The position numbers and the translations under genes were made by a program. This document shows, piece by piece, positions 1 to 64,000 of a stretch of DNA of 64,000 nucleotides. The first letter of the stretch is position 1, and the number at the start of each line of letters is the position of its first letter. The DNA comes from Myxococcota bacterium. Lineage in GTDB: Bacteria; Myxococcota_A; Polyangia; Nannocystales; Nannocystaceae. The notes under the pieces are model-generated. The model did not search any database. It saw only the letters and a list, made by a program, of their open reading frames with translations, and was not told where the DNA came from. The DNA is taken from the NCBI GenBank assembly GCA_039028615.1, contig JBCCHT010000005.1, forward strand, positions 64,001 through 128,000, given 5' to 3'.

Positions 1-494
1 ACGCCGAGACCGCCGCCGATCCCGGCGACGCCACGCTGCAGGCGTGGATGCAGCAGCAAGACACTGCGTACCGCCGCGCGCCACGGCGCGGGTTCGTGCA
101 GGTGTTCGTGCCCGGCCGAGTGCCCGCGTCGGAGGCACAGGCGCGGCAGCTGGCCGACGCGCTCCGCGAGGGGGCCGACCCCGCCACGCTGGGCGGCAGC
201 TTCGTGCACGGTCGCCGCCAGGCTCCCGCCGAGCACGACGCCATCGCTCGCCGCTACGGCGAGCCCTTTGCCCAGGCCATCGACGCGATGTCGCGCGATA
301 CGTGGACGGTGGTGTCGTCTTCGTTCGGATGGCACATCGTCCGTCTCGACGAGGAGCGACCGGGGCAGCGCGTGCCGCTGGCGGAGATCCGAGCGCGAGT
401 CCTGGCCGATTGGCGGGTCGAGCAGCGGGCGCAGGGGCTGGAGCGGGGCCTCGAGCAGCTGCGGGCCCGCTACGAGATCGAGGTGCCGCGATGA
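1..494 (+). CDS. Peptidyl-prolyl isomerase (parvulin/rotamase-like) protein, 5'-truncated by window edge
   Basis: Frame open from position 3; rotamase-like 'YGEPFAQAI...W..V.SSFGWHIVRL' and C-terminal 'LEQLRARYEIEV'; stop overlaps next ATG (ATGA). Confidence 0.7.
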   Translation, partial: AETAADPGDATLQAWMQQQDTAYRRAPRRGFVQVFVPGRVPASEAQARQLADALREGADPATLGGSFVHGRRQAPAEHDAIARRYGEPFAQAIDAMSRDTWTVVSSSFGWHIVRLDEERPGQRVPLAEIRARVLADWRVEQRAQGLERGLEQLRARYEIEVPR

Positions 495-1462
495 TCCGCG
501 CCGGCCTCGGGCTGCGGTGGCTGGCCGTGGCCGTGCTGTGCCTGTGGGCCACCGTCGCCTCGGCGCACGAGTTCCGCCCCGCCTCGCTTTCATTGCGGGT
601 CGATGCCGAGGGCGAAGTCGCGGTGAGCTTCTCGCCGCCGCCGGTCACCGCCCAGGGGGTCACCACCACCGCGCTACGCCCCGTGCCCCCGGCCCACTGC
701 GAAGAGGTCTCGGCGTTGCGCTGGTCGTGCGGGGCCGCTGGCCTCACCGGAACCCTGGCCATGGCGGGCCTCGAGACCGACCCCGTCGACGTCCTCGTGC
801 ACGTGCGCTGGTCGGGCGAGGAGCAGCTGCACGAGCGCCTCGGTCCCGATCGCCCGTCGCTGCGACTGGCCCGGGGCATGGCCGTCGAGGGCACGCAGGA
901 GACGGCCTCGGCCTACTTCGTGTTGGGTGTCGAGCACATCCTGCTGGGGGCGGATCACCTGCTGTTCGTGCTCACGCTGCTGCTGCTCGGGGGTCGACCG
1001 CGAGACCACCTGCGCACCATCACCGCCTTCACGCTGGGGCACGCGGTGGCCTTGGTCGTCCAGACGCTGCACCCCATGGCCGTGCCCGGTCCCTGGGTGG
1101 AGGCCTGCATCACCGCGTCCATCGTGGTGGCGGCGGCCGAAGCCCTGCGGCCGAGCCCCCAACGCGCCTCGGCCTGGAGCTGGGCGCTGGGCTTCGGTGT
1201 CCTGCACGGGCTGGGCTTCGCCGGAGCCTTGGCCGACCTCGGCTTGCCTCCCGGCTCGATCGTCACCGCCCTGCTGTCGTTCAACCTGGGCGTGGAGGCG
1301 GGGCAGCTGGCGGTGGTGCTGGTCGCCCTCATCGTCGCCGCCGTGGTGCCGCTGTCCGTGCCCCGTCGGCAGGCCCTGCGTCGCGGGCTGGCCTGGGCCG
1401 CGGGCAGCATCGCGGTCGCCTGGACCCTCGAGCGCATCGCGGGCTTTGGGAACTGGTCTTGA
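491..1462 (+). CDS. HupE/UreJ family membrane protein
   Basis: Signal peptide ending ASA-HE; motifs LGVEHILLGADHLLF, TAFTLGH, FGVLHGLGFA, FNLGVEAGQL; ATG at 491 coupled to upstream stop. Confidence 0.9.
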   Translation: MIRAGLGLRWLAVAVLCLWATVASAHEFRPASLSLRVDAEGEVAVSFSPPPVTAQGVTTTALRPVPPAHCEEVSALRWSCGAAGLTGTLAMAGLETDPVDVLVHVRWSGEEQLHERLGPDRPSLRLARGMAVEGTQETASAYFVLGVEHILLGADHLLFVLTLLLLGGRPRDHLRTITAFTLGHAVALVVQTLHPMAVPGPWVEACITASIVVAAAEALRPSPQRASAWSWALGFGVLHGLGFAGALADLGLPPGSIVTALLSFNLGVEAGQLAVVLVALIVAAVVPLSVPRRQALRRGLAWAAGSIAVAWTLERIAGFGNWS

Positions 1463-1473
1463 AAGTGAGTGTC

Positions 1474-3465
1474 ATGTCTTCACGCGCTTCGTCTTTGTTG
1501 GTCCTGCTCGCCTCGGTCGCCGCATGCGGTGACAGCTCGTCCACGCCCGCGACGGGGACCGCGTCATCGACCAGCACCAGCACCCCGACGACGACCACCA
1601 CCACCACGGAGGGGGCCGATGGAACCGCGACCGACGCGACCGGGGATCCCGACGTGCCGCCGCCGCAGGGCGTGTGCGACGACTTCGACGCGCATCGCAA
1701 CCTGTACTGGGGCGACCTCCACGTACACACCGCATACTCCTTCGATGCGTGGCTGCACGACGTCCGCGTCGATCCCGATCAGGCGTATCGCTTTGCCCAG
1801 GGGGATCCGGTCGCGTTGCCGCCGGTCGACGAGCGCGGCGAGCCCACCCAGATGGCGCAGCTCGATCGGCCGCTGGATTTTGCGGCGGTGACCGATCACG
1901 CCGAGTTCCTGGCCGAGGTGGAGGCGTGCACCAACCCCCGCTCGAGCGCCTACGACACGCCGCTGTGCACCGACTACCGGGCCAACCAGAACGGCGCCCT
2001 GGTGACCTTCGGCGTGCAGCTGGGCCTGGCCACGCCTGTGCGCTTCCCCGAGATTTGTCGCGGCGGTGGGGTCGATTGTCCGGCCTTGGCCTCCGAGGTC
2101 TGGCAGCGCACCGTCGATGCGGCCCAGACCCACTATTCGCCCGCGCCGACCTGCGAGTTCACGCCGTTCGTGGGCTATGAGTGGAGCGGCATGCAGTCGC
2201 TGTCGAACCTGCATCGCAACGTCATCTTCCGCACCGACCAGGTGCCCGCTTTGCCGCTTTCGTACTACGAGGCTCCCAGCGCGCAGGCGCTGTGGGATGC
2301 GCTCGACCAGGAGTGTCTGCAAGGCCGCCCCGGCTGCGACGTGCTGGCCATCCCCCACAACCCCAATTGGAGCAACGGGCGGCTGTTCCGGGTCGAGTAT
2401 CCGGGCAAGGGCAGCGAGGCCACGCAGGCCGAGCGCCGGGCCGCCATGGAGCCGCTGGTCGAGGTGTTCCAGCACAAGGGCGACAGCGAGTGTCAAAACG
2501 GCCTGTCGGGGATCTTGGGCGAGCCCGACGAGCTGTGCGACTTCGAGAAGCTCCGCGTGGGGCCGACCGAAGACTGCGGCGACGGCATCGGCTCCAACGG
2601 CATGATCGGCTCGGGCTGCATGTCGCGACGTGACTTCGTGCGCGGGGCCTTGCTCGAGGGCCTTCGCGAGCAGCAGCGCATCGGGGCCAACCCCTTCGAG
2701 ATGGGCTTCATCGCCAGCACCGACACCCACAACGGCACGCCGGGGCTGGTCGACGAGGACGCCTATATCGGCCACGTGGGTCGAGAGGAGGGCACGCCGC
2801 TGGGGCGGCTGACGGGCGAGGTCCCGGCCGGTCCCAACAACAGCCCCGGCGGGTTGGTGGCGGTGTGGGCCACCGAGAACCGTCGGGAGGCCATCTTCGA
2901 CGCGCTGCGACGGCGGGAGACCTACGGCACCAGCGGCCCGCGCATCGCGGTGCGGACCTACGGTGGCTTCGACCTGCCCGCGACGCTGTGCGAGCGACCA
3001 GACCTGGTCGAGGTGGCCGACGCCCAAGGTGTGCCCATGGGCGGAGAGCTGCCTGCCGCACCCGAAGGCGCGGCCCCGACCATCGTCCTCGACGCCCTGC
3101 GAGACCCCCAGGGGCTGCTCCTGCAGCGGGCCCAGGTGATCAAGGGCTGGGTCGACGACCAAGACCTCGCCCACGTGCAGGTGTACGACGTGGCGGGCGG
3201 CGACAACGGGGCCACCGTCGACCCGCAGACCTGCGAGCCGGAAGGGAAGGGGGCCGACGCGCTGTGCAGCGTGTGGACCGACCCCGACTTCGATCCGACC
3301 GAGCCCGCCTACTACTACGTGCGCGTGGTCGAAAACCCGCGGTGTCGCTGGAGCGTGCCCGACTGCCAGTCGCTGGGCGACGAGGCGCCGCCGATCTGCG
3401 ACGAGCTGCCCACCACTCTCCAGGAGCGCGCCTGGACCAGCCCCATCTGGTACACGCCGTCCTGA
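1474..3465 (+). CDS. DUF3604 family lipoprotein (PHP-like metallohydrolase fold)
   Basis: Lipobox VAAC, Thr-rich linker, YWGDLHVHTAYSFDA, PLDFAAVTDHAE, HRNVIF, STDTHN, ETYGTSGPRI, C-terminal QERAWTSPIWY. Confidence 0.9.
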   Translation: MSSRASSLLVLLASVAACGDSSSTPATGTASSTSTSTPTTTTTTTEGADGTATDATGDPDVPPPQGVCDDFDAHRNLYWGDLHVHTAYSFDAWLHDVRVDPDQAYRFAQGDPVALPPVDERGEPTQMAQLDRPLDFAAVTDHAEFLAEVEACTNPRSSAYDTPLCTDYRANQNGALVTFGVQLGLATPVRFPEICRGGGVDCPALASEVWQRTVDAAQTHYSPAPTCEFTPFVGYEWSGMQSLSNLHRNVIFRTDQVPALPLSYYEAPSAQALWDALDQECLQGRPGCDVLAIPHNPNWSNGRLFRVEYPGKGSEATQAERRAAMEPLVEVFQHKGDSECQNGLSGILGEPDELCDFEKLRVGPTEDCGDGIGSNGMIGSGCMSRRDFVRGALLEGLREQQRIGANPFEMGFIASTDTHNGTPGLVDEDAYIGHVGREEGTPLGRLTGEVPAGPNNSPGGLVAVWATENRREAIFDALRRRETYGTSGPRIAVRTYGGFDLPATLCERPDLVEVADAQGVPMGGELPAAPEGAAPTIVLDALRDPQGLLLQRAQVIKGWVDDQDLAHVQVYDVAGGDNGATVDPQTCEPEGKGADALCSVWTDPDFDPTEPAYYYVRVVENPRCRWSVPDCQSLGDEAPPICDELPTTLQERAWTSPIWYTPS

Positions 3466-3483
3466 GCCCAGCCCCACCAACGG

Positions 3484-3523
3484 AAAAACGCGGCGGCTCC
3501 GAAGGGAGCACGCCGCGTTTTTT
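3484..3523. terminator. Bidirectional intrinsic terminator
   Basis: AAAAACGCGGCG-GCTCC-GAAG-GGAGC-A-CGCCGCGTTTTTT hairpin with T-tracts on both strands between convergent genes. Confidence 0.85.
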
Positions 3524-3544
3524 GCGTCGCGGGGTGGCGGGCGC

Positions 3545-4258
3545 CTAGCCCTCGACCACGGAGACGATGGCCTCGTTGAGCCCCGCCCAGTCCTCGGGCC
3601 CGACCGCGGAGTACTTCACCGTGTTGCGGCCGTCGGCGAACATCACGGTGCGGCTCTTGGTGATGTTGTAGTACTCGTCCCAGACGCGGTTGTTGCCGCC
3701 CTCTTCGTCGGGGGCGGGCACGACCACGGGCATCTGGATCGCGAGCTTCTCCCGCAGGTCGTTGGCCTGCTTCTGCGCCTCGCCGACGTTCTTGGGCGTG
3801 ATGGCCTTGCCCCCGTCGAGGGTGGTGATCACCGCGAAGGCCTTGAGGTTGTCGTTGCCGTACTTCTGCGCGATGGCGTCGAGGTTCTTGAGGTCCTCGT
3901 GGAACGCCTCGTCGTCGGCCGTGCCGACGGCCATGAGCTTGGGGTTCCCGCCGAAGCGGCAGACCTGGCAGTACTTCTCGCCCGACTCGCAGTTGACGAT
4001 GTCGAAGGCGGTGAGCTTGCCGTCCTTGCCCAAGCCGCTGTCGGCGAGCACCCGCGCGTTGAGCTTGGCCTGCCAGGGGTCGGCCGCCTTCGCGGGCGTG
4101 GCATCCTTTTTTGCCTCGTCGGTCGCGGCGGCATCCTTCTTTTTCGCGTCGTTCTTCGCGGTCTTGTCGGATTCGGGCTTCGCCGCGTCGGCCTTCTTGG
4201 CGTCGTCGCAAGCGGGCATGACGAGGAGGGCGGCCAGGAGCAGGGTGGTACGAGACAT
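3545..4258 (-). CDS. Lipoprotein with probable thioredoxin/redoxin-like domain (CxxC)
   Basis: AGGAG RBS; MSRTTLLLAALLVMPAC lipobox; Lys/Ala/Asp linker; YCQVC followed by redoxin-like pattern. Confidence 0.7.
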   Translation of the reverse strand: MSRTTLLLAALLVMPACDDAKKADAAKPESDKTAKNDAKKKDAAATDEAKKDATPAKAADPWQAKLNARVLADSGLGKDGKLTAFDIVNCESGEKYCQVCRFGGNPKLMAVGTADDEAFHEDLKNLDAIAQKYGNDNLKAFAVITTLDGGKAITPKNVGEAQKQANDLREKLAIQMPVVVPAPDEEGGNNRVWDEYYNITKSRTVMFADGRNTVKYSAVGPEDWAGLNEAIVSVVEG

Positions 4259-4398
4259 GCTGGATCTCCTAAGAAGCGGGGGGTCGAGCGTCGGGGTCAC
4301 GCCGCATTCGCCGGGCAGGCGGGGCGCGGGGGCCAGCATGGCCAGTTTTGCCCCGCTTCGCCACCGTCCGCGCGGTTGTTCGCTATCATCCCGCCACC

Positions 4399-6042
4399 AT
4401 GCCGACCTCTCGACGGCAATTCCTTGCGGCTTCGGGCGCTGGCTCGGCGGCGTGGCTGGCACGAGCCACGGCGTCGGGGGCGCCTCCGCAGGGTTCACGC
4501 GAGCCCGCTCCGACCGGGGCACCACCCTTCGACGACCAAGCGGCGCAGGCGATCGCACGCAGCCCGGTGGCGAGCGACGCGGACATCGCCCGCAAGGCGG
4601 TCGAAGCGGCGATGTCGGCGGGGGCGACCTACGCCGACGCGCGACTGGTGCTGATGCGCCGCGAGTCGGTGCGGGTTCGCAACGACAAGGCCCGGCCCGC
4701 ATCGCTCCGCGAGCGCTACGGCCTCGGCGTCCGGGTCATCGCGGACGGAGGCTGGGGCTTCGTGGGCATCCAGACCCTCAGCGCACGCGCGGTGGTCGAT
4801 GCGGCCAAGCGCGCGGTGGCCAGCGCCCGCGGCAACGGCAAGCTGCGGACCAGCCTGGGCCAGCCGCCGGTCGAGCTCGTGCCCGCCCCCGCGGCCAAGG
4901 GCATCTGGGTCACCCCCCACGAGATCGATCCCTTCGACGTGGCGCCCATCGACAAGGCGGAGATGCTGCTCGAGATCGCCGCCCGCGCTCGCGCGGTGCC
5001 GGGGGTCAGCCACGTCAGCGCCGGGTTCAGCTGCGTCTCCGAGGACAAGCTGCTGGTCACCAGCGACGGCACCGAGGTCCACCAGCTGTTCTTCCGCGGG
5101 GCCCCCTCGCTCACCGCCACCGCCGTCGACCGACGCCGCGGCGGCTTCGCCTCGCGCACGCACGAGGCCCCCGGCATGCTCGCCGGTTGGGAGTACCTGC
5201 GGGACCTCGGCTTGCTGCGCGACGCCACCCGCATCGGCGAAGAGGCGGTGCAGAAGCTCCATGCCGCCAGCGTCGAGCCGGGTCGCCGCACGGTCGTGCT
5301 GGCGCCCAGCAACCTGTGGCTGACCATTCACGAGAGCATCGGGCATCCCACCGAGCTCGACCGCGCCATGGGGCTCGAGGCCGACTACGCGGGCACGAGC
5401 TTCATTCGCCCCGACGACGCGGGCAAGCTGCAGATCGGCACTGAGATCGTCAACCTCGTCGCCGACCGCACGCAGCCGGGCGGCATGGCCACGGTGGGCT
5501 GGGACGACGAAGGCGTCGCGGCGCAGCGCTGGGACATCGTGCGCGAGGGCAAGCTGGTGGGGTGGCAGACCACTCGCGACCAGGCCAAGTGGATCGGTGA
5601 GGACGCCAGCCGTGGCTGCTGCTACGGCCAGTACCACGACGGCGTGCCCTTCCAGCGCATGCCCAACATCAGCCTCCAGCCGGGGACCGAGGGCTACACC
5701 ACCGAGGACCTCATCAACGCCACCGAAGACGGCATCTACGTCACGGGGCGAGGCAGCTGGTCCATCGACCAGCAGCGCTACAACTTCCAGTTCTCCGGGC
5801 AGACCTACTGGGAGATCAAGCGCGGTCGCCTGACCCGGCCCCTGCGCGACGTGGCCTACCAGGCCAATACCGTCGAGTTCTGGAGCTCCTGCGACATGAT
5901 CGGAGGTCCCGGCACCTACCGACTGGGCGCGACCTTCAGCGACGGCAAGGGCCAGCCGGGTCAGTCCAACGCGGTCAGCCACGGCTGCCCGCCCGCCCGC
6001 TTCGTGGCCAACGTCATCAACACGGGAGGGAAGCAGCAATGA
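4399..6042 (+). CDS. tldD: TldD family metalloprotease with twin-arginine signal peptide
   Basis: N-terminal SRRQFL; catalytic HESIGHPTELDR; RMPN motif; C-terminal DGKGQPGQSNAVSHGCP. Confidence 0.9.
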   Translation: MPTSRRQFLAASGAGSAAWLARATASGAPPQGSREPAPTGAPPFDDQAAQAIARSPVASDADIARKAVEAAMSAGATYADARLVLMRRESVRVRNDKARPASLRERYGLGVRVIADGGWGFVGIQTLSARAVVDAAKRAVASARGNGKLRTSLGQPPVELVPAPAAKGIWVTPHEIDPFDVAPIDKAEMLLEIAARARAVPGVSHVSAGFSCVSEDKLLVTSDGTEVHQLFFRGAPSLTATAVDRRRGGFASRTHEAPGMLAGWEYLRDLGLLRDATRIGEEAVQKLHAASVEPGRRTVVLAPSNLWLTIHESIGHPTELDRAMGLEADYAGTSFIRPDDAGKLQIGTEIVNLVADRTQPGGMATVGWDDEGVAAQRWDIVREGKLVGWQTTRDQAKWIGEDASRGCCYGQYHDGVPFQRMPNISLQPGTEGYTTEDLINATEDGIYVTGRGSWSIDQQRYNFQFSGQTYWEIKRGRLTRPLRDVAYQANTVEFWSSCDMIGGPGTYRLGATFSDGKGQPGQSNAVSHGCPPARFVANVINTGGKQQ

Positions 6043-7367
6043 GCCTGTCGAAAAAGAAGGCCAAGCGCCTGGTCGACAAGGTCCTGGGCGAGGCGAGCTA
6101 CGGCGACCTTCGGGTCCGCATCAGCTCCTCCCAGCGCGGACACCTGCGCTACGGAGCGGGGCGGCCCACCACGTCGGGCGACGTCGAGGCGGTGACGGTC
6201 GAGGTCACCGCGAGCAAAGACGGCAAGACGGCCACCGTGACCGGCAGCCGCACCGACGATGCCGCGATCGCCTTGCTCGTGCAGCGAGCCGAGGGGTTGG
6301 CCGGGCTCTCCCCGGTCGATGGCGAGCACATGCCGCCCCTGGCGAAGTCCGACCCGCCGAAGGTCAAGGCCGACGACAAGGCGGTGGCGGGGCTGTCCCC
6401 CGAGACCCGGGCCGACCTGGTGGGTCGTGCCATTCGCCGCGCCGAGGCCGACTCCGTCCAGGTGGCGGGCTTGCTCGAGCACAGCCGCAGCTCGGTGGCG
6501 CTAGGCAACCGCTCCGGCTTGTTCGCGCACCACACCAGCACCAAGGTCAGCCTGTCGGCCACCTGTCGCACGCCCGACGGCACCGGGAGCGCGCGAGCGG
6601 GCTTCGTGTCGCATGCACTGGCCGGTCTCACCCCCGAGGCCCTGGTCAACGACGCGGCCAAGCGCGCCAAGAGCTCGCAGCTGCCCGTGCGCCGCGACCC
6701 CGGCAACTATCCCGTCATCTTGGCTCCGCAGGCGGTGGCCGACCTGCTCGGGTACCTGGTCTCCGCCCTGGGGGCTCGTTCCGCGCAGGAGGGGCGCAGC
6801 GTGTTCTCGCGCAAGGGCGGCGGCACCCAGCTGGGCGAGAAGCTCTTCGACGAGCGCGTGAAGCTGTGGTCCGATCCCACCGACGCCGCCAACCCGGCCT
6901 CGCCCTTCGACTCGTCGGGACGGCCGCAGCAAAAGGTCACCTGGATCGAGGACGGTGTGCTCCAGGCGCTGCACGCCGGTCGCTACTGGGCGGACAAAGA
7001 AGGCATCGCCAGTCGCCCTGCGCCCTCGTCGTTGCACATGGCCGGCGGCACCGACGACCTCGACACCTTGGTCGCCGGCTTCGATCGCGGCGTGCTGATC
7101 TCTCGGCTCTGGTACATCCGCATGCTGAACCCTCAGCAGCTGACGGTCACCGGGCTCACCCGCGACGGCACCTTCTGGATCGAAAAGGGCAAGATCACCC
7201 AGCCCATCCGCAACTTCCGCTTCAACGACAGTCCGCTGACCTTGTTCCGCAACCTGGTCGCGATGGGTCGTCCCGAGCGCGCCGGACTCAGCACGGGTCG
7301 GGTGATGGTCGTGCCGCCGTTGGTGCTCTCGGGCTTCGAGCTGTCGAGCGTCAGCGACGCGGTCTGA
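6039..7367 (+). CDS. tldE: TldE/PmbA-like partner subunit
   Basis: ATGA overlap with tldD; PGNYPVILAPQAV, TGLTRDGTFWIEKG, NFRFNDSP; no HExxxH. Confidence 0.8.
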   Translation: MSLSKKKAKRLVDKVLGEASYGDLRVRISSSQRGHLRYGAGRPTTSGDVEAVTVEVTASKDGKTATVTGSRTDDAAIALLVQRAEGLAGLSPVDGEHMPPLAKSDPPKVKADDKAVAGLSPETRADLVGRAIRRAEADSVQVAGLLEHSRSSVALGNRSGLFAHHTSTKVSLSATCRTPDGTGSARAGFVSHALAGLTPEALVNDAAKRAKSSQLPVRRDPGNYPVILAPQAVADLLGYLVSALGARSAQEGRSVFSRKGGGTQLGEKLFDERVKLWSDPTDAANPASPFDSSGRPQQKVTWIEDGVLQALHAGRYWADKEGIASRPAPSSLHMAGGTDDLDTLVAGFDRGVLISRLWYIRMLNPQQLTVTGLTRDGTFWIEKGKITQPIRNFRFNDSPLTLFRNLVAMGRPERAGLSTGRVMVVPPLVLSGFELSSVSDAV

Positions 7368-7415
7368 GAGCGTCGCGCGAGAGCCAGGTCCGTCGGGTGA
7401 CGGCGGGCCGGGCTC

Positions 7416-7952
7416 TCAGGACGAGCGCATGAGCGCGTCGACGACCTGGTGGAGGTCGGAGGCGCGTGGCACCCATCCGTTCGACGGGGCGTTCTCCACG
7501 AACCACGCGCTGCCTTGCCGCACGTCGTCGGTGACTTTGTAGGGCGTCTGGCGCTTGCCCCCCAGGGTGAAGATCATCGCCAGCACGCTACGCACGATGG
7601 CGGCCCGGAACCCGCTGCCCTCGAAGATCAGCGAGATGATCCCGACCTTGTCGCTGAACATGAGGCGAGCCGCCTGGCGTCGGAAGTCGCCTTCGGGCGG
7701 CGACGACGTCTCTCGGATGCAGATGACCAGGCCCACCGGGCCACCCACCTTCTCGTATTGCTCGTCGATGAGCCGTTGCCAGGTGTCGAGCGCCTCCGAC
7801 GAGATGTTGCCGTACCAGCAGGTCACGATGACCCCGTCCATCGTGATCTTCTGGTAGCTGTCGGTGCCGGGCCCCTGCTTCGCGGTGGGCGGCAGGTCGA
7901 GCGTTCGAGGCAACGAGTCGTTGAGCGAGCGTGCAGTCGAGTCGTCTCTCAT
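7416..7952 (-). CDS. Small STAS/SEC14-like (SpoIIAA-like) hypothetical protein
   Basis: alpha/beta pattern with 'EGSGFRAAIVRSVLA' typical of a myxobacterial paralog family; start uncertain. Confidence 0.6.
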   Translation of the reverse strand: MRDDSTARSLNDSLPRTLDLPPTAKQGPGTDSYQKITMDGVIVTCWYGNISSEALDTWQRLIDEQYEKVGGPVGLVICIRETSSPPEGDFRRQAARLMFSDKVGIISLIFEGSGFRAAIVRSVLAMIFTLGGKRQTPYKVTDDVRQGSAWFVENAPSNGWVPRASDLHQVVDALMRSS

Positions 7953-8353
7953 TGGGCTCCAATACGATGACGAGGTTGCGGCCGGCCGCGGACCTCGTCG
8001 CTGCACATCGAGGGTGCAGGCTCGAGACCGGCCACGTCAATTCCGATACGGCTTCGAACGATAATTTGGCGGACAAAGTCGTACCCGATTGTTGGTCGTT
8101 TGGGACGTCGAAGTCGGATGCGCGATTGTGGTTGGCCGATCGGTTCGTCTCGACGGTCCGTCGTTCGGTGCCGTCGAACGGATGTTCTCTGTGAACATCG
8201 GCGATGATGAACTCGGAGACTTCGCCCAAAACACGGCGGGATGACCCTCTCGGGTCATGTCGGACGCAGGATTCGATCCCGGCGGCCACGGCGACGAGCC
8301 CGGGCTGGCGCCGCGGGCTCGTGGTGTGTGCACTCGATTCGAGTCGCCAGTGT

Positions 8354-10447
8354 CTAGTGCTCGTCGAGATAGGCCCACATGGCGCTCATCCACAGACGTA
8401 CGCGCCACTGTCCGGTCGTGATGCCTTCATCGCGAAGTACGTTCAGTGAGTACGTCACACACTGCATATACGTATCGAAGTCGACGTCGGTGTCGTAACT
8501 ACAAGGGATCTCGGGTAGCACCAAGTGCTCCCCGGGCTCCACGTCGTAGAGGCGATTGCGGGTCCCCCCCGGCCACAGCACATCCACCGTCACCCCATCG
8601 TCCTGGCCGAGGCCGAAGTACGCCTCGCTGGCGTGGGAGGACGAGTGACTCGAGCCGCCCGTGATGGGCATCATCTGCGTCTGGCCCGCGTCGTTGGTGG
8701 CGCTGACCACCGCCCCGATGCCCTCTCGGTTGCTGCCCGACCAGCACAACAGGTCGGTCGTGCCCCTCAGGCCGATGGTGATGCCGCCGTTGTCGTTGCC
8801 GTCGTTGCGATCGATTCGAACGGTGCCCGGCGCGTAGTCGATGCCGGTCCAGACCAGGTAGTCCCCGGTATCGTCGGTTGGCGCAAAGGTGGGAACGAAG
8901 GTCGCGAACTGGTCCAAGGTGCTGCCGTAGCTGGCGGGGCCGGGCAGGGTGGGGATGGGCTCGGGCACATCCCAGTTCGAGGCGGTGACGATGTCGACGA
9001 AGCCGTCGCGGTCGAGGTCGCCGATGGACGTCGATCGCACGTTGCGCCGCTGGTGGCGGGCCCCCAGCGAGGTCACGTTGGTCTCGAGCGAAGCCCCGCA
9101 GCCGTGGTTTTCGACCACCACCCCCGGGTTGTCACGCAGCCCGATGGGCATCATCTCCAGCCCGCCGTAGTAGACCGCGTCCGAGTCGCCATCGTTGTCG
9201 ATGTCGAAGACCGCGTTGCCCCAGCCGAACGCGGTGCCTTCCTCCGTCCAGCCGGGGTCGATGAGCGTGCCGTCGCCCGCTCCGTAGAAGATCCGCGTGG
9301 CCTGGTCACCGAGCGCGTAGGGCAGGCCCAGGGTCGGCATGTGGTAGTCGCCGAAGTTCGACCCGAACACATCCATGGCCCCGTCGCAGTCGAAGTCGCC
9401 GAAGCCGACGCCCATCCACGAGCCCGGCGTCTGCGAGCCGAAGTCGCCGGGTTGATCGGTGAAGTTGCCGTTGCCGTCGTTGAGCAGCACGTGCACGTAG
9501 CCACGATCGATCCCCATCGGCCCCGCGACTGCGGTGGTGGGGATACCGCCCTGATCGTCGGCATGCACGAGATCGACGTCACCGTCGAGATCGATGTCGA
9601 CCAGGGCCAGCGCCCAGGTGATGGAAGCGGCGCCGGGTGGAAGATACTGTAGGTTCTCGATGCCCGAGTTCGCGCTGACGTCGGTGAAGGTGTTGTCCCC
9701 ACCATTGAGGTACAGCTGATTGTGCTCGTTGATCGCGTAGGGCTCGGCGAAGATCGCGAACAAGGATTCCAGCGGAAACGCGTTGGCGACCGCGATATCT
9801 AGCAATCCGTCGCCATCGACGTCCCCCATGGTGCACGCGGGGTGCGAGCGAAGGTCGAGATCGAGGCCACTATCGACGACTTCATCGAACGTGCCATCTC
9901 CCAGGTTCTCGTACAGTCGGTTGGGTGCTCCACGCCCCAGTACCAGGAGGTCCGAGTCCCCATCATTGTCGATGTCACCGTGACATGAGCCATTGGAGTC
10001 CATGTCAATTCCAGTGATCCCCGCCGAGTCAGCCACATCCACGAACGTCATTGCGCCGGTTTGCGACAGTTGATTCTCGAACAATGCGTTGGCAGCCCCT
10101 TGGCCATTGGTGACGAAGATGTCGAGATCGCCATCTCCGTCGAAGTCGAAGACCGAAGTCCCCGAAAGCCCGTGCGACCCCATGGGAGTGAACGGGAGGT
10201 TGGCGCCCGGCCAAGGGGCTGCCTGTGACCCGCTACGAAGGGCCGAAACGGCCGCAAAATCGGGCGAACGGGCCCGTACGTAGCTATGCAGGTCATTGCT
10301 CGCGTCCGAGAACGTGGTGCCATGATCCGGTTCGACTCCACCGGCAATGGCATCCGACGCCAACGAAGTGGCAGCGATGAGCGAAAGACAAAGAACCCAG
10401 GACACGCGCGCACGCGGGCCCCATACCCCCAATTGATGTACCGACAT
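8354..10447 (-). CDS. CRTAC1-like secreted protein (FG-GAP/VCBS repeats + ASPIC/UnbV domain)
   Basis: Signal peptide; repeated DFDGDGDLD/DIDNDGD motifs; SNREGIGAVV...YFGLG...V.WPGG. Confidence 0.85.
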   Translation of the reverse strand: MSVHQLGVWGPRARVSWVLCLSLIAATSLASDAIAGGVEPDHGTTFSDASNDLHSYVRARSPDFAAVSALRSGSQAAPWPGANLPFTPMGSHGLSGTSVFDFDGDGDLDIFVTNGQGAANALFENQLSQTGAMTFVDVADSAGITGIDMDSNGSCHGDIDNDGDSDLLVLGRGAPNRLYENLGDGTFDEVVDSGLDLDLRSHPACTMGDVDGDGLLDIAVANAFPLESLFAIFAEPYAINEHNQLYLNGGDNTFTDVSANSGIENLQYLPPGAASITWALALVDIDLDGDVDLVHADDQGGIPTTAVAGPMGIDRGYVHVLLNDGNGNFTDQPGDFGSQTPGSWMGVGFGDFDCDGAMDVFGSNFGDYHMPTLGLPYALGDQATRIFYGAGDGTLIDPGWTEEGTAFGWGNAVFDIDNDGDSDAVYYGGLEMMPIGLRDNPGVVVENHGCGASLETNVTSLGARHQRRNVRSTSIGDLDRDGFVDIVTASNWDVPEPIPTLPGPASYGSTLDQFATFVPTFAPTDDTGDYLVWTGIDYAPGTVRIDRNDGNDNGGITIGLRGTTDLLCWSGSNREGIGAVVSATNDAGQTQMMPITGGSSHSSSHASEAYFGLGQDDGVTVDVLWPGGTRNRLYDVEPGEHLVLPEIPCSYDTDVDFDTYMQCVTYSLNVLRDEGITTGQWRVRLWMSAMWAYLDEH

Positions 10448-11116
10448 TTTCGACCCCTTGCGATCACACACTCAGCAGTCGAGCCCCCTAATGGGGTTCC
10501 CCGAGAACCCCAATGCTCGACTACTGACGACCGCGGAAGGAGCCTGTCCCAATGGCCCCCGGGTTGTCAAGCTTACTTTTTTTCAGTCAGTCGTTGTTCG
10601 TGTGGAGTTGTCGAATGTCAATCTCGTCTGTCGACATGATTCCACGTAGGTTCACGACGAACATTCGTTGATTGATCGAAGAGCGGCCAATGGGACGATC
10701 GAGCTGAAACGGCAGCACCAGGCCTGAATCGAGGTTCTGCTGTATGTAGGGGGCAGTATGTAGAGAGACCGGTTGCCGGCCGCGCCGGCGTCTATCGACA
10801 GTCGGTCAACTTCGTGGTCGCCCGTACTAAATTGTTTAAATCAGAGAACCCCTTACTGGGACTATGCGGTTCAGACGCACGTTAATTTCATGCGATTGCG
10901 CGCAGTGGAACTTAATAACCAATTGCCTGTCGAGTGTGTCATTGGGTGGATCGTTCGACTATGTTCCCACTGGAAATCAGCCACTCACCGGGACGAAGTG
11001 AGATTGGGGCGGCCCGCATTGGTATGGTGAGAACGGCGATTAAAGGCCTGTTGGCCGGACCGGATCGGGTATGCAGAATCGGTTGCGCCCACGAATCAGG
11101 TGACTATGTCTAAGGC

Positions 11117-11533
11117 GTGCAAGTGTTCGAGACGATAGCGTTCGGCTTCGTGGAAGACATGTACGTGACTGTCCACCGGGCGGAGCGAGTGGCAGAAAAG
11201 GACTGGGCGGCGTTCGTCGCTCATGTCGAGGCCGCCGAAGCCATCCCTCGCATGTTGGTCATCGCGGGTCCGGGCAAGCTCGATCCCGAGCAGCGGCACT
11301 TCGTGCGGGGCGCCTACGACCGCTTCAACATGCGCATCGGTGTACTGGCCGACTCTCGGCTCGCTCGCGGCATCCTGACCGCGCTGAACTGGTTCGGGGT
11401 AGAGGCCAAGGCGTTCCAAGCCCACGACCTCGACGGCGCTCTGTCGTACCTCGGGCGCGATGTCCTACGAGCCAAGGCCGTGGCGGCCCTGGCGACGTGC
11501 ATGGGTCCCGGCTGGCTCGAGAAGACTGCGTAG
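11117..11533 (+). CDS. Small STAS/SEC14-like hypothetical protein
   Basis: 'DSRLARGILTALNWFG...AF...LDGALSYL' SpoIIAA-like pattern. Confidence 0.65.
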   Translation: MQVFETIAFGFVEDMYVTVHRAERVAEKDWAAFVAHVEAAEAIPRMLVIAGPGKLDPEQRHFVRGAYDRFNMRIGVLADSRLARGILTALNWFGVEAKAFQAHDLDGALSYLGRDVLRAKAVAALATCMGPGWLEKTA

Positions 11534-11766
11534 TGCAGTTCACCAAGCCGACCGTCGTCGGGTCTCGGCCGCCGAAGCGATCTCGAGCCGCCGTCAAAGA
11601 ACGTCCACACTCGACGCTCGTGGCGCCGTCCAATGGAGCGAGGACGGCGTCCCAGAGTCGAGTGGGTACAATTGTCCATTCGGCCGCCGATGAAACTACA
11701 GGTCGGTGAGCGGGCCGTGGGAGGCCGGTTCACGATGGCCGCAGCGTCCGTCGTATCCTGAACCCG

Positions 11767-13461
11767 ATGCGGGTGGGCGTGCCACGAGTTCTCGGTGTCT
11801 TTGGCAGCATGGTCCTGTTCGGGAGCTCGGTGGCCCACGCCGACGAACCTGTCGTGCAGCGGCAGGCGTGGAGCGGGCACCTGGGGTTTTTCGCCACCGG
11901 GGCGCCCCTGGCGATCGATGGGCCCGACGCGGATACGACCAGCGTGGATCAACTGGCACAACCGGCCAGCATCCAGCTGACGCCCGCCGATCTGCCACCG
12001 GGCGCCCAGCTCACCGCGGCCTATCTGTATTGGGGCGGGTCGATCGCCAACAGCGAATGTACCGTCGTGGGCGACATCGACGACGAGGTGGACTTCAGCG
12101 CCCCCGACTCTGCCGTGCTGTCGGTCGTCGCCGACGAGTGCTTTTGTTCGGTTGCTGGATCGATGGCATATGACGTTCAATTGTGCCGATCCGATGTGAC
12201 TGCATCGATCCTGAGCCTCGAGGGGGAGTACTCGGTCTCCGAGCTCGACGTGCTCATCAGCAACGAGACGACGCATCACGCATCGTTCTCGCTCGTGGTG
12301 GTCTACTGGGCCCCGGGCCTGCCTCCGCGCCGCGTCGCGCTCTACGACGGGCTGCTGACGATGGCCAACGACACCAATGTCGAGGAAGTCATCACGCTGG
12401 GCGGGCTGGACATCGACGATCCGGCGGTGGGGGACCTGACCTGGTACGTGCTGGAAGGCGACGTGGGCGGGTCTTCGGGCGAGGGCGCCGAGGTCACGGG
12501 CTTGCCGGGCGGAGGCCAGCTGGTGCTGGCGGACGCGGTCAATCCCGCGGGCAACCCGATGAATCACACCATCAACACCACGTCGCCGATCCAGACCGAG
12601 TCGCTGGGAGTGGACATCGATCGCTTCGAGATCGATGCGGCACTGGACCCGGCCGACGACGCGGTGCAATTGCGCTTCACGGCGGGGATCGACAAGTGGT
12701 GGCTGGCCTACGGCATCGTGGGGGTCAACGTGTTCGAGCCGGTGCTGGCCGACCTGTCGGGCAAGGGGTGGACGCTGGAAGACGATGCCGATGGCGACGG
12801 GAGTCCGTCGGGCGGGGACACGATTCGCTTCACGATTCGGCTGAACAACACGGGCAATGCCGATGCGATGGTCACGGTGGTGGACCCCATTCCGTTGGAG
12901 GCGCTCAGCTGGGCGCTGGTCGACGCGGCGGGCGGGACGGATGCCAGCGCTGGCAATACGCTGATCGTCGAGGACATCCCGGTGGCGGTGGGCGGAGAGG
13001 TCGACGTCACCGTGGATGTCGTGCTCGACGACGTACCGCCGGGCACCGAGGTGGTCAACGTGGCCGACTATGTGGCGCAGCCCGGAGGCGCGGCGGGGAC
13101 TCTGGTCGCGCCGGCCGTGGTGGTGGGAGAGGCGACCGCGGGCGACTCGACGGGGGCCGATTCGACCGGCGACGACGGGGCCGCGGACACCACGGGGGCC
13201 GGGACGACGGCGGGGTCGGGCAGCGGAGGCGCCACCGGGTTGGGCGACGAGACCGGCTCGACGCCTCCGCCGGGGGTCGAGACCAGCGCAACGCCAGGCA
13301 CGGGCGCGACGGGAGTCGGCGGCAGCTCGGGCGGGGCTACGGACGGTAGCGGGTGCGGATGCGGAACGCGGGGCCACGGTGCCCCCGGGTGGGCGTGGGC
13401 CCTGATGGCGCTATGGGCCGCCGCAGCGCGCCGACGTCGGCCGTCAGCGGTTCGCGCCTAG
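11767..13461 (+). CDS. Secreted surface protein with DUF11-like domain and MYXO-CTERM sorting signal
   Basis: Signal peptide (VAHA-D), AAYLYWGGS, GDTIRFTIRLNNTGN (DUF11-like), Gly/Thr linker, GCGC...hydrophobic...RRRR tail. Confidence 0.85.
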   Translation: MRVGVPRVLGVFGSMVLFGSSVAHADEPVVQRQAWSGHLGFFATGAPLAIDGPDADTTSVDQLAQPASIQLTPADLPPGAQLTAAYLYWGGSIANSECTVVGDIDDEVDFSAPDSAVLSVVADECFCSVAGSMAYDVQLCRSDVTASILSLEGEYSVSELDVLISNETTHHASFSLVVVYWAPGLPPRRVALYDGLLTMANDTNVEEVITLGGLDIDDPAVGDLTWYVLEGDVGGSSGEGAEVTGLPGGGQLVLADAVNPAGNPMNHTINTTSPIQTESLGVDIDRFEIDAALDPADDAVQLRFTAGIDKWWLAYGIVGVNVFEPVLADLSGKGWTLEDDADGDGSPSGGDTIRFTIRLNNTGNADAMVTVVDPIPLEALSWALVDAAGGTDASAGNTLIVEDIPVAVGGEVDVTVDVVLDDVPPGTEVVNVADYVAQPGGAAGTLVAPAVVVGEATAGDSTGADSTGDDGAADTTGAGTTAGSGSGGATGLGDETGSTPPPGVETSATPGTGATGVGGSSGGATDGSGCGCGTRGHGAPGWAWALMALWAAAARRRRPSAVRA

Positions 13462-13989
13462 GGCCTTCAGCTCGCGCTCGAGGGTCGACCGCAGGGCCCC
13501 CAAGGCGGCGGCCGGGTCGGGGTCGACGAGCAGATCGATGACCAAGTCGTGATAGTCGATGGATTCCGGTCGCGGGCACTGGACGTCCCGGAGCTCGCGA
13601 TCGAGGCGGAGCAGCCACCGCCCGGTGCGGAGCAACACCGCATCGAGGGCCAGCGCATCCTGAGGGATCTTTTCCGGTAGATAGTGCAGCGCGTTCTCGG
13701 CGATGTGGATGGCCTCGTCGAACGCGAAGGCCCGGATGGCGGCGGCCAGCTGAGAGGGCGGCGGGTCCTCGCGCCCGGCCACGGCCGAGGGGCGGCGGCC
13801 ATCGAGCGCGGCGACCATGCGGCGCTCGTCGGAGTTTTGCTCCTCGATCACTCGGGAGAGCGCACGGCGGCGGGGGGCATCGGCGGGAGGGCACGCGGCC
13901 AGGGCGGCCTCGTCCTCGCGCAGGCGCTCCTGGAGGGCAGCCAGCTGGGCCTTCCACCGCTGCCGTTCCATGACTGAGAGGGCGGACAT
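13444..13989 (-). CDS. Hypothetical helical protein
   Basis: Plausible composition; 7 nt downstream of the YihY gene on the same strand; no recognisable motif. Confidence 0.55.
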   Translation of the reverse strand: MSALSVMERQRWKAQLAALQERLREDEAALAACPPADAPRRRALSRVIEEQNSDERRMVAALDGRRPSAVAGREDPPPSQLAAAIRAFAFDEAIHIAENALHYLPEKIPQDALALDAVLLRTGRWLLRLDRELRDVQCPRPESIDYHDLVIDLLVDPDPAAALGALRSTLERELKALGANR

Positions 13990-13996
13990 GTCGGTC

Positions 13997-15424
13997 TCAG
14001 GGGCGGCGACCGCCGGTCACGAGGTCAGCGTAGCTCGTCTCCTCCACGATGTGCAGCCGGGCGTCGTCGAGGCGAGCAAAAACCTCGCCCAGTCGGTCGG
14101 CGCGGGGCTGCTGGGATTGCTCGTGGTCGAACAGCACCAGCACGTCCAGCAGCATGATCTGCGCCAAGGGGCGCGCGGGGACGAAGCGCTGGCCTTCGTC
14201 GTCGGTGTCGGTGTCGACGATGTAGCCGTGGCGCTCGAGGTGGGTCAAAAGCTCACCGATTCGCTCGAGGGGGAGCCGAAAGCGCTCGCCCAGCGTCTCG
14301 GGGCTGAGCCCGATCCCGCGTCGCGCGAAGCTGTCGCAGATCGCCAGCATCAGGCGGGCCGCGGTGCGGCCGGAGTCGTTGGGCGCCTCGGTGCGCTCGC
14401 GGACGTAGGAGTTCACGTAGCCCTGCAGCGCGATGTAACGCCGTCGCTGGATCACGAAGGTGATCTCCGCCCCCAGCAGGATCACCATCCACGACAAGTA
14501 CGACCACACGATGATGATGGGGAAGATCGCCAGCGAGCCGTACACCCCCTCGTAGGTGCGCAGGGCGAAGCTGGTGGCGTAGTAGCCGAACGCCACCTTG
14601 CCCGCCTCGATGAGCACCGCGGTGAGCAGGCCGCCCGCGACGGCCGGACCCCAGCGCACCGCGGTGTAGGGCACGTAGCGGTTGAGCAGCACCAGGCCGG
14701 CACCCGTGGTGAGCATGGGCAGGGACAGCGAGCGGGTCACGCCGGCCACCAGCGGCTCGGTGAGGCTGTAGAGCATCAGCGCCGGGCCCAGCGTGGCCAG
14801 CGTGTAGAACATGGTGAACTTCACCAGCACGCTGCGGCTTCGGGTGACCCGCCAGATCCCGTTGAAGGTGCGCTCGAGGGTGGAGAACAGCACGAACGCG
14901 ATCGACAGCGTGACGCCGAAGCCCCAGGCGCCCAGCGTGGACACGTTGACGCGGGCAGCCAGCTTCATGGCGTCTTCGGCCATGACGATCGCCTTGTCCG
15001 TCTCGGGCACGAGCCCGCGGAACATCTCTTCGAGCAGGGCGGTGCCCGACGAGGGGTCCATCAAGCCGACGATGAGCAGCGCGACCCCGATGGTGGGGAC
15101 CGTCGACAGCAGGGTGTGCATGGTGAGCAGCCCCGCCATGTGACTGCAGCGGTCCTCGACCAGCCAGCGGCGGAGCACGAACACCAGCAGCAGCCAGATC
15201 CGGCGGAGGGGAGCGGGCTCGGCCTCGGGCAGCTTGGGGACCAGGCGCGTGCGAGCGACGGCGAGACGACGTCGCACGGCCGCGATGCGGCGGGCCTTGA
15301 CGCTCGACGAGGGCAGGGGCGACGGGTCCTCGTCGGTCGACGGTGCGAGGACCTCGTGTTCGACCGATGGCGTGGACCCCGAGCCCTGCGCGGGCTCACC
15401 TTCGTTGTCGGGGTCGTCGGCCAC
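13997..15424 (-). CDS. YihY/BrkB family membrane protein with C-terminal Rrf2-like winged helix
   Basis: TLLSTVP, FNGIWRV, YEGVYGSLAIFPIIIVWSYLSWMVILLGAEI; HTH-like tail 'LGERFRLPLERIGELLTHLERHGYI'. Confidence 0.85.
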   Translation of the reverse strand: MADDPDNEGEPAQGSGSTPSVEHEVLAPSTDEDPSPLPSSSVKARRIAAVRRRLAVARTRLVPKLPEAEPAPLRRIWLLLVFVLRRWLVEDRCSHMAGLLTMHTLLSTVPTIGVALLIVGLMDPSSGTALLEEMFRGLVPETDKAIVMAEDAMKLAARVNVSTLGAWGFGVTLSIAFVLFSTLERTFNGIWRVTRSRSVLVKFTMFYTLATLGPALMLYSLTEPLVAGVTRSLSLPMLTTGAGLVLLNRYVPYTAVRWGPAVAGGLLTAVLIEAGKVAFGYYATSFALRTYEGVYGSLAIFPIIIVWSYLSWMVILLGAEITFVIQRRRYIALQGYVNSYVRERTEAPNDSGRTAARLMLAICDSFARRGIGLSPETLGERFRLPLERIGELLTHLERHGYIVDTDTDDEGQRFVPARPLAQIMLLDVLVLFDHEQSQQPRADRLGEVFARLDDARLHIVEETSYADLVTGGRRP

Positions 15425-15436
15425 CGCCTGCGGTTC

Positions 15437-16171
15437 CTACTTGCGGCTCGCGACCTTCTTGGGCGGGCGCTTGCGCGTGCGTTCGATCTTCTCGCGCAGC
15501 GGCGCGGCGAGGTCTTCGAGCTCCTGGCGGAGGGCACCGAGGTGCTTCTCCGTGTCGGTCACGCGCTGGTCGGTGAGGCCATCGATGTCGGGCAGCAGCT
15601 CGGCGAGCTTGCGCGCGGCCGACATCGCCTTGGTGATCGCCTCGAGCTGCTCGGCCCCCTCGGGCTTGGGGTGCAGGATCGGGTCGAAGCGACGGCGCAG
15701 CTCGGCCACCGATTGCCCCTCGTCGAACACCGCGTGGCGCAGCTCTTTGATGACCTCGCGCGGGGCTTGGACCGGCTCGTTGGCGGCCTTGCCTCCCGCG
15801 TCGGCCCGGCCTCCGCTGCCCATGGCCTTGGAGAAGTAGTCGACCGCCTGGTAGCTGGGGATCTCTTTTTCGACCCCATCCCACTTGAGCACCTGCGGGG
15901 CGAGCCGCTGCAGCGCGGAGAAGCTCATGGTGAGCTTGTCGACGGTGCCGCGCTTGAGGAACAGCTCTTGGTTGCAGTACTTGTAAAAGTCGTCGTGGCC
16001 CCAGGCGGCGTGCAACTTCGAGCGGCGGATCTCGACCAGGGTCTCGGCCAGCTCGACCCAGGAACGTTTGAAACGCTGGGTACAGCGCAAGGCTTCGAGC
16101 CGCTGCGGATCGGCACCCGACTCCTCGAGATGCGCCAACAAGGCCTCGATCTTCTCCGTCGCTCGCGTCAC
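15437..16171 (-). CDS. Conserved hypothetical protein, possible DNA-binding helical protein
   Basis: 3' part of ORF 15437..17401, GTG at 16171; 'RFKRSWVELA...WG..DF..YC..EL.L...TV.KL' motif; coiled-coil and basic tail. Confidence 0.7.
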   Translation of the reverse strand: MTRATEKIEALLAHLEESGADPQRLEALRCTQRFKRSWVELAETLVEIRRSKLHAAWGHDDFYKYCNQELFLKRGTVDKLTMSFSALQRLAPQVLKWDGVEKEIPSYQAVDYFSKAMGSGGRADAGGKAANEPVQAPREVIKELRHAVFDEGQSVAELRRRFDPILHPKPEGAEQLEAITKAMSAARKLAELLPDIDGLTDQRVTDTEKHLGALRQELEDLAAPLREKIERTRKRPPKKVASRK

Positions 16172-16219
16172 GAGTTTGGCGTATAGCACCCGTGGCGGCC
16201 GCGGTGGTACCGTAAGCGC

Positions 16220-17941
16220 ATGGAAGTCCCGGCACGGGCAGGGACGGCGGTTAGCGCCCCTACCGGGCCAAAGACACGGCCGTTTCGCTTTGGGCTGAGT
16301 GCCGAAGGCGGTGGCGATCCAGCCTGGCCCGAGGGGTCGATGGTGGGGGATCGCTATCGGATCGTCGGTGAGCTGGGCGAGGGCGGCATGGGCCGGGTGT
16401 ACGACGCCGAGGACATGGCGGGGGCCCAGCCGGTGCGGGTTGCGCTCAAGATCCTCCGGGCCGAGCGACGCCAAGACGAGCACCTGGCCCGATTCCGCCA
16501 AGAGGCCAAGTCGGCGGCGAGGGTGGGGCACCCGGGAATCGTGCGGGTCTTCGACTCGGGGCAGTTCCCCGACGGCACCATGTACCTGGTGATGGAGCGG
16601 CTGTTCGGGCAGTCGTTCGAGGACTGGCTGGAAGGGCCCGGCCGACTCAGCGATGGCCTGACGTGGCTGGCCCAGGTCGCGCGCGGACTGCATGCCGCGC
16701 ACGCCGCGGGCATCGTGCACCGCGACATCAAGCCGGCCAACATCTACCTGCACGGCGATGCCACGCGTCGCGACCACCAGGTGCAGGCGAAGATCCTCGA
16801 CTTCGGCATCGCCAAGGTCGTCACCAAGGACGTCACGCAGATCGAGACGCAGGCGGGGACGCTGTTGGGCACGCCCTACTACCTGGCGCCCGAGCGCGCG
16901 CTGGGGCGCTCCCTCGACGCCCGGGCCGACCTCTACAGCCTCGGGGTGATGCTCTACGAAGTGCTCACCGGGTGGGTGCCCTTCGACGACGAGACGTTCA
17001 TGGGCATCTTGGCCCAGCACCTCAAGGCGCAGCCGCTCGATCCACGCCAGGCCGCGCCCGATCGACCGCTGCCCGATGGGGTGTGTCGGCTGACGATGCG
17101 CCTTCTGGCCAAGGAACCCGACGAGCGACCTGCCGACGGCCAGGCCTTGGCCGACGAGATCGATCGCCTGCTGCAGACGGAAGCCGACGCCATCGCGGTG
17201 GTGCAGACGGGGCCGCGACAGGCGAGCACCGCGGGGCAAGCCACGGCGAACATCCAGGACCTGGCTCATCGGGCGACCGCGGCTCCGGGCGTGGCCTCGG
17301 CGGGCGGGCAGGGGACGCAGGCGTTGGGCAGCGGCAGCAGCCACGCGCGCATGGGGTCGGCCACGACCCACATCGACATGGACCAAGCGCGGCAGGGACA
17401 CGCGGCCGCGAGTCAGTCGGTCCCGCGTCGCGTGGTCGCCGAACCCAGCGGCCCCATGCGCTTCGCCACCGCGACTCCCGACTCGTCCGTGGCCGCGCCC
17501 GTCGTCGCGTCGACGCCGTCGTCCGGGTCCCGCACGGTCGTGCCGCTCGGGGTGGCCGCGCTGGTCCTGGTGGTGGGTCTGGGGGTCGCGTGGACGCTGT
17601 CGCAGCGAAGCTCGGACGCCGCTGCGTCCGAACCCGTGCCTGCACCCGCCGCGGCTGCGATGCCGTCGAGCGCGGACGAACCCGAGCCCGAGCCCGCGGC
17701 CGCCGACGGCGAGACCCCGCCGCCCGCACCCGATGTCGGCGCTCCACCGCCAGCAGAGGCGGTCCTAGCCCCCGAAGCGAAGCCCGATCTGGGCGCAGGC
17801 GCGGCGGCTACCGCAGCACAGACCAGCGGTGATACAAAGTCCCGCGAGCGCCGACGGCCCTCCCGGCCAAAGCGCCCCAAACCCAAGTCCAATCCCGATG
17901 CGCCGCCTCCGCCCGACTTCAAGGACGATGTCTACGAGTAG
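16220..17941 (+). CDS. Membrane-anchored Hanks-type Ser/Thr protein kinase
   Basis: GEGGMGRVY, VALK, HRDIKPAN, DFG, GTPYYLAPE; one TM; Pro/Ala-rich C-terminus. Confidence 0.95.
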   Translation: MEVPARAGTAVSAPTGPKTRPFRFGLSAEGGGDPAWPEGSMVGDRYRIVGELGEGGMGRVYDAEDMAGAQPVRVALKILRAERRQDEHLARFRQEAKSAARVGHPGIVRVFDSGQFPDGTMYLVMERLFGQSFEDWLEGPGRLSDGLTWLAQVARGLHAAHAAGIVHRDIKPANIYLHGDATRRDHQVQAKILDFGIAKVVTKDVTQIETQAGTLLGTPYYLAPERALGRSLDARADLYSLGVMLYEVLTGWVPFDDETFMGILAQHLKAQPLDPRQAAPDRPLPDGVCRLTMRLLAKEPDERPADGQALADEIDRLLQTEADAIAVVQTGPRQASTAGQATANIQDLAHRATAAPGVASAGGQGTQALGSGSSHARMGSATTHIDMDQARQGHAAASQSVPRRVVAEPSGPMRFATATPDSSVAAPVVASTPSSGSRTVVPLGVAALVLVVGLGVAWTLSQRSSDAAASEPVPAPAAAAMPSSADEPEPEPAAADGETPPPAPDVGAPPPAEAVLAPEAKPDLGAGAAATAAQTSGDTKSRERRRPSRPKRPKPKSNPDAPPPPDFKDDVYE

Positions 17942-18605
17942 AGCACTGCGAGCGGGTCTGGCGGCCACGGTCACCGCGGCGCTGCTGGTCTCGTCGTCTT
18001 CGGCCCACGCCTCGCCGTGGGCGCTGCCGTCGTCGGCCTCGCTGCACGCGGCGGCCCCGGCTCAGCCCGACACCCTCGAAGGGGCGCTCGAGAGCGGAGA
18101 CCTGGATGCAGCCGAGGAGTTGGCCGCTCAGGCCCGGGAGGCGGACCCGAGCGCCGCCAACTGGCAGCGCGAAGGCGAGGTCCTCGAGCAGTCCGGCGAG
18201 TACCAGCGGGCGGCCGAGGCCTACCGCGAGGCCAAGAAGGCCGCGGGCGAGGATGCCGAGGCAGCCAGCGCGGCCGACGAAGGCCTGGCCCGCGTGTCGG
18301 CAGCCGCTCGGGGCACCGTGGCCGACGAGCCCGCGTCCACGCATCGCGAGCAGCTCGACGAGCGCTGGGCACCCAAGCCTCCGCCCAAGCCCGAGCCCAA
18401 GCCCGAGCCACCCCCGGTGCAAGAGCCCGCCAGCGATCGCATCGTGAACAAGTGGTACTTCTGGGTGACGGTCGGCGCCATCGTGGCCAGCGCGGCTGCG
18501 GTCACCACCATCGCCATTCGGGCCTCCCGCGACGACCAACCCGATGCCCTCGATTCGCTGACCGTACAGCCCGGTCCGCGCGGCCTGGGCGTGCTGCGTT
18601 TCTAA
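17928..18605 (+). CDS. Secreted TPR-like protein with C-terminal hydrophobic segment
   Basis: Signal peptide (SAHA-S), TPR-like helices (GEYQRAAEAYREA), Pro linker, 'KWYFW' + hydrophobic stretch; overlaps kinase stop. Confidence 0.7.
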   Translation: MSTSRALRAGLAATVTAALLVSSSSAHASPWALPSSASLHAAAPAQPDTLEGALESGDLDAAEELAAQAREADPSAANWQREGEVLEQSGEYQRAAEAYREAKKAAGEDAEAASAADEGLARVSAAARGTVADEPASTHREQLDERWAPKPPPKPEPKPEPPPVQEPASDRIVNKWYFWVTVGAIVASAAAVTTIAIRASRDDQPDALDSLTVQPGPRGLGVLRF

Positions 18606-19783
18606 TGCCGCGCCGTCGTGGGCGGTGGCTCTGCGTCGGGCTGCTGGGAGCTGCGGCCTGCGGTGAGCCGGCGACGGCCCCCGAGGTGAAGGTCGAGGCC
18701 CCCGCCCCCGCGGGGACCTGGTCGCACGCCATCGTGTTCGAAGGCGGCGTGGGGTTTTCCGCGATCGAGACGCCCGATGAGGTCGAGCCGGGTGCGTCGC
18801 TCGAGCTTTCGTGGCGCGTCGAAGGGCCCACCGAAGGGCTCGTGGCCCGGGTGGGCGCGTGGCCGCCCCGGGCGGGGTCTCGGCAGGTCGCGCTCGGGGG
18901 CCTGGGCGCGCCGCCGGTCGAGGTTCCCGTCGACGCGCGAGCGAGCTTCGTCGAGCAACCATTGACCGCGCAGATGCAGGTCTCGCTGCCCCTCTCCACG
19001 CCGTGGCACACCCCGCAGGTGCTGGTCACGGTGGAGCTGCTCGATGGAGATGACCGCGTGCCCGCGACCGGTGGCCCCCGACGCCACGACGGCGTGGCGC
19101 AGCTGGCCCTGGTCGACGTCGCCAAGCGGCCGACCCAGGTGGTCGCGGTGTCCATGGCCTCCCCGCCCGTGCTCGACGGACGGCTCGACGAGCCGGGATG
19201 GAGCGAGGCGACCGCGTACCCGATGTTCCACAGCCTCGACGGCGAGCCCTACCTCGAGCGTCCGGGCACGGTGCGATGGGCCTGGGACGCGCAGGCGCTG
19301 TACGTGGGCGCCGACATCCGGGATCCCGACGTGTGGTCCGAGTACCAGCGCCGCGACGATCCGCTGTGGAACCAGGAGGTCTTCGAGGTCTTCGTGTTCG
19401 GCGACGACCGACGCCGCGACTACCTCGAGCTGCAGGTGTCGCCCCGCGGCACCGTGTTCGACTCGCGCTTCGAGCACTACCGCAAGGGCGAGCCGGCGTG
19501 GAACGGGCAGTGGCAGGCGGCGGTGGACCTGCGGGGCACCCTCGACGACCGCCGCGATCGCGACGAGGGCTGGAGCGCCGAGCTGTCGATCCCGTGGACC
19601 GAGATCTGTGCGCACACCGAAGTTTCGTGCCCGGTGCAGCCCGGCGTACAGCTGAGAATCAACGCCTTTCGCTTCGAACGACCGCACAAGGGCCCGACGC
19701 TGGGGCTGGCCCTCAGCCCGCCCCGTGTGCCCGACTTCCACGCGCCCGAGAACGCGGCCGTGCTAAAGCTGGGGAACCCATGA
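18605..19783 (+). CDS. Lipoprotein with C-terminal CBM9-like (DOMON-like) domain
   Basis: Lipobox AAAC; PVLDGRLDEPGW, WD..ALYV, RDDPLW.QEVFEVF, YLELQVSPRG, WSAELSIPW, DFH; TAATG coupling. Confidence 0.8.
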   Translation: MPRRRGRWLCVGLLGAAACGEPATAPEVKVEAPAPAGTWSHAIVFEGGVGFSAIETPDEVEPGASLELSWRVEGPTEGLVARVGAWPPRAGSRQVALGGLGAPPVEVPVDARASFVEQPLTAQMQVSLPLSTPWHTPQVLVTVELLDGDDRVPATGGPRRHDGVAQLALVDVAKRPTQVVAVSMASPPVLDGRLDEPGWSEATAYPMFHSLDGEPYLERPGTVRWAWDAQALYVGADIRDPDVWSEYQRRDDPLWNQEVFEVFVFGDDRRRDYLELQVSPRGTVFDSRFEHYRKGEPAWNGQWQAAVDLRGTLDDRRDRDEGWSAELSIPWTEICAHTEVSCPVQPGVQLRINAFRFERPHKGPTLGLALSPPRVPDFHAPENAAVLKLGNP

Positions 19784-21465
19784 GGCATGTTCCGTGGCGG
19801 GCCGCAGCGGCGGCCGCGATGATGTTCCTGCTCGGCGCCTGCCCCTCCGGTCCCGGGGTCGGGCCCGCGGCGCGTCGGCACACCAAAGAGCCCAGCGCGG
19901 CCGACCTCGAGGGCATCGAGCGGGCCGAGCTGCAGGTCGAGCCCAGTGCCTCCGCCGTCACCAGCTACGGCACCGAGATCCAGCATCCGCTCACCGAGGT
20001 CGAGGCCGCCGTCGTCGATGCGGTGAAGGGCCAGCCCATGCGCCACCGCCCCGCGCTCAGCCGCATGGTGCGGGAACTGGCGCGGACGATGCCCGCGCGG
20101 ATGAACGCGCCTCCCTCGCTGGTCGATGGCTTGATGTCGTGGTCGGGCATGGTCGACCCGCACCCGCGCCTGGTGCTGGTGGAGATGTCCGAAGACCCGC
20201 ACGAGTGCCACCGCCGGGTGGTGCCGCAGTGCCAGGAGGTCCTCGCGTCGCTCGTCGAGCAGCTGCAGCTGGCCCCGGGCGAGGCCGACTCCAAGAACTT
20301 CGTGTTCGGGGTGGGGGTCGCGAAGCTCGAGGGGGGCCGCACCCGCATGATGGCCGCGTTGCTCGAGCAAGCGGTGGCCCTGGAGCCCATGCCTCGCTCG
20401 GTGGGTGGAAGCGTACCCTTCACCGTCGGCGGTACCTTGCTCGGGCCTCGCACCGCGCCCGTGGTCGAGGTCGTGACGCCCGGCGGTCACTGGAAGCGCA
20501 TGCCCACCAGCGTTTCGGTGGACGGTCGCTTCCAGGCTCAGGTCAGCTGCGACGACGGCAGGGGCCCCTATCAGGTCGAGGTCTTGGCCAACGGCACCCA
20601 TGGCATCGAGGTGGCGGCCAACTTCCCCGTGTTCTGCGGAGCGCCGCCGCCCACCACCATCAGCGTGCTCCTCGAGCGCATGGACGAGTCGGTGGGGGCA
20701 GGGCAGCTGGCGCGGGCGAACTTCTTGTATCTCAACGAGGAACGGCGCCTACGAGGCCTACCCGAGCTAGCCTGGGACCCCGAGGCCACCACCGTCGCGC
20801 TGGGACATAGCCAGGACATGTACGACAACGGCTTCGTGGGGCACGTCTCGCCGCGCACGGGGGACGTGGTCGCTCGCTTCTCTCGCGCCGGTCTGCGCGG
20901 GGCCATCGTGCGAGAAAACGTGGCGCGTGGGTACGGCCCGCGGGGCATCAACGACAGCCTCATGGCGAGCCCGGGGCATCGCGCCAACATCCTGGCCACC
21001 GATGTCACGCACGTGGGCATCGCGGCCGTGCTCGCTCCCGTGGACGCCGAGAACCCGGACGCGCCGCGCTCGGTCTTCTTGACCCAGAACTTCTACAAGA
21101 AGCCGGGTGCGGGCTTGCCTCGCGACAACCTCGGGCCGCTGTTGCAGGGCAAGGTCGACGAGCGTCGCGTGCAGCTGGGTGTCACGCCCGTGCGGTGGGA
21201 CGACGCGCTGTCCAAGATCGCGACCAAGCGCGCGGAGGCCATCGCCAAGGGGCGGGCCGCCCCCGAGTACGAAAAGGACGTGTTTGCGCTGGGCTACCAG
21301 AGCATCGACGTGCACCTCGTCTCGAGCATCGACTTCGACGCGCTGGCGGGGCTCGAGCTGTGGGCCCAGCCGCAGCTCGAGGTCGGCCTGGGCGTCGCGC
21401 GGGGCAAAGAGGGCGGGGGCGAGACCTTCGTCCTGGTGGTGATGGTCGGCGAGCGCAGCCCCTGA
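19780..21465 (+). CDS. CAP/SCP domain lipoprotein
   Basis: Lipobox LGAC; LNEERR..GL..L.WD, HSQDM, GH.SP, ENVARG, SPGHRANIL, THVGI; second degenerate CAP-like repeat; ATGA coupling. Confidence 0.85.
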   Translation: MRHVPWRAAAAAAMMFLLGACPSGPGVGPAARRHTKEPSAADLEGIERAELQVEPSASAVTSYGTEIQHPLTEVEAAVVDAVKGQPMRHRPALSRMVRELARTMPARMNAPPSLVDGLMSWSGMVDPHPRLVLVEMSEDPHECHRRVVPQCQEVLASLVEQLQLAPGEADSKNFVFGVGVAKLEGGRTRMMAALLEQAVALEPMPRSVGGSVPFTVGGTLLGPRTAPVVEVVTPGGHWKRMPTSVSVDGRFQAQVSCDDGRGPYQVEVLANGTHGIEVAANFPVFCGAPPPTTISVLLERMDESVGAGQLARANFLYLNEERRLRGLPELAWDPEATTVALGHSQDMYDNGFVGHVSPRTGDVVARFSRAGLRGAIVRENVARGYGPRGINDSLMASPGHRANILATDVTHVGIAAVLAPVDAENPDAPRSVFLTQNFYKKPGAGLPRDNLGPLLQGKVDERRVQLGVTPVRWDDALSKIATKRAEAIAKGRAAPEYEKDVFALGYQSIDVHLVSSIDFDALAGLELWAQPQLEVGLGVARGKEGGGETFVLVVMVGERSP

Positions 21466-21549
21466 GCGGGCGCCTCGCGAGTCCTCGAGCAATTTCGAGC
21501 ACGGCCGCGTCAGACCCGGAGACCCGGGTTCGTACACCTGTTCGAAACG

Positions 21550-22104
21550 ATGCCCCGCTTTGCTTTCCTTCGTCGCCTCGCCCCGATCCCCTTGCTCTTC
21601 GCCGCGGGTTGCTTCGACTCGTGCGAGCCGGGTGACGACCGACAGCCGTCCGGGAGCACGGTCGACTACGGCGCCGCCGAAGACCGGATCGTGGAGCTGT
21701 ACTTCGACAGCTTCGCCCGACCAGCCGACTTCGACGAGCAGCTCGACGACACGCGCGAGCTGTACGACACCCCGGCCGTGCATGCCTGTCTGCAGGAGAT
21801 CGCCGAGCGCCTGGTCGAGCCGGCACAGAGCCATCGCGAGCAGTGCGATACCCACGTCAACCCGCAGTGGCGCAACGACTGCTTGGACAACAACGATCCT
21901 GCCAGCGTGATCTTTTGGGCGGTGGACATGCGCAGCGTCCTGGAGGGCAGCCAGCCCTGGGCGAACACGCAGCAGGGCCAAGCCGCGATGCTCGCCGAGC
22001 AGGTGACCGACCTGAATCTCGGTGAAGGCGCTTGGGAAGATGCCTTCGAGGATGCCTTCGAGCGCTACGAGACGGTCATTCGCCTGTACCTCGATTGCAC
22101 CTGA
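21550..22104 (+). CDS. Hypothetical lipoprotein
   Basis: Lipobox FAAGC; helical acidic body with several Cys. Confidence 0.65.
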   Translation: MPRFAFLRRLAPIPLLFAAGCFDSCEPGDDRQPSGSTVDYGAAEDRIVELYFDSFARPADFDEQLDDTRELYDTPAVHACLQEIAERLVEPAQSHREQCDTHVNPQWRNDCLDNNDPASVIFWAVDMRSVLEGSQPWANTQQGQAAMLAEQVTDLNLGEGAWEDAFEDAFERYETVIRLYLDCT

Positions 22105-22146
22105 CGCCGTGCCGAGCGGTGACGCGTCTTGCAGTACACTGCTTCG

Positions 22147-24308
22147 GTGAGCCAGCGGCGCGAGCACTTCCGAACCTGCAATCTGTGCGAGGCCATGTGC
22201 GGCCTGAAGATCGAAGTCGACGGCGACGACGTCATCTCCGTCCGCGGCGACGAGGAGGATCCCTTCTCCCGTGGCTATATGTGCCCCAAGGGTCCGGCGC
22301 TGGCTGGCCTGCACGCCGACACCGATCGCTTGCGCCAGCCGATGCGACGTCGGGGCGAACGCTGGAGTCCCGTGGGATGGGACGAGGCCCTCGACGAGGC
22401 GGCCGGGCGCATCCACGAGATTCAGGAAAGGTACGGCCGCAATGCCGTCGCCGCCTACGTGGGCAACCCGACGGTGCACAACCTCGGGGCGCTGGTGTAT
22501 GGCCCGCGCTTCTTGCAGCGGCTGCGGAGCAAGAACCGGTTCTCCGCCACCTCGGTCGACCAGCTGCCGCACATGTTCGCCTCGTATCTGATGTTTGGAC
22601 ATCAGCTGCTGCTGCCAATCCCCGACGTCGATCGCACGTCGCTGTTCTTGGTGCTGGGGGCCAACCCCCTGGTATCCAACGGGAGCTTGATGACCGCGCC
22701 CGGCATGGCCCGGCGGATCCGCGAGCTGCGGGACCGCGGCGGGCGGGTGGTGGTCATCGATCCGCGGCGCAGCGAGACGGCGGCCAAGGCCGACGAACAC
22801 CACTTCATCCGCCCCGGCACGGACGCGTGGTTGCTGCTCGGGATGCTGCACACGCTCTTCGCCGAGGACCGCGTGAACCTTCGCCACCTCGACGCGGTGG
22901 TCGATGGCCTGGGGGACTTGAGACGCGCGGTGCAGGACTTCTCGCCGCAGCGGGTCGCCCCCATCACCGGGATCGATGCGGACACCATCGCCGGCCTCGC
23001 GCGCGACCTGGCCGATGCGGATGCCGGGGTCTGCTACGGCCGCATGGGGACCTCGGTGCAGGCCCACGGCGCCGTGTGTGCGTGGCTGTGCCAGGCGATC
23101 AACATCGTGACCGGGCACTTCGATCGAGCGGGCGGGGCGATGTTCACCACGCCGGCCGTCGACGTCATCTCGGCTCCCAAGGGGCTCGGCGTGGGCCCGG
23201 GCGGCTTCTCTCGCTGGCGTAGCCGTGTCCGCGACCTGCCCGAGTTCGGCGGCGAACTGCCTGTCGCGACCATGGCCGACGAGATGCTCACCGAAGGGGA
23301 GGGGCAGATCCGCGGCCTGTTCACCATGGCGGGCAACCCGGTGCTCTCGACCCCCAACGGGGCGCGGCTCGAGCAGGCGCTGGCCGGCCTCGACTTTTAC
23401 GTCGCGGTCGACTTCTATCTCAACGAGACCACGCGACACGCCGACCTGATCTTGCCGCCCACCTCGCCGCTGCAGCGCAGTCACTACGACCTGGTGTTCC
23501 ATTTGCTCGCGGTGCGCAACACGGCGAAGCTCTCGCCGCCGCTGTTTCCCAAGGGGGACGACGAGCGCCACGACTGGCAGATCCTCCACGGGCTCTCCAC
23601 TCGACTCGGCCAGCTGCGAGGTAACGTTCCGCTGCCCGAGCGAGTCATCGAGCGCATGCTCGGGCGGGTGGGCCCCGAGCGCGTCGTCGACATCGGCTTG
23701 CGGGCGGGTCCCTACGGGCTGCGGGCGCGCGGGCTGAAGGGACTGTCGGGCTCGGGCCTGCGGGCGGCGCCCCACGGGGTCGACCTGGGACCGCTGCAGC
23801 CGTGCGTGCCTCAGCGCCTGCCCAAGGGGCGCATCAACATCGCGCCGCAGCTGCTGGTCGAAGGCCTGGCGCCGCTGCGCGCCGAGCTGCAGGCCGAGGC
23901 CCCGAAGGGGGAGGCCGACGACGGGCTGCTACTCATCGGTCGCCGTCAGCTCCGGAACAACAACTCCTGGATGCACAACGTGCCCTCGCTGGTCAGCGGC
24001 AAGTCCCGCTGCACCCTGCTGATGAACCCCGAAGACGCGGCGTCTCGCCGGCTCTCGGCCGGGGACGAGGTCTGCGTGACGTCGCGGGTGGGCGAGGTTC
24101 GGGTGCCGCTCGAGCTCACCGCCGATCTCATGCCCGGGGTGGTGAGCTTGCCCCACGGCTTTGGTCACGGACGCCCGGGCACCCGGCTGGCGGTGGCGCA
24201 GGAGCACGCAGGCGTGAGCATCAACGACCTCACGGACGAGCTGCGGGTCGATGAGGTCTGCGGTAACGCGGCGCTGTCCGGCGTGCAGGTGCAGGTCACC
24301 GCGGTCGC

Positions 24309-24312
<4 letters not shown>
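22147..24312 (+). CDS. Molybdopterin (bis-MGD) oxidoreductase catalytic subunit
   Basis: CNLCEAMC...CPKG 4Fe-4S motif, IDPRRSETA, NETTRHAD, NNSWMHN, molydop-binding C-terminus; GTG start chosen (ORF track starts at 22129). Confidence 0.92.
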
Positions 24313-26396
<2,084 letters not shown>

Positions 26397-26548
26397 TGAT
26401 AGGGAGAGTATCCCAGTGACTCATGCCCCGGGAGGAAATCGGTTCCCTGGAGGGCGCCGTCCAATCGGGGTGATCGCCATACTCATCGGTGTCCATCTGA
26501 CACGTCGAGCGAATCCGTAATGTGAATGCTGTTCGTGTTTTGTCGGGC

Positions 26549-28237
26549 TCACCCCGGGTGGGCGTGCTCCCACAAGGTGTCTTCTTCGGGAACGGCAGGT
26601 TCCTCGATTTCACCGTTCGGCCACCGAATCGAAATCGTCTGCAGATGCTCGAGACCGAGTCCGAAGTGCAGGCGGGTAGGGTTGACCGACGACACGGACG
26701 AGCCGGCTTTGACCTCCTGCATCATCGTGTGTCCGCCGTCGGTGGTGACCCAGACACGAGCACCGATGGCGTCGCGGTTGATGGAGCCGCCGCCCTCGAG
26801 ATCGATCGCGAGCCAGTGGTGCTCGGGCCACAGCGCCTGATTTCGGTACAGGCGGTGCCCCTCGTGGCGGTTGGAGACCATCATGTCCAGGGCCCCGTCG
26901 TGGTCGACGTCGGCGTAGGTGACCCCGAAGCCGTACCCCGAGTCGGCGCAGCCACTGATCCCGGTGACGTCCTCGAAGGTTCCGTCGCCGTTGTTGTGAT
27001 AGAGCAGGTTGGTCCAGCGCTTCGGGATGTAGCCCTCGGCGAGGTAAAGGTCGGGCCAGCGGTCGTTGTCGTAGTCGAACAGGAACACGCCCCAGCCCAC
27101 GCCCATCTCGCCCAGCCCCGCCTCGGCGGACGCATGCACGAAACCCTCGGTGCCCTGCGCACGGAGGTTCTGGACCAGGTCGATGTCATCCTCGTCGGTG
27201 AACACGATGTCGAGGTCGAGGTCGTTGTCGTAGTCGCCGACCGCCACCCCCATGGAGCACTCGGCCAGGGCGGCGCCCTCGATCGGGGCCGCGTCTACGA
27301 AACACCACCCCGCGCAGCCCGGGCCGTCGTTGCGCCACAGTCGGTTGCCGACTTGCTTGTCGTTCGAGACATACAGGTCGAGGTCCCCGTCGTCGTCGTA
27401 GTCGAGCCAGACCCCGACGAAGGCCTGGTAGTCCTCGGGGGGCTGGACCAGCGTGGACACGTCCGAGAACGTGCCGTCGCCGTCGGCGTGGTAGAGCACG
27501 TCGGGCTCGTTCTCGGCGTTGGCCACGTACAGGTCGAGCCACCCGTCGCCATCGTAGTCGGCCCAGGACGCCGATGTGCCGTTGTGCGGATCACCCACGC
27601 CAGCCGACACGGTGACATCCTCGAGGCCGGTACCATCGAGGTTGCGCAGCAGCACATTGGCTCCGTTGCGCAGCAGGTAGATGTCGGACCAGCCGTCGTT
27701 GTCGAAGTCCGCAATGGACACGCCGATCGTGCGGTCGAAAGACTCGAGTAGATCGTCGGCGGCCCACTCGTCCAGGGTTCCGTCCCCGAGATTGAGGTAC
27801 ACGTGCGACGGACCTTCGCCGCCGGCCGTGACGAGGTCGAGCCACCCGTCTCTATCGAGGTCGGCCCAGCCATTGCCGGGACCCCAGGCAGCCACGACCG
27901 TCTCGTAGGGCGCCAAGAAATCCGTGGCCTCGAACAGCGTGGCCGGGCGTGGCGCGTCGCCCGTGCTGCTCGACCCGTCGTCGGCCTCGCTCGACCCCTC
28001 GGCGTGGGTGGTGTTCGAGTCCGTCGTCGACGACGGTGAGGTGGTCGTCGCGAGACCGGTCTGCTCCGTGCTTGCGGAGGTCGGTCCCGACGGCGCGTCC
28101 GAAGTCGATCCCGAGCTCGATGCCGTCGCTGTGTCTATGCTGGATTCGCCGGGGAGCGTGCCATTCGAGCAGCCACCCACCAACACGATCCACGCCCCGA
28201 GGGTCGTCGGCCACCTCGGCTGTTCGTTGCCCCCCAT
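26549..28237 (-). CDS. CRTAC1-like lipoprotein (FG-GAP repeats + ASPIC/UnbV)
   Basis: Lipobox VGGC, Ser/Thr linker, about 7 DxDxDGxxD repeats, INRDAIGARV...LHFGLG...IRWPNG. Confidence 0.88.
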   Translation of the reverse strand: MGGNEQPRWPTTLGAWIVLVGGCSNGTLPGESSIDTATASSSGSTSDAPSGPTSASTEQTGLATTTSPSSTTDSNTTHAEGSSEADDGSSSTGDAPRPATLFEATDFLAPYETVVAAWGPGNGWADLDRDGWLDLVTAGGEGPSHVYLNLGDGTLDEWAADDLLESFDRTIGVSIADFDNDGWSDIYLLRNGANVLLRNLDGTGLEDVTVSAGVGDPHNGTSASWADYDGDGWLDLYVANAENEPDVLYHADGDGTFSDVSTLVQPPEDYQAFVGVWLDYDDDGDLDLYVSNDKQVGNRLWRNDGPGCAGWCFVDAAPIEGAALAECSMGVAVGDYDNDLDLDIVFTDEDDIDLVQNLRAQGTEGFVHASAEAGLGEMGVGWGVFLFDYDNDRWPDLYLAEGYIPKRWTNLLYHNNGDGTFEDVTGISGCADSGYGFGVTYADVDHDGALDMMVSNRHEGHRLYRNQALWPEHHWLAIDLEGGGSINRDAIGARVWVTTDGGHTMMQEVKAGSSVSSVNPTRLHFGLGLEHLQTISIRWPNGEIEEPAVPEEDTLWEHAHPG

Positions 28238-28633
28238 CCACGAACGACTATAGACGTCGGGTTGCCGACTTGGCGAGCTGGAGTACGTCTGAAACCAACG
28301 CCGTGGAATGAAGGCGAGTTTCGTTTCCCCCGTTTTGTCCCTCGATACGGCTCGTGACAACGGGCACGGGACAATCTCGCGGTTCGCCTGGCCGAGCCGA
28401 AGCCGGACCTAGCCGCGTCCTGCACCCAAAATTCGACGAAAAGGGCCGCCACGAGAAACCTGGTCGGTGCATGTACGTCCAACCCCAATGGTGGTCATCG
28501 GACGAAACACGGCTACAACGTTCGTGGCGTATCGCCATCGGGGGGGTCCGAATGACGGCGATCGAAATTCGGCCGAAGGCATGGTTGCGGATGTTCCGTT
28601 CATCGAACGAAGAACTCCCTCGAGGAACCTCAA

Positions 28634-29365
28634 ATGCTCGCCAATAAGCTCCTGAACTACCTCAAGATGCGGCTGTATGCCGCGAGCCAGTTCCCGGATC
28701 CCCAGGCGCTCTACGACCACGATGGCATCGCGGCCGTCACCCGCTACCTCAAGGGCTGCGGGTCGACCACCATCACGAGCGAAATCCTGGCTCGCTTTGG
28801 CGCCAAGATTCACCCCGATTGCCAACCCATCGGGCCCTTCATCACGGTGCACGAGGCGCCGGTCGACTACAGCAACCTCGAGATCGGGGCCAATTGCCAT
28901 ATCGGCAAAGAGGTCTTCTTTGACCTCACCGAGAAGATCCTCATCGAGGAGGGGGCCGGTATCGGCATGCGGTCGGTGGTGCTGACGCACCTCAACTTCG
29001 ACGCCAACCCGTCGCGGCCAGTGGCCTCCATGTTCCCCAAGTACGAGCGCCCCACCATCATCAAGCGGGGCGCGGCCGTCGGGGCCGGGGTGACCATCCT
29101 TTCGGGGGTCACCATCGGCGAGCATGCGGTGGTCGGTGCCGGCTGTGTGGTGACCGAGGACGTGCCCGCGTGCACCATCCTCAAGAGCACCCAGCCGCCT
29201 CGGGCCTATCGCATGCCCTCATCCATCGTTCGCAAGCTCAACCCCACCGAGGCCGACGCCGAGACCGACGCGGCCAACGAGGCGTCGCCCGTGCGCAAGA
29301 TCGGCGAGGGCACCTGGCCGCCCACGCCGGGTCGGCCTCGTCGTCGTCGCCCCACCGGCTCGTAG
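28634..29365 (+). CDS. Hexapeptide-repeat (LbH) acyltransferase
   Basis: GAGGA RBS; LEIGANCHIG, IKRGAAVGAGVTILSGVTIGEHAVVGAGCVVTEDVP. Confidence 0.85.
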   Translation: MLANKLLNYLKMRLYAASQFPDPQALYDHDGIAAVTRYLKGCGSTTITSEILARFGAKIHPDCQPIGPFITVHEAPVDYSNLEIGANCHIGKEVFFDLTEKILIEEGAGIGMRSVVLTHLNFDANPSRPVASMFPKYERPTIIKRGAAVGAGVTILSGVTIGEHAVVGAGCVVTEDVPACTILKSTQPPRAYRMPSSIVRKLNPTEADAETDAANEASPVRKIGEGTWPPTPGRPRRRRPTGS

Positions 29366-29541
29366 TCGCACCCGCCCTGCCGCGGCGCGCCTCGATCCCC
29401 CCGACGGACCGGTGGTCGCGAGGGGCGCCGAATGGCGCGGTTCCTGCGTAATCCTGCGCCCAGAGGGGCGTACAGGGCCTCGGGCCGCCGCGCGTGCCCT
29501 CACCTCGGCCCGACCGGGGTTTGGGTTATGCTCCGTCGCCG

Positions 29542-30462
29542 ATGACGAACAGCGCCCATCCCGCCGCCCCGGAAAGCCGTCAAACCCTGGTGCTCGGGGT
29601 GATCGGAGGGTCGGGTCTGTATCAGATGGACGCGCTTTCCGACGCGTCGCAGGTCGAGCTGTCCACGCCCTTCGGCGCACCGAGTGCCGCGTACACGGTG
29701 GGCACCTTGCCCCGCAAAGAGGCGCCGCCGATCAAGGCCGTGTTCCTGCCCCGGCACGGCGTCGGGCACCGCTTCCTGCCCTCGGAGATCAACTACCGCG
29801 CCAACATCCACGGGCTCAAGCAGCTCGGGGTGACCCACCTGGTGTGCGTCTCGGCCGTAGGATCGCTTCGCGAGGACGTCGAGCCCGGTCACATCGTGGT
29901 GCCCGATCAGCTCATCGATCGCACCAAGGGGCGCGAGAGCACCTTCTTCGGCGACGGGGTCGTGGGCCACGTGCAGTTCGGCGACCCGACCTGTGACCGG
30001 CTGCGACCCCTGGTGGCGGCCGCGGCCAAAGACGCCGGCGCCACCGTGCACGAGGGCGGATCCTGCATCGTCATGGAGGGGCCGGCGTTCTCCACCCGCG
30101 CCGAGTCGAACCTCTACCGCAGCTGGGGCGCGTCGATCATCGGCATGACCGCGCTGCCCGAGGCCAAGCTCGCCCGCGAGGCGGAGATGGCCTACACGAT
30201 GCTCGCCCTGTCGACCGACTATGACTGCTGGCACACCGAAGAGGTCAGCGTCGAGGCGGTCATGGCGGTGATGGCCGGCAACATCGAGCGCGCGCGCCAG
30301 ACCCTGGTGTCGCTGGCATCCAAGCTTCCCGAGACCACGGCGCAGCTGCCCTATCCACGGGCCGTCGAAAATGCGCTGATGACTGCGCCCGAGCACATCG
30401 GGGTCGACGCTCGTCGTCGCCTCGACCTGATCATCGGGCATGTCCTGGAAACACGAGACTGA
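29542..30462 (+). CDS. mtnP: S-methyl-5'-thioadenosine phosphorylase
   Basis: GVIGGSGLY, FLPRHG..H..LPSEINYRANI, SAVGSLRE, MEGPAFSTRAES, GMT..PEAKLAREAE, TDYDCW. Confidence 0.95.
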   Translation: MTNSAHPAAPESRQTLVLGVIGGSGLYQMDALSDASQVELSTPFGAPSAAYTVGTLPRKEAPPIKAVFLPRHGVGHRFLPSEINYRANIHGLKQLGVTHLVCVSAVGSLREDVEPGHIVVPDQLIDRTKGRESTFFGDGVVGHVQFGDPTCDRLRPLVAAAAKDAGATVHEGGSCIVMEGPAFSTRAESNLYRSWGASIIGMTALPEAKLAREAEMAYTMLALSTDYDCWHTEEVSVEAVMAVMAGNIERARQTLVSLASKLPETTAQLPYPRAVENALMTAPEHIGVDARRRLDLIIGHVLETRD

Positions 30463-31400
30463 TGACCGACAAGAACCCATCCGTAGTCGTGGTCGGCAGC
30501 GTTGCTGTCGACTGGGTGATCACCCCCCGAGCCGAGCGCGAGACCAGCGTCGGTGGTTCGGCCACCTTCTTCTCCATGGCTGCGTCGTACTTCGGCCCGG
30601 TGCGCCTGGTGGGCGTGGTGGGCAAGGACTTCCCGGACCAGGCCCTGGCCGACCTGCGTAACGCCCACGTGGACACCGAGGGCCTCGAGATCGTGCCCGA
30701 CGGCAACACCTTCCACTGGAAGGGCCGCTACCACGACAACATGAACCAGCGGGACACGCTGGACACGCAGCTCAACGTGTTCGAGCACTTCGACCCGAAG
30801 CTGCCCGAGTCGTACCGCAACTGCGAGTACCTGTTCCTGGCCAACATCCAGCCCACGCTGCAGCTCAAGGTCCTCGACCAGATGGCCACGCGGCCCCGCC
30901 TGGTCGGCCTGGACACGATGAACCTGTGGATCGACGTCGCCAAGGACGACCTCATCAAGGTCCTCGAGCGCATCGACGTGCTCACCATCAACGAGGAAGA
31001 GGCGCAGCAGCTCACCGGCGAGTCCAACCTCGTCAAGGCGGCGCAGGCCATCCACAAAATCGGCCCCAAGAGCCTCGTGATCAAGCGTGGTGAGTACGGC
31101 GCGCTGCTGTTCCACGACGGCGAAATCTTCAGCGCGCCCGCGCTGCCCCTCGAGGACGTCATCGATCCCACGGGCGCGGGCGACAGCTTCGCGGGCGGCT
31201 TCATGGGCTACCTGGCGCGGGCCGGCGAGACCACGGGTGAGACCCTGCGCTCGGCCATGATCTACGGCTCGGTGATGGCCAGCTTCTGCGTCGAGGGCTT
31301 CTCCTACGACCAGGTCAAGGGCCTCGGACACCAGGCCATCGACGAGCGCTTCATGGCGTTCTCCCGGCTGACCCAGTTCGAGCGGGCGCGCCTGGTCTAG
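30462..31400 (+). CDS. PfkB family carbohydrate/nucleoside kinase
   Basis: VVGSVAVD, GGSATF, NEEEA, KRGEYGA, DPTGAGDSFAGG; TGATG coupling to mtnP. Confidence 0.93.
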   Translation: MTDKNPSVVVVGSVAVDWVITPRAERETSVGGSATFFSMAASYFGPVRLVGVVGKDFPDQALADLRNAHVDTEGLEIVPDGNTFHWKGRYHDNMNQRDTLDTQLNVFEHFDPKLPESYRNCEYLFLANIQPTLQLKVLDQMATRPRLVGLDTMNLWIDVAKDDLIKVLERIDVLTINEEEAQQLTGESNLVKAAQAIHKIGPKSLVIKRGEYGALLFHDGEIFSAPALPLEDVIDPTGAGDSFAGGFMGYLARAGETTGETLRSAMIYGSVMASFCVEGFSYDQVKGLGHQAIDERFMAFSRLTQFERARLV

Positions 31401-31407
31401 TGACCCG

Positions 31408-32076
31408 ATGAGCGAGCAAGAGCAGCCCGACGAAGAGAGCGACTTCGAGTTGCTCGAGGCGTGGCGCGGGGGCGATGAGGCTGCCGGCCGCGCGCTCTTT
31501 GCTCGCTATTTCGAGTCGGTCTTCCGCTTCTTCCGCAACAAGGTCGACGACGCGGCGGAAGACCTGACCCAGCAGACCTTCATGGGCCTGGTGCAGGGCA
31601 AGGATCGCTTTCGAGGCGATTCCAGCTTTCGCACCTACGTGTTCATGATCGCCCGCAAGCGGCTGTACTCGTACCTACGCAAGGCCCAGCGCGACCAGGG
31701 CTCGGCCGCGTGGGGGGAGAGCTCGGTCGCCGACCTCGGCTTGGCTTCGCCCTCGCGGGCGGTGGCGCGGCACCAGGAGCAGCGCCTGCTGCTGCTCGCG
31801 CTGCGTCAGCTGCCCGTCGAGATGCAGGTCTCCCTCGAGCTGTTTTATTGGGAAGAGCTCACGGTGACCGAGATCGCCGAGGTGCTCGAGACCCCGGTGG
31901 GTACGGTCAAAAGCCGCATCCAGCGGGCGCGGGCGCGGCTGGACAAGGTCATCGAAGAGCTCGCGGGCTCCGAAGAGCTGCTGCGCAGCACGATGGACAA
32001 CTTCTCGTTGTGGGCTCGTGAGCTTCGCGGGCAGCTGTCGCCCCCGAGCGAGGGCGAACCCGACGGCGAGGGCTGA
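31408..32076 (+). CDS. ECF RNA polymerase sigma factor
   Basis: AEDLTQQTF, FRTYVF.IAR, region 4 'EIAEVLETPVGTVKSRIQRAR'. Confidence 0.93.
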   Translation: MSEQEQPDEESDFELLEAWRGGDEAAGRALFARYFESVFRFFRNKVDDAAEDLTQQTFMGLVQGKDRFRGDSSFRTYVFMIARKRLYSYLRKAQRDQGSAAWGESSVADLGLASPSRAVARHQEQRLLLLALRQLPVEMQVSLELFYWEELTVTEIAEVLETPVGTVKSRIQRARARLDKVIEELAGSEELLRSTMDNFSLWARELRGQLSPPSEGEPDGEG

Positions 32077-32097
32077 GCCGCCGCGCAGGTGCTCGGT

Positions 32098-32694
32098 TCA
32101 CCCGGGCAGGGCGGAGGGCCAGTAGCCGAGCCGCCCCAGCATGCGGGCCGTGATCCCCTGGTGGGTGGCATCGTGGATCTCGAACTCGAACGCGTCGGCG
32201 AGGCGGTCGATGACGTTGAAGGCGAAGCACACGTACATCGCCTCGTGGATCGCTCGCTCGTCGAGGCCGGCCTCGAGTGCGGCTTCGATGTGTTCGGGTC
32301 CGAAACTGTCGGGCTCGGTGGTCAGCCGGTACACGAGCTCGAGGGCGGCCCGCACAGGCTCCTCGATCGGCGCGGTGCGATGGTCCTCGAGCACCGCATC
32401 GACGACCGCTTGGTCGATGCCGGACACCGCAACTGCGGCGTGGTGGACGGTTCAGTACTCGCAGCGATTGGCCTTGGAGACGAACGCGGAAAACAGCTCG
32501 CACTCCGCGTCTTCCCACCGCTGGGCCTTGCGCATCGATCGTTGCAACACCTTGGCCATGGAGCGACCAAAGAGCGCGGGGCGGTAGCTGAGCGCGAGCA
32601 CGGGTCCCGGGATCGGGTCGATGATCCGACGCATCACCCAGAGCATGGCCCGCTGCACGCGGGAGTGTCCGTGGTCGACGACCGACAGCCTCAT
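32098..32694 (-). CDS. AhpD-like/carboxymuconolactone decarboxylase family selenoprotein (198 aa, Sec81)
   Basis: ORFs 32452..32694 and 32098..32427 are in one frame separated by a single TGA (32452-32454); read-through gives ELFSAFVSKANRCEY-U-TVHH, the AhpD motif ExxxxxxSxxNxCxxCxxxH; SECIS-like hairpin follows. Confidence 0.85.
32424..32441 (-). promoter_or_regulatory. Candidate bacterial SECIS element
   Basis: ACGCCGC-AGTT-GCGGTGT: 7-bp stem (one G-U) starting at the 11th nt after UGA; 4-nt loop with G at position 2. Confidence 0.75.
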
Positions 32695-33041
32695 CGGCGC
32701 GCCCTCGCTCGCTTCATGGCCTCGAGGCCTCGCTCGAATTGCCCCAAGCTTGCCCCGACCGCCGCGGCCACGGTGAACTCGTACAGCGCGTCTTCGCTGT
32801 AGCCCGCGTCGCGGAGGCGGTCGTAGTCCTCGTCGACGACCTTGTAGGCATTACGGGCGACCTTGTCGACGAGCGTCGTCAGCTCGTCGGGGATGTCACC
32901 GGGATCGCGAGGGGCCCCGGTGAACGCGGCGCTGCGATCGGCCACGGCGCGGCGCAGCGCGGGCGATGAATCTCCGTCGGCACCGAGCGCGGTGTCGACG
33001 AGCCGTCGCACGATGTCGGGGAGCGCGGTCGGGTCATCCAT
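32691..33041 (-). CDS. Small CMD/AhpD-like helical protein lacking Cys
   Basis: 'LVDKVARNAYKV.DED...LRDAGYSED.LYE.TVAAA' CMD-like helix hairpin; ATGA overlap with the selenoprotein gene. Confidence 0.75.
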   Translation of the reverse strand: MDDPTALPDIVRRLVDTALGADGDSSPALRRAVADRSAAFTGAPRDPGDIPDELTTLVDKVARNAYKVVDEDYDRLRDAGYSEDALYEFTVAAAVGASLGQFERGLEAMKRARARR

Positions 33042-33239
33042 GACCTCACGATACCGCCCCGTCGCGGTGAGAACATCGCCACTGGCTCCTGTTTCGACTC
33101 GGTGAGGATGTCGGCGTATCCCACCGTGTATGGGGTTCTCGCCGACGGTACGACGACACTATCGGGTCCGGGCTCGGGGCGTTGTCGGCGACCCACAAGT
33201 GGTGCCGGGTGAGTGCCGGCGGCCTGCCCGGGGTGGAAC

Positions 33240-35345
33240 TCAGAACGAGAACGCGGTGCCGAAGAGCACGAGCAGCGACTGGGCTCGCGCCTCTTGCGTG
33301 TCGGTCATCGTCTGCTGGGTGCCGTCGGAGACGGTGGTGCCCTGGGTGACCCCGGTGAAGGCTCGCTCGCCGAACACGGGGCGGAACTGCAGCATCAGCG
33401 AGACCCACCGACGAATGCGATAGCGGGTGTCGAGCGAGGGCGTGATGATGAAGTTGATGCGGTCCCCGGTGAGGTCTTCGTTGCTGCGGATGGGGAACGA
33501 AAACCCGAGGCCGAAGCCGGCCCCGACCTCGATGCGGCTGGTGGCGGCGACGACCAGGCCGGGCTCGAAGAACACCCGCGCCCAGCCGAAGGCCCGCAGC
33601 TGCTCGTCGGTGGTGGTCTCGGCGCCCACGTCGGAGGGCTCGACCGGCTCCTCTTCGACGAGGCGACTGCCCCAGCGGCCCAGGGTGCCGCCGACCCGCA
33701 GGTCCCAGCCGACCCGCGCCCACTTGGGGTTGCGGGCGCGGAACTGCAGGGCGAACTGGCCCAGCGCGCTGAAGTACACGGGCGGGACGTCGTCGGGGCC
33801 GAAGGTGTCCGACCAGGCGGGGCCACCCCCCGCGGCGAGGTAGAGCTTGAAGGCGGTTCGCCGGGCGGTGCGCTCGGGTCGGCCGAACTCGATGGTGCCG
33901 TTGCGGACCTCGGCCACCGCCTCGTCGTAGGGCCGGTCACCGCGGGGGCGAAAGCGGATGGGCTCACACGAGGCTCCGGGCACCTTGAGCTGGAGCGTCG
34001 GCACATGGGTGACGCCGTAGCGGTGCACTTCGCCGTCTTCGCCGAAGATCTCGACGTCGGTGACCCGGCTGCCGGGGACCTCCGTGCGCCAGGCATCGAC
34101 GGTGGTGTGCAGGTAGATCTGGTCGGCGGGCACGTAGCGGGTGAGCACCTGGCCGTTGGCGGCGAGGGTGTCCGTCCAGCGCTGGGTGGGGCGGGTCTTG
34201 GCGAAGGTGACCTCGAGCGGCAGGTCGAGGTCGAGGGCCGAGTCGTCCATGGTGCCCGGGCAGCGATAGTCGCAGCCGGTCTCGGTCACGGTGGCGCTAC
34301 AGGTGGTGCCCGTCTCGAGGGTGACGGTGGGACAGGCCTCGGCGGGGTAGATGCACTCGGGTCTTCGCCAGCTGAAGCTGACCTGCTTGAACTGCAGCTC
34401 GAAGGGGCTCGCCGGCCATCGCCCCTCCCAACGCGCCCCGAAGCGCGCCGCCGCCTTTCCGTCGTCGGTGGCGGCCAGGTCGATGTCGAGGGTGCCGACC
34501 CCGAGCGGGGCCTGGGGAATCCAGACTTGCAGCGCCCCCGTGCTGGTCAGCGCGCCGACGCAGTGCTCGACCTTCATCTGTACGCCATGGATGCGCAGCG
34601 AGATGCGGTCGCGGTCGCTGGCCTCGAGCCGGGTGCGCGGCAGGATGACCTCGACGACGTGGCAGCGAGGCGTCAGCGGCAGCAAGATCAGCTTGCGCAC
34701 GGGCTCGCCCTCGTTGGCGATGGTCTCTTCGGCTCCTCGCTCGCTGCGGGGATGCGGCAGGTAGTGGCCGCCGAGGCTACGAGCGGTGACCACGACCTGG
34801 TCGAGGTCGGCCTGGACACCGATGGTGGCGATGCCTCCGGTCAGTCGCACCGAGTCGATGGCGGGCGGCGAGCCCTCGAGGTGCTCGAGCAAGATGAACA
34901 GCGGCCGGGGTTTGCGGGCGGCCTCGGCCGCGGCGAGGCTGTCGGAGGTGCAGGCCACGTGTAGCTCGTCGGCGCGGCCCAGGCCCTCGGGGAGCTCGAC
35001 CCGCGGGCGGCAGTCGCCGATGGGATCGTTGGAGCAGCGCTGACGCGTGGACGAGGCCTCGTCGCCGCCCCACAGCGCGGGGTCGACCTGCCAGGAGCTG
35101 CGGCCCACCGCTTCCATGGCATCGGGGTGAGGGGAGAGCACTTCGCTCAGGGATTTGCGCGTGCGCGGGCTCTGGGCCTCGCTGACGACGCACAGGTGCG
35201 TGGGGACGTCGCCGGCCTCGGGCCGCAGGTCGAGGGTGACGACGCCGTACTCTTCCGCCGCGGCCACACGCGGCCACACCACCATCACCAGGACGACGAC
35301 CAGCGCCGCCCACCAAGGTCCCGAGCAGCGGCTCAGGACTCGCAT
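33240..35345 (-). CDS. Large secreted Cys-containing protein with probable C-terminal outer-membrane beta-barrel
   Basis: Signal peptide (VAAA-EE); paired Cys in N-terminal two-thirds; amphipathic beta-strands ending FGTAFSF; overlaps kinase stop. Confidence 0.7.
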   Translation of the reverse strand: MRVLSRCSGPWWAALVVVLVMVVWPRVAAAEEYGVVTLDLRPEAGDVPTHLCVVSEAQSPRTRKSLSEVLSPHPDAMEAVGRSSWQVDPALWGGDEASSTRQRCSNDPIGDCRPRVELPEGLGRADELHVACTSDSLAAAEAARKPRPLFILLEHLEGSPPAIDSVRLTGGIATIGVQADLDQVVVTARSLGGHYLPHPRSERGAEETIANEGEPVRKLILLPLTPRCHVVEVILPRTRLEASDRDRISLRIHGVQMKVEHCVGALTSTGALQVWIPQAPLGVGTLDIDLAATDDGKAAARFGARWEGRWPASPFELQFKQVSFSWRRPECIYPAEACPTVTLETGTTCSATVTETGCDYRCPGTMDDSALDLDLPLEVTFAKTRPTQRWTDTLAANGQVLTRYVPADQIYLHTTVDAWRTEVPGSRVTDVEIFGEDGEVHRYGVTHVPTLQLKVPGASCEPIRFRPRGDRPYDEAVAEVRNGTIEFGRPERTARRTAFKLYLAAGGGPAWSDTFGPDDVPPVYFSALGQFALQFRARNPKWARVGWDLRVGGTLGRWGSRLVEEEPVEPSDVGAETTTDEQLRAFGWARVFFEPGLVVAATSRIEVGAGFGLGFSFPIRSNEDLTGDRINFIITPSLDTRYRIRRWVSLMLQFRPVFGERAFTGVTQGTTVSDGTQQTMTDTQEARAQSLLVLFGTAFSF

Positions 35346-36964
35346 TGATCCTCGGTGGTCGATACGCACAGATAGTAGCGCGAGCAGTCCGAGGGGCGGA
35401 GTCCGTCCCCGGGCTGCAGCCCGGCTCGTCGGTACTCGGGCGCTTGCTGGGCGCACTCGTAGCACTGACCCTTCTTGGTCTCGACGAAGCGTTCGTGCCG
35501 ACGCTGGTGATGGAGGAAATTGAAGCGATCCTGCCGGAAGTAGCAGATTTCGGTCTTGCGCTTGCGTTTGGGGGCCTTGGTGCCGACGTCCGGGCTCGCG
35601 GTGGTGCCCTCGTCTTCGCTGGCGACGCCATCGGTTGCACCCGCCGCATCGGGTTCGGGGGCGGCGACGGCATCGGCGGCCGAGGTGGCCTCCGGGGCGG
35701 GCTCGGGCTCGGGCTCCAGCTCGGCGGGGGTCAGCGCTTTCGTGGGGGCGAGCGCGGCCGGGGCGGCGGCGGCGGAGGGATCGGCAGGCGGACGAGACTG
35801 GGCGACCAAGCTGGCCGCGTCGCTGGCCTCGGTGACGGCGGAGTCGTCGTTGCCCGCGATCCACAGCCCCATGCCGCCGAGCGAGAGCAGGGCGAGCGCA
35901 CCCATGGTCATGGCGGTGACCCGGGCCCGTCGACGTCGGCGGCGGGCGACGTTGGGATCGATGAGCGCCTCTTCGAGGCGATCGAGCAGGGGCTCGAGCC
36001 CAGGGTGGCGATCGGCGGGGTCGATGGCCAGTCCCCGCACGACCTCGGCGTGGACCCACGCGCGAACCTTGCTCTCCGACGGTGGATCGAGGACCCGGCC
36101 GTGTCGCACGCTCTTGCGGTACTCGCCGATCGAGTTGCCGGCAAAGGGCGGGTAGCCGTACAGCGCCTCGTAGAGGGCGACACAGAAGCTGAACTGATCG
36201 CTGCGGGCGTTGGCCACGGCCCCGGACTCTTGCTCGGGGGCCATGTACTTGGGCGTGCCCAGCAGGGTGCCGGTCTGGGTGAGCGTGCCCGAGGGGCCTT
36301 GCAGGTCGCCCGTGTCGCGATCGAGCTCCGATTCTTCGGAGGCGCTGTCGAGCGCGGCCGGGCCTCCGGCGAGCCCGAAGTCACCCACACGAACCCGACC
36401 GTCCGCGCCGACGAGTACGTTCTCGGGCTTGAAGTCGCGGTGGATGACGCCGGCCGCATGCGCGGCGGCCAGGCCTCGGCCCGCCTCGACGTAGCGGCGA
36501 AGAATCTCGCGCCAGGCGGGTTTTTCCTCGGTGAGCCAGTGGGCGAGGCTGCGGCCCTCCACGAACTCCATGGCGATGAACACCCCGTCCTCGACCGTGC
36601 CCACGTCGTAGACGTGGATGACGTTGGGGTGGGCCAGCCGAGCCATGGCCCGGGCTTCCCGGACCACGCGGGCCCGCGCGGTGGCCGGGTCCTTGGTGCT
36701 CGTGGTGCTCGGGTGCATGAGCTTGACCGCGACGTCGCGGGCGAGCTCGGGGTCGTGGGCGCGATAGACCACGCCCATGCCGCCGGCTCCGATGCGCCCC
36801 TCCACCCGATAGCGACCCACGCGGACCGGCTGTCGGGGCCCCGAGAACAACCGGCTGGCGATGGCGGCCCGGGCCCGACGCGCCTCGACGTCATCGCCCT
36901 GGGGGGCGGCACGGCGCAGTGGATCCCCCGTAGAGGGGGCTGAGGGCTCGATTGAAGCGCTCAC
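35333..36964 (-). CDS. Membrane-anchored Ser/Thr protein kinase with Cys-rich C-terminal domain
   Basis: GAGGMGVVY, VAVK, HRDFKPEN, DFG, GTPKYMAPE, SDQFSFCV; TM; 6-Cys tail. Confidence 0.95.
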   Translation of the reverse strand: MSASIEPSAPSTGDPLRRAAPQGDDVEARRARAAIASRLFSGPRQPVRVGRYRVEGRIGAGGMGVVYRAHDPELARDVAVKLMHPSTTSTKDPATARARVVREARAMARLAHPNVIHVYDVGTVEDGVFIAMEFVEGRSLAHWLTEEKPAWREILRRYVEAGRGLAAAHAAGVIHRDFKPENVLVGADGRVRVGDFGLAGGPAALDSASEESELDRDTGDLQGPSGTLTQTGTLLGTPKYMAPEQESGAVANARSDQFSFCVALYEALYGYPPFAGNSIGEYRKSVRHGRVLDPPSESKVRAWVHAEVVRGLAIDPADRHPGLEPLLDRLEEALIDPNVARRRRRRARVTAMTMGALALLSLGGMGLWIAGNDDSAVTEASDAASLVAQSRPPADPSAAAAPAALAPTKALTPAELEPEPEPAPEATSAADAVAAPEPDAAGATDGVASEDEGTTASPDVGTKAPKRKRKTEICYFRQDRFNFLHHQRRHERFVETKKGQCYECAQQAPEYRRAGLQPGDGLRPSDCSRYYLCVSTTEDQCES

Positions 36965-37181
36965 GACGAACGTTGTCGGGTCCAGGCCACGTGGGCGAGA
37001 CGTGGAAACGGGCGCCGGGGGCGTCCGCGCACAGGATAGCCTCGCGCTCGGATCACGCCAGGGATGGAGCGCAATGAACTGTTAGTTTTGCCGGCTTTCT
37101 CACAAAGTTTTCGCGATGGCGCCGGGATCCTGTGGGGGGTCCTTCCACCGCGGGCGCCGTCGGGCGTCGGCCGGCTCCGAT

Positions 37182-37619
37182 TCAGGAGCTGCCGCGCACG
37201 GCTCGGTCGAGCGCCTCGATGAACGCATCGTTCGTCTTGTACGAGACCACGTCCGCTTTCAGGATGAGGTTTCCGACCTTGATCCCCATCTGGATGGGCC
37301 ACGACGACGGGTTGGCGAACACGTGCACGGCCACGATGCGGTCGTTGACGTTGCGGAACACGCCGAAGATCGAGTCGCGGACGTTGCTGGTGAAGTGCTC
37401 GAGCTCCGCCGCATGGAAGAAGATGCGGGACGCGCCATCGATGACGTGATGGCGGAGGTCGGTGGAAAACAGGGGCTCGGCCTCGTCGGTGAGCGCGCCG
37501 CACATCTCGACCAACACGGCGTCGTCGGTGATGCGGTGGATGTTCACTTCACCACTCGTGCCGTTCCATCGCTGGTTGGATAGCGAAGAGTCTTGGAACG
37601 TCTCGAGTGATTCGTGCAT
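37182..37619 (-). CDS. Small STAS-like hypothetical protein
   Basis: 3' part of ORF 37182..38375; alpha/beta pattern resembling anti-anti-sigma folds. Confidence 0.55.
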   Translation of the reverse strand: MHESLETFQDSSLSNQRWNGTSGEVNIHRITDDAVLVEMCGALTDEAEPLFSTDLRHHVIDGASRIFFHAAELEHFTSNVRDSIFGVFRNVNDRIVAVHVFANPSSWPIQMGIKVGNLILKADVVSYKTNDAFIEALDRAVRGSS

Positions 37620-37861
37620 CGTCGGCCTCGCGTTTGGGCGACGAACTCCATGCGCGCTCGTGGTGCCCTCCCGAAAATTCACCCTAACCTCCAGCGCCGT
37701 TGTCGGTGCGTCCTGAGATGGAACGAGAATCGGCCCGTTCGCGTCGCCCGTTCGAGCCTCCGCGGGGGCGATACCGCTCGAGGAGGACAGCGCGAAAACG
37801 AACGCGGAGTCGACGTCGGATCGATGCGAGCAGGCGGGGGCTGCCGTCGGGCGACTCGGCG

Positions 37862-38590
37862 TCAGGACGGCGACGGCTCGGCCGACGCGGCGAGGCGCCC
37901 GCGAAATACCGTGCCGAGCAGGGTGAAGAACAGCAGGTACGCGATGCTGAGACCCGCCCCCGAGACGGGGGCCGAGACCCCGTCGGGGAGGACGTTGATG
38001 ATCGCGATGACGATCATCATGCCGAACAACGGGGTGGTGATTCCACTCCAGCGCGGCAGCGAGGTTCGACCCCGAAAGACCATCACCGCGACGTTGAGCC
38101 ACGCCACCGTGAACAGCAGCATCGCGAGCCCCCATCCGACGTAGAACACCATGATGAAGGTGTTGGCCGTCTCGAGCAGCGCAGGATGAGCGGATGGCTC
38201 CGTGTGCTCGACGAGCTTGAGGACCTCGCCCACGAACGCGAGCGTCGAGTGGAGCAGGGGAGACAGCACGACCGCGGCGAACAGGGCGGCGAAGGAGGCC
38301 GTGCGGTACCAGCCTTCGGCCATGCGAAGGGTGCGAGCGGTGAGCCAGACCCCGCAACACAGCAACGGTACGCACGCCGCGATGAGCAGCCGGGCCGCGA
38401 CGAGGGCATCGGTGGGGGCCGAGACCAAGGGCAGGGACAGCTCGGGGGCGAGCTGGTCGGCGTAGACCTCGGTGAACAGGGGATGGGCGGCCGGGTCGAC
38501 GGGGTTGCCGAGGATGAGCACGTCGCCGGCGATCAACATGAGTGCCCCGAGGGCAGCACCCACCACGAGCGGGAGGTTGCGGTTCGGCAC
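37862..38590 (-). CDS. Multi-pass membrane protein (DUF6796-like)
   Basis: About 6 hydrophobic segments; N-terminal 'L...GD.L' motif; GTG start inferred. Confidence 0.65.
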   Translation of the reverse strand: MPNRNLPLVVGAALGALMLIAGDVLILGNPVDPAAHPLFTEVYADQLAPELSLPLVSAPTDALVAARLLIAACVPLLCCGVWLTARTLRMAEGWYRTASFAALFAAVVLSPLLHSTLAFVGEVLKLVEHTEPSAHPALLETANTFIMVFYVGWGLAMLLFTVAWLNVAVMVFRGRTSLPRWSGITTPLFGMMIVIAIINVLPDGVSAPVSGAGLSIAYLLFFTLLGTVFRGRLAASAEPSPS

Positions 38591-38600
38591 GACGCCGACT

Positions 38601-39506
38601 CTACCGTTCGTCGGGGGTCGGGGCGGCAACGCAATGCCGTTGAGGCGGGAGCGCTCGCGCGAGCGACCGCAGTGCATCGAGGGCGGGTTCTTCCCGTCGT
38701 GCATCGAGGCACCCGAGCAACACTCGCAGGGTGTGTCCGACCTCGAGCAGCACCTCCACTTCGCCGCGCGCCCGGGCGTCTTCGGCGGTGTAGTCGTGCA
38801 GCACGCCGACCCCCGCGCCCGCGGCCACGAGTGTTCGGGTGGCGCTCTCTCGATCGACTTCGACGATACGGACCGGTTCGATCGCGTGGCGTTCGAGCAG
38901 AGCCCGCGCGGCCTGGCCACACGACGAGTCGGCGGGGGGGAGGATCCAAGGGGTGGCCGCCATGGTCTCCCACTGGAGCTCGCCGAACCCGGCCGGGGCC
39001 ACCAGGCGGAGCCCGAAGCGCGCGACCTCTTCGCAGTGCATGCGCGCATCCACGTCGGCCTCGGCGTTGAAGAAGCCTGCGTCCAGTCGCCCTGCGAGCA
39101 GCTCCGCGATCACCGTCGACGAGTCGCCTTCGGTCAGCCGCAGCTCGATCGCGGGGTAGCGCTCGCCCAACGCGGAGACCAGTCGCCCCGCGACGGAGGC
39201 GTTGGAGTTGGCACCGAGCCCCAGTCGCAGCACGCCGCTGGGCATCCCCCGGATCCGCGCGGCCGCGGAGAGCACCTCGTGATGGGCGTCGACCGCCCGC
39301 TCGGCCGTGGTGCGCAGTCGTTCTCCCTCGGGCGTGAGCTGCATGCCCCGGGCGGTGCGCTCGAACAGGGCCAGCTCGAGGGTGTCTTCGAGGGCTTTGA
39401 CCTGCGCGCTGACGGCAGGCTGGCTGAGGCGCAACTCGGCCGCCGCGCGGGTGATGCTGCCGGCTCGCGCGACCGCGAGGAAGGTCCTGAGCTGCTGGAT
39501 CTCCAC
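38601..39506 (-). CDS. LysR family transcriptional regulator
   Basis: QLRTFLAVA..GSITRAA.EL.LSQPAVS.QVKALE..L...LFERT.RG..LT.EG. Confidence 0.95.
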   Translation of the reverse strand: MEIQQLRTFLAVARAGSITRAAAELRLSQPAVSAQVKALEDTLELALFERTARGMQLTPEGERLRTTAERAVDAHHEVLSAAARIRGMPSGVLRLGLGANSNASVAGRLVSALGERYPAIELRLTEGDSSTVIAELLAGRLDAGFFNAEADVDARMHCEEVARFGLRLVAPAGFGELQWETMAATPWILPPADSSCGQAARALLERHAIEPVRIVEVDRESATRTLVAAGAGVGVLHDYTAEDARARGEVEVLLEVGHTLRVLLGCLDARREEPALDALRSLARALPPQRHCVAAPTPDER

Positions 39507-39569
39507 CGTCGTCGCCAACCGTAGCATCGGGCCTGTCGCGTGACCCGAGGTTGGAACGGCACCGACCGA

Positions 39570-40406
39570 TCAGGGCCCTCGCTCGCCCCGGACGATCGCC
39601 ACGCGGCACGGCAACGTGACGCGGCCGTCGTGCTCGTGCTCCTGCAGGGCTCGGGTCAGGGCCGCGTGTGCCCGCTCGTGGGCGGCGGCCCCGGCTCGCG
39701 CCAGCAGCTCGGCCAACGTCGAGTACGCCGCGAGGCAGAACTCGGCCGACGCAGCGGCATCGAGCCCGCCGCCCACGGCCAAGCGTCCCGACCACGCCTC
39801 GGTCGAGACCCCGGCGAAGCCGACCTCGCGCAGCAACCGCTCCAGCGCTCCGTCCTCGCCGTAGCGGAATGGACCCGGGGCATCGGGGGTGGCCGCGGGC
39901 AGGTCGACGATGCGGCCGATGACGTCGCGCACCACGGTGACCCACGGGTTGTCTCGAGCCGCGCCCCAGACCGCGAACGCGAAGCGGCCACCCGGGTTCA
40001 GCCAGTGTCGCAGGTTCGCGAAGGCGGCGTGTGGATCGGCGAAGAACATGACCCCGAAGCGCGAGGCCAAGCGATCGTAGCGACGCTCGGGACGGAACTG
40101 CTCCGCGTCGGCCACCTGAAACTCGACCTCGAGGTCACCCGCCCGCTCTCGGGCGCTGCGAACCAGGCGGGCGTTGATGTCGTAGCCATGGACGACCGAG
40201 CCCGTCGGGGCGGCGCGGGCGATGCTGCGCGAGGTGTGGCCGCCGCCGCACCCGATGTCCGCCACGCGGCAGCGATCGTCCAGATCCAGGGCCGCCACCA
40301 GCGGCTCGTCGACCACGTGGAGCATCGCCTCCATCGGTTCGAGGTGTTGCTGCCACTTGTCTCCCCGCCAGCCGGGCCAATCGGGGGTCGTGCTGCCAGA
40401 TTGCAT
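39570..40406 (-). CDS. Class I SAM-dependent methyltransferase
   Basis: VADIGCGGG, ADAE, SRFGVMFF.DP..AF.NL...L.PGGR, PGPF. Confidence 0.92.
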   Translation of the reverse strand: MQSGSTTPDWPGWRGDKWQQHLEPMEAMLHVVDEPLVAALDLDDRCRVADIGCGGGHTSRSIARAAPTGSVVHGYDINARLVRSARERAGDLEVEFQVADAEQFRPERRYDRLASRFGVMFFADPHAAFANLRHWLNPGGRFAFAVWGAARDNPWVTVVRDVIGRIVDLPAATPDAPGPFRYGEDGALERLLREVGFAGVSTEAWSGRLAVGGGLDAAASAEFCLAAYSTLAELLARAGAAAHERAHAALTRALQEHEHDGRVTLPCRVAIVRGERGP

Positions 40407-40468
40407 GGCGTCACCCTGAACCGTCGCGTCCGCGACGACCAATCGTTTGTGCCGAGGTCTGACCTCGG

Positions 40469-41257
40469 CTACTCCGAGGGCGCCGTCGCGTCCTGGGCCG
40501 CGTCTTCCACCACGGTGGCCACGCGCCACAGACCGAGGCCGACACTCAGCGCCGACAGCAGCCGCACGCCCCACAGCGAACCGGTGGTGAGTCCCGCGAG
40601 GGCCATCCACAAGATGGTGCCCATGATCACCACTTGGCCGAGCGACAGCAGCAGGCACGGGATGAGCAGTCCGGGGCGCCGAACGACCCGACCGAGCCCC
40701 TGCACGGTAGAGCGCACGCTCCACGGCGCTGCACCGTGTTCCACCACCGCGACGCGGGTCGCGTCCTGAGCCACGCCGCACAACATCCAGACCAAGGGAC
40801 CGAGGATCCACAGGACGATGGGCGGCGCGGCCATCACCGAGACGACCACGATCGCCATCAGCAGCGCGCGCAGCAGCAGGTGCCACACCGACTGCACCAG
40901 CACGGGGAGCAGGCCGGACAGCGCCCGCCCGCCCAGCTCCGACCACGGCCGCGGCCCGGCGAGGCGCACGATGAGCAGCGGGGACAGCAGCGTCCAGGTG
41001 ATCGCGCCGAGGACCAGGCTGGCGATGGCCGAGGTGGCCAACCCGGCGCCGACGGCCGGGTGATCGCGGAGCACGTCGACGACCCCGAAGAGCATCCGTG
41101 AGGTGTCCAGCGCGTCGAAGGACTTGAGCGCGGCCACGGTGAGCATCTGGATCTGCCAGCCGATGAGGCCGGCCACCGCCGCCATCCACAGCCAACCGCC
41201 GAGCCACCAGCCGGGGGCGCCCAGCGTTCGCCTCAAGCCGCCGATGAGCCGACTCAT
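40469..41257 (-). CDS. Hypothetical multi-pass membrane protein
   Basis: About 6 TM segments; ATGA overlap with upstream M1 peptidase. Confidence 0.7.
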   Translation of the reverse strand: MSRLIGGLRRTLGAPGWWLGGWLWMAAVAGLIGWQIQMLTVAALKSFDALDTSRMLFGVVDVLRDHPAVGAGLATSAIASLVLGAITWTLLSPLLIVRLAGPRPWSELGGRALSGLLPVLVQSVWHLLLRALLMAIVVVSVMAAPPIVLWILGPLVWMLCGVAQDATRVAVVEHGAAPWSVRSTVQGLGRVVRRPGLLIPCLLLSLGQVVIMGTILWMALAGLTTGSLWGVRLLSALSVGLGLWRVATVVEDAAQDATAPSE

Positions 41258-43371
41258 GGTCCCAGCCCTCCCATCAGGGCCAGCGAAGAGGCTTCGCTGA
41301 GGGTGCCCAGGGTCTGCGAGACCGTCTGCTCGGGGTGGCGCTCGTGGGCGAAGCGGGTGTTGTTCCAGCGTCGGCCCTCGAGCACCAGGCGGCCTTCGGG
41401 ATCGATGGACGCGGAGCGAACTCGCCGTCCCGGCCATCGCAGGACGCGGTAGCGGCCGCGGCCGTCCCACAGCACGCGCGCGGTGCTGCCGTCGTCGAAT
41501 TCGACCTCGACCTCGACCGGGATGATCATCTCGCCCGCTCGGTGCACGACCACCACGGCCTCGAGCTGCTCGTCGGAGCGCGAGTCTTCCTCGGTACGCT
41601 CGGGCGGGTCGCCGCCGACCAAGGCTCCGTGCTCGTCGCGGTGCCAGCCCGCATCGCCCTGCGCGGGCCGGTTGGTGACCTTGTGGACCCGGAAGTCCAC
41701 CGTCTTGGTGCTGCGCAGGGCTTGCTCGAAGTACTCGGGGATCGAAAGCGTGATCGGCTGGTCGTCGTCGGTACGCCCGAGCACCACGTGCTCGCCCAGC
41801 TCTCGTACGAAGGTGCCCTCGAGGTCGGCCCCCCGAGGGTGGCGGAAGCGAAACTCGTCGGCGTAGCGCCGCATGGTGTGGTCGAAGGCCTCGGCCCCCA
41901 GCACCCGTCGCAGGGTCAGCATGATGGCCGCCGTCTTGCGGTAGGTCAGCGAGCCGTACTGCCCCACGAGAGGGGTGAAGCGATTGGCGGGCTGATCGAC
42001 GGGCTGCAGCGGCCCGCCCGGCTTCATGTCCAGGCGCAGGCCGTCGTATAGCCCCAGCTCGTGGCCCGCGAACCGAGCCAGCCAGGGCCCGTGGGCGTCG
42101 TCGGGGCCGTGCCAGTCCACGTAGACCAGCATGTTCGAGAAGGTATTGAGGCCTTCGTCGAGCCAAGGCTGGCTGAACTCGTCGGAGGCGAGCAGGCCCT
42201 GGAAGTACTGATGCCCGAACTCGTGGATGGTGGTGAACTCGCCCCCGACGCGGTGGTCGAAGCCCAGCGCGCGCAGGGTGGGCGGCAGGTGGTACGGGGC
42301 GCTGGTCGTATAGAAGGTGGGGTACTCCATGCCCCCGGCCCCGCCCGCGCCCTCGGGGGGGTCGATGAGGGTGATGGTCGACCAGGGGTAGGGCCCGAAT
42401 CGCGCCTCCATGCTCTCGAGCGCGGCACGCTGGGCGGCGAGGTGGGCCGAGGCATCGGCGGCGCGCTCTTCGGGGACCAGGGCGCGGATGCGGATGCCCT
42501 CGTAGTCGTCCCACGCCTCGAACAGGTCGGGCCCGGCCGTCCACGCGAAGTCGTGCACCATCTCGGCGCGGTAGTGCAGCAGCTGGCGGCTGCCCTCGGT
42601 GGTGCTCGAGACCAGGATGCCGCTGGCGCCCGCCACCAGATCGGCGGGCAGGTCCAGGTGCACCTCGTAGTGGCCGAAGTCGGCGTAGAACTCGCTGTAG
42701 AGCGTGAAGGGGTGAGCCCGCCAGCTGCCGTCGGCATGCAGTACGCCCGGCTTGGGGAACCACTGGCCGGCCATCACGAAGCGCCCGGAAAAGCCGGTCC
42801 GGGCGAAAACCTCCGGGAACTGGGTGACGAACGCGATCTCGAACTCGACCGCTTGCCCCGGGTCCACGGGGGTATCGAGGCTCACCGTCATCAGCGAGGG
42901 CTCGTCCGCTTCGCGGTGGGTGAGGGGCGTGCGGGCCGGGTTGCCGTCGCTGCCGATGCCTTGCAGTCGCTCCACCGTCTCGATGTCGATGTAGCCCCAG
43001 GGGTTGTCTTCGCTCTGACCGTGCGCCCGGTGGCTGCCTCGACCCTGACGCATCCAGGCCGTGTCCTCGGCTCGGAATCCGTTCATGTACAGGTGGAACG
43101 GAATCTCGTGGACGGGGGCGGGACCGTTGTTGCGCCAGGTGATGTGGGCGCGGCCTTCGACGCGGTGCTCTTCTTCGTCGTAGCGGGCGTCGATCTCGTA
43201 GTCGACGACGCGCGCGGACGCGGGGACCTTGCCCGACGCCGCGGCCGGTCGCAGCGCCTCGGTCGGCTCGGGCACGGGCTCGCTGGGCGGCGGGGCCTCG
43301 GCCGGGCAGGCGGCGCTGGCCAGCGTCGCCGCGGCCGCCAAGACTCGTGCACCCCGTCGGATGCGCCCCAC
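41254..43371 (-). CDS. M1 family zinc aminopeptidase, probable lipoprotein
   Basis: Lipobox SAAC; GGMEYP, HEFGHQYF...WLDEG, catalytic Y (TYRK); GTG start inferred. Confidence 0.92.
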   Translation of the reverse strand: MGRIRRGARVLAAAATLASAACPAEAPPPSEPVPEPTEALRPAAASGKVPASARVVDYEIDARYDEEEHRVEGRAHITWRNNGPAPVHEIPFHLYMNGFRAEDTAWMRQGRGSHRAHGQSEDNPWGYIDIETVERLQGIGSDGNPARTPLTHREADEPSLMTVSLDTPVDPGQAVEFEIAFVTQFPEVFARTGFSGRFVMAGQWFPKPGVLHADGSWRAHPFTLYSEFYADFGHYEVHLDLPADLVAGASGILVSSTTEGSRQLLHYRAEMVHDFAWTAGPDLFEAWDDYEGIRIRALVPEERAADASAHLAAQRAALESMEARFGPYPWSTITLIDPPEGAGGAGGMEYPTFYTTSAPYHLPPTLRALGFDHRVGGEFTTIHEFGHQYFQGLLASDEFSQPWLDEGLNTFSNMLVYVDWHGPDDAHGPWLARFAGHELGLYDGLRLDMKPGGPLQPVDQPANRFTPLVGQYGSLTYRKTAAIMLTLRRVLGAEAFDHTMRRYADEFRFRHPRGADLEGTFVRELGEHVVLGRTDDDQPITLSIPEYFEQALRSTKTVDFRVHKVTNRPAQGDAGWHRDEHGALVGGDPPERTEEDSRSDEQLEAVVVVHRAGEMIIPVEVEVEFDDGSTARVLWDGRGRYRVLRWPGRRVRSASIDPEGRLVLEGRRWNNTRFAHERHPEQTVSQTLGTLSEASSLALMGGLGP

Positions 43372-43485
43372 GGTCTCCCGGAGGGATCGGTCCTGATGGA
43401 TCGCCCGCAGTCTCACGTGCTCGATGCGTACACCGTGGCCGTCCAACGAGCAACGGATCGCGATGCAGGCTACGCTGCGGCGTCC

Positions 43486-44007
43486 ATGGAGCGGGTCGGT
43501 CTGCACGGTCTCGACGAACGAGGGGTGGCCACCGCCGCCGTCGCGCTGGGAGCGGTGCTGCAGCCCGGTGACGTGCTGTTGCTGGAGGGTCCGATGGGGG
43601 CGGGCAAGACCACGTTCACGCGGGCGCTGGCCGAAGGTCTTGCTGTACGTCGGCCCGAACGAGTGCGAAGTCCCACGTACAACCTGTGCCTGATCCACGA
43701 CGGGCCGCGGCCGCTCGTGCACGTGGATCTCTTTCGTCTCGCGCAGACCGACGAGGGCTCTGCGCCGGTCGGCGAGGCGGCCTTCGAGTCGCTCGGGCTC
43801 GATGCGCTGGGCGAAGGGCTGGGCGGCCCCGAGCCGGTGTTGGTCGTCGAGTGGGCAGACCTGTGGGCGGCCCCACCGGCCGATCACCTACGGATTCGAC
43901 TGCAGCCCGAGCCCGACGATCATCAGCGCAGAACATTGATCGTGAACGCTCACGGGTCGCGAGCCGCCGAGCGACTCGCGGCTTGGCAACCCGCCGCGCC
44001 GGCCTGA
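43486..44007 (+). CDS. tsaE: tRNA threonylcarbamoyladenosine biosynthesis ATPase TsaE
   Basis: LEGPMGAGKTTF, SPTYNL, HVDLFRL, VEWAD; alternative start 43396. Confidence 0.93.
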   Translation: MERVGLHGLDERGVATAAVALGAVLQPGDVLLLEGPMGAGKTTFTRALAEGLAVRRPERVRSPTYNLCLIHDGPRPLVHVDLFRLAQTDEGSAPVGEAAFESLGLDALGEGLGGPEPVLVVEWADLWAAPPADHLRIRLQPEPDDHQRRTLIVNAHGSRAAERLAAWQPAAPA

Positions 44008-44393
44008 TTCGGTTCGGGTGGGCGCCCTCGAGGCGTGGTGTCGGGCGGGCGCCCGGGGCCCCGACGATGGCGGAATGCCCCGATCTCGGCGCTCGGTCCC
44101 GCCCTGGGCAATCCCTGCACACGGCGTGGGCCGGGCCACGCAGCGTCAGGATCCCGCCGCTAGATCTCCGGTTCGACAGGCCCGTTTGGGGCGCGAATTT
44201 CGGGGACGCTGGACGATTTTCGCTTTTCAAGCCCGTCTGGGCGGGTTTATCGTCCGGGCGAGCCGAGCGCTCCGCGGCCCCCGCGGAGCACGCAACCGCG
44301 CTCCCCATCCCAAGAATCACCGCCAGGGTTCCTCCCGGACCCCGGCATCCAAAACACCACGATTAGCGTCAACTCGCTCAGGATCAACAGACC

Positions 44394-44588
44394 ATGGCCA
44401 AAGCGTCCAAGCCCAAGGAAATCGTCGTCGTCGGCTCGAAGGTAAAGGAAGTCATCAAGGAAGCTGGCCTCCGCAGCGACGGCGAGCTCGTCCAAGCCGT
44501 TTCCGACAAGGTTCACGAGCTTCTCGAGGCCGCCATCGAGCGCTGCCAGAGCAACAACCGCAGCACCGTGCGTCCGCACGACCTCTAG
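44394..44588 (+). CDS. Bacterial histone (single histone fold, 64 aa)
   Basis: VVVGSKVKEVIK, long central helix, C-terminal R-C-x-x-N-x-R-S-T-V-R-P-H-D-L (RxTxxxxD signature); AGGA RBS; downstream hairpin. Confidence 0.88.
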   Translation: MAKASKPKEIVVVGSKVKEVIKEAGLRSDGELVQAVSDKVHELLEAAIERCQSNNRSTVRPHDL

Positions 44589-44601
44589 GCGACACGCCAA
44601 C

Positions 44602-44633
44602 GCCGAGCGAGGACGAGCCGTCCTCCGCTCGGC
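44602..44633 (+). terminator. GC-rich hairpin downstream of histone gene
   Basis: GCCGAGCG-AGGACG-agc-CGTCCT-c-CGCTCGGC; no U-tract. Confidence 0.55.
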
Positions 44634-44783
44634 ACCCGAGCCAGGCCGTCACGCGAACTTCCGCGTGGCGGCCTCGTTCGTTCCCGGGCGTTGTCCGTGC
44701 AGGCCCGGTCGCACCCCGGACGCACGCCACAATCGCGGTTTGCGGTGTATCTGGGAGGTGTCCAGGGCGTATCCTTGGCAGCG

Positions 44784-45500
44784 ATGAACCTCCGGGACGC
44801 CGTGCTGAAAGCCGCCAGCAACTACCTCCGTACTCATCCCGAAGAGCTGTCGCGGATCCTCCGCAACGCGATGGGCCTGCGGTTTGGTGTTCCGATCGCC
44901 GGGTTGCGCTGGCTGGCCGCCAACGGCGGAGACGGTGGTCCCGAAGACGTCGAGATCGACCCCTGTCCGCCGGGCATCCGCATCGGCGCCACGGTCGAGC
45001 TGATGGGCACCAACGTCCGCGCCGTCACCATCCTCTACATCGAGCGCATTCGGATGTCGGCCGAGGAGCTTCGGCTCGAGGTTCGCCTGGAAGACACGAA
45101 GATGACGGTGCTCGGCGATGCCGAGTCCCCGGTGGCGGCGCTCATCAAGTCGGGCGCGCTCGACCTCACCAAAAGCGGCAATCTCGCGGCGCACCTGCCC
45201 GGGCTGTCCCGGCTGCTGGGCGAGTCCACGGGCAACCGGCTGGTCATCGATCTCATGAAGCACCCCGTCCTGGGCAAGAACCGGGTGGCCCGTCGGGTGC
45301 TCGGCTTGGTCTCCTCGTTCGTCACCGTGCACGGGGTCGAGTCCGACGAGGGGCACCTGGACGTCTTGATGCGGGCCTTCCCCCGCGGCATGGGCGGAGC
45401 AGCCCGGGCCGTGCGGGACCACGTGTTCACCGATGGCCCTCCGTGGATTCGGGGGATGCTTCCGGGCCGGAGCAACGGCGAGCCCCGTCGCGGGTACTGA
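44784..45500 (+). CDS. Conserved hypothetical protein
   Basis: Protein-like composition from ATG 44784; TATCCT 8 nt upstream; no motif recognised. Confidence 0.7.
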   Translation: MNLRDAVLKAASNYLRTHPEELSRILRNAMGLRFGVPIAGLRWLAANGGDGGPEDVEIDPCPPGIRIGATVELMGTNVRAVTILYIERIRMSAEELRLEVRLEDTKMTVLGDAESPVAALIKSGALDLTKSGNLAAHLPGLSRLLGESTGNRLVIDLMKHPVLGKNRVARRVLGLVSSFVTVHGVESDEGHLDVLMRAFPRGMGGAARAVRDHVFTDGPPWIRGMLPGRSNGEPRRGY

Positions 45501-45649
45501 CCCGTCCGGTGCGATCTCGGCCGGGGCGCAGCGGGCCTCGGGCGGCCGAAACGGCAGCTCGGGACGGCTTCCGCGACCGTCGCCGTTTGCCCGCAATTCA
45601 TCGCTCAGAGCCACTCTTTGGCCCGATTGCGGGCTCCTCGGCGGCCACC

Positions 45650-45679
45650 TTGACGCGGCTCGTCGGGCCCTGCTAAGAG
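45650..45679 (+). promoter_or_regulatory. Sigma70-type promoter of tRNA-Pro
   Basis: TTGACG-N18-TAAGAG with TG extended -10, 12 nt before the tRNA. Confidence 0.5.
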
Positions 45680-45691
45680 GCCGCTCCCCAT

Positions 45692-45766
<75 letters not shown>

Positions 45767-45777
45767 AGGACTCTCCC

Positions 45778-45816
45778 CCGCGGTGACCGACAAAGTTCCC
45801 GACACGGTCACCGCGG
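45778..45816. terminator. Hairpin downstream of tRNA
   Basis: Perfect 12-bp inverted repeat CCGCGGTGACCG-N15-CGGTCACCGCGG. Confidence 0.55.
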
Positions 45817-45956
45817 AACGGAGAAACCCATTCACACGCGGCCGACGACGGTCGAGCTTCGGGCGCTGAGCGCCACGGCTCGCACGCTGCCTCCGCTGCG
45901 TCGTGGCGCGGACGAGGCTGGGCAGCGCCAGCGCCAATTCCACGGGCGGCTGCGGC

Positions 45957-47156
45957 TCAGATGACGACGGCGAGTCGGGTCTGACCCACGGAGAACTCGT
46001 CTTCACCGCCGAGTTCGACGGGCGCCTCGATGACCGCATCGTTGACCCGCACGGTGCCGTCGCCGGTCAGCGGTCGCAGGTGCGGGCGGTTGGGCACGCC
46101 GCTCCACTCGAGCACGGCGTGGACGCGGGGCACGGCGTCGTCGCGCAGCTTGATCTCGCAGCGTCGGCCGCTGCCGATGCGGTAGCTGCCGGGTAGGAAC
46201 AGCTGCTCCACGACCTCGTCGTCGGGCGTGAGCATGCGGAGCTTGGCGGCGACCGGGATGTCCATGTCGCGGTGCAGCACCAGGCCCAGGACGTTGGCGA
46301 AGGCCCCCGCGTTGGGCGGCCGGGCCTCGGGGTCCTTGTCGAGCGCCCGGGCGATGCCGCTGACCAGCGAGTCGGGCAGATCCTTGCAACCCTCGCACTG
46401 CCGGATCGGCGTCGGAGGCGTCTGCGCGTGGGCTTTGAGCCACTCGGTGGGGTTGTGGCGCAGCTGCTCCTTGAGCTCCAGCAAGGGGATGCCGGGGAAG
46501 AAGGGGCTGCGACCGGACAGCAGCTCGAACAGGATGGTGGCCAGGCTGTAGACGTCGCTGGCCGGGGTGAGCACGCGGGTGCGCAGCTGCTCGGGCTGCG
46601 AGTAGTGCGGCGTGCCCACGACCATGTGGTTCTCGGTGGCGTTGACCCCGACCACCGGGCTGCCGTCCCACGATCGCGCGAGACCAAAATCGAGCATTTT
46701 GATCTTGCCGTCGCGCTCGATGAAGATGTTCTCGGGTTTGACGTCGCGATGCACCACGCCCATGGCGTGGGCCTCGGCCAGACCGAGGCACGCCTGGTGG
46801 ATGATCGTGACCGCCTGCGCAGGGTGAAGCGGTTTGCCGAAGTCGTGCCAGTCGTCGAGCGAGCAACCGCTGAGCAGGTCCATCAACAAGTAGATGTGAC
46901 CGTCGGGTCGCAGGCCGCAATCGAAGGTGCGGACGACGTGGGGGTTGGTCAGCGAGCGGAGGATCGTGATCTCGCGGAGGGCTCGCTGCGCTTCTTCGCC
47001 CGAGTGCACGGGCTCGCGAGTGAGCTTGAGGGCGAGGCGCTGGGGGTAGCCGGGCGATTCGACTTCATAGACGCGAGCGAACGAGCCGACGCCCAAGACA
47101 CCATGGATCTTGATGTTGCCCGCGTAGACGTCCCCGGGCTGGAGATCGAGCGGCAT
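45957..47156 (-). CDS. Cytoplasmic Ser/Thr kinase with C-terminal FHA-like domain
   Basis: GVGSFARVY, ALK, HRDVKPEN, DFG, GTPHYSQPE; tail YRIGS...RVHAVL...VRVN...VGQTRL. Confidence 0.92.
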   Translation of the reverse strand: MPLDLQPGDVYAGNIKIHGVLGVGSFARVYEVESPGYPQRLALKLTREPVHSGEEAQRALREITILRSLTNPHVVRTFDCGLRPDGHIYLLMDLLSGCSLDDWHDFGKPLHPAQAVTIIHQACLGLAEAHAMGVVHRDVKPENIFIERDGKIKMLDFGLARSWDGSPVVGVNATENHMVVGTPHYSQPEQLRTRVLTPASDVYSLATILFELLSGRSPFFPGIPLLELKEQLRHNPTEWLKAHAQTPPTPIRQCEGCKDLPDSLVSGIARALDKDPEARPPNAGAFANVLGLVLHRDMDIPVAAKLRMLTPDDEVVEQLFLPGSYRIGSGRRCEIKLRDDAVPRVHAVLEWSGVPNRPHLRPLTGDGTVRVNDAVIEAPVELGGEDEFSVGQTRLAVVI

Positions 47157-47221
47157 GTGCAGTACCAGTGGCTCCCGGCCGCGAACTTACCATCGTTTTT
47201 GCGCGTCGGCCTTTTGTCGCC

Positions 47222-48001
47222 ATGTCTGATCCCTCGGTCCTCGTTCCTCTGTCTAGCCTGGCCCCCACGGAGCGAAACGCCCGGCTGGCTCCGATCCGCA
47301 TGGTCGCCACCGACGTGGACGGAACCCTGACCCGGGGTCGTGCCCTCGATCCGGCCGTCGTTCGCGTCATCGCCGCGCTGACGGAGGCGGGCGTTCGGGT
47401 CCTGCCCATCAGCGGTCGGCCGACCGGGGAGGTGCTCGGATTGTGTCGCTATCTGCCGGGAGTCGACCATGCAATCTCGGAAAATGGGCTGTTCGAGGTC
47501 GTGCCCGATGTCGCCCCGCGGTGGCTGTTGCCCCCGACCGATCGGCAGGCACTGATGGCGGTCGGCGACCGACTCAACGAGGAACACGGCGCGGGCTTGG
47601 TGCTCACCGCCGACCATCCCTTCCGACTCGGCGACGTCGCCTACGAACGTGAAGGTCGCGACCCCCAGGTGCTCACGGAGTTGCGCACCAAGGCGGCCGA
47701 CCTCGGGGTGTGCCTGGTGTGGTCGAGCGTGCACATCCACCTGACCCCGCGGCCGCCCGACAAAGGCGAGGGCTTGCTTCGTTTTGCGGCGGACCATGGT
47801 CTAGACCCCGCGACGATTCTCACGATTGGCGACGCGCCCAACGACGAAGGGTTGTTCGTCGGCGGTCGCTTCGGAGTGACGGTGGGCACAGCCGACGTAC
47901 CGTCGCAGCGCGACGCCTTCGAGTCCCTACCGACTTATGTCACTGACGAACGAGAGGCCGATGGCTTTCTTCAGGTAGCGGCCGCGCTCCTCGACCGGTA
48001 G
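47222..48001 (+). CDS. HAD superfamily (IIB-like) hydrolase
   Basis: DVDGTLT, SGR, SENG, DKG, IGDAPND. Confidence 0.9.
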   Translation: MSDPSVLVPLSSLAPTERNARLAPIRMVATDVDGTLTRGRALDPAVVRVIAALTEAGVRVLPISGRPTGEVLGLCRYLPGVDHAISENGLFEVVPDVAPRWLLPPTDRQALMAVGDRLNEEHGAGLVLTADHPFRLGDVAYEREGRDPQVLTELRTKAADLGVCLVWSSVHIHLTPRPPDKGEGLLRFAADHGLDPATILTIGDAPNDEGLFVGGRFGVTVGTADVPSQRDAFESLPTYVTDEREADGFLQVAAALLDR

Positions 48002-48046
48002 GCTGCCGAGCGACGCAAATGGTGCGTCGTAGGAGTCGTTTTCGAC

Positions 48047-49156
48047 ATGCAGATTGGCGTCCCTAAAGAGACCAAGACCCACGAGTACCGCGTGGGAATC
48101 AACCCCGAAGGGGTCCGACGATTGGTGGCTGCGGGTCATCAGGTGAAGGTGGAGACCGGGGCGGGCGTAAGCTCCGGTTTCTCCGACGAGACCTTCACCA
48201 AAGTCGGGGCCACGATTGCCAAAGGCGCGGCCGATGCCTGGTCGGCCGACATGGTCATCAAGGTCAAGGAGCCCTTGCCCTCGGAGTTCCAGTACTTCCG
48301 TGAAGGCCTGCTGCTCTACACGTATCTGCACCTCGCGGCCTTCCCCGAGCTGACCAAGGAGCTGCTCGACAAGAAGGTCAGCGGGGTGGCCTACGAGACC
48401 ATCACCGACAAGGCGGGGGCGCTGCCCTTGCTGCGCCCGATGAGCGAGATCGCCGGGCGCATGGCGTCGCAGGTCGGTGCCGCGTGTCTCGAGCGAGAGA
48501 AGGGTGGCAAGGGCCTGTTGCTCGGCGGCATGCCTGGCACCCGTCGCGGTCGCGTCGTGATCCTCGGTGGCGGCATCGTCGGCACCGCGGCCGCCCGCAT
48601 CGCCATTGGCCTCGGGGCCAAGGTGACGGTGATGGACGTCAACGCCGACCGCATGCACTACCTCGAGGACGTGTTCGGCAACAGCATCGAGACCCTGTAC
48701 TCGACGACCGGCGCGATCGAAGAAGAGGTGGCGCGAGCCGACCTCGTGATCGGGGCCGTGCTGCTGCCCGGCGCTGCCGCGCCGAAGCTCGTCGACCGCA
48801 ACCACCTCAAGACCATGGAGGACGGCTCCGTGGTGGTCGACGTCGCCGTCGACCAAGGCGGCTGCATCGCCACCTGTCGGCCCACCACGCACGACAAGCC
48901 GACCTTCGTGGAAGAGGGGGTGGTGCACTACTGCGTGGCCAACATGCCGGGCGCGGTGCCGCAGACCTCCACCACCGCGCTGACCAACGCGACGCTGCCG
49001 TGGGCGGTCGAGCTGGCCAACAAGGGCGTCGTCGAAGCAGCGCGAAGCTCGGTGCACCTGGCGCGAGGACTGAACACCCATCGGGGAGCGTGTGTGTGCG
49101 CACCCGTGGCCGAGGCCCATGGCCTCGAGTCCGTCGCCCTCGAAACGTTGCTCTGA
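48047..49156 (+). CDS. ald: Alanine dehydrogenase
   Basis: IGVPKE.K..EYRV, KVKEP, YLHLA, PMSEIAGR, GGGIVG, DVAVDQGGC, HYCVANMPGAVP.TST.AL.NAT. Confidence 0.97.
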   Translation: MQIGVPKETKTHEYRVGINPEGVRRLVAAGHQVKVETGAGVSSGFSDETFTKVGATIAKGAADAWSADMVIKVKEPLPSEFQYFREGLLLYTYLHLAAFPELTKELLDKKVSGVAYETITDKAGALPLLRPMSEIAGRMASQVGAACLEREKGGKGLLLGGMPGTRRGRVVILGGGIVGTAAARIAIGLGAKVTVMDVNADRMHYLEDVFGNSIETLYSTTGAIEEEVARADLVIGAVLLPGAAAPKLVDRNHLKTMEDGSVVVDVAVDQGGCIATCRPTTHDKPTFVEEGVVHYCVANMPGAVPQTSTTALTNATLPWAVELANKGVVEAARSSVHLARGLNTHRGACVCAPVAEAHGLESVALETLL

Positions 49157-49161
49157 GTCGG

Positions 49162-49206
49162 CGATGCTCTTGCGCCCTCGAATTCGTTCGAGGGCGCAAC
49201 GCATCG
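49162..49206 (+). terminator. Strong hairpin after ald
   Basis: 13-bp perfect stem TTGCGCCCTCGAA/TTCGAGGGCGCAA with TTCG loop, extended by CGATGC/GCATCG. Confidence 0.65.
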
Positions 49207-49315
49207 GGTGACACCGCCGGGCGCTGGGCTGGGTCCAACGAACGCGTGCATGGGCCGGGGCCTATGGCGCATTCTGCGGCTCGTGCTAAGGGAGCCTCGA
49301 GCACCGGTGTTGCCC

Positions 49316-50524
49316 ATGACCTCTGACCCAACCCGTTATCGCCGTAGTTCGGCTCTGCTGGGTTTCCTGCTGCTGTTGGCTGCACCTGCGTGTGGGCCGA
49401 TGGGGCGGGCCGACGCCTCCGATCGTGGTTCTGAAAAGAGCGACGATGAAGAGGAGATCCCGACGCCCATCGTCTCGGCCCGGGTGTTCCGCGGAGAGAT
49501 AAGCGCGGCGATCAAGGCCACGAGCACCATCGAGGCCGAACAACAGGTCACGGTGCACGCCGAGTCGACCGGTCGCATCACCAAGCTGGGCTCCGAAGAG
49601 GGCGACCAAGTCAAAAAGGGACAGCAGCTCGCGCGCATCAAGCAGGACCTCCAGCGCAACGCGCTCGGTCGGGCCTCCACCTCGCTGGCGCAGACGCAGC
49701 GCGACCTCGACAAGGTCCGGGCCTTGGTCGAGCGCGGCGTGGCCTCGCAAGACGAGCTCATCACCGCCGAGCGGGCCTTCGAGATGGCCCAGCTCGACGT
49801 TCGCGACCGCAAGCGGGACGTCAGCAACACCAAGGTGCTCGCGCCCTTCGCCGGCACGGTGACCGAGCGCTTCGTCTCCGAGGGCGCCTTCGTCTCCGCG
49901 GGCGCGCAAATCCTCTCCATCGTCGACTTCGACACGCTGGTCGCTCGGGTCTATGTCCCCGAAAAAGAGCTCGACCGGCTCGAGGTCGGCCAAGACGCGG
50001 CCATCGTGGGCAAGGCAGCCCGCGGCCGCAAAGGCATCGGCGAGCTCCGGCGCATCGCTCCCATCGTCGATGCCACCACGGGCACGGTGAAGCTGACCAT
50101 CGGCTTGCCCTCCGAGCTGGTGGGTGGCGATTCGGGCTTTTTGCCCGGCATGTACGCCGAAGTCACGCTCACCACCGAGGTGCGGGCGGATGCCGTATTG
50201 GTGCCGAAGCAAGCCCTCGTCTACGACGAGGAACAACCCTTCGTGTTCGTCGTCGACGGTGAGCGAGTCGAGCGGGTCTCGGTCACCCTCGGTCTGACCG
50301 ACGCCGACCGAGCCGAGGTCGTCGAAGGCGTCTCGGTCGGTGACGAGATCGTCTTGACCGGGCACGCGGGCCTCAAGGGTGGTGGACTCATCACCCGGGT
50401 CGACACCAACGGAGAGCCCGTCGAAGGACCCGACGCCGCGCCCAAGGCCACCGATGCGCCGGCCGACGGCAAGACCCAACCCGAGGCCGACTCGAAGCAG
50501 TCGCCGAACGAAGAGGGCGCATGA
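49316..50524 (+). CDS. RND efflux periplasmic adaptor (membrane fusion protein), lipoprotein
   Basis: Lipobox APAC; EEGDQVKKGQ.L, APFAGTV, PGMYA, VP..AL. Confidence 0.93.
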   Translation: MTSDPTRYRRSSALLGFLLLLAAPACGPMGRADASDRGSEKSDDEEEIPTPIVSARVFRGEISAAIKATSTIEAEQQVTVHAESTGRITKLGSEEGDQVKKGQQLARIKQDLQRNALGRASTSLAQTQRDLDKVRALVERGVASQDELITAERAFEMAQLDVRDRKRDVSNTKVLAPFAGTVTERFVSEGAFVSAGAQILSIVDFDTLVARVYVPEKELDRLEVGQDAAIVGKAARGRKGIGELRRIAPIVDATTGTVKLTIGLPSELVGGDSGFLPGMYAEVTLTTEVRADAVLVPKQALVYDEEQPFVFVVDGERVERVSVTLGLTDADRAEVVEGVSVGDEIVLTGHAGLKGGGLITRVDTNGEPVEGPDAAPKATDAPADGKTQPEADSKQSPNEEGA

Positions 50525-53500
50525 GTCCCAGCAGTGCCGCCCCTCCGTCGCCCGGTGCGCCGGGCGGCACTCCTCCCGCGCCCCCCAAGACGCAGAGCGA
50601 CCCCGCTCGTCGTACGTGGCTCGGGTTCACCACCACCCGCCCCGTCGCGGTCTTGATGGTGTTCCTGGCGGTGATGGTCTTCGGCGGATTTTCGATCCGC
50701 CTGTTGCCCATCAACCTGATGCCGGACATCAGCTATCCCAAGCTGACCGTTCGCACCGAGTTCCCCGGAGCCGCTCCGGCCGAGGTCGAGAACAACGTCT
50801 CGCGTCCCCTCGAGGAGATGCTGGGCGTGGTCACCGGTCTCACCCGCATCGAGAGCATCTCCCGCGCGGGCTATGGCGACGTGGTGCTCGAGTTCGCCTG
50901 GGGCACCGACATGGACGAGGCCGGGCAGGACGTGCTCGAGAAGCTCGATACCGTCCGGCCCAACCTGCCCGACGGCGTCGAGCAGCCGCTGGTGCTGCGC
51001 TACGACCCCACCCTGGATCCGGTGCTCACCCTGACCCTCGGTGGCGAGGGCGAGCGCTTCGAGGGGGTCGACGGTCTCACGCTGCTGCGGCGCATCGCCG
51101 ATCGTGACGTCCGAAGGCTCGTCGAGCCCGTTCCCGGCGTCGCGGCGGTGAAGATCAAAGGCGGCCTCGAAGAGGAAGTCCATGTCGAGCTCGACGAGGG
51201 CAAGCTGCGGCGAACGGGCATTGGGATCGACGTCGTCACCCGGCGGCTCGAAGCCGAGAACATCAACCTGGCCGGCGGCACCATGCGCGACGGCCGGACC
51301 CGCTACCTGGTCCGCACCGTCAACGAGTTTCGCAGCCTGAAGGACATCGGCGAGATCGTCGTCGTGCGTCGCGAGGGCCGGGACATCCGGCTACAGGACA
51401 TCGCCAGCGTCGAGTCCGGCTACAAGGATCGCGAGGTCATCACCCGGGTCGACGGCCAAGAGGCGGTCGAGATCGAGGTCTACAAGGAAGCCGACGCCAA
51501 CATCGTCGAGATGGCACACGCCGTGCGTGACAAGCTCGACGGCAAGGTCGCGCCGCGCCTCGAACGGCAATACGACGCGACCATCACGGTCGCGTCCGAC
51601 CGGTCTCGCTTCATCGAGTCGAGCATTGCCGAGGTCCGGGGCACGGCCATCGGTGGCGGCCTGCTGGCGGTGCTCGTGCTGTTCTTCTTCCTCCGGGACC
51701 TTCGCAGCACCCTGATCGTCGCCATCTCGATCCCGGTCTCCGTGCTCATCACGTTCGCGCCGCTGTCGATCGCGGGCGTCTCCCTCAACATCATGTCGCT
51801 TGGTGGCTTGGCGATGGGGGTCGGCATGTTGGTCGACAACTCCATCGTCGTGCTCGAGTCGATCCATCGCTGTCGGCAAGAAGGCGACGACGTCATCAGC
51901 GCGACCTTGCGCGGGACCCAAGAGGTCGGCTCGGCGGTCTTCGCCTCCACCCTCACCACCATCGCCGTGTTCTTCCCCATGGTCTTCGTCGAGGGCGTGG
52001 CGGGGCAGATGTTCGGCGATCTCGGCCTGGCGGTGGTGTTCAGCCTGCTCGCTTCGCTGGCGGTCGCGCTGTTCCTCATCCCCATGCTCGCCTCCCGCAC
52101 CGGGTTGGCGGTGGGCGATACCTCGGTGGGGGTCATGCGAGGCCTCGGCCGCACCTGGATCCGCTGGGCCTCGGTCGCCGATCTCGTCGAGTACTTCCGC
52201 GGCATCCGTGAGCGCTTCTGGCGGGTGTTCTGGCTGCCCTACGCGCTGTTTCGGTTCTCGCTCCACCTGACGTTCGAGCTCATCGGCAAGGCCATCGTCA
52301 CCGCCTCGGTGCTCGTGCTGGTGGTGGTCCTCGGCATCGGCTGGGGACTGGGCAAGGTGCTGGGTTTGTTCGTGCGGCCGCCGCTGTGGCTGTTCGGCAA
52401 GCTCGTCGATGCACTCCAGCGGGCGTATCCGCCGCTCATTCGCTGGTGCCTGCGCAACCGGATCGTCGTGTACGTGCTGTTCTTGGGCTCGTTCGGGATC
52501 CTGGGGTGGGGGGCGCAGAACCTCGACACCGAGCTCATCCCCGAGCTCCACCAAGGTGAGTTCAGCGTCGACGTTCGAATGCCCGTCGGCACCCCCCTCG
52601 CCCGAACCGACCGTACCGTCGATCCCATCGAGGAGGAGGTCATCGAAAAGGTGCCGCACCTCGAGTCGTTGACGGTCACCGTGGGCAGTGAGCGCGACGA
52701 GGGCGATAGCGCCGATCGGGGAGAGCACACGGCACGCCTGCGGGTCACGCTCGAGGCCAAGGGCGAGGCCGAGTACCGCCTGCCGACCGGAGCGGCCCGG
52801 GCTGCCGCGCAGCAGAGCGAGGGCGAGGCCCTCGAGGCCATGCGCGAGGTCCTGGCCGGCATTCCCGACGTCTCCATCGCCGTGTCGCGACCGGTGCTCT
52901 TTTCGTTCAAGACTCCCGTGGAGATCGAGGTACGAGGGCACGACCTCGACGAGCTGGCCACCTCGACCGAGCTCATCACCGAGCGGCTGCGGCGTATCGA
53001 GGGGCTCCGCGACATCGAGTCTTCGATTCGCCCCGGCAGCCCCGAGGTCCACATCGTCTACGATCGCGATGCGCTGGCGAGGATGAACCTCGACGTGCGC
53101 ACGGTGGCCCAGCGGATCCGCGACGAGGTCCAGGGGGCCGAGGCCACTCGCTATACCCGGGGCGACCGCAAGATTCCCGTGCGCGTGCGCCTGGCCGACG
53201 CCGAGCAGGCCACCGTGGCCGAGCTGCGTCAGCTGGTGATCAACCCCGGCCTCGGTCGGCCCGTGCCGCTGCACGCGGTGGCCGACATCGAGGTCTCCCG
53301 TGGTCCCAACGAGATCCGCCGCATCGGTCAGCAGCGGGTGGGGGTCATCAGCGCCAACATCGAAGGCGTGGCCCTCGGGGCGGTCGCCGAGCGCATCAGC
53401 GCCGCGCTGGCCGAGCTGTCCCTCCCCGACGGGGTCGGCACCGCGGTCACCGGTCAGAGCGAAGAGTGGGAGACCTCGTCGCGGTCGCTGTTCCTCGCGC

Positions 53501-54234
53501 TCGGCCTGTCCATCTTCCTGGTCTACGTGATCATGGCCTCGCAGTTCGAGAGCCTGATCTACCCGCTGCTCATTCTGTTCACCATTCCCCTGGCCCTCGT
53601 GGGGGTCGTGGGGGTGCTGTGGTGGCTGCAGATGCCGATGTCCGTCGTGGTGTTCCTCGGCGGGATCATGCTGGCGGGCATCGTGGTCAACAACGCCATC
53701 GTTTTGGTGGACTACGCCGGGCAGCTCAAGGCGCGGGGCATGAGTACGGCCGAGGCGCTCGAGATGGCCGGTCGGGTACGGTTGCGCCCCATCCTCATGA
53801 CCACCCTGACCACCATGCTCGGGCTGTTGCCCATGGCCATGGGTACGGGCGACGGCGCCGAGATTCGGGCACCGCTGGCCATCACCGTCATCGCCGGGCT
53901 GGGGCTTTCGACTCTGCTCACCCTGGTCGTCATTCCCACGCTGTACGCGGGGATCGATCGACTCAAGGGGGAGAGCTACGTTGGCCCGGACATGGGGCGT
54001 CAGCTGGAGCAGGAACTCGCGGCGATCCGCCCCGAGCAGCTCGCGCCCGAGCTCGGTGACATCGCGGCGGAGCCTGCCGTGGCGTCGGAGGGCGCAAAGG
54101 GCCAGACCCAGGTCGCGCCCTCAGCCGAAGCTGGGGAGGTCGCGGAGTCGGCCACGGCACGGGGGCAGACGGTCGTGGCACCGCCGCCCGAGCCGAACGC
54201 CGCTTCGAGCGACGACACGGAGGAGCCCCAGTGA
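50521..54234 (+). CDS. RND efflux permease subunit 1 (AcrB/MdtB-like)
   Basis: GMLVDNSIVVLE, QFES...P, GIVVNNAIVLVD, RLRPILMTTLTT; ATGA coupling. Confidence 0.95.
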   Translation: MSPSSAAPPSPGAPGGTPPAPPKTQSDPARRTWLGFTTTRPVAVLMVFLAVMVFGGFSIRLLPINLMPDISYPKLTVRTEFPGAAPAEVENNVSRPLEEMLGVVTGLTRIESISRAGYGDVVLEFAWGTDMDEAGQDVLEKLDTVRPNLPDGVEQPLVLRYDPTLDPVLTLTLGGEGERFEGVDGLTLLRRIADRDVRRLVEPVPGVAAVKIKGGLEEEVHVELDEGKLRRTGIGIDVVTRRLEAENINLAGGTMRDGRTRYLVRTVNEFRSLKDIGEIVVVRREGRDIRLQDIASVESGYKDREVITRVDGQEAVEIEVYKEADANIVEMAHAVRDKLDGKVAPRLERQYDATITVASDRSRFIESSIAEVRGTAIGGGLLAVLVLFFFLRDLRSTLIVAISIPVSVLITFAPLSIAGVSLNIMSLGGLAMGVGMLVDNSIVVLESIHRCRQEGDDVISATLRGTQEVGSAVFASTLTTIAVFFPMVFVEGVAGQMFGDLGLAVVFSLLASLAVALFLIPMLASRTGLAVGDTSVGVMRGLGRTWIRWASVADLVEYFRGIRERFWRVFWLPYALFRFSLHLTFELIGKAIVTASVLVLVVVLGIGWGLGKVLGLFVRPPLWLFGKLVDALQRAYPPLIRWCLRNRIVVYVLFLGSFGILGWGAQNLDTELIPELHQGEFSVDVRMPVGTPLARTDRTVDPIEEEVIEKVPHLESLTVTVGSERDEGDSADRGEHTARLRVTLEAKGEAEYRLPTGAARAAAQQSEGEALEAMREVLAGIPDVSIAVSRPVLFSFKTPVEIEVRGHDLDELATSTELITERLRRIEGLRDIESSIRPGSPEVHIVYDRDALARMNLDVRTVAQRIRDEVQGAEATRYTRGDRKIPVRVRLADAEQATVAELRQLVINPGLGRPVPLHAVADIEVSRGPNEIRRIGQQRVGVISANIEGVALGAVAERISAALAELSLPDGVGTAVTGQSEEWETSSRSLFLALGLSIFLVYVIMASQFESLIYPLLILFTIPLALVGVVGVLWWLQMPMSVVVFLGGIMLAGIVVNNAIVLVDYAGQLKARGMSTAEALEMAGRVRLRPILMTTLTTMLGLLPMAMGTGDGAEIRAPLAITVIAGLGLSTLLTLVVIPTLYAGIDRLKGESYVGPDMGRQLEQELAAIRPEQLAPELGDIAAEPAVASEGAKGQTQVAPSAEAGEVAESATARGQTVVAPPPEPNAASSDDTEEPQ

Positions 54235-57200
54235 CCCCCGGAATCTCCGACTCCGGGATCGTCCGCCTGTCGCTGCGGCGGCCGATCACCATGATGATGG
54301 TGCTGCTGTCGGCCATCGTCTTGGGGTTCGTGGCGCTGGCTCGGATTCCCCTCGAGCTGATCCCGTCGGGCTTTTCTCCGCCTTTCATGAGCATCTCGGT
54401 CCCGTACCCCGACGCGACCGCAAAGGATGTCGAAGAGAAGATCACTCGGCCGCTCGAGACCGCGGTCGCGACGACCCCGGGCATCGACGTCATCTCCAGC
54501 TCGTCGCGGGCGGGTAGCGCCAGCATCACGATGCTCTTCGCGGCCGAGACGGACATGGACGTCGCGTATCGTCAGGTCCGGGACCGGGTCTCTCGGGTGC
54601 GGCCCGACCTGCCCAATGACGTCTCCCGGGTCGACATTCGCAAGGAGTCGGGGGCGGCGTTGCCCGTGGCCTTCTATGCCGTGGTCTGGGACGAGCAGGT
54701 CGCCGATCCGGCCACGATCATCGAGCGACGCATCGCGCGACCTCTCGAGCGCATCGACGGGGTCGGGGTGGTCAACGTCTGGGGCAACGCAAAGCCGGAG
54801 GTCTTCGTCGAGGTCGACCGGGCCCTGGCCGAGGCGGCGGGCATTCAGATCGTCGACCTGGTGCAGCGGCTGGGTCAGGCGAATTTCACCATGGCCAGCG
54901 GCTCGGTCATCGACCGTGACGGCAAGTATCTGCTGCGATCGCTGGCCTCGTTCGACGAAGTCGAGCAGATGTCCGATCTCGTGGTCAACGACGCGGGGAT
55001 GCGCCTGCGCGAGATCGCGACCGTCGAACTGAGGGCGCCCGACAAAGAACGCTTCGATCGATACAACGGCCAGCCTTCGTTGGTGCTGGCCGTGGTCAAG
55101 GAGTCGCAGGCCAATACCGTCGAAGTCAGCGACGCGATCAAGGCCGCGGTCGACGAGGCGGTTCTCCATCCCGATCTCAAGCAGTTCACGGTCGAGAAGA
55201 TCTTCGTCCAGGGAGACACGATCCGGTTCTCGCTCGATCAGGTGATGAGCTCGGGACGCCAGGGCGGGTTGCTGGCCATCTTCGTCCTGCTGTTCTTCCT
55301 GCGACGGCTGCGGCTGACTCTCATCATTTCGCTCGCCATTCCGCTATCGCTGTTCCTGTCGCTCCCGGTGATGTACTTCACCGGTCAGACCATCAACCTG
55401 GTCTCGCTGATCGGCCTGATGATCTGCATCGGCCTGGTGGTCGACAACTCGGTGGTGGTCGCGGAGAACATCGCTCGGTTCCGTCGGCGCGGCCTGGGGC
55501 CCTATGCCGCGGCGCTTCAGGGAACCGGCGAGGTCGCCATGGCCATCACCTTGGCCACGATGACCACCATCGTCGTGTTCCTGCCGGCGGCGCTGCTGTC
55601 CCAGGGCCCGACCCAGTTCTTCATGGTGCGCATGGTGACACCCGTGTGCGTGTCGCTGGTCGCCAGCCTCTTCGTGGCCGTCGTCCTGGTGCCGCTGGCC
55701 ACCGTCACCGGACTGGGTGGCGGGACGGTCAGCATTCGAAGCCGTGATGGCTTCGGCGGCCTCATGCAGCGCGCCGATGTGCTGTGGAAGGCGATTCTCG
55801 AGCGGATCTACGAAGCGACGGTCGGACGGATCAATCGCGGCTACGCCCGCCTACTGCGGCGGGCGCTACGACGCCGCATGGACGTCGTGATCATCGCCCT
55901 CTTTGCGCTGGCCTCGATGACGATCCCCGCCATGCACGTCCGGTGCGTGAACGGGGACGACTTCGGCACGCGCCGGGTGACCGTGCGCTACCAGATGCCC
56001 TCGGACACCACCCTCGAGGAAGCCGAGGAGTTCTTCGACAACATCGAGGCGCTGCTCGCAGAGGAGGCGGACAGCCTCTACATGGCGGGCGAGTACACCG
56101 GGTTCTCCGCCGAGCGGGGGGAGGTGCAGGTGTTCTTCCTCGAGCCCGAGCCGGGCCAGCCCTCGTTCGACGAGATGGCGCGGGCGGTGGTCGATCGCTT
56201 GCCCGAGCGCCCCGGCTGGCGCAAGACCTCGGAGCTCGCCGCCAGCGATGGCGCTCGCGACGACAGCTTCCGGGTGGCGGTCTACGGCAGCGATCACGAT
56301 CGCGTCCAGGACGCGACCGAAGACCTGCAAAACGCCTTGCTACGCGTCGAGGGGGTGTTGGGTGTTCACGACAGCGGCCGAGACGACCGTCGTCGCGACG
56401 AAATCTCCTTGGCGGTCTCGCGCGACATGTCCGAGCGCTTCGGCGTTCCGGCCAACACCGTCGCCAACACCGTCGCATACACGATTCGCGGCGCGCCCCT
56501 GCCTCGCTTTCACACGGACGAGCGCGAGGTCGATGTCCGGCTGCGCTATCGCAAGTCCGATCGCGAGGATGTCCGAGATCTCATGCGTTTCCCGGTCACC
56601 ACGGGGACGGGGGAGTCGGTGCCGCTCCAGGTGCTCGCCGAGCGCCGCGTGACCCGGGGCGAGACCAGCCTCAAACGCTACAACAAGCGGGTCAGCGGGG
56701 TCGTGCGTCTCGATCTCGAGCCCGACGGGCGGCCCGAGACCATCGCTCGGCTGCGCAAGGTCCTTCGGGGCTACCAGCTGCCCGAGGGCCTGAGCTTCGA
56801 CGCCGACACGGACCGACGGCGGCTCGATGAAATGCAGCAGGACCTCGCGGGAGCGCTGGGCTTGGGCACCATCTTCATCCTGCTGCTGATGGGCTTCTTG
56901 TTCGAGTCCTTCGTGCTGCCCCTGTCGGTGCTTCCCTCGATCCCGCTGTCCTTCGTCGGTGTCTACTGGTTCCTGTACGCCACCGACGAGAACATCGACG
57001 CGCTCGCGGGCATCGGCATGGTCCTGCTCATCGGCGTCGTGGTGAACAACGCCATCGTCTTGGTCGACTTCATCAACGGCGCGCGCAAGCAGGGCCTCGA
57101 CCGACTCGAGGCCGTGGTCCAGGCCGGGCGCCTGCGCTTCCGCCCGATCATGATGACCGCGCTGACGACCGTGGGCGGCATGCTGCCGCTCGCGTTCTCC

Positions 57201-57377
57201 GAGCCGACCGGCGAGGGCATACCCTATGGCCCCTTCGGCAAGACGCTCGTGGGCGGCATGATCACCTCCACGGTCTTGACCCTCCTCGTCGTGCCCGTGA
57301 TGTACACGCTGCTCGACGACCTGCGTCAGACCGGCCTGACCTGGTGGTCTCGGCTGCGCCGCATGGGCCGTCGCTGA
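54231..57377 (+). CDS. RND efflux permease subunit 2
   Basis: GLVVDNSVVVAE, GVVVNNAIVLVD, RFRPIMMTALTT; GTGA coupling. Confidence 0.95.
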   Translation: MTPGISDSGIVRLSLRRPITMMMVLLSAIVLGFVALARIPLELIPSGFSPPFMSISVPYPDATAKDVEEKITRPLETAVATTPGIDVISSSSRAGSASITMLFAAETDMDVAYRQVRDRVSRVRPDLPNDVSRVDIRKESGAALPVAFYAVVWDEQVADPATIIERRIARPLERIDGVGVVNVWGNAKPEVFVEVDRALAEAAGIQIVDLVQRLGQANFTMASGSVIDRDGKYLLRSLASFDEVEQMSDLVVNDAGMRLREIATVELRAPDKERFDRYNGQPSLVLAVVKESQANTVEVSDAIKAAVDEAVLHPDLKQFTVEKIFVQGDTIRFSLDQVMSSGRQGGLLAIFVLLFFLRRLRLTLIISLAIPLSLFLSLPVMYFTGQTINLVSLIGLMICIGLVVDNSVVVAENIARFRRRGLGPYAAALQGTGEVAMAITLATMTTIVVFLPAALLSQGPTQFFMVRMVTPVCVSLVASLFVAVVLVPLATVTGLGGGTVSIRSRDGFGGLMQRADVLWKAILERIYEATVGRINRGYARLLRRALRRRMDVVIIALFALASMTIPAMHVRCVNGDDFGTRRVTVRYQMPSDTTLEEAEEFFDNIEALLAEEADSLYMAGEYTGFSAERGEVQVFFLEPEPGQPSFDEMARAVVDRLPERPGWRKTSELAASDGARDDSFRVAVYGSDHDRVQDATEDLQNALLRVEGVLGVHDSGRDDRRRDEISLAVSRDMSERFGVPANTVANTVAYTIRGAPLPRFHTDEREVDVRLRYRKSDREDVRDLMRFPVTTGTGESVPLQVLAERRVTRGETSLKRYNKRVSGVVRLDLEPDGRPETIARLRKVLRGYQLPEGLSFDADTDRRRLDEMQQDLAGALGLGTIFILLLMGFLFESFVLPLSVLPSIPLSFVGVYWFLYATDENIDALAGIGMVLLIGVVVNNAIVLVDFINGARKQGLDRLEAVVQAGRLRFRPIMMTALTTVGGMLPLAFSEPTGEGIPYGPFGKTLVGGMITSTVLTLLVVPVMYTLLDDLRQTGLTWWSRLRRMGRR

Positions 57378-57500
57378 GCTCCGCGCGGCTCCGCCCGCCC
57401 GAGGGGGCGAGGGCTGGGGCCGTGGTTCGATCGCGGCGTGGGCTTCGGCGGTGGTCCCACCGGGGTGCGGTCGAGTGCGGGATGCGGGATAGTGGCGCTC

Positions 57501-58727
<1,227 letters not shown>

Positions 58728-58842
58728 GTTCGCGCCTCGACCCGGCGGAACCGTCGCCAACGGGTCGTACGTGTCCTGGTAACATTCTTCGTCGACACTG
58801 AGCCTCGAGTCGGTGGCGGTTCGGGAGGGCGGAGGGGCATCG

Positions 58843-60018
58843 ATGCAGTTTGCGGACGTTCTCAAGACCATCTTCGAGAAGATCGCCGGGTTCTTCGATG
58901 TCTTCGACTTGTCGTTCTTCGTGGCGGGCAGCATTGCTCTGGCTGCCCTGACCATGGAGGTGCACCTACTCGAGCGGGCCGACTACGCCGAGACCAAGGA
59001 CAAGTACGAGCGCGAGCAGAGACTGCGCCTCTCGGCCTACCACGACGCCGAAGGCAAGAAGACCGCTCTACAGAACGGCATCGCTGCTCTCAAGGTCGAG
59101 CGCGCCGAGCTTCAGAAATCATGGGAGACGCGGGCGGACGCCCTGGTGACGGCCAAGGAGGACGATCGTGCTCGCCTCGAACGTGCGGTCGTTCTCACTC
59201 GAATGGACCTCGAGCGGACTCGAGGGCGAATCCGTGACCACGAAGAGCGTCTCATCGTTGCGACGAGCCTCGCCGCCAGGAAAAAGGCCATCAGTGAGAT
59301 CGAACGCGAGACGCCTGTGCCGATCGTCGAGCGCTTTGTGCTCGACGCGAACCTCTTGCTGCTGGTGGTGGGAGTCTATGTCGCCGGCCTGATTTGTTTC
59401 GCGGTCGGGCGCAGGATTCGTGCGATCCCGGAGCGCTTCGAAAAGACCTGGCTGTTGAAGAGAGCCTACCGAGAACCGAGGGCGCAGCGTCTCGAGAATA
59501 CGCTGAACACCTCCATCGAATCCCATGGCTTGCAGGACGTGAGCGTGTTGGATCCGTACCTCAGAGAGTCGGGCGACGAGGACAAGAACAACGAGGCCGG
59601 AGCACCACGGAAGATCGGGTCTCCGAATCACGCATCGGCGCTCTACGGTCGCCTCTGGGTGCTTCTGCGGGAATCCAAGTCCAAGGAATCCTACGCGTTG
59701 GTCCGACGGTACTGGGTTCTGGCCGCGACCTACGACGGTGTGGCAACCGCATTGTTGTTTTGGTGTGCCGTCCTCGGACTTTGGATCCTGGGCGTCGGTA
59801 CGGGCCGGCCTCCATTCGGCGTCATTCTGGCGTTGGCGGGCGTCATACTCGTGCTCTTCGTCGTCAGTATTCTTTGCTACTCCGAAGCGCAGAAGTTCAA
59901 CGACACGCAGGCCTACGAGCTGATGCACACGCTCGCGCATGTTCGGGAACCGAGCACCACTCCGGCGCCGGCATCCCCCGCTGGACCCGCTGGCGCGACT
60001 CCTTCTCCCCCGTCGTGA
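58843..60018 (+). CDS. Hypothetical membrane protein with long coiled coil
   Basis: GGAGG RBS; TM - ~130-aa charged helix - TM - soluble - 2 TM. Confidence 0.7.
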   Translation: MQFADVLKTIFEKIAGFFDVFDLSFFVAGSIALAALTMEVHLLERADYAETKDKYEREQRLRLSAYHDAEGKKTALQNGIAALKVERAELQKSWETRADALVTAKEDDRARLERAVVLTRMDLERTRGRIRDHEERLIVATSLAARKKAISEIERETPVPIVERFVLDANLLLLVVGVYVAGLICFAVGRRIRAIPERFEKTWLLKRAYREPRAQRLENTLNTSIESHGLQDVSVLDPYLRESGDEDKNNEAGAPRKIGSPNHASALYGRLWVLLRESKSKESYALVRRYWVLAATYDGVATALLFWCAVLGLWILGVGTGRPPFGVILALAGVILVLFVVSILCYSEAQKFNDTQAYELMHTLAHVREPSTTPAPASPAGPAGATPSPPS

Positions 60019-60035
60019 ACGCCTGACCTCCTGCC

Positions 60036-60920
60036 TCAGAAGGTCAGCCCGGTCAGCTTCGTGCACTCACCACTCGAGATCCACTCATCCAGGTGCTTCG
60101 CCCGCATGATCGGAAACGGATGCGTGCGAAAGGCCGTGAGCCACACCTTGTAGACCTTGTTCAGCGTCGAATCATCCGCATCGTCATAGCTACGAATCTG
60201 ACGCATGAACTCGTCCGCATTCATCTCCGAGAACAAGGCCTCGGACCCGCCCGCGAGCTTCATGAAGGTCCGAATGGCGACGTCCTCGTCCTGGGAGCAG
60301 AGCAGGGCGGCCCGGTCGGCGGACAGCTCGGCTTTGCGGTACCAGTCGAGCAAGGGGAGGGCGAGGCCGGTACCGAGCAAGGAGCCGACGCCGAGGGTGG
60401 CGCGGCCGATGATGTCGATGACGACGCGGATGTTCTCGGCGAGCACGGTGTAGAGCACGTGGCCGCACTTGATGTGGCCGAGCTCGTGGCCGATGACGAA
60501 GAGGCGCTCTTGCTCGTCGAGCAGGTCGATGAGACCGGAGGTCAGAACGATGAAGGGACGCGTGTGCCCGTAGGTATAGGCGTTGGGCACCGGATCCATG
60601 TTGACGTACATCTCGGGCTCTTCGACGCCGAGGATCTTGCAGCCCCACTTCAGGTACCGGTACAGGCGGGGGAACATGTTGTCGGTGACCCGCACGTTGT
60701 CGGCGGTGTTCTCGAGGTAGAAGATGCGCTCGAGCCCGTACTCCATGATCTTGCGGGTGGCGAGCTCGAAGCCGGGAACCTTGCCCAGGCCCCGGGTGGC
60801 CTTGAGGTCCCACGGGTGCATGAGCTGATCGGTGTCGAGGTTCGGGAAAGTCCGAAGCTTGCGGCGCCGGGTGGCGTCCTCGGGGGCTCCGTCGTCGGAG
60901 GTGGGGTCGTCGGTGCTCAT
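60036..60920 (-). CDS. M48 family zinc metalloprotease
   Basis: PNAYTYG, GHELGH, ELSADRA, THP...R; ATGA coupling. Confidence 0.93.
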   Translation of the reverse strand: MSTDDPTSDDGAPEDATRRRKLRTFPNLDTDQLMHPWDLKATRGLGKVPGFELATRKIMEYGLERIFYLENTADNVRVTDNMFPRLYRYLKWGCKILGVEEPEMYVNMDPVPNAYTYGHTRPFIVLTSGLIDLLDEQERLFVIGHELGHIKCGHVLYTVLAENIRVVIDIIGRATLGVGSLLGTGLALPLLDWYRKAELSADRAALLCSQDEDVAIRTFMKLAGGSEALFSEMNADEFMRQIRSYDDADDSTLNKVYKVWLTAFRTHPFPIMRAKHLDEWISSGECTKLTGLTF

Positions 60921-61786
60921 TGTGCGGGCTTGCGGCGGTGTTCCTTGGCGATCGCGTCGGTGATGCGATCGTAGAGGTCCTGGCGCATCGGCGGCGTGAT
61001 CATGTGCCCCACGCCGTCGTAGGTATGGAGCGTGACGTCGAAGCCCCGCTCGACGAGAGTGTCGACGGCGAGCTTGGTGGGCTCATAGGCGACGGCGCGG
61101 TCGGTGGTTCCGTGCAAGGCGTGGATGGAGGGATAATCGACGCCGTCGGCCCTTTTTTCGGGGACCAGGGGCGGGGGCAGCCATCCTCCGACGGCGACTG
61201 CTTGGCCGACGAGGTCCGGGTGCTTCACGGCCAAGGTGAAGGTCAGCATGCCGCCCTGAGAGAAGCCGGTGACGACGGGCTTGCCTACGGTCGGCCGCTC
61301 CTTGCGGAGGTCCTCGATGCCGGCGGCGATGCGGTCGGCCGCGGTGGCGATGCCCTCGGACAGCGCCTCGACGTCGGGGTCGCGTGCGCGGATGGGGAAC
61401 CACGACCAGCCGCCGCCTTCGGTGGCATCGAGGCCCCGCGGCAAGATCAGACGCGCGGGCTCGGGGAAGGTGGCCAGCAGGTGCCGGAAGTTGTCAGGGG
61501 TGTCGCCGAGACCGTGGATGGCCACGATCATCGGAAGGGGGTCGTTGGGCTCGGCCGTGCCCAGCAAGACCTCGCGGTAGGCCAGGCCCGCCGCGGTGGA
61601 CCATGGAGGCTCGGTGGGGGCGGCGGGCTCGTTCGCCCCCGCGGGCGGGTTGGCGGCGGGTGATGCCTCGGCCTTGGCGGGGGCGGCGGGGTTCTTGGCC
61701 GGGGCCTTGCCGGCGGGCGGCGTCGAGACTTCGCACGCCAGCACGGCCAGCGCCAACAGGCCCCCTACGATGCGCGACATCGGCAT
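60917..61786 (-). CDS. Phospholipase/carboxylesterase (alpha/beta hydrolase) lipoprotein
   Basis: Lipobox VLAC; HGLGD, GFSQGG, HGTTD, GVGH. Confidence 0.9.
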   Translation of the reverse strand: MPMSRIVGGLLALAVLACEVSTPPAGKAPAKNPAAPAKAEASPAANPPAGANEPAAPTEPPWSTAAGLAYREVLLGTAEPNDPLPMIVAIHGLGDTPDNFRHLLATFPEPARLILPRGLDATEGGGWSWFPIRARDPDVEALSEGIATAADRIAAGIEDLRKERPTVGKPVVTGFSQGGMLTFTLAVKHPDLVGQAVAVGGWLPPPLVPEKRADGVDYPSIHALHGTTDRAVAYEPTKLAVDTLVERGFDVTLHTYDGVGHMITPPMRQDLYDRITDAIAKEHRRKPAQ

Positions 61787-61850
61787 GGGGCGAGGGTGGC
61801 ACGGGGGGCTTGGGGCCTACAAGCACAGGCCGGGGCCGCGCGCCCGCGGC

Positions 61851-63278
61851 CTACAGCGGGATCTGGCTCGAGGAGTCGGAGGCCACCAAGGTGGGCAGCC
61901 CGACCTGAGCCCGGGTCGGCGCGCGCCGACGTCGGATCTTCACCTTCACCCCGTTGCTGGCCCGAATGACGGTGGACAGCCGCGGCTGGGTGACGTGCCC
62001 GATCGACTGCAGCTCGAAGCGCCGGCTCATCATGGCCAAGGCCATGGTGGCTTCCATCATCGAGAGTTCTTGCCCGATGCAGCGGCGCGCCCCGGCACCG
62101 AAGGCCAGCCACGACATGGGGTGACGGCCGGCCACGCGCTCGGGCTCGAAGCGCTCGGGGTCGAAGGTCTCGGGCCGGACCCACAGCGCGGGGTGACGAT
62201 GAATGGTGTACGTGACGGGCGCGACGATGGTGCCGGCCTCGATGGCGTAGCCGCCGATCTCGTCGTCTTCCTGGGCGACGCGAGGCAGCCACCAGGCGGG
62301 CGGGTTGAGGCGAAGGGACTCTTGAATCGCCCATCGGGCGTAGCGCAGCCGACGGAGGTCGTCGAAGCGAGGCTCGCGGCCCCGGAGGACGGAGTCGGCC
62401 TCTTCGCGGAGGCGCTCCCAGTGCTCGGGGTGCGTGGTGAGGTAGTGCAGGGCCCACTGCAAGCCGGTGGCGGTGGTCTCGTAGCCGGCGAGGTAGAGGC
62501 TGGTGACCTCGTCGAGCAGCTGCCGCTCGGTCATGCCGCGGCCGGTGTCTTCGTCGACGGCCTGGACCATGAGGGCGAGTAAGTCGTCGTGCTCGTCGAT
62601 GCCCTGGCTCTGTTGGATGGCCTGGCGACGGCGCTCGATGATGCGGCGGAGGATCTGGTGGAGTCCGTCGACGGCGGCTTGGAAGCGTCGTCGGCCGGGG
62701 ACCGGAACCCACTCCGGCACGGCCTTGACCAGCATGCCGCGGAAGATGTGATCGATGGCGAAGCCGAGCGTCTCCTGGATGGCCGCGGAGTCACGGTGAG
62801 AGGTCTCGCCGCCGAACATGGTGGCGGAGATGACGTTCATCGTCAGGTGCGGCATGCGAGCGCCGATGTCGACGACGCTGAAGTCTCGGCCGACGTCGTC
62901 GAAGCTGAGCGAGCGGTCGAGCGCATCGGTGACCAGGGTCGTCAGGCCCTCGAGACGCCGCCGATGAAACTGCGGCTGCATCATTCGTCGCTGCCGCAAC
63001 CAGAACGCGCCTTCACTGGTGGGCAGGCCGTTGCCCAGCAGGTCCCGAAGGGATGCCCAGTAGGGACCGCCCTTGGGGTAGTTGCGCTGGTTCTTACGCA
63101 GGACGTAGTCGGCGTGCTCGGGGTGGTGAAGGGTCACCGCGTCGAAGAGCCCGAACCCGAGTCGGCAGACGTCGCCGACGGCACTCGCACGTCGTAGGGT
63201 GGCGAGTGGGTCGCGAAGGAGGCCCGGGAGACTGCCGACGAGAGGCAATCCACCGGCGCGGGGAACGGCACGCTGCAT
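61851..63278 (-). CDS. Cytochrome P450
   Basis: AGYETT, ESLR, FDPERF, FGAGARRCIG. Confidence 0.96.
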   Translation of the reverse strand: MQRAVPRAGGLPLVGSLPGLLRDPLATLRRASAVGDVCRLGFGLFDAVTLHHPEHADYVLRKNQRNYPKGGPYWASLRDLLGNGLPTSEGAFWLRQRRMMQPQFHRRRLEGLTTLVTDALDRSLSFDDVGRDFSVVDIGARMPHLTMNVISATMFGGETSHRDSAAIQETLGFAIDHIFRGMLVKAVPEWVPVPGRRRFQAAVDGLHQILRRIIERRRQAIQQSQGIDEHDDLLALMVQAVDEDTGRGMTERQLLDEVTSLYLAGYETTATGLQWALHYLTTHPEHWERLREEADSVLRGREPRFDDLRRLRYARWAIQESLRLNPPAWWLPRVAQEDDEIGGYAIEAGTIVAPVTYTIHRHPALWVRPETFDPERFEPERVAGRHPMSWLAFGAGARRCIGQELSMMEATMALAMMSRRFELQSIGHVTQPRLSTVIRASNGVKVKIRRRRAPTRAQVGLPTLVASDSSSQIPL

Positions 63279-63481
63279 GTATATGTAATGTGAACCATTA
63301 CGACGTTCATGCACGGAATGGGACCATTTTGGCCCGGGCGAAAGCACCGACATGAGCCGCACTGTGGGCGCTCGAAACCGTACGGACGTCCGGTCGGTTA
63401 CACGATCGTCAGACGCGATCGAGCGACGCTCGATTGTGCCCAGGTGCTCGCGCGAGGGCGCTCGACAGCGCTCGATTGTGC

Positions 63482-64000
63482 TCAGGTCAGGACGCGACGA
63501 CGACCGAGTGCAACGCGGCGAAGCAGCAGGTCGAGCACGAGCATCGGCACCAGCAGCACCCACAGCACGTAGGGCCACAGCGGCTTGGCGCGGGTTCGAC
63601 CGTGGGCTTCACCCTCGGTCTTCAGCAGCGAGTCCACGCTTCCTTCGTGCGTGCCGCGGACGGTCTCGGCCAACCACTCTGGGTCGGGTCGAAGCTGCGC
63701 AGGCGACAGCTCGGCCGGGTAGGGCACCGAGACCTGAGCGACGGCCTCGGCCGCGAGGCGACGGGGCTGCTGCGTCTCGTCGTAGAGCTTGGCCTTGACC
63801 AGGCGCTGACCGGTCTCGATTCCGCGCAGCTCGGCTTCGTAGCGCCCGGGCGCAGACAGGGCCAAGGGCACCGTTCGGCTTCGCGCGGGGTCGTCGGTGG
63901 CGAGGTTGGGGTCGACGATCTCGAGCTCGCCCACGAGGTCGTTGGCGAAGCCCTGGGGGGCCTCGACGTCGACGACGGCGCGGTAGGTGCCCGACTGCGT
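63482..64000 (-). CDS. C-terminal part of a membrane-anchored protein (probably VWA/GATase-like family), truncated by window edge
   Basis: Frame open to 64000; APGRYEA, Y..EL, PLWP..L....L.LDLLLRR tail. Confidence 0.6.
   Translation of the reverse strand, partial: TQSGTYRAVVDVEAPQGFANDLVGELEIVDPNLATDDPARSRTVPLALSAPGRYEAELRGIETGQRLVKAKLYDETQQPRRLAAEAVAQVSVPYPAELSPAQLRPDPEWLAETVRGTHEGSVDSLLKTEGEAHGRTRAKPLWPYVLWVLLVPMLVLDLLLRRVALGRRRVLT

Follow-up and report, generated by a model that had tools for sequence, protein, structure and literature searches.

A candidate two-gene operon encoding an AhpD-fold selenoenzyme and a conserved cysteine-free partner in a Myxococcota bacterium

The window, by which we mean the whole stretch of 64,000 nucleotides of Myxococcota DNA that was analysed, carries on its minus strand two overlapping genes, the second of which contains an in-frame UGA and a hairpin shortly after it. 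The features are as follows:

32691..33041, minus strand: partner gene for an all-helical protein of 116 aa that lacks Cys and belongs to no Pfam family
32098..32694, minus strand: gene for a putative AhpD/CMD-fold selenoprotein, 198 codons including UGA-81, plus the terminal TGA
32440..32499, minus strand: codons of the catalytic motif E66-x11-C78-x2-U81-x3-H85, from the sequence
32452..32454, minus strand: in-frame UGA, read as U81, the second residue in the C-x-x-C/U redox pair
32424..32441, minus strand: SECIS-like hairpin of 18 nt with a 7-bp stem, ACGCCGC-AGUU-GCGGUGU
32440-32435 / 32430-32425, minus strand: conserved 6-bp core of the hairpin, from covariation
32434-32431, minus strand: hairpin loop AGUU, from folding

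Re-reading the minus strand confirmed the stretch AAT CGC TGC GAG TAC TGA ACC GTC CAC CAC, on which an earlier note, made from the letters of this DNA alone, had built its proposal of a hidden selenoprotein. When TGA is translated as U, positions 32694..32101 give 198 residues with U81 as the sole odd codon, bearing out both that the lone in-frame TGA falls on the second Cys of a complete AhpD motif and that the frame runs on past it to FNVIDRLAD, until a second TGA closes it at 32100-32098. The pattern E-x11-C-x2-C-x3-H defines the AhpD catalytic relay; its fuller form in the enzyme reads E66-x6-S73-x2-N76-x-C78-x2-U81-x3-H85, and E66, C78, C/U81 and H85 show no variation across the alignment of homologs (A2).

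The Pfam CMD family (PF02627) matches the enzyme at 28.2 bits, above the gathering cut-off of 23, and every curated NCBIfam cut-off lies above the score of the window enzyme. TIGR01926 gives E 1.8e-18 and 67.0 bits, below its curated cut-off of 81.8, which two relatives from the same clade narrowly pass (L028, 84.4; L040, 103.4) and a third does not reach (L041, 60.5). The AlphaFold model of the enzyme (pLDDT 80.9) has the AhpD core fold by Foldseek, with 2pfx, 3c1l, 2oyo, 2prr and 6k40 as best matches, and solved AhpD-type ‘peroxidase-related’ proteins are also matched by hmmsearch (6k40, 4.1e-26; 3c1l, 1.5e-22). These five structures, including 6k40 from D. radiodurans and 3c1l (Mlr4105), are the closest known ones (4.1e-26 to 5e-19, TM 0.63-0.69), but all are Cys forms, crystallised as multi-copy single chains with no partner subunit.

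The conservation of the TGA was assessed in several sets of homologs. A query with the single protein yielded six related loci. Matches at E<=1e-10 were found in 15 of 61 related genomes, and 22 of these 23 matches contain exactly one TGA, at the C-x-x-U column; TGA is also present in 20 of 22 further enzymes located via the partner gene in a 401-genome sample of the phylum. Among the partner-associated homologs, the U81 column holds TGA in 37 of 40 and Cys in three, and the reading frame is kept on both sides of the TGA at 32-65% identity. Cys was observed at this column in loci L032, L044, L059 and L068 and in the full-length proteins P0037-39 and P0043. The pairing of TGA with Cys at residue 81, proposed beforehand as a check, is thus visible in the homolog alignment, with the TGA kept and a few Cys counterparts.

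A search of the same genome for selA, selB, selC and selD, which the earlier note had also called for, found all four. The matches to selA (402.7 bits), selD (385.4 bits) and selB (280.6 bits, or 308.5 with its C-terminal piece) exceed the curated cut-offs, and the tRNA-Sec scores 68.6 bits, above the gathering cut-off, with the anticodon tca according to ARAGORN. TGA also ends the enzyme and partner genes, and because it is the terminal codon of 21 of the 27 gene-like ORFs in the window, we rejected a genome-wide reassignment of this codon. As judged from these sequence comparisons, it is nearly certain that UGA-81 stands for selenocysteine in a redox enzyme of the AhpD type.

The hairpin was found as it had been described: it starts at the 11th nt after the UGA, and the second base of its loop is G. 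It is embedded in codons for H-A-A-V-A-V and is the predicted MFE element of the region, with -10.6 kcal/mol when folded alone. This value does not stand out (z = -1.13; matched by 24 of 200 shuffles) in DNA of ~70% G+C, so that the hairpin signal comes from the comparison between genomes. Across 37 Sec forms, the 6-bp core is paired in 99.5% of 222 cells, and compensatory double changes occur in four of the six pairs, in 29 cells, some of them at synonymous sites. L043 forms six of six pairs. The covariation score of the hairpin is 0.377, compared to 0.151 in shuffles, none of 500 of which reaches 0.377, and sliding the pairing partners gives at most 0.127. Furthermore, G22 and U23 of the loop never vary, and loop positions 21 and 24, both synonymous third codon positions, are G..C in 32 sequences, A..U in five and mixed in none. 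Since the element lies inside conserved H-x-A-V-A codons, part of its conservation, including that of the loop G-U (a Val codon), could be at the protein level. Four Cys forms retain only 3, 4, 3 and 4 of the six pairs.

A passage of PMC1088965 characterises the bacterial SECIS as a stem-loop soon after the UGA with a G in a small apical loop, and an element of this kind lies just 3' of the UGA here. For E. coli, a review (PMC8659212) places the upper stem-loop 11 nt from the UGA (nt 15-31); its loop carries G23/U24, and a bulged U17 is a SelB contact. The stem-loop in our locus spans nt 14/15-30/31 with its invariant G22/U23 in the loop, but, unlike the E. coli fdhF element, it has no conserved lower stem and its loop is closed by the covarying G..C / A..U pair. 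The bulged U in the 5' arm is likewise absent, the stem being continuous at 6-7 bp in all 37 sequences. The resemblance to the fdhF geometry proposed in the earlier note is seen in the position and the loop G-U. A scan of the window with Rfam at gathering thresholds returned a tRNA only, with no SECIS family at the hairpin region.

The stop codon of the partner gene overlaps the ATG of the enzyme gene as ATGA at 32694-32691. The upstream ORF is therefore, as had been noted, a Cys-free 116-aa protein coupled to the enzyme; its description as ‘CMD-like’ is weak, as a Pfam search of the partner returned no family and its hhalign comparison with the AhpD/CMD fold reaches a probability of 50% (E 1.7e-4), i.e. 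weak kinship. A PDB search with the partner profile likewise gave weak AhpD-type matches (0.0037-0.043); its best matches there, designed helical repeat proteins, were taken as compositional and set aside. We found no recognisable catalytic motif in the partner. Thirty homologs of 91-127 aa were collected, and at E<=1e-3 the family has no fewer than 1,656 cluster representatives.

The pairing of the two genes is conserved, as expected from the earlier note: in all 11 split loci the partner lies directly upstream of the enzyme, and an enzyme is adjacent in 22 of the 23 loci found via the partner. The partner-associated enzymes form one clade (40 rows, support 94/94), and nested within it are fused forms; in all six clade-B paralogs the partner domain is fused at the enzyme C-terminus. 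No recurring family was found among 60 flanking ORFs from 28 loci, so that the genomic context offers no substrate clue, and a promoter/terminator scan of 31800-33500 gave no sites.

The interaction of the two proteins was modelled on the natural Cys-form pair of L044, which is ~35% identical to the window pair. The complex model reached an ipSAE of 0.96, compared to 0.00 for the best of three controls, with at least 98% of contacts agreeing between runs and a partner pLDDT of at least 92. Of 157 solved complexes, 116 reach the mark passed by this model, as do two of 215 mismatched pairs; these counts are only approximate when alignments are user-supplied, and a split domain can pass through likeness to solved folds. 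The predicted interface has ~160 contacts, including the active-site turn, and also takes in the N-terminal 50 residues of the enzyme, which are poorly modelled alone (pLDDT 38-69). The model supports binding of the partner to the enzyme, and the earlier suggestion of a structural subunit gains indirect support from the gene adjacency, the paralog fusion and this Cys-form model, with binding itself being a prediction.

We believe, with good confidence, that the locus is a two-gene operon for a Sec-dependent AhpD-fold thiol/selenol oxidoreductase and a non-catalytic partner. SelB with Sec-tRNA(Sec) would bind the hairpin 11 nt downstream (6-7 bp stem, loop N-G-U-N'), and UGA-81 would thereby be recoded as Sec. 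The redox pair C78-x-x-U81, flanked by E66/H85, would then form the AhpD arrangement with Sec replacing the second Cys. By analogy with the family, the protein may act as a peroxidase/reductase, and the expected substrate would be a hydroperoxide or a disulfide/sulfenate, reduced via a selenol/thiol <-> selenenylsulfide cycle. The partner, translated in a coupled manner, is probably related, in degenerate form, to the C-terminal helices of this fold and may be a stoichiometric subunit packing on three elements of the enzyme, namely its N-terminal segment, its active-site turn and its FN..R..AD helix; presumably, it is the same domain that is joined to the enzyme C-terminus in the paralogous clade. 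A bolder reading, which we consider possible but rather doubtful, is that the two proteins form an obligate heterodimeric selenoenzyme in which the partner, as a degenerate half-domain, both completes and gates the active site and determines the substrate. To our knowledge, the AhpD/CMD superfamily is otherwise homo-oligomeric, and this enzyme would be its first two-subunit member.

Public gene calls describe the locus differently. For the window and six relatives, gene callers give a 109-aa product starting at a GTG at 32427, exactly the product that would be expected if UGA-81 terminated an 80-aa peptide and a separate 109-aa protein followed. Indeed, the closest database relatives of the enzyme are all C-terminal fragments of ~109 aa (109-117), in agreement with the forecast that standard annotation would split the gene. 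However, the GTG taken as a ‘start’ encodes Val and sits in the 3' strand of the conserved hairpin, a stop would split the redox motif between C78 and H85, frame and motif run unbroken through the TGA in 37 of the 40 homologs, with Cys in the other three, and the full Sec machinery is present, all of which makes termination at UGA-81 very improbable. The stop codon as such is all that speaks for an error in sequencing or assembly, or for a nonsense mutation that recently made the gene a pseudogene. This reading is already refuted by the conservation of the TGA, since dozens of genomes share the same codon at 32-65% identity; we regard its probability as negligible. Positions 32050-33100 were also recovered with 0 differences, at a depth of 16.3, in an independently built contig of a public DNA run, an agreement that is not independent because the run may be the source sample. 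This DNA run is the only public run listed as containing the stretch, and no RNA run is among those listed.

If the selenoprotein is real, the 116-aa protein might still be a co-expressed accessory and not a stable subunit, i.e. a maturation factor, substrate carrier, regulator or reductant adaptor that meets the enzyme transiently. This would fit a protein with neither Cys nor a recognisable catalytic motif, and the complex model is that of an ortholog pair; yet covalent fusion in a nested clade is hard to square with a transient role, and the tight translational coupling and a predicted interface of ~160 contacts that includes the active-site turn also argue for a subunit, so that we consider an accessory decidedly unlikely. 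A Sec enzyme with non-peroxide chemistry, either a Bmp8-type reductive dehalogenase or a disulfide/selenenylsulfide reductase that serves a single client protein, seems to us unlikely but deserving of serious consideration. The debrominase Bmp8 (6ohi, 6ohj) is matched by sequence (4.3e-06) and by Foldseek (1.3e-04), no AhpC-type or other peroxidase gene occurs among conserved neighbours, and the clade stands apart from that of the solo TIGR01926 forms; on the other hand, the top matches are AhpD-type ‘peroxidase-related’ proteins and the AhpD relay E-x11-C-x2-C/U-x3-H is complete.

Passages in two papers from 2005 and 2008 (PMC1088965, PMC2398784) describe AhpD-like CxxU selenoproteins from marine metagenomes, and a table in a 2026 review (PMC13188914) lists them, so the class itself is not new. 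The earlier note was right to call the class known, whereas ‘little-studied’ does not agree with these parts of the three sources, in which it is well documented. The window enzyme resembles the classical members (COG2128/TIGR01926, PF02627 forms) in its fold, in a CxxU with Sec in second position and in a downstream SECIS with a G in a small apical loop, but differs from them in belonging to a separate clade (94/94), in its N-terminal segment, in its SECIS and in its obligatory partner gene, which is absent from the solo forms. Two classical members are encoded in the same genome, on C2 and C33. The AhpD of M. tuberculosis (TIGR00777) has Cys and not Sec, is a single polypeptide and is partnered functionally by AhpC; it shares the E-x11-C-x2-C-x3-H relay, but the window enzyme scores 12.5 bits against a cut-off of 191.95, and the Foldseek match to 1me5 is weak (E 0.32).

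Among two-part systems, the family NF041238 (AhpD_rel_CFYUT, ‘alkylhydroperoxidase-related (seleno)protein’, ‘hypothetical protein 1’ of the Sargasso Sea) is similar in that its 357 profile positions accommodate the enzyme on 214-348 and, faintly, the partner on 46-126, in the same order, with the motif CFYUT in place of CEYUT. However, enzyme and partner score 38.7 and 13.1 bits (E 0.041 for the latter) against a cut-off of 175, and are encoded by separate genes here. The names of TIGR04030 and TIGR04029 (Avi_7169 alkylhydroperoxidase domain and Avi_7170 CMD domain), whose genes are adjacent, suggest a comparable pairing of a catalytic AhpD-domain with a CMD-type protein, but the window enzyme reaches 39.3 bits where the cut-off is 233.15, and a TIGR04029 match of the partner is lacking at E<=1 (cut-off 100.75); by these scores, the two pairs are different. 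The model of a fused paralog aligns over its full length with the Sestrin2 structures 5dj4, 5cuf and 5t0n (TMq 0.58-0.63), and in both a lobe of catalytic type precedes a second, helical one, but the rmsd is ~14 A, the identity ~12% and the partner amounts to only about half a lobe, so this predicted likeness is best seen as an analogy. In a search of the main texts of mostly open-access papers, we found neither the partner nor an AhpD selenoenzyme of two subunits described, and both the unnamed partner family and the conserved architecture, whether of two subunits or fused, appear to be undescribed so far.

As the AhpD-like CxxU class is well known, our findings do not overturn current views. 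They do indicate that this clade is miscalled throughout public protein sets, where its close relatives are present only as 109-aa fragments starting at a Val codon within the SECIS, so that the active-site half of the enzyme is invisible to protein-based surveys. The locus also provides an example of a compact SECIS in which the amino-acid pairs Ala..Ala, Thr..Val, Gly..Ser and Ser..Glu and synonymous sites co-vary in a way that preserves RNA pairing, and in which this pairing decays in Cys forms. Furthermore, a partner family that has no Pfam or NCBIfam model and occurs nearly one-to-one with a Sec/Cys AhpD-type enzyme points to a predicted hetero-oligomer in a superfamily that is known for homo-oligomers. 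If the obligate heterodimer is real, this large unnamed family, with its at least 1,656 representatives, would mark a distinct redox system, whose chemistry might differ from peroxide reduction, e.g. reductive dehalogenation, and whose two-lobed architecture would parallel that of the sestrins.

On the minus strand of the window, a short gene encoding a protein without cysteine (hereafter the partner) overlaps the start of a second gene (the enzyme), which contains a single in-frame TGA followed by a hairpin:

33041..32691, minus strand: partner gene, 116 residues, no Cys (ORF and translation)
32694..32098, minus strand: enzyme gene, start inside the partner stop, ATGA (ORF, TGA read as U)
32454-32452, minus strand: in-frame TGA, U81 (sequence)
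32441-32424, minus strand: 18-nt hairpin ACGCCGC-AGUU-GCGGUGU (sequence and predicted fold)

Under table 11 the TGA divides the enzyme frame into ORFs of 80 and 109 aa, and with TGA read as U the frame gives a single 198-residue protein. This translation contains both features from which an earlier note had proposed a hidden AhpD-like selenoprotein, namely a lone TGA at the second Cys of the AhpD motif (E66-x6-S-x2-N-x-C78-E-Y-U81-T-V-H-H85) and, further downstream, the end FNVIDRLAD. The ATGA-coupled, Cys-free upstream protein that it described was confirmed, and the hairpin, also predicted by folding, indeed starts at the 11th nt after UGA. Around the pair, the minus strand carries upstream a large protein with a signal-peptide-like N-terminus and no Pfam match (33240-35300), followed further out by a Ser/Thr protein kinase gene (35333-36964), and on the plus strand an ECF sigma factor gene (31408-32076) runs convergently towards the 3' end of the pair. 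These three genes are not found again beside the pair in other genomes, and a search for conserved flanking genes (60 flanking ORFs, 28 loci) found neighbours that vary by locus. At gathering score, Rfam recognises nothing in the window but an ordinary tRNA gene (45692-45765, plus strand).

The AhpD-like selenoprotein reading holds. Pfam places the enzyme in the CMD/AhpD family (28.2 bits, cut-off 23), and the AlphaFold model (pLDDT 80.9, with the first 50 residues poor at 38-69) finds matches among solved AhpD-core 'peroxidase-related' proteins (2pfx, 3c1l, 2oyo, 2prr and 6k40), the debrominase Bmp8 being a weaker match. AhpD uses an E-x11-C-x2-C-x3-H relay, which is reproduced by E66, C78, U81 and H85, all invariant in the clade. 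The enzyme would thus be a selenol/thiol redox enzyme with Sec replacing the second Cys of the pair.

Could the TGA be an error or an ordinary sense codon? Among 61 related genomes searched at E<=1e-10, 15 had a match, and 22 of the 23 matches contained exactly one TGA, which translation always places at the U, the fourth residue, of C-x-x-U; locus L032, without a TGA, reads C-S-F-C. A second, independent route, with the partner as query against a 401-genome sample of the phylum, gave partner matches in 24 genomes, and the enzyme adjoins the partner in 22 of 23 loci from other genomes (20 C-x-x-TGA, 2 C-x-x-C). The pair also occurs with TGA in a 'Myxococcales bacterium' MAG. Counting each locus once, the same column is TGA in 37 of 40 partner-associated enzymes and Cys in 3, and this conservation across genomes excludes a sequencing error. 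Furthermore, a separately built contig from a public marine metagenome run, which may be the source sample, equals the window at all 1,051 positions. Global reassignment is likewise excluded, since TGA is the usual stop, ending 21 of the 27 gene-like ORFs in the window as well as both genes of the pair. The decoding machinery looked for in the genome (12.27 Mb, 94 contigs, 96.66% complete) is all there: selA (402.7 bits), selD (385.4 bits) and selB (280.6 bits, 308.5 with a C-terminal piece) exceed their curated cut-offs, and tRNA-Sec scores 68.6 bits with anticodon tca (ARAGORN). All four AhpD-type matches in this genome have one in-frame TGA, the other three being:

Contig C21, L020:1414-2415: fusion of enzyme and partner domain, 334 aa, CSFU, TGA at the CxxU position
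Contig C2, L021:1486-2037, minus strand: classical TIGR01926 form, TGA at the CxxU position
Contig C33, L022:1345-1947: classical TIGR01926 form, TGA at the CxxU position

The two classical forms read CGYU and CRYU. From this comparison of sequences, decoding of UGA-81 as Sec appears very likely.

The hairpin alone folds at -10.6 kcal/mol, which is not unusual for G+C-rich DNA (z -1.13), and the case for it therefore rests on comparison between genomes. We aligned the 45 nt from the TGA, initially for 18 and then for 37 Sec forms (36 partner-associated plus locus L033). Pairing holds in 99.5% of 222 cells for the core of six pairs (columns 15-20 against 25-30, counted from the TGA); two pairs are invariant, and in the other four both partners change, with 29 cells showing such double changes. 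Covariation scored 0.377 against 0.151 in shuffles, of which 0 of 500 reached the observed value, and sliding the 3' arm gave at most 0.127. Some stem changes switch amino acids jointly, as in GCC..GCG (Ala/Ala), ACC..GUG (Thr/Val), GGC..UCG (Gly/Ser) and UCC..GAG (Ser/Glu), and GCU..GCA is synonymous. In the loop, G22 and U23 are invariant, and the outer bases, both synonymous third positions, are G..C in 32 forms, A..U in 5 and mixed in none, although one or two events may account for all five A..U cases. The Sec form L043, examined apart, forms 6 of 6 core pairs, and four Cys forms 3, 4, 3 and 4 of 6, with other loop letters. These data support the hairpin as a probable bacterial-type SECIS. 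Its position agrees with the E. coli element as a review describes it (upper stem-loop 11 nt from UGA, nt 15-31, loop with G23 and U24; PMC8659212), but it lacks the bulged U; it also has the small apical loop containing G of the general bacterial criterion, as worded in the available part of PMC1088965. As the hairpin sits in the codons for a conserved H-x-A-V-A peptide, partly kept in 3 of 4 Cys forms, its conservation may in part reflect constraint on the protein. The solo TIGR01926-type genes L021, L034 and L035, which have no partner, carry a hairpin of different sequence and later start (GGACCUC - CGGGCU/CGGGUC - GAGGUCC, about 17-45 nt after TGA), so that one genome serves at least two SECIS shapes.

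No Pfam family matches the partner, and NCBIfam models do so only faintly. Across its 30 close homologs (91-127 aa) 16 columns never vary and no Cys is conserved, and a full HMMER scan gave at least 1,656 cluster representatives at E<=1e-3, of which 981 reach E<=1e-10, most of them 100-130 aa long; atlas clusters resembling it, which serve as leads only, are unnamed and span several phyla. Partner residues 50-104 align with enzyme residues 108-165 in a profile comparison (probability 50%, E 1.7e-4), the partner profile weakly matches 3c1l, 2oyo and 6k40, and by tblastn the partner aligns with an AhpD-like gene of the solo type, in its C-terminal half (E 0.010). This faint kinship makes it plausible, if weakly so, that the partner is a degenerate duplicate of the C-terminal helices in the enzyme's fold.

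In all 11 split loci the partner gene lies directly upstream, its stop overlapping the enzyme's start or separated from it by a few nt. A paralogous clade, with one member in the window's genome, has the partner domain fused to the enzyme C-terminus in 6 of 6 cases. In our tree, partner-associated enzymes form one clade (40 rows, support 94/94) apart from 10 solo forms, with the fused forms (core support 99/91) and the Cys forms nested inside. For the natural Cys-form pair of an ortholog (L044, not the window pair), complex prediction gave an ipSAE of 0.96 (best of 3 controls 0.00), with at least 98% of contacts agreeing in three runs and partner pLDDT of at least 92; of 157 solved complexes 116 reach the same mark, as do 2 of 215 mismatched pairs, counts that are only rough with user-supplied alignments, and a split domain may pass simply because it resembles solved folds. 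The predicted interface comprises enzyme residues 2-6, 38-57, the active-site N-x-C turn (77-79) and helix 157-171. This model supports binding between enzyme and partner. The fused paralog is predicted to fold confidently (pLDDT 83.9, pTM 0.86), and its whole-length alignment to two-lobed sestrin2 is loose (TMq 0.58-0.63, rmsd ~14 A), an analogy only. For the proposed heteromeric enzyme, association is supported by adjacency, by fusion in paralogs and by the L044 model, and the binding itself is a prediction; a stable complex seems probable, and peroxide as the substrate less so.

The ortholog in question comes from an actinobacterium (Actinomycetota):

L044:2185-3079: Cys-form gene pair (C-P-F-C), Labedaea rhizosphaerae

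It is sister to the Cys pair L068 from the window's own class (support 100/100), which suggests that the Cys version was transferred between phyla. In two of the three Cys-form loci an ArsR-type HTH gene lies just 5' of the pair (L044:1356-1700, L059:654-980), followed in L059 by an AHSA1/SRPBCC-type gene; the arrangement was found in none of the Sec-form loci scanned. Among other departures, L051 has the enzyme (857-1414) preceding the partner (1501-1809) in different frames with a TGA between, and may represent either the fused form split in two or a fusion that has suffered a frameshift, and the partner hit at L069 (1501-1677, minus strand; 87-aa open frame), the single case with no AhpD-type gene within 1.5 kb, may be a remnant.

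As the earlier note anticipated, standard annotation splits this gene: the six closest relatives in a large protein collection (52-74% identity) are all C-terminal fragments of 109-117 aa, and the only full-length matches (193-199 aa, 32-41% identity) have CxxC. The false start of public gene calls is a GTG at 32427 (minus strand), a Val codon in the hairpin 3' arm, and the same artefact recurs in the six relatives.

AhpD-like CxxU selenoproteins are a known class, according to the accessible text of a 2005 Sargasso Sea report (27 sequences; PMC1088965), of the GOS survey, where they are among the most abundant families (AhpD-like 1, 299 selenoproteins; AhpD-like 2, 70; PMC2398784), and of a 2026 review table (TIGR01926, PF02627, NF041238 and NF041047 forms; PMC13188914). 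The pair will therefore not surprise the selenoprotein field. In comparison to these forms, the window enzyme falls in a separate clade that has a SECIS and a partner of its own. It falls below the curated cut-offs of the TIGR01926, NF041238 and NF041047 models (nearest TIGR01926, 'peroxidase-related enzyme', 1.8e-18, 67 bits against 81.8), and the literature searched, with few subscription journals among it, gave no account of the partner or of any AhpD-type selenoenzyme with two subunits. We believe that the interest lies in the unnamed partner family, the split and fused architecture and the systematic mis-annotation, and that the hairpin provides a clear case of RNA-protein co-constraint.

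Follow-up and report, generated by a model that had tools for sequence, protein, structure and literature searches.

Does the 64-codon open reading frame that follows tsaE in this Nannocystaceae genome encode a bacterial histone and, if so, to which class does the protein belong and is the gene expressed as a unit of its own? The window, meaning the whole 64,000-nt stretch of DNA that was analysed, corresponds to C5:64001-128000 of a 12.27-Mb genome in 94 contigs. A sequence-only reading of the locus had proposed a stand-alone and monocistronic gene for an abundant histone that might belong to the face-to-face (FtF) tetramer class. The features of the locus, in window coordinates, are as follows.

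43486..44007, + strand, tsaE (Pfam TsaE, E 8.5e-25), the conserved upstream neighbour, given as context and outside the unit
44225..44253, + strand, promoter-like site (-35 TTTCAA at 44225-44230, 17-nt spacer, -10 TATCGT at 44248-44253)
44267..44293, + strand, stem-loop early in the predicted 5′ UTR, from folding and from near relatives with paired changes
44380..44383, + strand, Shine-Dalgarno sequence AGGA, with the ATG 10 nt further on
44394..44588, + strand, histone gene (type A, tsaE-linked; alpha3-truncated histone assigned to the face-to-face class), ATG start, 64 aa plus stop
44602..44633, + strand, first 3′ hairpin, from folding
44637..44685, + strand, second 3′ hairpin, with a 13-bp core at 44643-44674 and a weak T-rich tail
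45692-45766, tRNA-Pro(cgg), downstream of the histone gene

The open reading frame at 44394-44588 is a real and strongly conserved bacterial histone gene. It lies on the same strand as tsaE, whose end at 44007 is separated from the histone ATG by 386 bp, in agreement with the roughly 385 bp of upstream non-coding DNA first described, and the ribosome binding site recognised in that reading is present as an AGGA whose AG is invariant in 19 aligned upstream regions. The protein opens with Lys-rich sequence, continues with V-V-V-G-S-K-V-K and a long central part and then has R56-x-T58-x4-D63, which fits the RxTxxxxD signature that had been pointed out, and the stop comes one residue after D63, the protein ending at residue 64 directly after the DL pair as had been stated. 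In 22 non-independent pairwise comparisons with relatives, differences at the three codon positions number 130/64/394 and codon changes are synonymous in 345 cases vs 159 non-synonymous ones; by this measure of substitution the reading frame is under purifying selection. Many long spurious reading frames occur in the region on both strands, which is the one point in favour of a chance frame in GC-rich DNA that is not a gene, a reading of negligible probability. It is ruled out by 245 homologs at E <= 1e-3, by the purifying selection and by conserved synteny, and the confident fold and conserved expression signals described below also count against it.

The 64-aa protein is predicted by AlphaFold2 (pLDDT 82.7) to adopt the histone fold of alpha1, loop, long alpha2, loop and alpha3, with helices at residues 14-23, 32-53 and 61-63 and a disordered N-terminus. 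Alpha2 comprises 22 residues and alpha3 is confined to the three residues 61-63. Foldseek ranks HLp of Leptospira perolatii first (9qt0_A, TM 0.84/0.96, rmsd 0.7 Å), the nine top matches are all HLp, HBb or HTkC, and eukaryotic and archaeal histones then follow at E > 0.1. The identification of a histone gene from the sequence is thus upheld by fold and structural matches, and the short Lys-rich N-tail that had been described is likewise seen, being disordered in the model. In a single-sequence search of PDB the best match is again HLp (9QT0, E 1.8e-10), with HBb / Bd0055 of Bdellovibrio (8CMP / 8FVX) at an E value of about 1e-4 (1.2e-4) and HTkC (9F2C) at 4e-3, which bears out the resemblance to Bd0055 and Leptospira-type histones. 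With a profile of 110 single-domain homologs the E values are 2.7e-23 for HLp, 5.5e-15 for HTkC and 2.5e-13 for HBb, both solved face-to-face histones therefore ranking above the dimer histone.

Family models proved less informative. The structure search finds histones, as the sequence-only reading had anticipated, but the two Pfam models that it had named for the same check, CBFD_NFYB_HMF and DUF1931, score under their cut-offs. For CBFD_NFYB_HMF (PF00808, nucleosomal-type histones) the score is 20.0 bits against 21.4, and the nucleosomal type has an alpha3 of about 10 residues vs the 3 found here. DUF1931 (PF09123) reaches 17.2 bits against 21.8 and covers only half of its 138-position model. 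The score against DUF5805 (PF19121), a model that matches 42/110 homologs at E <= 0.01, is 24.3 bits against a gathering cut-off of 28.5, and a search of NCBIfam with the 64-aa protein returned only one meaningless match (0.059). Most database copies are named 'hypothetical protein' because no Pfam model reaches its cut-off; some databases still label relatives 'DUF1931 family protein'. A DUF1931 pseudodimer was considered and rejected on the score under cut-off, the presence of a single fold and the retention of DNA-contact residues.

Assignment to a histone class, here that of FtF alpha3 histones (Schwab et al. 2024; HLp and HTkC), depends on the truncated alpha3 and on the residues at the predicted dimer-dimer interface. 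Passages of PMC11390915 define alpha3-truncated histones, with an alpha3 of 3-4 residues and a shortened alpha2, and within them an FtF subgroup distinguished by a predicted tetramer and by R and N residues (R48 and N52 in logo numbering) that are missing in bacterial dimers. The 22-residue alpha2 and the alpha3 at 61-63 correspond to this description as given in those passages. For HLp, the passages of PMC12701072 that were available list tetramer contacts between R49, S52, N53 and R55, T61, F63, of which R49, N53 and R55 are termed conserved, an RD clamp formed by R55-D62, and DNA contacts at A13, S14, K15, K17, K21, T27, G29, T56 and T57. The query number equals the HLp number plus 1, an alignment verified on 23 residue numbers from the same passages. 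On this basis the tetramer contacts in the query are R50, S53, N54, R56, H62 and L64, 4/6 being identical to HLp; all three residues termed conserved are identical (R50, N54 and R56), and the two differences are T61 to H62 and F63 to L64. The R-D clamp and the RxTxxxxD motif are represented by R56, T58 and D63. The corresponding DNA contacts are G14, S15, K16, K18, K22, S28, G30, S57 and T58, 6/9 identical to those listed for HLp with three conservative changes. Among the 110 homologs, S15, K18, G30, R50, N54, R56, T58 and D63 are each at least 90% conserved. A further residue of the interface region, Cys51 (window 44544-44546), follows the interface Arg as an R-C pair in every copy of type A and in many of those from Planctomycetota, and position 51 is Ala or Thr in type B and in HLp.

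Modelling of four copies, one of the checks suggested in the sequence-only reading, predicts a closed homotetramer of two dimers with a score of 0.89 vs 0.07 for the best control. The score mark was reached by 20/30 proteins solved as one-chain pairs and by 1/23 solved as single chains, rates that hold only roughly for a tetramer as the calibration was made on two copies. Contact agreement between runs is 94% or higher, with a partner pLDDT of 89 or more. In the model the scored copy forms a handshake dimer with one copy and touches another through residues 49-50, 53-54, 56, 60 and 62-63, contacts which, as modelled, constitute the FtF interface. The pass may reflect memorisation of the already solved HLp tetramer by the predictor, and the model shows likeness to that assembly rather than binding. 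Together with the conserved tetramer residues, it favours the face-to-face class proposed from the sequence.

The closest rival is a dimer-type bacterial histone like HBb (Bd0055), which would stay a dimer and bend DNA locally without wrapping it. HBb is also a significant match (E 1.2e-4, TM 0.80, profile E 2.5e-13), and Myxococcota_A is among the hosts of bacterial dimer histones listed in passages of PMC11390915. The same passages describe dimer histones as devoid of the two FtF interface residues, however, whereas R50 and N54 are both present here and at least 90% conserved in the family; in the sequence alignment HBb has S and D at these positions. With interface R and N in place and an assembly beyond the dimer predicted, the protein departs from the HBb type, and both the rank of the solved FtF histones HLp and HTkC above HBb in the profile search and the FtF interface built in the four-copy model weigh on the same side. 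We consider a dimer-type histone improbable. A histone-fold protein devoid of a global DNA role, for instance one that links other proteins as an adaptor or regulates locally together with its tsaE neighbour (ftsZ in the case of the paralog), would be in keeping with passages of PMC11390915 in which some prokaryotic histone-fold groups (DUF1931 and transmembrane forms among them) lack DNA-binding residues, and each of the two histone paralogs described below has its own conserved neighbour. Against such a role stand the retention of the HLp DNA-contact residues, a conserved promoter-like site and terminator of its own, a gap of 230-450 bp after tsaE, and codon use that is ribosomal-protein-like, unlike that of the neighbours (0.097 vs -0.065 for tsaE). 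This reading is very improbable.

The preferred reading, in which an FtF histone assembles into closed tetramers, binds and wraps DNA non-specifically in the manner of HLp and serves as a general nucleoid protein, is very probable. We infer its behaviour in solution, on DNA and in the cell as follows. Two chains would pair as the usual histone handshake dimer, and a closed homotetramer would arise from contact between two such dimers along the alpha2 end, loop 2 and the alpha3 of three residues (R50, S53, N54, R56, H62, D63). By analogy with HLp, the tetramer would bind DNA without sequence preference, the proposed surfaces being the start of alpha1 (G14-S15-K16, K18, K22), loop 1 (S28, G30) and loop 2 (S57, T58), and would wrap roughly 60 bp, leading to chromosome compaction. 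The short Lys-rich N-tail would remain disordered. Transcription, probably at a high level, would cover this gene alone, starting at its own promoter and ending at the tandem hairpins, and the product would be a general protein of the nucleoid together with HU/IHF, of which three family genes occur in the same genome, and with the second histone paralog.

Signals for separate expression are conserved around the gene. The promoter-like site, about 140 nt upstream of the ATG in the window, is the sole conserved block among the 19 aligned upstream regions, with T..C of the -35 and TA...T of the -10 invariant, and would place the transcript start near 44260 with a 5′ UTR of about 134 nt. Its pattern matches 28/34 type-A sequences (33 loci plus the window) at 88-147 nt before the ATG, each match being followed by a hairpin of varying sequence. 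A sigma-70 consensus scan of 43900-44900 returned no site, the conserved block being passed over because it fails the -35 rule of the scan. The hairpin of the predicted 5′ UTR recurs at the equivalent place in relatives despite differing sequence, with z from -0.6 to -3.9, except in L056, where z is +0.1 and the hairpin is no better than shuffles.

The strong 3′ hairpin reported from the sequence is present at 44602-44633, but it is one of two, the second being longer and lying at about 44637-44680. The 115 nt past the stop fold at -72.2 kcal/mol (z -6.3), a stability equalled by 0/200 shuffles. A GC-rich, long-stemmed 3′ hairpin occurs in 30/31 type-A relatives folded (32 examined), where it is usually the second of two and often has a clear T run after it; outliers are L055, with one long stem, and L039, with only weak stems. 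A consensus scan of 43900-44900 found no canonical terminator and the T tail is weak in the window, and the second hairpin is nonetheless likely, from its conserved form, to be the intrinsic terminator of the histone gene. The monocistronic organisation that had been proposed agrees with the conserved promoter-like site and with the tandem downstream hairpins in relatives.

Abundance of the protein, also proposed from the sequence, receives indirect support from codon use and from RNA libraries, the latter from one study. The codon score for ribosomal-protein-like use lies at the 99.7th percentile of 4302 long ORFs, a modest signal for a gene this short, as 2.3% of 64-codon slices from other genes reach the same score. 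The histone scores 0.097 and tsaE -0.065 against the same reference set, and neighbouring genes with similarly low GC3 have low codon scores. Contigs of 205-304 nt that are 95-99% identical to the locus were found in RNA libraries, one in each of four runs of one marine metatranscriptome study, all four wholly inside 44270-44579 and with four coding-region differences, all at third codon positions. Such contigs show neither transcript ends nor level, and DNA can occur in RNA libraries; they fit a short, separate transcript from a close relative. Contig cover was absent elsewhere in 44100-44800, which does not imply silence there. Further RNA runs (X5-X24) contain only small shares of the sampled sequence words. 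Combined, the promoter-like site, the ribosomal-protein-like codon use and the short RNA contigs fit a separately transcribed, well-expressed gene.

The gene is not confined to this genome. The closest copy among named records is that of Paraliomyxa miuraensis SMH-27-4 (97%), with further copies in Enhygromyxa salina SWB005, Plesiocystis pacifica SIR-1, Nannocystaceae bacterium ST9 and many Nannocystaceae/Nannocystis MAGs. In a sample of the family, a histone match at E <= 1e-3 was obtained in 61/61 Nannocystaceae genomes and 17/17 genera, weak cases being a match of only 41% in a genome that is 60% complete (G043) and a fragment of only 26 residues (G011). Across the phylum 77/401 genomes match, and outside Nannocystaceae nearly all of these matches are distant (27-48% identity), a single one reaching 61%. 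Beyond these, the nearest copies belong to Planctomycetota (50-62%), to one Bdellovibrionales MAG (66%) and to a few archaea (about 50%). Some Nannocystaceae genomes contain a third match to the histone fold that is far less similar (27-42% identity, E 1e-4 to 1e-9), for example at G036:C52:169303-169488, G001:C23:111260-111442 and G004:C130:9784-9960.

The gene is probably a transcription unit of its own but is not the only histone gene of its genome, which corrects the stand-alone description in part. A second paralog at G000:C4:255564-255770 (L002:1474-1683) encodes a 69-aa protein that is 78% identical and has a longer, more basic, Lys-rich N-tail; its neighbours are an ftsQ-like gene in divergent orientation and, on the other side, a convergent ftsZ. 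Copies in the family fall into two corresponding types. In 33/34 public loci type A is preceded by tsaE in the same orientation, usually with an M1 peptidase gene beyond, and type B adjoins ftsZ in 7/10 loci. Synteny with tsaE and tRNA-Pro, a check named in the sequence-only reading, thus extends across the family for tsaE, but tRNA-Pro is found in only 4 type-A loci and the 238-aa downstream gene in 5, all among the closest relatives. That 238-aa ORF (window 44784-45500, + strand), between the histone gene and tRNA-Pro, gave no Pfam match and is 85-90% conserved, limited to the five closest relatives. Just past tRNA-Pro lies a gene for a Ser/Thr protein kinase with a C-terminal FHA domain (window 45960-47156, - strand), and its position and that of a HAD hydrolase gene at 47168-48001 are kept only in the closest relatives.

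In a tree built over 70 columns from 71 sequences, from which two doublets and one fragment (3 sequences) were dropped and in which identical rows were merged, a branch with support of 91/92 separates type A from all other rows, and the Nannocystaceae rows left over, which do not resolve, make up type B. With family copies typed crudely, by higher identity to either paralog, both types occur in 27/61 genomes, only A-like copies in 28/61 and only B-like copies in 5/61, and 1/61 has no close copy. The two paralogs have nearly the same dimer and tetramer interfaces. A two-variant histone system in Nannocystaceae, with a short-tailed form after tsaE, a longer, basic-tailed form beside ftsZ and possibly mixed tetramers, is a tentative and rather doubtful proposal.

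Comparison with characterised histones places the protein nearest to HLp (PDB 9QT0, 9QT1, 9QT2; PMC12701072). The two are similar in length (64 aa vs a 65-aa chain), share the fold (TM 0.96 on the target, rmsd 0.7 Å) and have in common the RD clamp, the conserved R/N/R tetramer residues and, as modelled, the tetramer interface. They differ in that identity is about 40%, the host phylum is another, two paralogs occur in the query genome, H62 and L64 occupy the interface and the conserved alpha2 Cys51 is absent from HLp; moreover, HLp has been studied at the bench, whereas the Nannocystaceae protein is known here from sequence and models. HTkC of Thermococcus kodakarensis (PDB 9F2C) is an FtF histone with the same class and fold (TM 0.82, profile E 5.5e-15), but is archaeal and about 33% identical. 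HBb / Bd0055 of Bdellovibrio bacteriovorus (PDB 8CMP, 8FVX, 9EZZ) shares the alpha3-truncated fold, RxTxxxxD and the alpha1 lysines, but, according to passages of PMC11390915, is a dimer that bends DNA and is devoid of the dimer-dimer interface R and N. Outside Myxococcota the nearest proteins are FtF histones of Planctomycetota MAGs, which are 50-62% identical and in which the alpha2 R-C pair and the C-terminal motif are common, whereas they carry far longer N-tails rich in Lys and Arg, of up to about 25 residues.

Proteins with fused histone folds were seen in passing. In a 50%-identity library the best matches come from proteins of 140-184 aa in which two FtF-like histone folds are fused (P0121, P0123, P0124, P0127, P0129, P0135; also L102:3932-4387, from a MAG labelled Gammaproteobacteria, and L070:3938-4360, from a Planctomycetota MAG). 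They open with a hydrophobic, signal-peptide-like leader ending in A-x-A, and their predicted mature N-terminus mimics the start of the query histone. Fold 1 is 60-77% identical to the query, with the alpha1 DNA-contact motif kept and the loop-2 T often lost; fold 2 keeps the R/N/R and RxTxxxxD residues, and a Cys often follows fold 1. AlphaFold2 predicts for the L102 protein two confident alpha3-truncated folds (31-151, pLDDT about 90 or more) and a low-confidence leader. These two-fold proteins may be exported pseudodimeric histones; none was found in the source genome or the 61 family genomes, and the available main text of PMC11390915 contains no mention of signal peptides. In two metagenomic proteins, P0122 (189 aa) and P0132 (256 aa), a leader and an RRM-like stretch precede the fused FtF-like histone folds, and P0122 is named 'RNA recognition motif-containing protein' by one source.

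FtF histones in Myxococcota are already in print, in papers of 2024 and 2025 (passages of PMC11390915 and PMC12701072), and the class assignment made here is not new because both papers place bacterial FtF histones in this phylum. No paper that connects Nannocystaceae genera with histone folds turned up in our literature searches, nor did any functional histone work in Myxococcota, in line with the statement to that effect in the sequence-only reading. Nannocystaceae genus names are absent from three supplement files of PMC11390915, which are part of the set, and PMC10627809 contains none of the myxobacterial terms looked for. Within the literature passages available, a match in every sampled genome of the family, two syntenic paralogs, a conserved promoter and terminator and presence in cultured strains were not found.

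The gene itself is ordinary for its family, and its significance lies in that family. According to passages of PMC12701072, bacterial histones occur in under 2% of sequenced bacterial genomes, and only two culturable species with complete genomes, both Leptospira, are named for the bacterial FtF cluster. Bench studies of bacterial histones have dealt only with HBb and HLp, and the relatives of HLp include a pathogen. In Nannocystaceae, which include some of the largest bacterial genomes, a match in 61/61 genomes makes the FtF histone look like a core gene of the entire family of myxobacteria, with Paraliomyxa miuraensis SMH-27-4, Enhygromyxa salina SWB005 and Plesiocystis pacifica SIR-1 as cultured and harmless carriers. 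These offer a practical system in which the role of FtF histones can be studied in living cells that contain HU/IHF as well, and the 27/61 genomes with two paralogs make variant behaviour of bacterial histone paralogs testable. The two-variant system, if true, would give bacteria an equivalent of histone variants, in non-pathogenic hosts that can be cultivated.
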